Positions 1-35,565 of a stretch of 35,565 nt of DNA are shown in pieces; positions within the stretch are counted from its first letter, which is position 1; each line of letters begins with the position of its first letter. The position numbers and the translations under genes were made by a program. The stretch covers positions 1 to 35,565 of the forward strand of contig JBHLLP010000035.1 in NCBI GenBank assembly GCA_048885525.1, written 5' to 3'. This DNA is from Candidatus Hermodarchaeota archaeon (lineage in GTDB: Archaea > Asgardarchaeota > Lokiarchaeia > Sigyniarchaeales > SOKP01). The notes beneath the pieces are model-generated. The model saw only the letters and a list, made by a program, of their open reading frames with translations. It was not told where the DNA came from and made no database searches.

Positions 1-569
1 ACGTTCCCCGTAATAAGGCAATTGCTCTGATATTCTAACTCAATTCCTCCCCTACGGTTATTTGATATTGTATTATTCGCAATAATGATATTAGATCCCT
101 TGTTTAGCTCAATTCCGTGATCATGACTAAACGAACAATTATTATTAATAATGATTCCATTTTTTACATTGTAAAATTGAATAGCTGGATATCCAGGACT
201 TCCAGGATTGTACCAACTTGTGTCATAGAATATACAATTTCTTATAATAAAAAAGACATTCGAATTCAAAATATGAATGCAATTACTAGACCCTTGTCCA
301 TTAATCGAGACGTTCTCAATGATATAAGGATCAGTTGGAGTACCTGCTCCAGTACACCACTCGTTGAAAATTTCAATACTCATCCAGTCTTTGAAAGGAT
401 CGTCATCATCAATCTCTATTGGTCCAATTTCCCAAATCTCTGATGTTTTTAATATTATATTCTTATCATTATCCAAAATATCATTATTATGGTAAAAATT
501 AGAATTATGTAAAATAAAGAATCCAAAAATACCTACTAATAAAAAAAACGTGATTTGTGTTCTTCTCAG
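1..569 (-). CDS. Secreted/membrane-anchored right-handed beta-helix (NosD-like) surface protein, 3' end outside the window
   Basis: Not in the ORF track. Manual minus-strand translation is open from 569 to the window edge: LRRTQITFFLLVGIFGFFILHNS...WCTGAGTPTDPYIIENVSINGQGSSNCIHILNSNVFFIIRNC...IIINNNCSFSHDHGIEL...IIIANNTISNNRRGGIEL. N-terminal hydrophobic anchor plus I-x-N-N-x-I/C parallel beta-helix repeats typical of Lokiarchaeia. The start appears to be CTG (567-569) after AGGTGA. Confidence 0.85.
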   Translation of the reverse strand, partial: MRRTQITFFLLVGIFGFFILHNSNFYHNNDILDNDKNIILKTSEIWEIGPIEIDDDDPFKDWMSIEIFNEWCTGAGTPTDPYIIENVSINGQGSSNCIHILNSNVFFIIRNCIFYDTSWYNPGSPGYPAIQFYNVKNGIIINNNCSFSHDHGIELNKGSNIIIANNTISNNRRGGIELEYQSNCLITGN

Positions 570-578
570 AGTATGATT

Positions 579-1424
579 TCACCTTATCTCTTGTTTTTTA
601 CTTTTTTCTTTTCTTTTATAATAAATATACCCTCCTATTACCAATAAAGCTGCGCCTGAAGCACTTGTAATTCCGATCAATAGAGGGGTAAGAGGAAATT
701 CAGGTACGGGTTGCTCTATATAGGTTAAATGTAATAAGGGACCAAAGAAGGTTTCATTATTATGCATTTCTTTTGAGGGTATCGCAACCTGCCCATGCTT
801 ATATGGCTCTTCGTTAATTTGTTGTATACAAATTGAAAGAATACATGTACCCCCATCATCAAATTGAATAAACTCTCGAACATCAACGAAATAAAGTATA
901 AGAGACATTCCAGGAGCCCATGAAAAGCCTCCAATATAAATTGAATCGATCTCTTTAATGGGCGCTGGTCTATTTTCCCACATTAAAGTTGATTCTTCCC
1001 AGTTATGAGATGTTACACTAACATTCCCATAGACAGGATACGAATGCGACTCATTTCCGCTAACGAACCCAACCCCTTGAATTTGTAATTCTGCACTTGT
1101 GAAATTTCTATATTTTGATGAGATTTCAAATAATAAAAAAATCTCTGTTATTATGCCATAATAATCCCCAAAATATAATAGCTCAGAATTTCCATAAGTC
1201 GTCATTGGATGGTTTGAGTCTACAAAAGTATCTTCTATTGGTAATAATGAAGTGTATTTAATATCTAAAGTACCTTTAATTTTTGGTATAGCAAATAACA
1301 ATGCAAAACTTAATATTAACACTAATAGAATAATTTTTTCTTTAGATCTCAACTTACTAACAAATCTTAGGATTTTAAATGTACAAATATAAAGATCATG
1401 ATAATTATTTAAATATTTATACAT
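579..1424 (-). CDS. DNRLRE/CBM96-like domain surface protein with C-terminal PEF-TM-basic anchor
   Basis: Motifs PIEDTFVD..P.T.YG, FLLFEI and WEESTLMWENRP; N-terminal hydrophobic segment; C-terminal VPEFP + TM helix + YYKRKEK. The real start is more likely the TTG at 1352 (LRSKEK...). Confidence 0.75.
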   Translation of the reverse strand: MYKYLNNYHDLYICTFKILRFVSKLRSKEKIILLVLILSFALLFAIPKIKGTLDIKYTSLLPIEDTFVDSNHPMTTYGNSELLYFGDYYGIITEIFLLFEISSKYRNFTSAELQIQGVGFVSGNESHSYPVYGNVSVTSHNWEESTLMWENRPAPIKEIDSIYIGGFSWAPGMSLILYFVDVREFIQFDDGGTCILSICIQQINEEPYKHGQVAIPSKEMHNNETFFGPLLHLTYIEQPVPEFPLTPLLIGITSASGAALLVIGGYIYYKRKEKSKKQEIR

Positions 1425-1528
1425 TTATGTAAGATATTTTTTCTTTAAATAATGAAAGCCAAATGCTGTGTTTACATCTAAAAATTTGATTACACGATTT
1501 GCAATTATAAAAAAAAAAGACAAATACA

Positions 1529-1966
1529 TTATTTCTTATATTTCCATCGTATTCTTTTTCGCATCAGTGCTAAAATAATGATTAAAGAAACACCCATAAT
1601 TAACCAGATACCAATATAACTTGGAACGGATGGCTCTTCCTTTACTTTTGTGGTAGTTGTACCATCACCCACATATAATTCTTTAGTACCACTTCCCATA
1701 ATACTACACCTCGCAATAACAGTGATCAAATCTCCTATTTGGGCGGTAACAGTGTAATTATAAGTCCAATCACATACACCGGGATGAACACTATAATTAT
1801 GGGTACTATACCATATCGAGTTGACTTGGACTTCTACTTCACTTGTGTACTGCAAAAGAGGAGACTCCGACCCTACTTCATGAGTTAATTCTATCGTAAG
1901 TAAATTAGGGGATGGATCATATGTTAATTCCATACGAGTTGGGGGATTTGCTTTTACATTGAACAT
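1529..1966 (-). CDS. Small beta-rich surface protein with C-terminal VPSY-TM-basic anchor; signal peptide appears disrupted
   Basis: Thr-rich linker, PSVPSY, TM helix, RKRIRWK tail. The ORF starts just before a signal-cleavage-like VKA-NPP, with an in-frame stop four codons upstream. Confidence 0.65.
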   Translation of the reverse strand: MFNVKANPPTRMELTYDPSPNLLTIELTHEVGSESPLLQYTSEVEVQVNSIWYSTHNYSVHPGVCDWTYNYTVTAQIGDLITVIARCSIMGSGTKELYVGDGTTTTKVKEEPSVPSYIGIWLIMGVSLIIILALMRKRIRWKYKK

Positions 1967-2099
1967 AAATGTAATTTATAACTACAGGTTGCTGAAAATA
2001 AGATATATGTAATATTGGCCCGAAGAAAGTAATGTAATGAATAAAATTTTTTTATTTACATATAATCTTCAGCTAAATATTCCAGATCTGGGATTTTAC

Positions 2100-2507
2100 T
2101 TATACACAGTATTTATTATCCATACACATTTCTTTTATGACATCTGCGAATTTATTAAATTGGGCAACTTTATGAGGATTGAATTTTTTGCCAAACGTTC
2201 CAAAGAATCTTTCTGCAAGTTCCTCTCCAAATTCTCTCCAAAGATCGATAGGATCTTCTTGATCACAGAGAATAATAATGCTAATAGGATCTCTTGGAAC
2301 AATAATACAATTATGTCCTCTTTTACCCTTAGTAGATATTAAAATTACAATCCCAATATCAAGCTCCTTAGACATAATATTTTGGATTGCGTTTAAAAAC
2401 CCGCTAAAAATAGTTGAATGTACTACATTAAATTTTGTATGGTCTTGGTGGTACTCCACAAGATTTAGTCCCGAATCAACATGTTGAATAAGAATAATAT
2501 CTAGCAT
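2100..2507 (-). CDS. Longin-like domain protein (Asgard eukaryotic signature-type)
   Basis: 135 aa with the pattern IILIQ..SGLNL...IFSGFLNAIQ..SKE...IIILCD..D, then a helix and ERFF..F, typical of Asgard longin-fold proteins. Confidence 0.65.
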   Translation of the reverse strand: MLDIILIQHVDSGLNLVEYHQDHTKFNVVHSTIFSGFLNAIQNIMSKELDIGIVILISTKGKRGHNCIIVPRDPISIIILCDQEDPIDLWREFGEELAERFFGTFGKKFNPHKVAQFNKFADVIKEMCMDNKYCV

Positions 2508-2648
2508 CTATTAATTACAAAAGTAAAGTAATTATTAAATAATTTTCAAAAATAAGATTTGTAATGGCAAAGTTGATATTGAAAATTACACTGACTCTTA
2601 TCCTTTTAAAAGAAGAAGATAAAATAATATCTACTTATAATACACAAG

Positions 2649-2888
2649 TTGATCACTAAAATGATTAAAGAGAATTCACAAAATAAGAAGTGTGCTGAAT
2701 GTGGGAAACCAATTTCTTTTTTAGAGTTTTTAAGAGATAATCCTTCATTTTCGAAATTAATAGGAAAGGAAGTATGGAATGATTCTATGATTTTAAAATT
2801 TTGTCCTAACTGTTATTTTAACAGCCCCGAGAAGCCATTCAAAGTAAAAAGAGGGTATTTTAACTATTATATTAGATTTAGAAAGTAA
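2649..2888 (+). CDS. Small C4 zinc-finger protein
   Basis: CAECG...FCPNCY (two CxxC); the ATG at 2661 may be the real start. Confidence 0.7.
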   Translation: MITKMIKENSQNKKCAECGKPISFLEFLRDNPSFSKLIGKEVWNDSMILKFCPNCYFNSPEKPFKVKRGYFNYYIRFRK

Positions 2889-3030
2889 TTATTCAAAATA
2901 TCTGTTGACTCTCAATTAAGTGAAAGCATGGATAAAAATTGGACTAGTTATCTCTTTAATATAGTTTTGATAATGTTTTAATTAATTAAAAAAAAAATTT
3001 ATTTTACCTTAAACAAAAAGTTGAAAACAT

Positions 3031-4812
3031 ATGAAAAAGGGGCAAATGCTTTTTATTATTTTCTTTAGTCTTTTTTGTTCATGTTTGTATATGAGTCAAT
3101 CAAAAGTAACAATTGGTATTTCATGTTTAAATTTTAAAATAAAAAACGATTATGGCGTCTTCTTTGGTAATAATGAGGACCATGCGTTGACTCAAATTTC
3201 TAATACCGTTATTACTTTTGTGCCTAATGGCTCAACTTGGTATGATGGCTCAACAATATTATATGGAGCTGTTATAGTTGGCTATGGTAATGTAAGTGGA
3301 TTAAGCTGGTTTCAAGGAGGGATGAATGAAAAGGGATTAGCATTTGATTCGACATCTGTTCCTTATACAACGCCAAATCTTCATAGTGAGAGACCACAGA
3401 ATTTAGTTCCAGAAATATTCAGTTGTAAAACAATAACTGAGGTTATTGATTATAAAGCAGCACATGGAGTATACCAACAAGAAGGTAGTGTTCAATCAAT
3501 GTATCTTGATAATACAGGGGAGTCCGTAGTATTTAACATAGGAGTAGATGGTGAATTTGATTTCTTTCGTAACAATGATACTTTTCAATTAGCTTCCAAT
3601 TTTTATTTTAATAACACTTCACGAGGCAATCCAAGTTCAGATTCAATTAGAAGATATAATGCTGCAGAAGAAAAACTTAATGATATTGATGTAAATAGTA
3701 CTCTAACAATAGAATCCATTAGAAATGTTTTAGAAGCAGCCCATTTTGAAGGACCGCTCATAAATACTTTATATTCTAATATTTTTGATGTGACCAATGG
3801 CGATATCTATCTATATTTTTTTCATCAATTTGAAGAAGTTGTTATATTAAATCTTGAACAAGAATTAGCGAAAGGTTGGCATTCTTATCGAATTTCTGAT
3901 CTGTTTACTCAAGAACTCGTAGACAAAGCATTAAATGAATATCATGAATATTCAATTTTAATCCGATTATTTCCAACGGATATCCTACTTCTAATTGTAA
4001 CCATTCTCCTTGATATAATTATTAGTATTTACATTATATTTCTACTTATTAGGAGATTAATTCATAAAATCGGTAAGTCTAAGCAATTAAATAAGCTGAA
4101 AACGAATACAGATACTTCAAAAGGACTTCGTACCCAGATAATTCTTTCCTTAGCTATAATTTGGTCTTTTTTAAGCTTCTCGATGATCTATTGGAATCAT
4201 TCTGGAGAATGGTGGCCATTTTTTGATGATATTCCTATTTTAAATTTGTCTCTCCAACCCTTTTATGCATTTCATAATTTATTTCTACTCTTTAGTATAT
4301 TAGGCATTTTTTTAACTGCTTTTCTATTATTTTCATTCAGCAACAAAGGAGAGTTAGTAATATTAGTAAAAAGAGGTTTAACTCTTGGAAAAAAGGAAAA
4401 AAGTAGATATATAGTTAATTTTAGTATTCCAGTATTGATTGCTATTATTTTCCTTTTTCTCGAAATATTTAACATCATTCCCAAGCTAGACTGGCTAATG
4501 TTTGTAATTACATATCCTTTAATTGTAATTATGCTTATTATACTGCTTCCATTGGCTAAAAAGAAGGAAAAAGAAGACCAGAACTCTACTCAGGTTAAAT
4601 TAATAATAAACCTAATAAAGGAAAGTGCTTTTTTAATTTTAACCTGGGCTATTTGGTTTTTACCACTTCTTTTCACAGGAATATTAGATCAGATGTATAT
4701 TTTATTATTGTTAAACCTATCAATATCCTTAACCGTTGTTGCATTTTTTGAAATTTTTCTTAATCATCGAGAGTACAGAGAAAAACGTAGAAAAAAATTA
4801 AATATTAATTAA
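3031..4812 (+). CDS. Ntn-hydrolase (C45/choloylglycine-hydrolase-like) with signal peptide and C-terminal ~7-TM domain
   Basis: Cys nucleophile context SCLNF...FFGNNED, GGMNEKGLAFD, ASNF, RRY, TLYSNIFD; seven hydrophobic segments after residue ~315. Confidence 0.8.
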   Translation: MKKGQMLFIIFFSLFCSCLYMSQSKVTIGISCLNFKIKNDYGVFFGNNEDHALTQISNTVITFVPNGSTWYDGSTILYGAVIVGYGNVSGLSWFQGGMNEKGLAFDSTSVPYTTPNLHSERPQNLVPEIFSCKTITEVIDYKAAHGVYQQEGSVQSMYLDNTGESVVFNIGVDGEFDFFRNNDTFQLASNFYFNNTSRGNPSSDSIRRYNAAEEKLNDIDVNSTLTIESIRNVLEAAHFEGPLINTLYSNIFDVTNGDIYLYFFHQFEEVVILNLEQELAKGWHSYRISDLFTQELVDKALNEYHEYSILIRLFPTDILLLIVTILLDIIISIYIIFLLIRRLIHKIGKSKQLNKLKTNTDTSKGLRTQIILSLAIIWSFLSFSMIYWNHSGEWWPFFDDIPILNLSLQPFYAFHNLFLLFSILGIFLTAFLLFSFSNKGELVILVKRGLTLGKKEKSRYIVNFSIPVLIAIIFLFLEIFNIIPKLDWLMFVITYPLIVIMLIILLPLAKKKEKEDQNSTQVKLIINLIKESAFLILTWAIWFLPLLFTGILDQMYILLLLNLSISLTVVAFFEIFLNHREYREKRRKKLNIN

Positions 4813-4936
4813 TATCAACTTTTTTTATCTTTGTAAACCAAAAAATTTAGATATCTCCCATAGAGGTTAATAATCATTTTCTAATTTCTGAGAATAACAG
4901 GACAAGATCATCTAAATTAAGAGGTTTCTCCGAGCC

Positions 4937-5230
4937 TTGATATTTCAATTTTATATTTTAGATGGATATACTCTCGGAACATATAATGTTATTATTTGGG
5001 CAAGAGGACTAGATGGAAAAGAAGTTGAAATTCAATCAGTATTTACTGTCTATTTAGAAAAGAAAAAACTGCCAATAACTTATAAAACAGAGTTGATCAT
5101 TAGTTCAATTCTCATAGGGACTCTTGTTGGTATTCCAAGTGTAATTCTCATTGGATCAAGTCGATATCTTCAAAAGTCAAAAACTAATTTTCATAAAAAA
5201 AAGGATTTTAAAAAAAAAAAGGTTAATTAG
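4937..5230 (+). pseudogene. Probable C-terminal fragment of a membrane-anchored surface protein
   Basis: Begins mid-domain (GTYNVIIWARGLDG, an Ig-like last strand), then TM + basic tail; no signal peptide; weak TTG start. Confidence 0.45.
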
Positions 5231-5234
5231 AGGT

Positions 5235-5567
5235 TTATCCCGCGGTACTGGCAGGGATTAATAAAATATCATCTCCATTATTTACATCATAATCCCTTAA
5301 TGAGCGGTTCTCATCCAATGTAACTCCACCAGAAGACAAGTGAAAATCATTAGGATCAAGCCCATATAGATTTCCTAAAGTATGCTTTATTTCATTCACA
5401 TTATTACTGTCATTTACAGTTAGTTTTTCTTTCTTTTCACCAGGACCTATTGTTGACATAAAATATAAAGTTAATTTCTTTCCTCCTGAAGGAATTTTTG
5501 ACGCAGGAGTTTTCGATTTTACTGGTTCTTCTCCGCCTAAATCCTCATCAAATTCATCAAAACTCAT
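5235..5567 (-). CDS. Ubiquitin-like (beta-grasp) protein with acidic disordered N-terminal extension
   Basis: LTV..SNNVNEIKH.L...YG.DP..FHL..GG.TLDENRSLRDYDV..GD.ILL parallels ubiquitin LEV..SDTI..VK..I....G.P...QRL...G..L.D..TL.DY.I...S.L.L; ends in STAG. Confidence 0.85.
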   Translation of the reverse strand: MSFDEFDEDLGGEEPVKSKTPASKIPSGGKKLTLYFMSTIGPGEKKEKLTVNDSNNVNEIKHTLGNLYGLDPNDFHLSSGGVTLDENRSLRDYDVNNGDDILLIPASTAG

Positions 5568-5961
5568 TTATATCACATTTTTAATTTTTTTTATCAATAT
5601 AATTAGTTAATAGAATGACATTAACTCAATATTATAAAACCCATTGGAATGATTTTGTAGTTTGGTAGATTTGAGAGAAAATAATTGAAATATCAGAAAA
5701 GAAATACCGTACCTCATCAGGATATTTGCGTTTTTAAATATAAAAAGGACTGAAATTATCATTAAAAACCCATATTCATGTAAAGTTCTATATAAGAAAA
5801 TAAGATTGAAGTAAATCAACTACTTCATTAAAACTTATTTTATTTTTTTATTAACTTTAAGAGCTTAAATTGTTATTTATGATAAACCATATCTAGATTT
5901 ACTCTTTGGGCAAAATAGGAAAGTTATTAATATTATAGGAAGTTAATTACCTATTAAAAAA

Positions 5962-7074
5962 ATGAGAAGATTATTAAAAATGATACCTAAACGAACTAAA
6001 AGAATTACTTCAGAATGGCTTAATACAGTTCTTCATAACTCAGGATATCTTAAAGATGTTAATATCAAATCAATTTCGAGAGAACCATGGGGCGCAGGGG
6101 AAGGTTTTACGAGTGATATGGCAAGATTAACAATAACATATGATAAGGAATCTCCTGAACTCCCAAGAACCATGATTGTAAAAATGCCAACAACTTTTAG
6201 AACAGCTTTAGCAGTTGCACTTCAATATAATATTTATGAAAGAGAGATTAGATTTTATAATGAAGTAGTACCAAAAAGTCCTATACGCGTTCCTGAAGTA
6301 ATTTATTCTGCAATTGATTTAGAAAATAAAAATTCTATTCTTATCCTTGAAGATTGTTCAAGCTTTACGCAGATAGACCAAATTGATGGTTTAAATCTAG
6401 AGCAAACGAAACTGACGATAGACACTATAGCAGAATTTCATGCGAGATGGTGGGATGCTCCAGATCTTTATTCTTTTGATTGGATTGGTAGACCAAGGGA
6501 TAAATATGCAATGGCTTTAATTGATACCTATCGTAATGACTGGGATCTCTCAATAAAATCTGAAGAATTTAAAGAAATCCTCCCCGAAGGTAGTCAAAAA
6601 GTCGGAGAAAAGATATCTAAACATTTTCCTTGGCTAGTAAATGATATTCCGGATGACAATTTAACTATTGCTCATTTTGACTTTCGCGTAGATAATTTGT
6701 TTTTCGATTTTGAGAATAAAGAAAATTCTTTAATAGTATTCGATTGGGGATCAGCAGTTATTAATGGAGGTATTCTGGACATTGCATATTTGTTAGGAGA
6801 GAGTCTTAAAATTGATTTAAGACGTAAAATTGAAAAGAAAATGGTTAAATATTATATAAAACGACTTGAAGAAAAAGGTATAACTGGTTTTGATTTTGAT
6901 TATGTTTGGAATTTTTACTTAAGATCTTTAATGTGTTATGCTTATATACCTGTTTTAGGTTATATTGAATTGGATCGGAGTGATCCAAGGGCGATGGAAT
7001 TATTTAAGACACTTACAAAAAGACAATTTACAGCAATAATTGATAATGATGCAACAAGTGTGTGTCCATCCTAA
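5962..7074 (+). CDS. Ecdysteroid-kinase-like / APH-family phosphotransferase
   Basis: GEGFTS, IVKMP, YEREIRFY, LILED, FHA.WW, HFDFRVDNLFF, VFDWG, DIAYLL. Confidence 0.85.
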   Translation: MRRLLKMIPKRTKRITSEWLNTVLHNSGYLKDVNIKSISREPWGAGEGFTSDMARLTITYDKESPELPRTMIVKMPTTFRTALAVALQYNIYEREIRFYNEVVPKSPIRVPEVIYSAIDLENKNSILILEDCSSFTQIDQIDGLNLEQTKLTIDTIAEFHARWWDAPDLYSFDWIGRPRDKYAMALIDTYRNDWDLSIKSEEFKEILPEGSQKVGEKISKHFPWLVNDIPDDNLTIAHFDFRVDNLFFDFENKENSLIVFDWGSAVINGGILDIAYLLGESLKIDLRRKIEKKMVKYYIKRLEEKGITGFDFDYVWNFYLRSLMCYAYIPVLGYIELDRSDPRAMELFKTLTKRQFTAIIDNDATSVCPS

Positions 7075-7112
7075 GAAAATTATATAAAACATCCTTAAAG
7101 ATTTAATTCAAA

Positions 7113-7820
7113 TTATTTCCACCAATGTGGAATTTCTAGTGATTTTAATTCACCATAATCTAATAAAAGAATATGATCTTCCTCAAATGTAAAGGCAAAA
7201 CCTCCAAGAAATTTAACCCATCTCTCATCTGGAGCAATTCCAAACCATCCAAATCTAAGACTCATTAAATGCCAATCGTGGGTAATATAAATATCCAAAC
7301 CCCCTTCAGGAGCATCTTTAAGTTGATTCCAAATAAGATGAGCTGATTTTTGAGAATATTGTATAAACGGTGTCCATTCCTCGGGAAGATAAAAACCAGC
7401 AGCCCAACGGAATAGAATATCTTTAAAGTGATAATTCTTAAATTGCGCTAAAAAAGATCGATCATCAATTCCAATATCATAAAGTGGTGAAAATACGCCT
7501 TTTAGTTCACTCTTCCCACCTATACTTTTAAATCCATTATGGATATCTTCTGCTGTTTCTTCACATCTCCATATTATACTATGAAAAATCCTAATCGGTT
7601 TGTTTTTAGGTAAACTTGCACCAAACTTTTTTGCGACAGCATGACCTTCTGGGGTTAATCTTAATTTATGGACTTTATTTAGAAATTCTGGCTCATTTCT
7701 ATGAGAATGCCTCAAGATCAAAATTAATTTTGAATCTTCATGAAATTCACTAATTCCATTGATGAGACTACGTGCATGAGTTGTCCAATTGCTGGTTGCC
7801 CAAATCTTTTCAATGTTCAT
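7113..7820 (-). CDS. Histidine phosphatase superfamily protein
   Basis: LILRHS, LTPEG, S...RCEETA and ITHD motifs. Confidence 0.85.
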   Translation of the reverse strand: MNIEKIWATSNWTTHARSLINGISEFHEDSKLILILRHSHRNEPEFLNKVHKLRLTPEGHAVAKKFGASLPKNKPIRIFHSIIWRCEETAEDIHNGFKSIGGKSELKGVFSPLYDIGIDDRSFLAQFKNYHFKDILFRWAAGFYLPEEWTPFIQYSQKSAHLIWNQLKDAPEGGLDIYITHDWHLMSLRFGWFGIAPDERWVKFLGGFAFTFEEDHILLLDYGELKSLEIPHWWK

Positions 7821-8128
7821 TTTGTTTCAATAATATATTACTTTTAATAATATAAATTAAGAATATAATATTAAGTTTAATTTTATCATCCAACTCCTTA
7901 AATTATCTAGCAAATATTTAACTCTATCATGACATATGAAGATGATGCAATGACTATCGATAAAATAAAGGTGTTTTTATTTTTCTAGTTTTGGGATTTC
8001 AGTCTTACTCGTTGAATGATTATCAATTCCAATTTGAATAATAAAATTTCAAGTTTAAAATAAGAATTTGATAAATGAATTATAAATAGTTATTATTCCT
8101 ATTTTTATTAGTACTTTAATTTACTAAA

Positions 8129-8497
8129 ATGTACACTATTATGAGGAATCAAGATAGGATTAAGTTAATGAAAATAATCTGGAGAATATTATTTGGGCTT
8201 AACATCATGTTTTTTACGTTAATATTTATTGATATTTTAATTATGATTTACTATCTTACCTATAATCCCCAAAATCTTCCTTGTCTTATGTGTGTCGGAT
8301 GTCCATGCCCATATATGGATTTTCTTAGAGCTAAAGAATATTACCTTAATTTTTTATTCCCAATCGCGATTTTGCTAAATTTATTATTAATTATTATATC
8401 TACAGTTTTAATTGTAATTTTAAAATATAACGCTAGAGCTTTTAAATTTGCAAATCTTAAAAAGAAACTGAGTTTAAGGAAGATTTACACACACTAA
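8129..8497 (+). CDS. Two-TM membrane protein with Cys-rich loop
   Basis: Two hydrophobic helices flanking PCLMCVGCPCP; basic C-terminal tail. Confidence 0.6.
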   Translation: MYTIMRNQDRIKLMKIIWRILFGLNIMFFTLIFIDILIMIYYLTYNPQNLPCLMCVGCPCPYMDFLRAKEYYLNFLFPIAILLNLLLIIISTVLIVILKYNARAFKFANLKKKLSLRKIYTH

Positions 8498-8774
8498 ATA
8501 TTAAAATTTCTAATTTTAAATGAATTTAATAAATGTTTAAAGGGGTATTAGCTAATATTTATCCCTTTTCTATTTCTTTGTATATTCAAAAATACTGAAC
8601 TTACAAATAGAATTCCAAATAAAAAAGTATAGTAATAGCATCCAATATTACGTTGGTTAGTTATAATTGGTATTGTCTATTTGTTGTTTAGTACACCATT
8701 GATTTACTTCTCTTGAATATTTTAAGAATTGATGACAAGTTTTATATTATTATTTATATGATACTCTTTATAGA

Positions 8775-9491
8775 ATGAAGTTAAAAATAACTCTGATTCT
8801 GCTATTAATCTTAGTTCTCACAGGGCTCATGTATGCAAATTCAATATTAGTAGTCCAAAATTATACTTCGTTAAGAGTTCAAAATCCAAATCTAACAATT
8901 TATCCTACAAAAGACGCATATGTCAATGATTTGTATCCTACAGATCCCGCTGGACTTCGACCATGGCTTTACATCGCTGATAACATGTCTATAATCCAGA
9001 CGTGTCAAACCTTTATATATTTCGATCTTCCTTCTAACTATAGTAGATATAAAGTAATAATGATTCAATTCCATGTGTCTCTCTGGGTTAATGATACTTT
9101 TTATGTGGATTTCTATAAAATCAACCAAAATTGGGATGAATCCTCGATAATATGGAATAATAAACCTCCCTTGGGAGATTTCATGTTTAATCTAACGCTC
9201 TTACAAAATCATAATTATAGTATTAATATCAAAGATTACCTTGTATTCAATACTTTTTCAATTTGTATCACAGCCTCTTATCCTCAAGAAAATTATTGGA
9301 GAATTTCGTCTACAGAGAATAGTTGGGATGAGATAGGCGAGCGTTTCGTAATTGATTTAATGGAAATTGACCCAATTGATAATTTTATTGTTATAGGCAT
9401 AATTATAATTTCAATTGTAGCTGTTGTTGGTATAGGAACAGCATTATATTTTTATTATACTCGGAGAAAACAAATGAAATCTGTAGAATAG
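8775..9491 (+). CDS. DNRLRE/CBM96-like domain surface protein with C-terminal TM anchor
   Basis: Signal peptide; PTKDAYVN..YP, FIYFDL, WDESSIIWNNKP; C-terminal TM + YYTRRK. Confidence 0.75.
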   Translation: MKLKITLILLLILVLTGLMYANSILVVQNYTSLRVQNPNLTIYPTKDAYVNDLYPTDPAGLRPWLYIADNMSIIQTCQTFIYFDLPSNYSRYKVIMIQFHVSLWVNDTFYVDFYKINQNWDESSIIWNNKPPLGDFMFNLTLLQNHNYSINIKDYLVFNTFSICITASYPQENYWRISSTENSWDEIGERFVIDLMEIDPIDNFIVIGIIIISIVAVVGIGTALYFYYTRRKQMKSVE

Positions 9492-9545
9492 ATCTTTATT
9501 TAAAAAATACTCCCTTTTAAGAAATTTCAAGTAAAAAAGATCTGG

Positions 9546-12029
9546 TTATAAGGAAAAAAAGAAGTAAATGCCAAAATAAAATAAAGGGAGTGTTCCTAAT
9601 AAGGTACTTATTAAATGAATAAAAACTGCAGGAGAGATACTATTCTGCTTAGAATATAAATAAGTTAGGAAGAAATTTATTACACAGACATAGAAAAACT
9701 CAACAAATACATAACTTGTGAAAATTTTAAGAGCTATAGAAAAAGTAATATAATAAATCAAGTAGTATAGAAAAAAAATGAAGGAATTTAAGAATAGTGA
9801 AGTTATTCGATTATATTTAGAAAGAAGAATTGGAAATATAATTCCACGAAATAAAATTTCAATCCATAAAGCAAAAACAATACTTACGAATATTTTATAA
9901 AAATCAGGAGTTGTTCTTCCATAAAAAGAAAAAGACGTTAAAAAGAGAAAAGAGAAGATATATATAAATATAAATCCGAAGATCCCCAATTTCCAATATT
10001 TCGATTTATCATATAATATGCCAGATTTATCATAAATAGTTCCTTTAAGTTTGGAAATGAAATTTATTTTTATTAAAACAAAAATTAGCATAGGAAATAT
10101 GGTATACCATAAGATTATTTGAAATCTATTAATTGGTTTTAGATAATATATAAATCTTAAGTAAAGATTTCCTAAATATACTAATATAAAGTTAAATAAA
10201 ATTAATAGAGTTATTGAAATCCATGGATAATCTATAAAAAAAGTTTTTATTGGAACTAATTTATATTCTTTTTTATCTAAAGATAATTTAGGGGTCCTCC
10301 TTCTTTTAGGTTTTCGAACTGGTGAAAAGATAATCTTAAAAGAAAGAAACAATATACAGTAGCAGAAAAACATAACTAAGATAAAAATTGAAATGAAATA
10401 TTCTATTCCCAAATAAATTAAGGTCATCCCCGTAGAAATGATTATAATGGTAAGGATGTATTCTAAAATGTATATAGAAGCCCATTTAATCATTCTATTT
10501 TCAGGATTAACTTGTTCAAGGACGAATCGGTATTTTGCCCTTCCAAAGAAATAAATACGCATTTCAAACATAGTAATAAGAATAAGCCATGCAAAAGGTA
10601 AAGAAATTAAAACTGTTATAAATAAATTAATAAAATTGAGTTCAAACATATAAATAAGATAGGGAGATATAACAGAAATTGTTTGAATTATTATAAAAAA
10701 TAGAAGTTTTGATTTTGCTCGATTTTTTGGTATTATTGGTAATGATAAAAAGATAGGATCTCCACTTTCTTCTAAATTTAATAAATTATATATTAACATA
10801 CCACAGACAATGGGTTGAAAAGCTATGATTACAGACCAATTATAAATAAAGTCTGATGTTAAGGGTGTTTGGCCTTCTAAAACTGTGAAATTAAACGTAT
10901 AAGTGAACACAAATGAAATAATTATAGGTGTTACAACTGACAAGAAAACTTTCAGGTTTCTTGATGTTATTGTGAGATCTTTGAAAAAGTGTGAACGGAT
11001 AGGTTTTCTTATTTTAATATTAATTTGGTTTTGTTCTTGGACAATATAGGAAACTTTATATTTCTTTAGAATATCTCCTTTTGAAGAAGTTATTCTATGA
11101 AGCCCTGATAATGCCTTGGTAAATATCCAATAAGTAAAAATGATAAATAGACCTAAACCACAGAAAATTCCAAACCAAAAAACAAAATGAAATTGACTTC
11201 CTGTAGTGATGTAAGTTGTTAAATAACTAGTTGATGAAAATGGGATAGTTGAGAGGATCAGATTTATAAGAGCGGGTTTTTCTTGAACCATAGGAAATCT
11301 AAAAAAAATATCTAAGGATCTCATTGCCCATTGTACAAAAATTAGGCTTCCAAAAAATATAATTACAAAACCAAATATATTTATTAGCCGAATTATGGTA
11401 GTCTTTCTTGAATTGGCTATGTTCATATCAACAAATCTATTAATCCTCTCGCCAAAAATTATCAATGCACTAAATATAGCTATATTTTGCAGAATTGAGA
11501 TCCCTAAACAGATCAAGAAAACCAAAACATTTAAAGTTCCAATAAACATAGCTATAGGAAAGCCGAACGTTATCACTATTAATGGAAGATCGAAATTACG
11601 AAAAATGCTAATAATCTTTAATTTTCTCAATTTTTGACTGGAAATGGGCAGTGTTTCTAACCAATAGAATAGACTATTTGACATAATTAAACTTGCTTCA
11701 ATCATGCCCATAAAGAAGACATTAAAAAATTGTAAAATAAAAAAGAATAAAAATAATAAGCCACCACTAAATACTACCATTTCAATAGGATATTCGCTAA
11801 TAATTCCAGCTTTCATCTCAAAATATGTCATAAGAGGGATTATAGGAAGGATTCCGAAAAAAACTGAATAAAAGATTTTAGTAAATAGGATCTTTATTTT
11901 TAATAGCTTTTTCTTTTTACTGTACTTTTTTAATAGTTTTTCGGGTTTAACACGGAATAATTCTTCGATAAAAATCTCTTGGTTTACAAATTTAGCCAAT
12001 TTTAAAAGGTTTAATTCTTCATTTGGCAT
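9546..12029 (-). CDS. Polytopic ABC-2-type permease-like protein fused to a degenerate CPBP (CAAX-protease-like) domain
   Basis: Two permease-like halves (WLETLPIS...K; FFKDL....RN; FLSLPI..K.RAK.K) followed by WIEILFRGII...LTYLY.K..SI.PAVFIH. Confidence 0.7.
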   Translation of the reverse strand: MPNEELNLLKLAKFVNQEIFIEELFRVKPEKLLKKYSKKKKLLKIKILFTKIFYSVFFGILPIIPLMTYFEMKAGIISEYPIEMVVFSGGLLFLFFFILQFFNVFFMGMIEASLIMSNSLFYWLETLPISSQKLRKLKIISIFRNFDLPLIVITFGFPIAMFIGTLNVLVFLICLGISILQNIAIFSALIIFGERINRFVDMNIANSRKTTIIRLINIFGFVIIFFGSLIFVQWAMRSLDIFFRFPMVQEKPALINLILSTIPFSSTSYLTTYITTGSQFHFVFWFGIFCGLGLFIIFTYWIFTKALSGLHRITSSKGDILKKYKVSYIVQEQNQINIKIRKPIRSHFFKDLTITSRNLKVFLSVVTPIIISFVFTYTFNFTVLEGQTPLTSDFIYNWSVIIAFQPIVCGMLIYNLLNLEESGDPIFLSLPIIPKNRAKSKLLFFIIIQTISVISPYLIYMFELNFINLFITVLISLPFAWLILITMFEMRIYFFGRAKYRFVLEQVNPENRMIKWASIYILEYILTIIIISTGMTLIYLGIEYFISIFILVMFFCYCILFLSFKIIFSPVRKPKRRRTPKLSLDKKEYKLVPIKTFFIDYPWISITLLILFNFILVYLGNLYLRFIYYLKPINRFQIILWYTIFPMLIFVLIKINFISKLKGTIYDKSGILYDKSKYWKLGIFGFIFIYIFSFLFLTSFSFYGRTTPDFYKIFVSIVFALWIEILFRGIIFPILLSKYNRITSLFLNSFIFFLYYLIYYITFSIALKIFTSYVFVEFFYVCVINFFLTYLYSKQNSISPAVFIHLISTLLGTLPLFYFGIYFFFSL

Positions 12030-12360
12030 AATAAAAGGTATTTCTGGACTTTAATGTAATTCTATTAGATTTATACTTAATTCGAATATAATAATTTCTT
12101 GATTTTAAATATGCATAAATAATTTTTTTACAATATTAAATTACGCCTTAAAATTTAAACATTTTTTATATAACTCTGATATTATAAGATATGCAAAAAA
12201 TACTTAACGAATTTTATATTTATTATTTATGCATAAAGCTTCTGAGAGTGATATTACTCTCTATCATTGATGTAAAAATCTATAATAAAAGATTTTTAAA
12301 TTTTTAAAATAAAAGATCTATTAATAAAAAATTGAAAAAACAATAAGAAAGTGTTTATTT

Positions 12361-12882
12361 ATGGCTAATGGCAAAATTTTTTGTATTATTGGAGGCCTTT
12401 TAACACTTATATCGACATTTATTCTTGCTTTTGGGTATGTGCCAATAACTGGTTTTGGCTTTTTTGGAATAGGTTTTATAACGAACATGGACAATATATT
12501 TGAGGATACTTTTTCATATTCTATATTATTTGGAGGACAAGAAATTGTAGTTTATATACTATTTGTTATTCTACTCATCTTTTTGGTATCAGGATTTATA
12601 CAATTGGCTGGAATAAAAAGTCGAGCAGCAGCCATCATTGGATCTATACTACCTATATTTATTAGTTTAGTATTTATATCGGATTTTTATGATGTTCTCT
12701 TCCCTGAACCTTTGACTAATATAACATCATTTTTTTGGGATCTCGCAATTGCGGAAGGTGTCTTTCCGGTCCATATTCCTGCTGGTACAATTGGTATGTC
12801 TATGCAAGTCTCACTTGGAACTTATCTTCTGCTTGGAGGCGGTATTTTAGGTGTTATTGGAGGTATCATTGGGATTGAATAA
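12361..12882 (+). CDS. Hypothetical Gly-rich polytopic membrane protein
   Basis: 173-aa ORF with about four TM helices and an ATG start. Confidence 0.75.
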   Translation: MANGKIFCIIGGLLTLISTFILAFGYVPITGFGFFGIGFITNMDNIFEDTFSYSILFGGQEIVVYILFVILLIFLVSGFIQLAGIKSRAAAIIGSILPIFISLVFISDFYDVLFPEPLTNITSFFWDLAIAEGVFPVHIPAGTIGMSMQVSLGTYLLLGGGILGVIGGIIGIE

Positions 12883-13070
12883 TTTATTTTGAAGATCAAA
12901 TCCATGTCTTCTAATGAGTTAATTTTCTTTATTAATTATTCATTATATTCTGATAAATTGTTAGAAGCCGATTATTTTATTTACATTTATTAGTGAATTA
13001 TTTATAAAGAAAAAAAGGAATTTGGTTTCCTTAAGGTTTATTTTAAGTACTTTAAAGCTTTAAAAGAATT

Positions 13071-14075
13071 ATGAAAAAGTATCTTCAAATTTTTAAGGTA
13101 ATAGTGTTATTTTCTTTAATCATCTCAAGTGTATTAGTTCTCTATTACTTCTATAATTATAACCAACTATATGAATGGTACTCTCTTAATTTAAAGATTA
13201 ATTGGATGTTAACTATAAGTTATTTTATTGTATTATTCTACGTGTTATTATTTTTGATTAACTTTCAAAATTATAATAGAATTTTCCTCATTATAATCAT
13301 ACTTGGAGCGCCATTGTGGATTATACTCTACTTTTTAGAATTCTTTGAAATCGAGTTTGGATCTTTTAATTGGTATATTATTAGAGAAGCTGTTCCTATT
13401 ATATGCTTTTCTATTATGTCCCCAGGATTAACAATAAATTTTATTAAATACATTAGAAATAATTCGAATCAAGACAAGAAAGGAAGAATTTTTAGGAATT
13501 ATCATATTCATGAAGGTTTTGCAGGCATTTTGTTTGTCCTTTTCGCTCTTTTTTTATGGATACTTCGAACTGTAATGGTTCAATATGAAATATTAAGGAA
13601 ACAATTAAGGATCTATCTAGCTATTGAAATGATTATAATGTTTCTATTCTTATTTAGTGGAAGTTTTTTAATTTTTAGAGATTGGAGAGATATAATTAAA
13701 CTTAGATTTATTGAGCGTCGAGATAGGATTAATAGCAATAATGAATCCTCTGTATTTTGTCTAAAATCTTCAGAATCAACTCAGTTTTTTAATTCGCCTC
13801 GAGTTTTATTGTATCCTTTTGGGATACTTCTTAATAGTTTTTCCGCGAGTTTATTTATCCATGGAACAGATTTCTTTCCAGTAGAGATTTTCCACCTAAG
13901 TCATGAAACACTCGTATTAATAGGTTTTATTCTATGCTTTATTGCAGGAGGAATACTTGGAATAGATTGGTATCGTGTTTTTGCTAAATTTTACCCTAAC
14001 TTATATCGAGAATTTGAGCAAATTTTAAATGATTTAAGAAAACATCATGGTTTAAATGAAACTTCAATTAATTGA
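13071..14075 (+). CDS. Hypothetical polytopic membrane protein (YHIHEG motif)
   Basis: About eight TM helices; conserved-looking GRIF.NYHIHEGF.G and DW motifs. Confidence 0.75.
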   Translation: MKKYLQIFKVIVLFSLIISSVLVLYYFYNYNQLYEWYSLNLKINWMLTISYFIVLFYVLLFLINFQNYNRIFLIIIILGAPLWIILYFLEFFEIEFGSFNWYIIREAVPIICFSIMSPGLTINFIKYIRNNSNQDKKGRIFRNYHIHEGFAGILFVLFALFLWILRTVMVQYEILRKQLRIYLAIEMIIMFLFLFSGSFLIFRDWRDIIKLRFIERRDRINSNNESSVFCLKSSESTQFFNSPRVLLYPFGILLNSFSASLFIHGTDFFPVEIFHLSHETLVLIGFILCFIAGGILGIDWYRVFAKFYPNLYREFEQILNDLRKHHGLNETSIN

Positions 14076-14146
14076 ATTTTTAATTCAAGAGATATTAAAA
14101 AATTATGAAAGATTTTATTTTAACACATTAAGGAGCAATTGTAGAT

Positions 14147-15106
14147 ATGTATGGGGAAATAATGGCAATTCTTACAGCGATATCTTTTGCTCTTTCATTC
14201 GTATTAGCAAGGAGGATACAAAATGAAGCTACACCAATTCTTCAAAATGCTATAAGATCAATTGTGGGATTTATAACATTTTTAATAATTTGTTTATCTT
14301 TCGGTGTTTTTTTTAAGATGTTTTCTTTACCATTTTTGCTTATTTTATTTTTAATTATGAGTATTTCATTTACTGTTATTCTAGGAGATACAGCATATCT
14401 TCAATCACAGAAGTTTTTAGGTCCTGCAAAAGCTCTTGCGATTACTACCACGACTCCGTTTTTTACTATATTATTTGCTATTTTCTTTCTAAAACACTTA
14501 GTTTCTATTCAAATGATTTTTTCTGGGATATTAATTGGAATAGGAGTAATAATAATTACAAAAGGAGAATCCAATAATTTTAATAATACAAAATCAAACT
14601 CATTAAACTCGCAAATGGATAATAATCAAACTGATTTAATTGAGTCTCGTATTCCTAAAACCCTCAAAGGAACGCTTTGGGCATTAATTACAGCAATTTC
14701 TTGGGCTATTGGTATTGCTCTATCGGATTATTCGATTAATCAAGTTGATCAAACATTGAATTTAGGAGTATTAAGTACAATGATTGCCATGATGATCCGG
14801 TTCCTATTCGCCTCATTCTCATTAAGTATTATTGCAGCAATAGAGGGAATAAGAACCCCGATACCTAGAAATCGAAATACTTGGAGTATTTTAATTGTTT
14901 CCGCTATTTTGAGTTATTCAATAGGAAGTTTTTTTTTTGGTGAAGCCGTTCATATAGCTGGAGCTACTTTTGTGTCTCTTATATCCACAGCAATGCCATT
15001 ATTTACAATTCCGTTCTCCTATATAATAAATAAAGAAAGGATTTCAAAGGTAGGATTTTCAGGAGTAATTATAATACTAATTGGTGTTTTCTTGCTTTTT
15101 ATATGA
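14147..15106 (+). CDS. EamA/DMT family transporter
   Basis: Two repeats of five TM helices; GPAKA.....TPFFT..FA..FL and PLFT..FS....KERIS. Confidence 0.9.
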   Translation: MYGEIMAILTAISFALSFVLARRIQNEATPILQNAIRSIVGFITFLIICLSFGVFFKMFSLPFLLILFLIMSISFTVILGDTAYLQSQKFLGPAKALAITTTTPFFTILFAIFFLKHLVSIQMIFSGILIGIGVIIITKGESNNFNNTKSNSLNSQMDNNQTDLIESRIPKTLKGTLWALITAISWAIGIALSDYSINQVDQTLNLGVLSTMIAMMIRFLFASFSLSIIAAIEGIRTPIPRNRNTWSILIVSAILSYSIGSFFFGEAVHIAGATFVSLISTAMPLFTIPFSYIINKERISKVGFSGVIIILIGVFLLFI

Positions 15107-15127
15107 GAAAAAAAAGGATTAGGAGTT

Positions 15128-18100
15128 TTAAGTAACTGAGATAAAATCTTCCTCTGAAATATATATAATAACGTTATCAACTATTAAGAACCATTTGAAC
15201 CTAATTATGATATCACTCGTTGTACAGTTAATCAATCCATTCAAAATAATACCCTCCCCTGAATAAAGAGTAGTGTCAATCAATGTAAAGTTAATTCCAG
15301 AGTATACACCGTGAGTGAAAGTTGTATTTTTCAATGGGTAATATACGGGTGGTACCAGAACTGAAAATAGTCCCCCTCCTTCCCGATATAGCGATAGATT
15401 TACCTCAACGTCATATCCCGGAGCTAAAATAGTTTCATTCATATTCTCGAGTTGTATTCTAAAGTTAGCAAGATCATTTGGCAAAGTCATAGAGTTTTCC
15501 AATTCAAAATTAAATGATATTGCAAATCTCTTTATATTTACTACTATCTTATTTGATGTTGTATTTCCATATTCATTAGATGCTTGGATGTAGAATTCAT
15601 AAATCCCGGTATTTAAGTCTGAAATTGTATAAGAGGTTTGTGTATTTGGTAAATTACTAATAATTAAGGAATTGTTTTTATAGATTGAATAAGTATCAGC
15701 AAATTGCGATTCTGTCCAATTTAATAGAAATGATCCATCGAAATCTGGATTAGCCGCATCTGATACTAATAAAAATGCCCTTGGTTTGAAGTTTTCTAAA
15801 TTATTATATGCTTCAAAAGCTTCAGCACCATAGCCTACTCTTCTAGTGAAAGCCTCTACGAATCCTGCTAACTTTAACTGTTGTAGACCACCAACGGTGC
15901 TATAAGTTGGTATATAATAATAAACTGAACCTCCAAGAGGATATAATAAAGTATTTCCATTTCTCGCACCCGAAATTAGGATAATTTCTTGAGTTGCTTC
16001 TGTTTCATATGTATCTCTCGCAGTTTTAGGACCAATTAGATTTTCAGTTGAATTTCTTGTGTGATAAAACAGCGCTTCCCCGAAATTTTCTCCATGTCTT
16101 ATTATATACATACCTGCTAATGTTTTTGCCTCTGTTCCTTGATATTCCACTAAATCTAGCCCTACATATTCAATTCCATTTCCTAGATTTGTCTCAATAT
16201 AAAAAAGATCTCCATTTTCTGGTCTTTCATGAAAGTCGTCTCCTCTCTTCCAAGTTTTTAGATCTTGTACATGATATTTGTAATTTGCTGCCAATTGCAT
16301 TTCAAATAGATCTTCGGGATATCTCAATTGTTCTTTTAACCATGCTGGAGAATTTTGCCAATTGTAGGCGTCCATGTAGTATTTCCAAGTAGAATAAGTG
16401 GGATCAGCAACTGATTCAATTAAACTAGGATTTTTATAGAATTCCATTTCACCATTAATTACATCAACTAAACTAATTCCCAAAAATCTTAATATTGGAG
16501 AGCGTGAATATGAGCCAATATTTATAGATGCATAAATTGAAACTGCGTAATACATCTTTTCATTAATTCTATCAAATACCAAGTAAGGATCGTTATCTAC
16601 TTTTAGTTGAGGTAAAAGTATGTTAGCGACACGGTTTTTAACGTTTCTATTAAATAAATATGGTTTTTCTCCTCCTTGGAAAACATAACCCCAAAGTCCC
16701 AAACTAGCAGTATACCAAAAAGCTTCCAAACCTTCAAGTACTCCGTCGGGGTTACCTTCATATACATAGATATTATTAGGGATTCCACCTCTCCAATCAG
16801 TTCCTAGTAATATGCTTTTTGTATAGGCACCTAAACCCCTACTGGTACCATGTTGCTCAAGAAATCTCTGACTTTCAGATTCACCGAAAAATATTGGATA
16901 ATTTTCATCTATATTAAAAGTCGAACTTACATTAACTAATTCTCCTGTGTTTGTATCTAATGCCAAAAATCCTTCAATATGATCATATAATTCTGTAGAG
17001 ACTCGTACGGGATCTCCAGCAAATTGAGATAATCTGATTGTTTTTGGTGCAACCCAATATTCTGTTCCATTTAAATATATAATATCAGAATCTGCTAACC
17101 CTTCATAAGTAGTGCCGATTTTCGCAGCTAAGGATTGTACAGCAAAATCTTGGTCAAATTGTCTAATTCTTTCGATCATCTGTGTATCATTTTCAGGTGA
17201 AGAAGATAAAGTAAAATTTTCAATTGTTCTTTCCTCAAACATATCTAATCCAGCACATTCTCTTGTCCAAGAGATTTCTCTTTGAACTTTTTTATTCCAT
17301 TCATATGTTGTATACACAGATGTATTACTTAATGTAAATATAGGTCCAATACTCATTATTAGAGGGAAGGCTATTAGAACAATTAGTACTCCCCCAGTAA
17401 TCCCCATTTTCATTCTATTACGCTTTAAAATCATTTTAAATCTTGGATACTTCTTCAATTTATAGCGACCAATAATATATATTGCTACTCCTAAACCAGT
17501 AAGAGCAACAAATGCTAATATCAACGACCACATCTGTAATAATTCAATCCCATTTAAAGCAAAAGTAGGTAAAGAAAGAAAAATCAATCCACAGATTAAA
17601 CCGCCAATTACCAGCGAATTTGCGATGATGTTATAATCATTTCTTTTCAAGTAATAATTGCTTACAATGTTTAAAATCATTCTAAATATACATATAGCAA
17701 AAATGTAAGATATAATCGGTAAATATAATCTGGCGTAAACAAAAAGGAATTCTATGTTCAAATTATTTTGATTCATTAATACGTTAAAGGCATCAATAAA
17801 GATAGTGAAAGGTGAAAATCCAACTTCTCCTTTTTCTATTAAATATAGACACCAAGAGAATTGACCATCCAAATCGATTAGAAAGCCAATGCAATAGAAT
17901 AAAGCAAATCCAGCTGTCCACCAAAAGATTAAAGCTTTTAATATTGAAGGTTTGCCAAATCTTAAACGAGTACCAATCATAGTCAATAAATTTCGATTAG
18001 GTGGTACACTCATTATTACACATCCTATTATCGCCCCAATTAAGGCTGTTTTATTGAAAAAGAAATTAGTAGACCAGAAATTAAGAAAATACACATCATA

Positions 18101-18427
18101 ATAACTTAATCCTCCTGCTTTATTCTGATAGAGTTGAGCATTAAGATTAATTGGAGCGAACCAAGCAGGCCACCACCATAAAATCGATAGAGCAACTATA
18201 ACAATAATTATTATGGGTAAGAAGATCTTTAGATATTTTTTAGCTTTTGGATAATATTGAAAAATGCCAAGTTTCAATGGCTTTATTGCTGGAGGTTCAT
18301 CATCAAGAGATTCTCCGCGTTCTAATCTTTCTGTTTTCTGTTGAATTTCAAATCTACGTTGGGCTTCTCTACATGCCTCACAATAGTAATTCCACTTCTT
18401 ATGTCTTTCACACGATTTTTTTGCCAT
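15128..18427 (-). CDS. UPF0182 family membrane protein with N-terminal Zn-finger and C-terminal FN3-like domain
   Basis: N-terminal TM bundle; I.WTR..AGLD, YPIFFGE, RNVK.RV..ILLP.LKVD.DPY, QLRYPEDLF..Q....KYHV, GNTLLYP...YY.P.Y; FN3-like LNWTES..ADTY.IY...GIYEFYIQASNEYG. Confidence 0.85.
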   Translation of the reverse strand: MAKKSCERHKKWNYYCEACREAQRRFEIQQKTERLERGESLDDEPPAIKPLKLGIFQYYPKAKKYLKIFLPIIIIVIVALSILWWWPAWFAPINLNAQLYQNKAGGLSYYDVYFLNFWSTNFFFNKTALIGAIIGCVIMSVPPNRNLLTMIGTRLRFGKPSILKALIFWWTAGFALFYCIGFLIDLDGQFSWCLYLIEKGEVGFSPFTIFIDAFNVLMNQNNLNIEFLFVYARLYLPIISYIFAICIFRMILNIVSNYYLKRNDYNIIANSLVIGGLICGLIFLSLPTFALNGIELLQMWSLILAFVALTGLGVAIYIIGRYKLKKYPRFKMILKRNRMKMGITGGVLIVLIAFPLIMSIGPIFTLSNTSVYTTYEWNKKVQREISWTRECAGLDMFEERTIENFTLSSSPENDTQMIERIRQFDQDFAVQSLAAKIGTTYEGLADSDIIYLNGTEYWVAPKTIRLSQFAGDPVRVSTELYDHIEGFLALDTNTGELVNVSSTFNIDENYPIFFGESESQRFLEQHGTSRGLGAYTKSILLGTDWRGGIPNNIYVYEGNPDGVLEGLEAFWYTASLGLWGYVFQGGEKPYLFNRNVKNRVANILLPQLKVDNDPYLVFDRINEKMYYAVSIYASINIGSYSRSPILRFLGISLVDVINGEMEFYKNPSLIESVADPTYSTWKYYMDAYNWQNSPAWLKEQLRYPEDLFEMQLAANYKYHVQDLKTWKRGDDFHERPENGDLFYIETNLGNGIEYVGLDLVEYQGTEAKTLAGMYIIRHGENFGEALFYHTRNSTENLIGPKTARDTYETEATQEIILISGARNGNTLLYPLGGSVYYYIPTYSTVGGLQQLKLAGFVEAFTRRVGYGAEAFEAYNNLENFKPRAFLLVSDAANPDFDGSFLLNWTESQFADTYSIYKNNSLIISNLPNTQTSYTISDLNTGIYEFYIQASNEYGNTTSNKIVVNIKRFAISFNFELENSMTLPNDLANFRIQLENMNETILAPGYDVEVNLSLYREGGGLFSVLVPPVYYPLKNTTFTHGVYSGINFTLIDTTLYSGEGIILNGLINCTTSDIIIRFKWFLIVDNVIIYISEEDFISVT

Positions 18428-18770
18428 AATTTCTCAACATATAGCTTAAAATTATTAATTAGTATTATTTAGTTTAAAAAATCGAATACATAAATCATTT
18501 ATGCTTAATATTAATAGTAATAATTCAATCTCTTCTTGAACTCCTTATTGACAAGGAGTTGGAGAAAAAATAAATTATATAGATTTATTACTTAAAAATA
18601 TCCTTTTTATGCCTATATTACTATTTAAATAAAAAAGATATTTATATATTTTTATATATATTTGAATTTTATTAAAGATAAGTATGCATTAAAAAGGAAT
18701 AAATGATTCTTAATCAAAACGTTTAAATATATACTTTTATATTCTAGATTGAGGATAATTAGGTATTAAT

Positions 18771-18804
18771 AATAAGCTCAAATAAAAAATAAGCTCAAAT
18801 AAAA
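18771..18804. repeat. Perfect 17-bp tandem duplication (AATAAGCTCAAATAAAA x2)
   Basis: Copies at 18771-18787 and 18788-18804, read directly from the sequence. Confidence 0.9.
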
Positions 18805-18822
18805 GGCGAAAAATATAAAATT

Positions 18823-18927
18823 ATGACTATTAAAGAGTTTTATGAAATTCTGATAGGACTTATTGGATTTTCAAGTTTAGCAGCTCTATGTATTACTTTG
18901 TTGATTATTTTAGGTATATTTATTTAA
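18823..18927 (+). CDS. 34-aa single-TM small protein
   Basis: Not in the ORF track. ATG..TAA: MTIKEFYEILIGLIGFSSLAALCITLLIILGIFI; followed by a T-tract. Confidence 0.5.
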   Translation: MTIKEFYEILIGLIGFSSLAALCITLLIILGIFI

Positions 18928-19131
18928 TTTTTCTGTCTTTAAAGGTTAAATTTATTTCTGTTTTCCTCTGTGTCCTCATAAATACACCGTTCAGCTAATT
19001 GCTCATTTTTAGATTTAGTTATTTTCTTTTCAAAATCATATCTAAAATTACTATTATTTAATACTTATTTTCTTATTCCAAATAATATAAATAATCCTTA
19101 ACATTTATGGTATTTAAATTAAACTTAATTA

Positions 19132-19509
19132 ATGATTAAAATGATATTCCAAACCTTTGAAGAAATAATGTGGTTTTTGGTTTTTTACCTTATAGTTCTG
19201 TTGATAATGGCAATTTTTCTGAAATTGGCTTTGGGTTTCTTTAGTAAAGCAAAACATACTAATTTTGGTAATGTTTTTTTGACTGCTTTTTTAATAACAA
19301 TAACATTTGCTTTAGTTTTTTGGTTTTTAGGAGGTTGGGTCGCATGGTTAGTGGTATTAATTATAACCTGGATAATTATTAGTATCAGCCATAATGTCGG
19401 GTTCTTAAGTGCAATAGTTATAACTGTATTGGCTTTTCTAATATATGTTCTCGTTGTCATTTTAATTGGTGCATTATTACATGTATCTATTGATATAATT
19501 CCTTTCTAA
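19132..19509 (+). CDS. Small 4-TM membrane protein
   Basis: 125-aa hydrophobic ORF followed by a T-tract terminator. Confidence 0.75.
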   Translation: MIKMIFQTFEEIMWFLVFYLIVLLIMAIFLKLALGFFSKAKHTNFGNVFLTAFLITITFALVFWFLGGWVAWLVVLIITWIIISISHNVGFLSAIVITVLAFLIYVLVVILIGALLHVSIDIIPF

Positions 19510-19636
19510 AGCATTTTTATCTTTTTTTTTGTTTTAACTATGTAAGAAAAAAAATCACCAATAAATACGTCCGACATAATAAATCCATGGAAGTATATTG
19601 TCGACGAAATTTTTTAATTACTCATTAATAATTGCA

Positions 19637-19644
19637 TTTAAATA
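19637..19644 (+). promoter_or_regulatory. Archaeal TATA box for the intergenic ncRNA
   Basis: TTTAAATA centred ~26 nt upstream of the first paired G (19667). Confidence 0.6.
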
Positions 19645-19666
19645 TAATTTTTTCTAAACAATAAGT

Positions 19667-20010
19667 GTTCACTCCTAACGGCGTGAACGTCGAGAAGAGG
19701 TATTGTTACCTCAATGCATTGGAACCGAAAGGTAATCAGTAGTGATATGAAAAGAGGTTGTGTGTAAAAACACGATTTGAACTAAAATTTAAATCGCAAG
19801 ATTTATATTCGGTGTTCAGTCTTGCTAATTCGCAAGAATTGGTGAGGTTATCAATCGGTAACACCATTCAAAAAATAAGTAATTATTGATGAACGGTATT
19901 TCTTTTCATAGTGCAACCTGATTCAATGTTTTGAAAATTTTTTCACTTATGTGAGAAAAAACAATACCGTTGCAATGAAAACCTCTAGGTATTCACTTGC
20001 AACTTCTCGT
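19667..20010 (+). ncRNA. Large structured non-coding RNA of unknown family (~345 nt)
   Basis: Nested long-range helices CGAGAAG 19691-97/CTTCTCG 20003-09, GGTATTGTT 19699-707/AACAATACC 19960-68, AATCAG 19734-39/CTGATT 19918-23 and TATGAAAAGA 19746-55/TCTTTTCATA 19901-10; GAAA, GCAA, GTAA and C(TAAC)G tetraloop hairpins; G-U wobbles favour the + strand; no long ORF; upstream TATA box and downstream pyrimidine tract. Confidence 0.85.
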
Positions 20011-20094
20011 CCCTTCTTTATCCTTCAATAATTTCTCTTTTTAAGATAATTTATTATTTGTAGACTCCTTGAATAAAAAAAAAATTATAGAAGA

Positions 20095-21177
20095 TTAAAT
20101 TTTTATTACTATACTTTTTTTAGCTAAAAGGAGAGCAATTCCAGCCTCAACGGCTATAGGAAGAATCCCAACTAAGAGCATTGTAAACCAAGGATATGCT
20201 AATAGGAAATCCTTCTGGATGAATTGACCGAGAATTAAATCCCAAATAAAAGATAATATGAACAATAGTAAGAGATTTCTTCCCATCTCACTTAAGATCG
20301 GGACCTTAAAATTCATTGTTTCAAAGCTATAAAAGACAGCAATTAAAAAACCTGATGCTGCTATTGCCAGCAAAGCTAGGGAAGTGGTTGCATCATGATG
20401 CTCTGCAGGTTGAATCCAGTCAAAACAATAAAAAGCTAAGATAGATATAGCCGCACCAGGCAAAATTCTCTTCTTAAATCCTACAGTAGGATCATTAGGG
20501 TCCATTTTATACCATTGACAAAAACATGTTCCTGCTATGGCAATTGCTGTATGGTTGAGAGCATTCCAAGGGAACACTATTGTTCCAGTTGAGGGGCTAT
20601 GTTGCTGAAAAACATTGGGAAATGCATATAGAACAGCATGTATTACAAGAATACCTACAGTAACTATAATTCTTTTATCCGCTTCCTTTGGAATCAAATA
20701 TACTGCCAAATATGCAGCAAAAGAGCCAATTGCTAAATTTGCTAATGTTCCATACCATAATACTTCGTTCCATGGGATTTCTCCATTGGCGATTAGTCCA
20801 CCAAATAATCCATCGTCCAAAAAGGCTATACCATATAAAATTGCTACACGGATTATACCATGTTTCCATGCTTCTTTAACACCTTTTTTGTCTCTACGAC
20901 TCGTAAAAGCGAGATACGCACCGAGGCCCAAGACAAACATAAATATTTGTTGGCCAATATCAATAATGGTTATCAGTGCAGGAAATCCCTCAAAGTATTG
21001 GAATCCATGATTTAATAATGGAGATCCTATTGGTTGGTCACCAGATCCAATGGTAGGATCACCAGATAGTTGCCATGTGATTACTGAAATAATCAGAAAT
21101 ATGAGTATCATTCCTCTAAACTGATCTAACCATTCCCATCGTTTTTTAGATAGAGTATCAATACTTTCTTCTGACAT
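20095..21177 (-). CDS. HGSNAT/DUF1624-like transmembrane acyltransferase
   Basis: R..WLDQFRG..., LNH...TIID..Q.IFMF..G, RV.IL, GTL..LAI, GRN.LL.FI. Confidence 0.75.
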   Translation of the reverse strand: MSEESIDTLSKKRWEWLDQFRGMILIFLIISVITWQLSGDPTIGSGDQPIGSPLLNHGFQYFEGFPALITIIDIGQQIFMFVLGLGAYLAFTSRRDKKGVKEAWKHGIIRVAILYGIAFLDDGLFGGLIANGEIPWNEVLWYGTLANLAIGSFAAYLAVYLIPKEADKRIIVTVGILVIHAVLYAFPNVFQQHSPSTGTIVFPWNALNHTAIAIAGTCFCQWYKMDPNDPTVGFKKRILPGAAISILAFYCFDWIQPAEHHDATTSLALLAIAASGFLIAVFYSFETMNFKVPILSEMGRNLLLLFILSFIWDLILGQFIQKDFLLAYPWFTMLLVGILPIAVEAGIALLLAKKSIVIKI

Positions 21178-21299
21178 TTTTTTTTCACTTTAGAATAACT
21201 TTTAAAATGCTTTTGTTAGATACAAAAACATGTTAGTCAAAAATCAATGTTAGAAAATTTAAATGTTATATATTCCATCTGCTAATAAAAAAAAGACTT

Positions 21300-21707
21300 T
21301 TATGTTGTAAGAATAGAGATATTCAAATCCCATTGGATATAATCATCATTATAAATGACAATAGAACCAGAGATTAGATAATCATTCAATACAAAATTTT
21401 GAAGTTTTTTTAACTGTATAAATATAGATTTGCAATTCCATGTGTTTTTTGATGAATACCAATGGTTCTCCATGCAATTGGTTAAATCTTTAAGAATTTG
21501 TAAACCTTTATTCTCAATTCTAAATGGAACATTTATCAAACTATGAAGTAACATTTTAGTTTCTAAAATTGGAATAATTCCATTTTTTCCGTCCTTCAAA
21601 ATTTCTTTAAATAATTTTGACAACTTTAAATTAATAACATAATAATTTGCTCGGATATCTATAATATTTTCAAGAAATACTAATTCTTCAAGGCTAATTT
21701 TTCCCAC
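21300..21707 (-). CDS. Hypothetical protein
   Basis: 135-aa ORF with a GTG start; no recognisable motif. Confidence 0.6.
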   Translation of the reverse strand: MGKISLEELVFLENIIDIRANYYVINLKLSKLFKEILKDGKNGIIPILETKMLLHSLINVPFRIENKGLQILKDLTNCMENHWYSSKNTWNCKSIFIQLKKLQNFVLNDYLISGSIVIYNDDYIQWDLNISILTT

Positions 21708-21769
21708 CTAATACTGAAACTATATCTATTTCTTACCCGAATTTATTAAAAAAAATACAAAACTTAATT

Positions 21770-21922
21770 TCAAAAAACTATGTTTTTACTCCTCCAAAGT
21801 TTAACAAACTTTTTGAAATCCTCATTAGAAATTCCTAAACCATTGTTTTCTTTTATTTTACTTTTACGTGGTTTAGTTTTTAGTTCTAATTCCCAATCAT
21901 AATATGATTTTGTTTCAGTCAC
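21770..21922 (-). CDS. Possible 50-aa basic small protein
   Basis: Not in the ORF track. GTG..TGA: MTETKSYYDWELELKTKPRKSKIKENNGLGISNEDFKKFVKLWRSKNIVF; co-oriented with its neighbours. Confidence 0.4.
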   Translation of the reverse strand: MTETKSYYDWELELKTKPRKSKIKENNGLGISNEDFKKFVKLWRSKNIVF

Positions 21923-22019
21923 ATAGAAAAGATTTAAACAGTTTCAAATAAATGGAAGGGGTCCGACAAATTTCAGAAAATAAAAATGGATGATATAATG
22001 CCTTAATATAACTAATTTT

Positions 22020-22520
22020 CTAGCCTATATCTATACCACATATAGGACATATTCTAGCTTCTTCGTCGATTTTGTTTCCACAATATTTACAGTATTTAAT
22101 CTTGAGGCCTTGAATAACATTTGGTTCAGGAATCCTGTTTTGTTTTACGGATGGTCCTACCGTTTTAAGTAATGAAAACAAATGAGAAAAAAGTCCATTA
22201 TACCAAGATTGCTTTAATTTTTCAACTCTAAATACAGTTCGGGCAAGTGGTATCGCTTCAACTCTAATTAATGTTTGATTTCCTTCCAGGGTATAAAAAT
22301 TGATCATAATCCTTTTTTTCCAATTTGGATCATGTCCGGTGTTAGTCATCATTGTACCTTGTTTTGCTTCAATAAATATAGGGGGATTAGATGTTTTAAT
22401 TTTTGATTTATATTGACCTCTTAGCCATTGCATTGTAAGATCAAATGCTTTTTGAGCACCTATTTGAAGTTTTTCTTCATAAATCACATTTATTTTCAGA
22501 GTGGATAACCTCGTAATCAA
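22020..22520 (-). CDS. Zinc-ribbon domain protein
   Basis: C-terminal YCKYCG...ICPICG; overlaps the upstream gene by 4 nt; alternative CTG start at 22499. Confidence 0.75.
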   Translation of the reverse strand: MITRLSTLKINVIYEEKLQIGAQKAFDLTMQWLRGQYKSKIKTSNPPIFIEAKQGTMMTNTGHDPNWKKRIMINFYTLEGNQTLIRVEAIPLARTVFRVEKLKQSWYNGLFSHLFSLLKTVGPSVKQNRIPEPNVIQGLKIKYCKYCGNKIDEEARICPICGIDIG

Positions 22521-22708
22521 TTAAAGAAGATTAATAGATGTCCAACTAAGTTTACTACTATTGCAATTATAATAATTGCTAAACAAATATAAAAAAAAGG
22601 TTTAACAAGATTAGGGTATCTTCTAATATCTTTTAAAATCATACCACATACAGAGCAAACAATTTGTTCTTGTTCAATTTGATTCTCACAATTTGGACAT
22701 AACTCCAT
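22517..22708 (-). CDS. Small zinc-ribbon + TM protein
   Basis: CPNC...CSVCG followed by a C-terminal TM helix. Confidence 0.7.
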   Translation of the reverse strand: MELCPNCENQIEQEQIVCSVCGMILKDIRRYPNLVKPFFYICLAIIIIAIVVNLVGHLLIFFN

Positions 22709-22848
22709 ATTTAACTAGTGAAGTTACAAAATTTTATAAATTTATAGGTTATTTAAGAAATTTTTATAAAAAACGAGTAAAATAGAATAAATGTTAAATT
22801 AAGTTAACTATTTTCTTGAATAATATTAAAATTTGACTTGATTGCGAT

Positions 22849-23649
22849 TTGAAAACCTTACCTATTAGAGTTTTTAGATCTAGGTTTGATAATATACTAA
22901 AAAAAATACCTACTTTGGGTAAACTATTATCAAGCTTGTTTGGGTTTTCTGAATACTATATTCTTGAACTTTTTCGAAAACTTGATAAAAAATATGGCAT
23001 CTACACTATGGGTTTTGTCAATAGGTATTTTTTAAAAGGAAGATGGGGAGGAAGGGTTGTTCCTTTAAGTAAAAATATTGATTTTGATACAAAATTCATT
23101 TCTTCACAAGAAATTTTAGAGATAATAAGTCGTTCGAATATAGGAGGTATAGGATGGTGTTATTGTCGATGGATTCAAAGAAAATATGAAAAACCTAATT
23201 GTGATAATCCTATTTTTTCATGCATTCATTTAGGTTTTGGAAGATCTCTCTATGAAATCCCATATAAATCTTACAATCTAAAGAAAGCATCGAAAAGAGA
23301 AATTGTAGAATTATTAGAAGATTGTGATAAAAGAGGCTTAGTTCATCAATTAATTTATTTCCCTAATCCTCAATTTTATTATATTATATGTAATTGTTGT
23401 CCCTGTTGTTGTGTTGTGTTGAGGAAATTTCTTGAATATGGATCTCCACAGATGATCAAGAGTGATTTTATAGCAAAAACAGATTTATTGAAATGTAAAA
23501 ATTGTGGAAAATGTGAAGAATGGTGCAATTTCAAAGCACGAGATTTTACTAATAATAAATTATATTTTAATTCGCTAAGATGTTTTGGATGTGGAATTTG
23601 TATCTCTAAATGCCCAAATAATGCAATAAAGCTAATAAAAAAAGAGTAA
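22849..23649 (+). CDS. 4Fe-4S dicluster-binding protein
   Basis: CYCR, GLVH, ICNCCPCCC, C..C..C...C and C.GCG.C...CP..AI. Confidence 0.85.
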   Translation: MKTLPIRVFRSRFDNILKKIPTLGKLLSSLFGFSEYYILELFRKLDKKYGIYTMGFVNRYFLKGRWGGRVVPLSKNIDFDTKFISSQEILEIISRSNIGGIGWCYCRWIQRKYEKPNCDNPIFSCIHLGFGRSLYEIPYKSYNLKKASKREIVELLEDCDKRGLVHQLIYFPNPQFYYIICNCCPCCCVVLRKFLEYGSPQMIKSDFIAKTDLLKCKNCGKCEEWCNFKARDFTNNKLYFNSLRCFGCGICISKCPNNAIKLIKKE

Positions 23650-23678
23650 TAAAAAAAAGAAGAAAAAAAATCTAAATA

Positions 23679-24965
23679 TTATTTTCGGCTTGGGGGTTTT
23701 ATCAAGTAAGCTAATATTGCTGCTCCAACTGACATAATTCCCATTACAATAAATAAGATTAAGTAACTTCCAAATATCATCACAAAAAGATTTACACCTA
23801 CAGCACCAATAAATCCGGCAATTCCATAGGCAGTAAATACCACTCCATAATTTGGACCTAAATTCTTTGATCCAAATAGGTCAGTAGTAGCAGTTGGAAA
23901 TAAGCTAAAGTTCCCTCCAAAACAGAAATATATAGCACATGTCATTATTAGGAAGTATAATTCATTTATATTCGTTGTAAAATATATAAACATTAAAGCT
24001 GCTTGAATAGAAAACATTAATAACATTGCTTTTTTATATGTAATGAAATCCGCGATTGTGCCCCATATAATCCTTCCTGCACCGTTAAATAGTGCTGCTA
24101 AGCTGCCAATAAATACAAAATCCGCAGTCCCAATAATATATATGAAATTATCTCCAGCATCAACAGTCTTAGCAAAGGATGCGTAAGATCCAATAACCAT
24201 CAATCCACTTATAGCACTTAAGACAAATGTAGCCCAAAGCATCCAAAATTGAGGTAATTTAATTGTTTGACTTCTTTCAAAATCAAGTCCTGATATTCCA
24301 CTTTCTTCTGATGGGGCAGGAGGAATCCAACCTTCAGGCATCCATCCTTCTGGAGGATTACTTAATGTTAATGCTCCTCCAACAATTAATACTAAATAGA
24401 TAATCCCTAAAATAATGAACATTAAGGGTATATTTCGAGAAATTGTTACTACAAAATTGGGATCAGTAGTTTCTAAACCAGTAGGATTAGCTAAAGCTTT
24501 TATTACATAGTTAAAAATAAAAGATCCAGCACCAAATCCAGCTACAGCAATACCATTAATAAATCCTTTTTTATCTGGAAACCATTTACCTGCTGAAGCG
24601 ATAGGACAAACATATCCAAATCCAATTCCCGCTCCAAAAATTATACCATAGGTAATTAGTAGTCCTATAAATGTAGTCATAAAGGCAGATAAAATAACTC
24701 CTCCACCTAATAATACACCTCCAAGAATAGCAATATTTCTAGGACCGTACTTTTGTTGTAATTTCCCCGCAAAAATCATCGTTATAGCAAAAGATAATAA
24801 CCCTACACCAAAGATGTATACTGTTATTTCTCGCACTTCATTCAAGTATGGGCTGACAAAAATTGTAAGTGTACCCCATGAGTAAATTGTTCCTAATGCT
24901 AGTTGGATCATGATTGCTCCAATTACAACAATCCAACGATTTCTAATTTTTTTTTCCCCAGACAT
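23679..24965 (-). CDS. OFA-family (oxalate:formate antiporter-like) MFS transporter
   Basis: NRW, G..YSW, G.GFGYVCPI....KWFPDKKG...G.AVAGFGAG, NGAGRI.WG...D, FGGNFSLFP....D.FG.KN.G.NYG. Confidence 0.9.
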   Translation of the reverse strand: MSGEKKIRNRWIVVIGAIMIQLALGTIYSWGTLTIFVSPYLNEVREITVYIFGVGLLSFAITMIFAGKLQQKYGPRNIAILGGVLLGGGVILSAFMTTFIGLLITYGIIFGAGIGFGYVCPIASAGKWFPDKKGFINGIAVAGFGAGSFIFNYVIKALANPTGLETTDPNFVVTISRNIPLMFIILGIIYLVLIVGGALTLSNPPEGWMPEGWIPPAPSEESGISGLDFERSQTIKLPQFWMLWATFVLSAISGLMVIGSYASFAKTVDAGDNFIYIIGTADFVFIGSLAALFNGAGRIIWGTIADFITYKKAMLLMFSIQAALMFIYFTTNINELYFLIMTCAIYFCFGGNFSLFPTATTDLFGSKNLGPNYGVVFTAYGIAGFIGAVGVNLFVMIFGSYLILFIVMGIMSVGAAILAYLIKPPSRK

Positions 24966-25168
24966 TCTTCATAACACTTTAAAAAATTTATATGTGTAAG
25001 AATACCATGAAAGATAAAAACATTCTTTTAATATTTTAAAAATAGTTAAGTGAGACTTCTTATCACAGATATACAAAAAGGTGAATTTATTGGATGTTTT
25101 ATAAAAAAATTAATTAATAGATTGTATATTTTCAAGTTTTATATCAACCATATCTTAGTGAATTTCAT

Positions 25169-26176
25169 ATGAGATTTATTTCAGGCTTAAAGAGTTTGTC
25201 AAAAAAGAGAATTTTATTAGTCATTGTTATTCTTTTTATTGTTTCATGGTTTTTATTCGCATTTGGAGTTGAAGTGTTTCCAAATGCTACATTTAAGAGA
25301 TATTTTTTGATATTCTTAGGTGTTTTAGCTGGGTTTACATTTGTTCTATTTATTATGTCATTTATCATCCCTCTTGATAAAATGCGTGTTATAATAATTA
25401 TTATATCCATAGGTTTAACGCTTCCAGTTATGTGGATCTTTGGAGGGATTATCAATATTTTCACTTTTTTTTGTTACATTGCCAATATTGTTATAACTGC
25501 GTTTTTCGCTTATAAATTTTGTATGGACACTTCTATTAAGGTTGATGACTACTTATATGAGAAAAAAAGTTCCAGAATATTCACACGTATTATAGAGTTT
25601 GTTATTTTTTTCCTTCTTAGTTGGTGGTTAACATCTTTAACCATAAGATTTTTCGTTAGTTTCGCTAATCCTAATGTTCAAAATTTAGCAAGGATCTTTT
25701 TCAATCTATTCCTTATAGGATTAGTTTTATTGGGAATCGTCGTTATTAGATTATTGTTTACCAAGAAATTTGCTGCCTATATATCCTTCTTTATAGTACT
25801 GACATTCTTTTATGTTCTCTATATTATAGTTGATCTCTGGGCAGAATTTATGTTTCCTGATACTGTGGGCTATGATCTTTTGTCATTTTTTATTGATTTT
25901 CTTCTATTTTTATTCATAATTGGATCTATTTATGATAGAGTAGATTATATAAAAAGTAAAATCAAAATTTTAAGAGTTGATACAATATCATTATTCATAA
26001 TTTTAATGAAACTTATCGTCCAGATTATAGAGATTTTAAGAGACATTAATCCTCCAGCTAACTTATCACAGATTCTAATCCTTCAAGCCCAGATACTATG
26101 GATTTTTTTTATGGTTTTTAATTTGATAGTTGGAGCTTATACTATTTTCAGACATAAAGAAGGGAAAAAATCATAA
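25169..26176 (+). CDS. Hypothetical polytopic membrane protein
   Basis: 335 aa, about ten TM helices. Confidence 0.75.
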   Translation: MRFISGLKSLSKKRILLVIVILFIVSWFLFAFGVEVFPNATFKRYFLIFLGVLAGFTFVLFIMSFIIPLDKMRVIIIIISIGLTLPVMWIFGGIINIFTFFCYIANIVITAFFAYKFCMDTSIKVDDYLYEKKSSRIFTRIIEFVIFFLLSWWLTSLTIRFFVSFANPNVQNLARIFFNLFLIGLVLLGIVVIRLLFTKKFAAYISFFIVLTFFYVLYIIVDLWAEFMFPDTVGYDLLSFFIDFLLFLFIIGSIYDRVDYIKSKIKILRVDTISLFIILMKLIVQIIEILRDINPPANLSQILILQAQILWIFFMVFNLIVGAYTIFRHKEGKKS

Positions 26177-26269
26177 ATTTCTTTATTTTAAGAATAACCT
26201 TTAATTAACGTTTTTAAGAAATACTTAATAATATTTTATAAAAAATAATTTTTGTAAGGCAAGAAAATT

Positions 26270-26518
26270 ATGAGTGAAATTGATTCACATCCAATTAGAA
26301 AAGTAAGTATCAAAACGATATTAATTATTATCTTCAGTGTTACCGGATTAGCAGCAATAATCATTACTCTTGCAATCCTTTTTTCCAACTCAGGAACAAA
26401 TGGTGGTGGAGGATGAGCGTGTTTGATAGGTTATTTCGATATATACAAATCAGAGATTAGTCCTTTTATAAGATATATGTTCGAACAAATCCAGAAATTT
26501 GAGGTTATTCCAATATGA
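26270..26518 (+). CDS. Candidate 82-aa single-TM selenoprotein (Sec49 encoded by TGA 26414-16)
   Basis: Not in the ORF track. MSEIDSHPIRKVSIKTILIIIFSVTGLAAIIITLAILFSNSGTNGGGG-TGA-ACLIGYFDIYKSEISPFIRYMFEQIQKFEVIPI-TGA; TATA box TTTATAAA at 26235-42; SECIS-like hairpin directly downstream. Without recoding it would be a 48-aa peptide ending GGGG. Confidence 0.7.
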
Positions 26519-26590
26519 TTTCCGAAAGGAATGATCCTTGCTAAAAAATGCTAGTAGCAAGCTGACCGACCTTGTACTGGTTTCGGAAAT
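26518..26590 (+). promoter_or_regulatory. Eukaryote-like SECIS element (3' UTR)
   Basis: ATGA 26531-34 / TGA 26563-65 sheared G-A core; upper stem CTTGCTA 26537-43/TAGCAAG 26555-61; unpaired A-run at the start of the apical loop; perfect basal stem ATTTCCGAAA 26518-27/TTTCGGAAAT 26581-90. Confidence 0.75.
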
Positions 26591-26602
26591 AAGAAATTGA
26601 AT

Positions 26603-27067
26603 TTAAAAAAACCCCCATATAATTTTTTTAATCGGTTTCATTTGCATAATTCTACGGAGGTCTGGATCAGTTGGACTCAGATCTTCGTGAGCCCAGGTTT
26701 TATACTGAGGATATTTCTCAATAAGTTTAATCCATCCTTTCATAAAACCCTTAGTGTGTTCTTTGTAGTTTAATATTTTAATATCTATCTTTATGAGAAT
26801 ACCTTGCAAGATTGTCCATTTTCCACTTTTTTCCTCATATTCATCAAAAAGTATTGAAGCTTTATTGTTTTTATCTATATTTTTTAATCGTTTACTAGTT
26901 TTGCTTAATGAAGTAAAGAATGAATTATCAACGAATGAAAAGCAAATAGGGACTAAATGAGGAAGGTTATCTTCTGGATCGATAGTTGCAATTCGAGCTA
27001 CTCGAAGATTAACAAGGAAATTTTTTTCAGCCTCGGAAAAAATTGATTCCTTTACCATAGAAATCAT
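26603..27067 (-). CDS. Pyridoxamine 5'-phosphate oxidase-like (PPOX class, possibly F420-dependent) protein
   Basis: RVARIAT.D....PHLVPICF, K.LKNI..N..ASILFDEY.E..W..L, EKYPQY, P.K...WG. Confidence 0.85.
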   Translation of the reverse strand: MISMVKESIFSEAEKNFLVNLRVARIATIDPEDNLPHLVPICFSFVDNSFFTSLSKTSKRLKNIDKNNKASILFDEYEEKSGKWTILQGILIKIDIKILNYKEHTKGFMKGWIKLIEKYPQYKTWAHEDLSPTDPDLRRIMQMKPIKKIIWGFF

Positions 27068-27159
27068 TACCTCTATAATGATTTAATATCTATATTTTTA
27101 AATATTTTTTATTAACCATAATATAAAATTTTAATATTAAGGCTGATTTCGAGATACTT

Positions 27160-27312
27160 ATGATAAAAGTTATATTAGCAGTAAATGAGAAAAAGATTCC
27201 ATTAAAAGATTTTATGCAAGAAATGCTCGCGAATATAATTCAGGGTTATTTAAAAACGACTAAAGGAGTTCCTGAAAACATCGAAAATATTAAAATTGAA
27301 ATTACCTTATAA
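27160..27312 (+). CDS. 50-aa protein resembling the C-terminal domain of archaeal MobB-type proteins
   Basis: Not in the ORF track. MIKVILAVNEKKIPLKDFMQEMLANIIQGYLKTTKGVPENIENIKIEITL fits the V.L.VN.K.IPL..F.Q......I.G....LKG.....I.I pattern. Confidence 0.7.
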   Translation: MIKVILAVNEKKIPLKDFMQEMLANIIQGYLKTTKGVPENIENIKIEITL

Positions 27313-27433
27313 ATTCCTTTTTTTAAAAAAGAAATCTAAAAAGACTTGATTTTCTTGTTTGTTTTTAATTAGTAAATCTATTTAAGCAACTTCATATAAT
27401 TATTTTTAAAAATTTAAAATTTAAAAAAAAAAT

Positions 27434-28783
27434 GTGAAAAAAATGTCTGAAAATGAAAAAGAAGGAAAACTCGATATAAAACAGACTTTTATTATTGGTT
27501 TGGCTTTTTTTACAACTGGTATCTCATGGAGTTTGTATAATACTCAAGTAAGTCAACAATTAGATCTTTATTTCTCAGGTGTTTTAATAGCAGGATTGAT
27601 AGTGGGGGCATTAATGACTCTCGATAATGTTGTTGGTGTTATAATTCAACCAATAATGGGGTCAATTTCAGATAATACAAGAACTAAATATGGACGCCGT
27701 ATGCCATATATAATTGTAGGGGTTATATTATCAGCAATATTTTTCGCTCTTATTCCTACTGGGTTTCTTCCTGCAGGATCTCTGTGGATCCTTCTAGTAT
27801 GGATGTTCCTTTTTAGTATAGCCATGGGTTTTTATCGATCTCAAGCTGTTTCACTGATGCCAGATTTTGTTAGACCCGTCCATAGAAGTAAAGCAAATGC
27901 TGTTATTAATATAATGGGTGGAATTGGTGCAATAGTTGCTTATACCATGAGTTTAGTCTCGGATTATATTGGATTACAATTTACTTTCATTATCGGATCG
28001 ATCATAATGATTGCTGCTTTAATAGTGCTTTTCTTTAAAATAGATGAAAATGAATCTTTTAGCTATAGATTACTTTTAGAATCAGAAGCAAGAGAAAGTG
28101 GAAAAACTAAAGAAAAAAAAGACAAAATTGGATTGGTTAATAGTATTAAGGACATTTTAAAGGAGGAAGATAAAAGTACTATATTTATGCTTTTAACTAT
28201 CTTTTGCTTATTTTTAACTCATAATGGTTTAGAAGCATTATTTTCAATATATGCTGGTTCGGGTCCTAATGGTGTTTTAGGGTTAAGTCGTGGATTTGCT
28301 GGTTTTTTGTTTAATTTTGTAGCAATCCCCTTTATAATCGCAGCATTTCCATTATCACTTTTAGCTACTAAAATTGGCAGAAGACTTTGCATAAAAATAG
28401 GTTTAGCGCTTATGTTTGTATCATTATTAATCGGTTTTGCTATTCAAACAACAACAGTTACTATGATTATTTTGGTATTGTATGGTATCGGGTATGCTTT
28501 AGTCAATGTAAACACTATTGTAATAGTTTGGGAACTTGCACCTAGCGCAAAGAAAATTGGAACATATACAGGGCTATATTACTTTTTTAGCGTTTTAGCA
28601 CAAATTCTTGGACCTTTGAGTGTAGGTGGCTTAAGAGATATTTTTGGAAAAGCGTCATTGCTACTTGATGGATCCATATTCTTAATTCTGGCTTTAGTGT
28701 TCATGTTTCTTGTAAGAAGAGGAGAAATTGAACTCACAGAAGAGGAAAAATTAGCAAGAAAAAAAGCAATTACTGAGCTTTAG
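27434..28783 (+). CDS. MFS sugar transporter (GPH/SLC45-like)
   Basis: MTLDN....IQP..G..SD.TRT.YGRRMPYI, ALIP, SLMPD......S.ANA.IN.MG, KIGRR, GTYTGLYYFFS. Confidence 0.9.
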   Translation: MKKMSENEKEGKLDIKQTFIIGLAFFTTGISWSLYNTQVSQQLDLYFSGVLIAGLIVGALMTLDNVVGVIIQPIMGSISDNTRTKYGRRMPYIIVGVILSAIFFALIPTGFLPAGSLWILLVWMFLFSIAMGFYRSQAVSLMPDFVRPVHRSKANAVINIMGGIGAIVAYTMSLVSDYIGLQFTFIIGSIIMIAALIVLFFKIDENESFSYRLLLESEARESGKTKEKKDKIGLVNSIKDILKEEDKSTIFMLLTIFCLFLTHNGLEALFSIYAGSGPNGVLGLSRGFAGFLFNFVAIPFIIAAFPLSLLATKIGRRLCIKIGLALMFVSLLIGFAIQTTTVTMIILVLYGIGYALVNVNTIVIVWELAPSAKKIGTYTGLYYFFSVLAQILGPLSVGGLRDIFGKASLLLDGSIFLILALVFMFLVRRGEIELTEEEKLARKKAITEL

Positions 28784-28909
28784 ATTTTAACAACTCCTTT
28801 TTTTTTTAAAATTTTCTTTTTATTGATTGAAAACTAATTGGAATCTAATGGAACTAATTTTTGGGGTAAAGATAGGAGGTCTAATATTTAAAAAGAAGGA
28901 AAAAGGATT

Positions 28910-29398
28910 TTAATTTGTTGAATTAGTCCTTAATTTTTTTATAGCATCCGTAAAGAACCCAAAATCTCCAATTTCAGGTCCTTTTTTAGAATCCTTAATC
29001 TTATTAAAGTAATCTTCGATTTGTGTAAATAAAATATTTTTAAATGATGAGAATTGACTAATTTCATTAGCATTTTCATCGATTTCTTTATGATATAATG
29101 AATAAAACATATCTAATGATTTTTCTGCTTCTGCTCTTATATCATGTTTTGCAAATCCTTTATCAAGTATCGCAACGAAGATTAGATTGTATTTGTACAC
29201 GATAATCATTTCTACATCGAGACCCTTTATATTAATCTCTTCAATTTTCCCTAAGTTTTCTCCAAATAATCCTAATGCACCAACAAAAGAAGACAGCAAA
29301 ACTGGATTAATTTTCGTATCTAAAATAAGATCAAGGAGATATTCTCCTGTCTCTAAACAAATTACTATTCCTTTAAGGAATTTATGACTCTCAGTAAT
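28910..29398 (-). CDS. Longin-like domain protein (extends upstream of the ORF-track start)
   Basis: The frame is open upstream of 29299: ITESHKFLKGIVICLETGEYLLDLILDTKINPVLLSSFVGAL..FG; this supplies the N-terminal strands expected of a longin-like fold. There is no ATG, so the start is probably ATT/ATA near 29398-29404. Confidence 0.65.
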   Translation of the reverse strand: MTESHKFLKGIVICLETGEYLLDLILDTKINPVLLSSFVGALGLFGENLGKIEEINIKGLDVEMIIVYKYNLIFVAILDKGFAKHDIRAEAEKSLDMFYSLYHKEIDENANEISQFSSFKNILFTQIEDYFNKIKDSKKGPEIGDFGFFTDAIKKLRTNSTN

Positions 29399-29607
29399 AA
29401 TTATCCCTGTTATTAATCTGATTATAAATCTAAGTAACTAAAAATTATTTAGTTTAATAAAATCATCTAATTTATAATTTTAATAATAGGATATATTATC
29501 TAGAAAATAGCTATACTATTCAAATACCAATTCTATTATAGTTCATAGATCCGTGACAGTGACACATACAAAAATCAGTTTTTTGATTAAAAGAAAAAAG
29601 TTTATTA

Positions 29608-30459
29608 TTATTTTTCTAATATATTTCTAATTTTTTTAACAGTTTCTTTAAAGGCTTTAGCAGATTTACTTTCAGGGTACTTTAATATAAATGGCAATCC
29701 TTGGTCTCCCTGTTGGCTTACTTCAATTTCAAAAGGTATTTTCCCTAATAATGGAATATTATAATCTATTGATGCTTTTTCCACTCCGCCAGGAGGGTAT
29801 AAATCTATATATTCTCCACAATGAGGACAATTAAATCCACTCATGTTCTCAATTATTCCAAGGATATTTCTTTCCATTACCATTGCCATTTTGATTGTTT
29901 TTCTTGCATCCATTAAAGCAACTTCTTGCGGGGTTGACACGATTACTACATTTTCATCTGGAATTAATTGTAAAATATCTAATATTTCATCCGAAGTCCC
30001 AGGAGGCAAATCACATATCAAATAGTCAAGTTCACCCCATACAGCATCACCTAAAAATTGCCTAACAGCACTCATTTTCATAGGCCCTCTCCAAATCACG
30101 GGTTCGTCAGATGTAAGTGTTAAAAACGCCATACTCATAACTTTTAGTTTTAATGGTCCATCAACAGGATAAAATCTTTTAGCTTCAATATCTACTCGTG
30201 GTTTCAACTCAGGGTTAATCCCAAGCATTTTTATTACATTTGGTCCAGTAATATCTACATCAAGAATCCCAACTCTTAATCCCACACTAGCTAAACTCAT
30301 AGCAAGATTAATAGCAACAGTAGTTTTTCCTACGCCTCCTTTTCCGGAGATAATAACAATCTTATGTTTTATCATCTCCATATTTTTCTTAATATTTTTG
30401 GTACGTTCATCGAGCATCATTTCTCTTAAGTTTATATCTGCAATTTCTTCTTCCGGCAT
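29608..30459 (-). CDS. mrp: Mrp/NBP35 (ApbC) Fe-S cluster carrier ATPase
   Basis: SGKGGVGKT, DVDITGP, WRGPMK, WGELDYL.CDLPPGTSD, TPQ, IENMS.F.CPHC. Confidence 0.95.
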   Translation of the reverse strand: MPEEEIADINLREMMLDERTKNIKKNMEMIKHKIVIISGKGGVGKTTVAINLAMSLASVGLRVGILDVDITGPNVIKMLGINPELKPRVDIEAKRFYPVDGPLKLKVMSMAFLTLTSDEPVIWRGPMKMSAVRQFLGDAVWGELDYLICDLPPGTSDEILDILQLIPDENVVIVSTPQEVALMDARKTIKMAMVMERNILGIIENMSGFNCPHCGEYIDLYPPGGVEKASIDYNIPLLGKIPFEIEVSQQGDQGLPFILKYPESKSAKAFKETVKKIRNILEK

Positions 30460-30652
30460 TTTAATTGATCACTTTGGTTTTAATGAATACTTTATTATTT
30501 TATTATTATTAAATTTGTGAAACAATTGAATCACTTTATTTGTTTCGTTAATAAATTATGAACATTTCTAAGTTTTCAATTATATTTATAATTCCTAATA
30601 CGAGTAATTTATAATACATAAACTAAAGAAATTAATAAATCTCAGAATATTA

Positions 30653-31186
30653 TTGATTACTGAAAAGCGAAGAATAATTAATTATCGAAGGTGTTCTCAA
30701 ATTCCAGTTAGCAATTTCATGGAGCTATATAAATTCTTGCCTAAAACCAACTGTAAAAAGTGTGGAAAACCAACGTGTATGGCTTTTGCATTAGATCTAT
30801 TGCAAGGAAAAGTAAAAATTGATGATTGCACTCCACTTTTAGAATCTAAATATAAGAAGAATTATGATGCATTAAAGGATTTAATGGGCGCTGAAGAGGG
30901 AAAAGAAAAAGAGCTTAAGATCGATGTGGATACCGAATTATGTGATGGATGTGGAATTTGTGTAACAATATGCCCAGTTAATGCTAGATATTGCCCTCCC
31001 ACCTTAAGTGGTAAAGCTCCAGACTATCCACCAGAAAAACATCAATTATTTCAGGTTAAAAGTGGAAAATGTGAATTACTAGCTATAAAACATTGTCGAA
31101 GGATTGAGGCGGAAGGAAGAGAAAGAGAATGTCGAGTTTGCGAGACCTATTGTCCTCGCGAAGCTATAAAAATTGATTATGTATGA
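30653..31186 (+). CDS. Fe-S protein: CdhE/RnfB-type putative FeS domain fused to a 2x4Fe-4S ferredoxin domain (FwdG/FwdH-like position)
   Basis: LPKTNCKKCG.PTCMAFA..L......I..C.P; CDGCGIC..ICPVN; C..CETYCP.EAI; directly upstream of fwdB. Confidence 0.85.
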   Translation: MITEKRRIINYRRCSQIPVSNFMELYKFLPKTNCKKCGKPTCMAFALDLLQGKVKIDDCTPLLESKYKKNYDALKDLMGAEEGKEKELKIDVDTELCDGCGICVTICPVNARYCPPTLSGKAPDYPPEKHQLFQVKSGKCELLAIKHCRRIEAEGRERECRVCETYCPREAIKIDYV

Positions 31187-31230
31187 TTTTTAATTTGTCA
31201 GATTTTTTTACTTATTGAGTGTAATGAAAA

Positions 31231-32535
31231 ATGGTTAGTGACAGAATCACATGTTCGGGATGTTCGCTTTTATGTGATGATATTATCATTAGGAGTGATG
31301 GACTTTATATTGATGAAGTCATAGGAGCGTGCTTGAAAGGAAAAGAAAGATTTGACCAAGTAACGGCTAAAAATCGGATCCTCAATCCTTTGATCAGAAA
31401 GAATGGTACATTAGAAAAAGCATCCTTAGATGAATCTATAAATAAAGCCATTAGTATTATTAAAAACTCCTCCAAACCTCTTTTGTACGGCTTTTCCACC
31501 ATAAGTTGTGAAGCTCAATTAAAAGGCATTGAGCTTGCTAAAACCATTAATGGTTTTATAGATTCGAATTCTACAATTTGTCAAGGGAAAGTTTTGAACA
31601 TTTCAAAAGAAACAGGAATTACGCTAACAACAATTACTGAAATTATAAATAAGGCGGATTTATTAATTTTATGGGGGGCAAATGCTGCGGAATCAATACC
31701 ACGCTTATTAAATAAGGTTCTTTTTTCACGTGGTAAATTTAGAATGACGGGTCGAGAGATTAAAACTCTAATAGTTATAGATCCAGTGAAAACAGCTTCT
31801 TTTGGAGTAATGGGGGTAAGAGATGTAGCACTTCAAATTGAATCTGGAAAAGATATTGATTTAATTCGTGTTTTAAAAGAAGAATGTTGTACATCGGATA
31901 GTATCCCTAGTAAAGGTGTTGCTGGTATAGATAAAGATGATCTAAAAAGATTATTACTCCATTTAACTGGTGCTGAAAATGGAGTAATTTTTATAGGTCA
32001 AGGGCTTTTAGGTTCTAAAGATCGTAATAATGTAATTCAGGAACTACTTGAATTAGTACAATTAATAAATGTTAAACAACAAAAGGGACGAATCTCTCTC
32101 ATAATGCTAGGTGGTCACTATAATATGGTAGGGTTTGAACATGTTGCTTTATCAGTATGTGGTAAAAATCATAGTTTACAATTTGCGAATAATGAATTGA
32201 TTGAATCCCCAGAAACAATTATCACAAAAATAGAAAATGAAGATTTTGATTGCTCTATAATTGTAGGAACAGATCCAATTTCACACTTACCATGGCAATT
32301 AAGTAAAAAATTAATGGCAAAACCTATAATCCTTATTGATAATAAACAATCTGCAACCTTCTACACAGCAGAAATAATAATACCGTCAGCTATCACGGGA
32401 ATTGAAAGTGAAGGATTAGCTTATCGTTTGGATCATGTTCCAATTGAATTAAAAAAAATCCTGAATCCCCCAAGCAGCATTCTTTCTGATGAGGAAATTC
32501 TGACAAAAATAATAAATGGATATAGGGAGGAATAA
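31231..32535 (+). CDS. fwdB: Formylmethanofuran dehydrogenase subunit B-like (divergent)
   Basis: CSGCSLLCDD...AC.KG..RF, PLLYG, CEAQ..G.ELA, DSNSTICQG, ADL...WG.N, GHYN..G, VGTDP, PSA.TGIE..G.AYRLD.VP. Confidence 0.85.
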   Translation: MVSDRITCSGCSLLCDDIIIRSDGLYIDEVIGACLKGKERFDQVTAKNRILNPLIRKNGTLEKASLDESINKAISIIKNSSKPLLYGFSTISCEAQLKGIELAKTINGFIDSNSTICQGKVLNISKETGITLTTITEIINKADLLILWGANAAESIPRLLNKVLFSRGKFRMTGREIKTLIVIDPVKTASFGVMGVRDVALQIESGKDIDLIRVLKEECCTSDSIPSKGVAGIDKDDLKRLLLHLTGAENGVIFIGQGLLGSKDRNNVIQELLELVQLINVKQQKGRISLIMLGGHYNMVGFEHVALSVCGKNHSLQFANNELIESPETIITKIENEDFDCSIIVGTDPISHLPWQLSKKLMAKPIILIDNKQSATFYTAEIIIPSAITGIESEGLAYRLDHVPIELKKILNPPSSILSDEEILTKIINGYREE

Positions 32536-32539
32536 TGTA

Positions 32540-32914
32540 ATGGAGATGTTAGTAAATACAGTTAGAATGGTAGATTATGATCAAGTAAAGGAGTACTCTT
32601 TTGGAGATGATGACTCACTTACAAAGCATTTGGCGATTGCGTTATTGAATCCAGAGGATTTTAAAAATCTTAATCTAAGTACAAATTCAAATCTAAAAAT
32701 ACGTAACAATTTTGGTAGTGTTATTGTAAAACCAATTCAAAATAAAAATGTTCCATTAGGAATTATTAACTTGCCTGTCTCTATTTGGGCTAATCAAATC
32801 ACTGGAATCATGAATAATGAGTTAGTTTATAAAAATATAAAGGTAATTGTAGAAGCTACAGAAGATTCGGTAATTGATATAAAAGATCTTTTAAATTCAA
32901 TTAAAGAAAGATAG
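32540..32914 (+). CDS. fwdD: Formylmethanofuran dehydrogenase subunit D-like
   Basis: NT.R..DQ, NPED...L, GSV.V, G.I..P...WAN, K...V.VE; ATG at 32540 after GGAGG. Confidence 0.85.
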   Translation: MEMLVNTVRMVDYDQVKEYSFGDDDSLTKHLAIALLNPEDFKNLNLSTNSNLKIRNNFGSVIVKPIQNKNVPLGIINLPVSIWANQITGIMNNELVYKNIKVIVEATEDSVIDIKDLLNSIKER

Positions 32915-32923
32915 ACAATAGGA

Positions 32924-34594
32924 ATGTTAGAAATGGATAGATTGATTATTAGGAATGGTATAGTGTTTGATCCAATCAATAATATTAATGGTGAAATCAA
33001 AGATATTCTAATTGAGTCTGGTAAAATTGTAGAAAAGTTCAGTAGCGAGAAAAATGTTGATCAAATAAATGCAAAGAACAGTACTGTTATCCCTGCAGCT
33101 CTAGATATTCATACACATGTAGCTTCTCAACAAGTTAATTGGGTCCGGTTGCTAGGGTCAAAAAAAAAAAAGTTCCAAGAGGATTGGCAAGGCTTAACTT
33201 TAAACAATATTGCGAGAAACTATATTTCTAATGGTTATACTTTTATTCTTGAAGCTAATGTCTTCCCTTCTTTAGCAAAAGAAACAATATTTAACTTCAA
33301 ACATTTACCAGTTCTCGATAAGGCAATGCTATTGAATGCTAGTAATTTGTGGCCTCTAGAACTTGAATTTCAGAGAGGAAAAATTGATGAGATGGCAATA
33401 TTTCTATCTGATCTTTTATCGAAAACATATGGATTTGGATTTAAAATCTATAATCCATTCGAAAATGAAACATGGAATTTAAAAGAACTAAGAGAAGATG
33501 TATCACAGCAAGGAAGATTGTATAATTTTTCAACATTAGATGTATATGAAAAGCTTATTAGATGCAATGAAATGCTTGAAATGCCACATTCTGTTCATGC
33601 TCATATTGAAGGATATGAAAACGAAATTGGCAAAGATAACCTCTCTATTATTTTAGAAAACATTAAATCATTAAGTCTACCACAGAATCAAAATGTTAGA
33701 AGGAACCAAATTTTTCACATTGCTCATGCTAATAGCTATAATTATGATGGTGATAATGCAGAACTCATAAATTTTTTAAATGAAAATCAAGATTTTGATA
33801 TTAGTTTAGCATTTATCGGATTCAATCAAATAAATCCCTTAATAACTTCAGATAGAAGACTTATTAATTCTATACTAACAGAAGATATTATAGATAATCC
33901 ACAAAAACTGATAAGTTCAGCTATAGAATTTGAAGGGGATTCTTTTGTTTCAATAAGAACTTTTGACAAAAAGAATTATGGTCATTGCATATTATGGGCA
34001 AATGCGCTTGATTTGGCATTAAATACAAAAAATAAATTACAAGTTAGCTTTTCTTTAAATTTTCCTAATTATGCTAATGTTTCCGATATTCCTGAAATTT
34101 CAACATGGTTAATAAGTAAGCAAGCTCGTGATAATTTCATGAAAGATATGAACGGTGAATTCATCAAAAAAAATCCTTTACCCAGTGAGGATAAAGTCTT
34201 GAAATTTTCAGAATTTGTATGTATAACAAGATCAAGTCCTGCAAAGTCCCTAGGCCTAGCAGATATCAAAGGAAATCTTGGTTATGGTGCAGACGGTGAT
34301 TTAAACATCTTAAATATTAATGCTAATGATGTTGATTTCTCTAAAGACTATAATGAGCTAAGAAATGTTTTAAAAAATATTGAATATGTTATAAAATTAG
34401 GAAAGATTATTAAAAAGGAAAAAGATTTCAATTTCAACCATAATGGTTCAATCTTCTGGTCTAATGGTAAGTTAGAACTAAAAGAAAAAGAGTTCATAAT
34501 GAACAAAAAGAAAGATTTTTACCAAAAATATTCCTCAATATTTTATGATTCTTATAAAGTCTCAGTTGATAAAAAAATTTTAAGAAAAGTGTGA
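32924..34594 (+). CDS. fwdA: Formylmethanofuran dehydrogenase subunit A-like amidohydrolase (divergent)
   Basis: I.NG.VFDP.N.INGE.KDI, DIHTH, Y..NGYT, GFKIYNP, PHSVH.H, HIAH, ITR..PAK.LGL...KG.LG.GAD.D. Confidence 0.85.
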   Translation: MLEMDRLIIRNGIVFDPINNINGEIKDILIESGKIVEKFSSEKNVDQINAKNSTVIPAALDIHTHVASQQVNWVRLLGSKKKKFQEDWQGLTLNNIARNYISNGYTFILEANVFPSLAKETIFNFKHLPVLDKAMLLNASNLWPLELEFQRGKIDEMAIFLSDLLSKTYGFGFKIYNPFENETWNLKELREDVSQQGRLYNFSTLDVYEKLIRCNEMLEMPHSVHAHIEGYENEIGKDNLSIILENIKSLSLPQNQNVRRNQIFHIAHANSYNYDGDNAELINFLNENQDFDISLAFIGFNQINPLITSDRRLINSILTEDIIDNPQKLISSAIEFEGDSFVSIRTFDKKNYGHCILWANALDLALNTKNKLQVSFSLNFPNYANVSDIPEISTWLISKQARDNFMKDMNGEFIKKNPLPSEDKVLKFSEFVCITRSSPAKSLGLADIKGNLGYGADGDLNILNINANDVDFSKDYNELRNVLKNIEYVIKLGKIIKKEKDFNFNHNGSIFWSNGKLELKEKEFIMNKKKDFYQKYSSIFYDSYKVSVDKKILRKV

Positions 34595-34863
34595 TTACGC
34601 CTCTTTTATTTCTATATTAACTAATTTGTTGTAATTTTTGGCATCCAGAAATAGATATTCTTTATTTGCATTTCTCTTTCTAATCAATAGATTAAATTCT
34701 TCAATAAGAAATCTAAATCAAGATTTTTTAAAGGAAAGCTAAATTCAGCGTCTGATTTCAATGAAAATTCCTTTGGTTATTTTGATAAAAATGTCAAAAG
34801 TTTAAATAAATTGATATAATATTTAGTTTTAGAATAGAAACTAGAAATAAAAATTTCAGACTA

Positions 34864-35274
34864 ATGTCAGAACAAGAAATAAGTAGTGAAGAATCAAGTG
34901 AATTTGTGAAATCTATAAAGGAAGGTTATGAATCATTAAATAAAAATGATAAATTTAAAGAGCAATTTAAGGATATAGATCTCAAAATATTATTAAATCC
35001 AACAGATAGAGACTATGCTGCTTTAATTACAGTTGATAAAGGAACAGTGTATGTGCAGGGCATAGAAAATACTCCTAAAGAAAAAGTAAGTAAGGAAACA
35101 TTAGGTTGGGATAGTTATATGAAAACTACAAGAGAAACTTTCAAAAAAATTGGTGATGGAACTCTCTCAAGCCGCGATATAAGAAAAAAAGTTCTTGCTC
35201 GCAAAATTAAAGTTAAAGGATTAAAACATTTAGCATTATTTAGTAAAATGAGTGCTCTACGACGAGGAGAATAA
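34864..35274 (+). CDS. SCP2 sterol/lipid-binding domain protein
   Basis: ITVDKG.V.V, D......ETF.KI..G.LS....VL.RKIKVKG. Confidence 0.7.
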   Translation: MSEQEISSEESSEFVKSIKEGYESLNKNDKFKEQFKDIDLKILLNPTDRDYAALITVDKGTVYVQGIENTPKEKVSKETLGWDSYMKTTRETFKKIGDGTLSSRDIRKKVLARKIKVKGLKHLALFSKMSALRRGE

Positions 35275-35374
35275 GCTTTTTGGTTAAATTTCTTAAATTA
35301 TTGGTCTAACCTTTGATAAGTATCATTGATCAGTGAATAATCCATTATCTTCTAACGAATATTCTAACGAAGAT

Positions 35375-35565
35375 TTAAAAATTATCCAGCATTGTATTGA
35401 AAAGGTCTTTTCGAGTGATTATTATCTGATTCTGATATTTCTTAATTTTTTCCTTAATTAAATTTTCAAATAATCCGTAGATGGGGACCAACTGCTTGAA
35501 GGAATGGAGATTATCTCTTATTTTAGTGAAGCCATGTAATTTTTTTAGTTCTTCTTCACGATCTT
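35375..35565 (-). CDS. C-terminal end of a hypothetical protein starting outside the window
   Basis: Open minus-strand frame from the edge: DREEELKKLHGFTKIRDNLHSFKQLVPIYGLFENLIKEKIKKYQNQIIITRKDLFNTMLDNF-TAA. Confidence 0.55.
   Translation of the reverse strand, partial: DREEELKKLHGFTKIRDNLHSFKQLVPIYGLFENLIKEKIKKYQNQIIITRKDLFNTMLDNF

Follow-up and report, generated by a model that had tools for sequence, protein, structure and literature searches.

Does the spacer at positions 19667 to 20010 hold an RNA gene in its own right, and if so, to what class does its product belong and how might it act? The window is the whole stretch of DNA that we analysed (35,565 nucleotides of contig JBHLLP010000035.1, from Candidatus Hermodarchaeota archaeon). 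An earlier note, made from its letters alone, had read this segment as an independently transcribed large ncRNA, a scaffold or ribozyme candidate possibly specific to Asgard archaea. Hardly any large structured RNAs are known from archaea besides rRNA, SRP RNA and RNase P RNA, and a further class from the Asgard group is relevant to the extent of structural RNA before the eukaryotic snRNAs, 7SK, vault and Y RNAs.

Locus and fold stability

The predicted RNA gene lies in a gap of 585 bp between the gene of a 125-aa membrane protein (19132-19509, plus strand) and a convergent gene of 360 aa (20095-21177, minus strand), neither of which had a Pfam match. No reading frame is conserved across the homologues of the RNA. 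The segment 19667-20011 folds with a minimum free energy of -117 kcal/mol as compared with a mean of -70 for dinucleotide shuffles (z = -9.41; 0/100 shuffles as stable), and the minus strand of the locus gave a z of -7.9. Among the 103 of 285 ORF-free regions that were scored, namely those with a 345-nt segment of at least 27% GC, this one was the most stable, level with SRP RNA and above RNase P RNA and the tRNA clusters. About 70% of the bases of the RNA are paired, and all 15 helices listed in the earlier note can form, some of them with internal mismatches. The locus had also been described as richer in GC than its flanks; this is the case for the adjoining spacers (35% vs. 21%), but the downstream coding sequence is equal in this respect (36.5%).

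Conserved structure and covariation

Across 28 homologous sequences, 94% of the cells of the conserved fold were paired and 35 of 111 pairs showed two-sided change, a count reached by 0/500 shuffles, while slid controls paired at 35–43%. These compensatory changes back most of the helices. Because closely related sequences inflate covariation counts, we also ran a tree-aware null on 39 sequences with our own script, modelled on R-scape. Four of 104 pairs were then retained at E<0.05 and 17 at E<0.5. Double changes on single branches numbered 48 and were spread over 31 pairs. The pairs 19782/19814 and 19760/19773 in the head were at E<0.05 and 19825/19842 at E 0.1; the P2 pair 19705/19962 also covaries. 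In the 39-sequence alignment 93% of positions were paired on the plus strand vs. 86% on the minus strand, but this alignment was fitted to the model and therefore leans towards structure.

The conserved fold runs from a dispensable 5' hairpin through the trunk (P1-P2-P3) and a small hairpin with a stalk to a six-way junction, which consists of five hairpins and the closing helix, and the two 3' side hairpins of the trunk form three-way junctions (Table 1). The sequence of P1 (GAGAAG/CUUCUC) is almost invariant. Conserved unpaired bases are confined to short A-rich or GNRA loops, and the alignment contains no long single-stranded guide or template. Pseudoknot or kissing-loop covariation was not significant in 38-39 sequences, where power is limited by an identity of about 80%; the top non-nested pairs by mutual information proved to be clade noise under the tree-aware control. 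An alternative hairpin (GAGGUA/UACCUC) and the pairings AGAGGU/ACCUCU were set aside, being without two-sided change or often broken.

The homologues, 28-39 in number, also corrected the first-pass fold. Two of its hairpins, 19773-96 and 19797-824, are not conserved (at single positions, for example, 3/28, 10/28 and 1/28 sequences paired). The multiway junction proposed to cap the trunk is conserved with a different set of hairpins, including H7 and one long hairpin, H8. The helix 19717-21/19924-28 is present, its conserved form being longer (19712-21/19924-33), and within the trunk helix 19746-55/19901-10 the pair 19747/19909 is not conserved.

Table 1 Features of the predicted RNA gene and its promoter, in window coordinates.
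Feature	Position	Strand	Remarks
Two CGAC boxes, each followed by an A-tract	19571-19609	+	CGAC at 19572-75 and 19602-05, 30 bp apart
TAATAA/TTAATAG repeat	19615-19631	+	Here TAATTA and TTAATAA; directly precedes the TATA box; BRE/UAS-like
TATA box TTTAAATA	19637-19644	+	22 nt before the predicted start G19667
5' leader hairpin H0	19667-19688	+	Dispensable: missing from genomes G013 and G028; larger in the short variant
Closing helix P1 and P2, 5' strands	19689-19707	+	Partners 20003-20011 and 19960-68
5' strands of P3 and stalk P5/P5b/P6	19712-19755	+	Partners 19924-33; 19918-23, 19912-14, 19901-08
Side hairpin H4	19724-33	+	GNRA loop in most cases
Head, six-way junction	19756-19897	+	Conserved A-rich and GNRA loops
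Head hairpins H7, H8	19756-77, 19778-19818	+	H8 with internal loop UAAA/UCGGU
Head hairpins H9, H10, H11	19824-43, 19847-62, 19863-97	+	
3' trunk	19901-20011	+	Partner strands of P6, P5, P3, then P2', P1'; common to all size variants
3'-trunk side hairpins H12, H13	19938-59, 19969-20003	+	
Pyrimidine/U-rich tract	20010-20045	+	Probable archaeal terminator; conserved in homologues

Promoter, probable terminator and possible transcripts

Upstream of the predicted start, a region of about 100 bp is conserved at every intact locus examined. It contains the TATA box that had been proposed, and relative to this box the CGAC motifs with their A-tracts lie at -65 and -35, TAATAA at -22 and TTAATAG at -12. 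Both CGAC boxes, about 30 bp apart, were present in 38 of 52 distinct promoters and at least one of them in nearly all; they are probable binding sites for a dedicated activator. The spacing from TATA box to start is about the same as for RNase P RNA. In those genomes that lack the leader hairpin, an unchanged spacing leads to the first base of P1. Within this genome the promoter profile scored >12 at this locus only. No second site of a CGAC-promoter regulon was found in the genome, and no CGAC promoter was seen in front of the SRP or RNase P RNA. In a set of 400 genomes from the phylum, exact matches to the proximal-promoter consensus occurred at loci of this RNA only.

A pyrimidine tract after the 3' end is expected of an archaeal terminator, and the tract noted downstream of the locus is indeed present after 20010. 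Three genomes that lack the RNA (L178, L179, L180) carry a lone CCGAC with A-rich sequence ~270 bp behind their homologue of the 19132-19509 gene, which is possibly the scar of a lost promoter. With regard to expression, 20 contigs from one sequencing run match ~19671-20010, most of them from relatives (<90% identity) and one at 99%; this run is labelled metatranscriptomic and flagged as probably DNA, and its contigs cannot show ends, strand or level. An Illumina adapter stands directly before 19689 in one contig and after 20010 in another. These positions fit a mature RNA without the leader hairpin, a hint that we did not count as evidence.

Distribution, genomic loci and size variants

With our covariance model, the RNA was detected in 57 of the 135 genomes that make up a single Promethearchaeia family, and in 3 of its 13 genera. 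The carriers comprise this genome, 36 of the 53 others in its own genus, 19 of the 42 genomes of a second genus and 1 of the 6 from a third; two further carriers, beyond the 57 of the model, were recognised from pattern and position. Outside the host family, 0/40 sampled genomes had the RNA. Its suggested specificity to Asgard archaea is too broad, given a range of three genera in one Promethearchaeia family. BLAST found one copy at 70–86% identity in about half of the genus, and BLAST, nhmmer and the covariance model agree on a single copy in this genome. Nearly every carrier has one copy, and the RNA was not found in several 96–100% complete genomes of the window's genus. Viral contigs gave no true match (two chance pattern matches only), and four bacterial pattern matches in the genome collection were likewise dismissed as chance, none having a covariance-model match.

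Two records deserve mention with respect to their assignment. A long-type copy in the second genus (L176; G159 C57) resembles sequences of the first genus and lies at a contig end, where transfer or bin contamination is possible. The record L083 (JBHLKM010000014.1) is titled Hodarchaeota, while the genome database places its genome in this Loki genus; it is probably a mislabelled deposit.

The neighbours of the RNA vary in identity and orientation, none is common to all loci, and the genes downstream are mostly convergent and variable. The short, three-unit and second-genus long types lie directly behind a gene for a PolB2-type family B polymerase (polB2), often in the same orientation. In the window's genus, the RNA sits elsewhere among changing neighbours, and the polB2 site is empty in this genome (C18:53340-53360, with a convergent gene next) and in most of its genus. 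A search for diverged copies behind polB2 in non-carriers found the site empty except in G138, which is a new carrier. A filled site spans ~470–640 bp, a cassette of promoter and RNA, vs. ~20 bp when empty. Filled and empty polB2 sites, compared by eye, showed no terminal inverted repeats or target duplication, and no transposase, nuclease or reverse transcriptase was seen among the annotated recurring neighbours. The gene occupies at least three genomic positions across genomes, and carriers and non-carriers interleave on the PolB2 tree (a single-locus tree, used only to show this interleaving). From the comparison of polB2 and other loci, the lack of repeats and the changing neighbours, it appears that the gene moves rarely, its promoter included, and is the leader of no gene. 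Its changes of locus and its absence from several near-complete genomes make it look accessory and non-essential by these genome comparisons. A further feature of the region is a 1099-aa protein (15128-18427, minus strand), which contains a UPF0182-like segment and matches fibronectin III weakly; in several genomes, homologues of its gene are neighbours of the RNA, on one side or the other.

The family is variable in size. The long type, to which the window copy belongs, measures 315–349 nt, and the short type (205–240 nt) carries another head on the same trunk, without H8. A nested type of 634 nt combines short-type hairpin sets with the very head of the window copy, and a 705-nt type has three units in series behind one promoter. 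One genome has both the long and the short type. We detected no homology between the last three hairpins of the long head and the short head (best E about 1.6), so that the notion of a repeated binding module rests partly on architecture. Genome G026 holds a tandem duplicate, and decayed copies were found in G013 and G042. Decayed, internally deleted copies at L067:3033-3230 and L068:5893-6076 lie next to homologues of the 1099-aa gene. The copy in L028 (genome G040) lacks H12 and the 3' strand of P2 with promoter and head kept, and is possibly decaying.

Tests against known RNA families

Neither the window nor six variant loci matched a family in Rfam 15 (E-value mode), and our literature searches on Asgard or archaeal ncRNAs found no description of this RNA. 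Of the absences listed in the earlier note, those of SRP, RNase P and tRNA-like features were borne out. The locus has no SRP helix-8 motif and no match to RF01857; RNase P CR-I is lacking, as are the P4 pseudoknot, CR-V and a match to RF00373; and tRNA-like ends are missing, with no Rfam match and no ARAGORN tRNA call on the contig. A tmRNA was rejected on the same grounds and for want of a conserved ORF as tag frame. There was no match to the covariance models of ROOL, GOLLD, OLE or raiA, and HEARO or omega RNA was dismissed in view of the missing Rfam match and the lack of an adjacent IscB/TnpB. Unlike a riboswitch or cis leader, the RNA does not regularly precede a functionally related gene in its own orientation. 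The UGAUGA and CUGA motifs of the window copy, which could suggest a C/D box sRNA, are not conserved. No Ro60 (TROVE) gene was found in this genome, which is 99% complete. The default ARAGORN scan reported 13 tRNAs only in this genome, and two tRNA-like genes with long or multiple introns, L184 (C17:25895-26610) and C16:58660-59130, were not called by it.

The Rfam SRP model was silent in this genome, and the idea of a diverged SRP RNA was therefore raised. The true SRP RNA is nonetheless intact, split over the overlapping ends of two contigs (C46:1-290 and the end of C52) and missed by the Rfam search. In this archaeal family most SRP RNAs fail to reach the Rfam gathering cut-off. In relatives, SRP RNA and the RNA studied here occupy separate loci. 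A paralogue of RNase P RNA was rejected as well; the genome has its RNase P RNA on contig C49, and we found no profile similarity to SRP or RNase P RNA.

Proposed mechanism and alternative explanations

Several results support the earlier view of an independently transcribed large ncRNA: the covariation, the conservation of promoter and terminator, neighbours that vary and lie in both orientations, the lack of a conserved ORF, the single copy without terminal repeats and the absence of an Rfam match. We are nearly certain that the locus is a real, independent ncRNA gene, as predicted from these comparisons. By its architecture, as reconstructed from sequence, the RNA is a new class, whose function may resemble that of ROOL, GOLLD and OLE. 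There is no long unpaired guide or template, fixed catalytic core or fixed neighbour, so the RNA likely acts through its shape. As to a scaffold or a ribozyme, the former fits better, since heads are exchangeable and multipliable and we see no conserved catalytic core or pseudoknot. Our main reading, to which we give a probability of roughly one half, is a regulated, trans-acting structural RNA that serves as a multivalent scaffold or protein sponge, or assembles with itself into an oligomer.

Mechanistically, a dedicated activator on the phased CGAC boxes would drive transcription from G19667. The rigid trunk P1-P3 with its two side hairpins would then carry the multi-hairpin head, whose GNRA and A-rich loops may pack by A-minor contacts, and the nearly invariant terminal helix could be a common handle for recognition or stability. 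The heads would supply surfaces for binding or self-assembly, so that the RNA may be a multivalent scaffold or sponge for proteins or a homo-oligomer in the manner of ROOL, GOLLD and OLE, and the three-unit and nested genes may represent covalently linked versions of the multimer. We identified no partner protein. Counting against the multimer, tandem triplication could simply raise dosage, with the units cut apart. More tentatively still, and with the odds against it, archaea could here have their first class of large RNA that forms a defined multimer by self-assembly, or that is the scaffold of a dedicated RNP, with an activator of its own; the oligomer would then be written into the gene as internal repeats, in versions with one, three and four heads.

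The RNA might instead be a trans-acting conformational switch or sensor, which we consider rather unlikely. A pairing of 9 bp is possible between residues 19684-92 and the 3' strand of H8 (19810-18), to the exclusion of H0, the base of H8 and outer P1, and a ligand, a protein or removal of the leader would flip the RNA. The pairs 19689-92/19810-13 are kept in most long-type homologues by wobble-compatible changes (U-G 26 vs. U-A 12; G-C 26 vs. G-U 11), the full 9 bp are kept in most genomes of the window's genus, and the conserved UCGGU loop would be explained. These changes are one-sided, however; the lone two-sided one is also explained by an H8 pair, outer P1 has two-sided compensation of its own, H0 is absent in two genomes and H8 from the short variant, and there is no downstream gene available for regulation. 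The 9-bp pairing is a candidate for a folding intermediate or a switch. Catalysis, either by a ribozyme or within an unknown RNP, is unlikely in our view: a nearly invariant terminal helix would suit it, as would a size and multi-junction complexity akin to those of RNase P RNA, but we see no conserved pseudoknot or single-stranded core and no Rfam ribozyme match, the head is exchangeable and multipliable, and the gene appears non-essential.

The several genomic positions, the filled and empty sites behind polB2, the tandem duplicate and the decayed copies would be compatible with a selfish or mobile element or its relic (a MITE, an omega/HEARO-type RNA or a retroposed RNA). This is also unlikely, given one copy in nearly every carrier, no true match in viral contigs, no repeats, target duplication or mobility genes at the loci compared, and a structure and promoter that, judged from the homologues, are under purifying selection; the MITE check suggested earlier likewise returned a single copy without terminal repeats or target duplication. 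For an antisense or guide RNA (sRNA, C/D or H/ACA guide, or template), which we regard as quite improbable, a regulated promoter as in stress sRNAs could be cited, but long conserved single-stranded stretches are missing from the alignment, as are conserved C/D boxes, and no antisense target was convincing, the best genome matches being AT-rich 13-20-mers in paired or variable parts. Finally, we consider it very improbable that the RNA diverged from SRP or RNase P RNA as a paralogue (an MRP-like offshoot) or that it acts in cis on a neighbouring gene. The similar length, the paired ends, the silent SRP model and the frequent position behind polB2 in the same orientation speak for such readings; against them stand the true SRP and RNase P RNAs on other contigs, from which the profile differs, and polB2 without the RNA in most genomes of the genus.

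Comparison with known systems

Archaeal SRP RNA (RF01857) is similar in having ~320 nt, paired ends, a long trunk and its own TATA promoter; it differs in its helix-8 SRP54 motif and Alu domain, which this RNA lacks, and in being universal rather than patchy. Archaeal RNase P RNA (RF00373) and RNase MRP RNA share with it a P1 closing helix, a multi-way junction and a side hairpin that immediately precedes the P1 3' strand; the difference is that this RNA has no P4 pseudoknot and no CR-I/CR-V. The Y RNAs of the Ro60 RNP combine a sequence-invariant terminal stem with an exchangeable upper part, and this RNA is alike in that respect, although it is three times larger and without the Ro-binding bulged-C stem. 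HEARO/omega RNAs and MITEs are comparable in length (~350 nt), structure and occurrence at more than one locus across genomes, unlike this RNA in that it has no Rfam match, no IscB/TnpB neighbour seen, a single copy and no terminal repeats. Patchy presence and apparent dispensability are shared with the L. salivarius lncRNA, which is non-essential and present in 34/45 genomes (PMC5643018). The importance of the RNA described here is capped by its narrow range (three genera) and apparent dispensability.

The nearest parallels may be OLE, ROOL and GOLLD, RNA-only multimers held together by A-minor and kissing-loop contacts (10.1101/2024.12.08.627333). These are known from bacteria and phages, whereas our RNA is archaeal, has a smaller unit (205-350 nt) and shows no sequence or covariance-model similarity to them; it was not found on viral contigs or beside tRNAs, and its head is swapped or multiplied. 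No kissing loops, as in ROOL and GOLLD, were detected in our 38-39 sequences of ~80% identity. If the multimer or RNP reading is true, a large structural ncRNA would exist in the prokaryotic lineage closest to eukaryotes. The versions of 205, 240, 320, 634 and 705 nt on one trunk form a natural set for cryo-EM and for tests of domain multiplication. Like ROOL, GOLLD and OLE (10.1101/2024.12.08.627333), the RNA is large, stand-alone and intricately branched, and its A-rich and GNRA loops suit A-minor packing.

Follow-up and report, generated by a model that had tools for sequence, protein, structure and literature searches.

The selenoproteomes of Asgard archaea have been compiled mainly by homology to known families, and all of their published members are soluble enzymes of redox or energy metabolism (PMC11227280, PMC13188914). 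Seven families are described, namely SelD, FrhA/VhuU, HdrA, FrhD/VhuD, Prx-like, AhpF-N and DsbA-like (Huang 2024, PMC11227280). The lokiSECIS genes (HdrA-VhuD, VhuU and PrxL; PMC4989117) carry a 3' element described as type I eSECIS-like (PMC11227280), with a geometry of AUGA, a 9-nt arm, an 11-nt A-rich loop whose last base is G, a second 9-nt arm and GA (Mariotti 2016, PMC4989117), and a minimal UGA-to-SECIS distance rule has been proposed for it. The gene analysed here shares this 3' element, the same minimal-distance logic and the same machinery, whereas its predicted product is membrane-anchored, shorter than 90 aa and devoid of a recognisable fold, and no Cys homologue of it was found in the collections searched. 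We describe an apparently new Lokiarchaeia family of single-pass membrane selenoproteins, in which the recoding system is known, and its use here well supported, while the protein is not.

Other small selenoproteins offer partial parallels. SelK has a transmembrane helix at residues 20-42 and selenocysteine (Sec) at position 92, and in both SelK and SelS a long disordered linker (about 50 residues in SelK) leads to a Sec that lies in the cytoplasm. Selenobacteriocin TIGR04081, UXX-star and KCU-star (PMC13188914) are short, place Sec after Gly near the C-terminus and are often cut short by gene callers, all features of the new family as well; they rely on a bacterial in-gene SECIS, whereas the new family has a 3' SECIS, no NCBIfam match and no consistent maturase neighbour. 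For 56 members examined, none of the seven published Asgard families appeared as a Pfam or NCBIfam match, in line with the opinion of the initial annotation that the protein is unlike the known archaeal selenoproteins. A 2026 inventory of 119 prokaryotic selenoprotein families likewise holds no recognisable match, searches of Pfam, NCBIfam and the PDB returned generic helix matches only, and no description of the family was found in a literature search whose scope excluded most subscription journals.

The window, by which we mean the whole 35,565-nt stretch of DNA that was analysed, comes from a genome of 3.58 Mb with 29% GC and 99% completeness. The gene upstream has its relatives chiefly among MAGs of Promethearchaeia/Promethearchaeota, which assigns the host to the Lokiarchaeia (Promethearchaeia). 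The Sec machinery that a selenoprotein presupposes, and that the initial annotation had proposed to look for, is found there: tRNA-Sec, SepSecS, a PSTK-type kinase, EFSec and a TGA-containing SelD are all present, with EFSec matching archaeal SelB best among solved structures (E 4.5e-73), while the scores of PSTK and EFSec fall below curated cut-offs. The HdrA and VhuD genes of the host contain TGA as well. The SepSecS gene sits beside tRNA-Sec, and these two cluster with EFSec within 8 kb (G000:C8:64962-72757); a tandem selD pair, one copy with TGA and one without, lies at G000:C16:19043-21411. Since SepSecS occurs in 146 of 154 genomes of the order, the co-occurrence of the family with Sec machinery does not discriminate.

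With UGA read as Sec, the coding sequence (26270..26518, plus strand, as are all features of the gene given below) comprises 82 aa and a stop; standard gene calling ends the product at 48 aa. The ATG at 26270 opens a short basic N-terminus predicted to be cytoplasmic (residues 1-15, 26270..26314), which is followed by a single transmembrane helix by hydropathy (residues 16-39, 26315..26386; AlphaFold helix 14-41, pLDDT 77-87) and by a polar linker (residues 40-48, 26387..26413) that ends in four Gly, so that GGGG directly precedes the in-frame TGA at 26414..26416, the predicted selenocysteine 49. Ala and Cys51 (26420..26422), a likely Sec partner in a U-x-C motif, come next, then 31 sense codons forming a predicted C-terminal amphipathic helix, which is also the UGA-to-SECIS spacer (26423..26515), and a terminal TGA (26516..26518). 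The order of short N-terminus, one helix, Gly run, TGA, Ala-Cys, 31 sense codons and second TGA is as initially annotated. AlphaFold models the 82-aa protein with low overall confidence (pTM 0.38) as two helices joined by the Sec linker. The TATA box that had been noted is present as a TATA-like sequence at 26235..26242, a possible archaeal promoter; it counts for little in an AT-rich genome of 29% GC and is kept in the closest homologues only (L002, L003, L034). On the upstream side the gene is flanked by one for a multi-helix membrane protein of 335 aa that belongs to no known family (25169-26176, plus strand), and on the downstream side by a convergent gene (26603-27067, minus strand) for a PPOX-class flavin/F420-binding protein.

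Searching with the read-through protein gave 18 homologues, each with the TGA, and order- and phylum-wide profile searches extended the family to 96 distinct members from about 91 genomes, with a median core identity of 31%. These span five genera of the host's family, and one tentative member belongs to another family of the class. The gene is found in most genomes of one large Lokiarchaeia family, where it is mostly single-copy and widely kept; it was not found in the other Asgard lineages searched, nor in three single-contig genomes of the neighbouring family, where the RNA model is insensitive. The tentative and most distant member (L168, genome G058) has its Sec at a distance of 37 nt from a hairpin whose 9-10 bp stem pairs perfectly; the covariance model described below missed this hairpin. 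A sister subfamily in nine genomes (L078, L157-L162, L165, L179) consists of a helix, an Asp-rich linker and C-x(1-3)-U, with a tail of at least 40 aa and a lokiSECIS 112-115 nt away, and it often shares a genome with a main-family gene.

All 96 members, which were gathered with a profile that includes the TGA position, have TGA as the codon following the Gly run, and none has TAA or TAG there, which the initial annotation had taken as the sign of an ordinary stop. By comparison TGA accounts for 240 of the 1847 stops of long ORFs in the host genome (13%), and the family's own terminal stop is TAA in 69 members, TGA in 20 and TAG in seven. The base following the recoded TGA is G or C in 86/96 members as against 62/240 genomic TGA stops. 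Neither the constancy of the codon nor the bias of the next base is how a stop codon behaves. In a library of 1.8 billion proteins the family appears mostly as forms that end at the TGA site or in which the TGA was called as Trp, and gene callers with TGA set to Trp independently read four homologues through the site; the Trp residues in these entries reflect TGA under code 4 and were not accepted as sense codons.

Cys-for-Sec homologues are the usual independent proof of a selenoprotein. The TGA aligned to Cys that had been suggested as a check was not recovered: neither 400 Asgard genomes nor 62 database matches yielded such a homologue. Several look-alikes were set aside. P0056 and P0058, which have Cys, lie on non-Asgard contigs, their neighbour gene not being found in the 400 Asgard genomes and a nearby SmpB gene pointing to bacteria, and L077 is a duplicated, possibly damaged copy. 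Two further groups, Cys-rich proteins with a single helix from other Asgard families (L151-L155, L177, L180) and Gly-run peptides lacking Sec (L069, L070), match through the helix only and have no SECIS; they are at best possible homologues. The former group has Cys at every fourth residue and an amphipathic end, and its members are possibly sulfur analogues or peptide-modification targets.

Immediately 3' of the gene is a lokiSECIS (26521..26587), consisting of the AUGA core (26531-26534), an arm (26535-26543), the loop (26544-26554), the second arm (26555-26563) and GA (26564-26565). The hairpin at 26531-26565 is an exact match to the published geometry (PMC4989117), with 9-nt arms and an 11-nt apical loop that begins with five A and ends with AG, and it bears out the hairpin with an AUGA/UGA core and an apical A-run that had been proposed. 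A strict pattern for the element matches five times in the genome and not at all in each of five order-3 Markov genomes; in the window there is one match against 0.01 expected, a figure that is generous given that the pattern was written after seeing the family. An Rfam search gave no SECIS or other meaningful match, and the minimum-free-energy fold of the single sequence lacks the SECIS stem, which is seen by covariation across homologues. The hairpin is present in 96/96 members, 37-125 nt downstream of the recoded TGA, and an alignment of 65 copies has compensatory changes at 17 of 18 pairs, with 84% of cells pairing; none of 500 shuffles equals this, and neither shuffles nor slid registers come near. 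A covariance model (R1) built solely from the family's own hairpins was then run on the host genome. Its seven matches are the 26270 locus, HdrA, two VhuD genes and three other conserved TGA-bearing ORFs, so that a candidate selenoprotein ORF accompanies every one, and because the model also picks up HdrA and VhuD, the hairpin is the element used by known selenoprotein genes. At its base, a side hairpin (26569-26581) and a basal helix (26521-26526/26582-26587) form a three-way junction (26521-26587). Similar sequence follows the HdrA and VhuD SECIS elements of the same genome, and no description of this side hairpin was found in the literature consulted.

The two TGA codons of the gene stand at very different distances from the AUGA core at 26531: 117 nt for the first and 15 nt for the second, close to the initial estimates of about 115 and 15 nt. 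Across the family the recoded TGAs are 37-125 nt from the core, while 19 of the 20 terminal TGAs are between -1 and 18 nt from it, and these spacing classes agree with the minimal-distance rule and so support the assignment of the first TGA to Sec and of the second to termination. The second stop is TAA or TAG in 76/96 homologues. The single exception among the terminal TGAs is a close homologue (L034:1492-1740, minus strand) with U-P-C-TGA, whose frame continues past the second TGA; with the SECIS 108 nt away, this codon may encode another Sec. We regard recoding of the TGA at 26414-26416 as Sec as strongly supported by comparison of the homologues. In the mechanism that we propose, the 3' lokiSECIS would direct Sec insertion at the UGA 117 nt upstream through the host EFSec and tRNA-Sec, and the UGA 15 nt from the core would be too close to the SECIS and would terminate translation.

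If instead the first TGA were an ordinary or mostly used stop, the product would be a 48-aa membrane peptide with Gly-Gly at its end, and the hairpin would serve some other use or a rare selenium-dependent read-through. The truncated forms of 42-54 aa found in databases fit such a peptide, as do the near-neutral sequence of the tail and the lack of a Cys homologue in the collections searched. A real stop would be expected to drift to TAA as the second stop has done, and here it has not; moreover HdrA and VhuD carry the same element as this hairpin, which is never less than 37 nt away, and the tail remains open and amphipathic. We therefore consider this reading highly improbable.

The evidence from the tail concerns its character more than its residues. 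Its length after Sec varies from 1 to 61 residues, and by a simple counting method on 27 disjoint pairs dN/dS is 0.77 in the tail (0.57-1.03, a range that includes neutrality) versus 0.43 (0.36-0.50) before Sec. Nevertheless 79/93 members have no stop in the frame until close to the SECIS, where shuffling predicts 27.8. Of 27 divergent tail clusters, 22 are more amphipathic than their own shuffles, compared with 15 of 27 in each other frame. Open frame and amphipathicity beyond the controls argue that the tail is translated and is selected for character, not sequence. Protein-level conservation past the TGA, put forward earlier as a check on read-through, is accordingly upheld for the frame and weak for individual residues. 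With no TAA or TAG at the first site, an open frame beyond it and the machinery present, the initial reading of the gene as a selenoprotein stands.

Around Sec itself, 78/96 members have Gly at -1 and 73/96 have it at -2, its codons varying synonymously. In 59/96 there is a Cys at +2, for which both TGT and TGC are used. The 82-aa U-x-C protein initially predicted is correct in length, and its motif is the commonest in the family, yet it is restricted to these 59. Cys also occurs at +4, -2, -3, +1 and +3, so that 86/96 members have one within five residues of Sec and ten have none nearby; the presence of Cys on either side indicates that closeness rather than position is conserved. Ten members end 1-2 residues after Sec, and in four of these a Pro-Pro-Pro run comes before the end. 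On a quick tree (50 columns, weak support) these tail-less members are scattered, and placing them takes three label changes or more; the simplest explanation is convergent, repeated loss of the tail, at least three times.

The charges flanking the helix suggest the orientation of the protein. Lys and Arg are commoner before the helix than after it in 96/96 homologues (means 4.4 and 0.1), and the linker after the helix is neutral to acidic in all 96. By the positive-inside rule this places the N-terminus in the cytoplasm and the Sec outside, and on these charges we think it likely that Sec faces outward from the cell. The protein would insert with its basic N-terminus inside, and a flexible Gly linker would hold Sec some nine residues out from the outer face of the membrane; the amphipathic tail would probably lie on the outer leaflet.

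This predicted topology bears on the likeness to SelK and SelS that had been remarked on. The shared layout is real: the proteins are small, with a short N-terminus, one helix, Gly-Gly before Sec and a 3' AUGA-GA SECIS, and Sec lies within three residues of the end in 10/96 members, although 33 residues follow it in the protein described here. The proposal of true kinship between this archaeal family and SelK/SelS, in which Sec would face the cytoplasm and the protein would serve the quality control of membrane proteins, could draw on this layout, on the members that end 1-2 residues after Sec, including the four with Pro-Pro-Pro, and on the host being an Asgard archaeon. The charge bias gives the opposite topology, the helix-to-Sec linker is acidic and only about nine residues long where SelK has about 50, and the Pfam profiles SelK_SelG (PF10961) and Selenoprotein_S (PF06936) give no match at the family loci at E up to 10. 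In addition, the SelK-like ends do not group together on the tree, and the searches of the other Asgard lineages gave no member of the family. Descent from a common ancestor with SelK/SelS is on this showing very improbable, and the likeness is an analogy.

As to function, we lean slightly towards a putative surface-tethered Sec/Cys redox arm, by analogy with Sec chemistry. Sec and its neighbouring Cys would cycle between a selenenylsulfide and a selenolate/thiol, and at the cell surface the arm, together with some partner, would act on disulfides or peroxides by reducing or reshuffling them. A precedent for such chemistry is SelS, in which a Sec-Cys loop acts as a reductase in vitro (PMC13524514). 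The ten members without a nearby Cys imply that a two-residue redox cycle cannot be universal, and no consistent redox partner was found among the neighbours of the family's genes. The recurring neighbours vary by clade: the 335-aa multi-helix membrane protein, which adjoins the gene in 25 members, together with MFS transporters; an ARMT1-like phosphatase; or TrmB.

The main rival to the redox arm is a selenoprotein that works stoichiometrically and not as a catalyst, its Sec and Cys serving at the surface to bind soft metals or metalloids (Hg, Cu, As) or to retain selenium. Selenolate has a high affinity for soft metals, the protein is tiny and has no enzyme fold, and both the variable Sec/Cys spacing (+1, +2, +3, +4, -2, -3) and the Asp-rich run before C-x(1-3)-U in the sister subfamily would suit binding. 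Set against these, the recurring neighbours include no metal-resistance genes, and the gene, usually present as one copy, is broadly retained in its family instead of patchy, which leaves such a binding or storage role unlikely.

Less probable still is that the helix serves as a cleaved signal or leader and that the Sec part is released or modified as a secreted peptide, either selenobacteriocin/RiPP-like or with a Gly-Gly-Cys sorting signal. The basic N-region, hydrophobic helix and Gly-Gly before Sec do resemble precursor and sorting motifs, and a radical SAM gene adjoins 11/96 members. That gene is divergent, mostly confined to one clade and absent at 85/96 loci, so that no conserved adjacent peptide-modifying radical SAM enzyme was found in the roughly 1.2-1.5 kb examined on each side; the matches listed for 56 members include no NCBIfam model of a selenobacteriocin or of CTERM; the helix of about 23 residues is long for a cleaved signal; and members ending 1-2 residues after Sec would release almost nothing. 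In GlyGly-, MYXO- and CFI-box-CTERM signals, a Gly/Cys motif precedes a transmembrane helix, and a basic cluster forms the end. The tails here are amphipathic, mostly below transmembrane hydropathy, or absent, a layout different from that of CTERM sorting.

The redox arm remains our preferred function for the family, which we consider likely to represent an outward-facing, membrane-anchored selenoprotein type undescribed in archaea and one of several small ones hidden in Lokiarchaeia. If so, the Asgard selenoproteome would be about twice as diverse as published, and the SelK/SelS-like layout of a helix and terminal Gly-Gly-Sec would have had several separate origins in Asgard archaea, each with a eukaryote-type SECIS; the family thus bears on whether such layouts can arise by convergence. 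A membrane-anchored type would be added to the published list, and SECIS-first searches recover what homology surveys missed. The 96 natural UGA-to-SECIS spacings also bracket the minimal distance at 18-37 nt, below the roughly 50 nt quoted for eukaryotes, and the gene offers a minimal system for asking how a eukaryote-type SECIS works without SBP2.

The three other conserved ORFs found by the covariance model are all on the plus strand. The first (G000:C1:79278-79649) encodes about 120 aa with no Pfam match and ends with H-A-D followed by TGA-TGA-Ala-Asp codons; homologues occur in 47/53 genomes of the genus, and the tandem TGA and a SECIS (at 79775, about 130 nt on) are present in 7/7 readable ones (L190, L224-L235). 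It is a candidate Sec-Sec protein, with a fold that appears ubiquitin/MoaD-like by eye only. A 61-aa two-helix membrane ORF beside tRNA-Gln (G000:C70:200-382, SECIS at 473) has A-U-G between its helices, and its TGA and SECIS are kept in two other genomes (L221-L223), making it a second candidate membrane selenoprotein. The third, a zinc-ribbon ORF (G000:C40:22844-22957, SECIS at 22991), ends in S-F-K-TGA-TAA, has another conserved TGA three codons before its ATG, and is kept in at least three other genomes (L236-L240).
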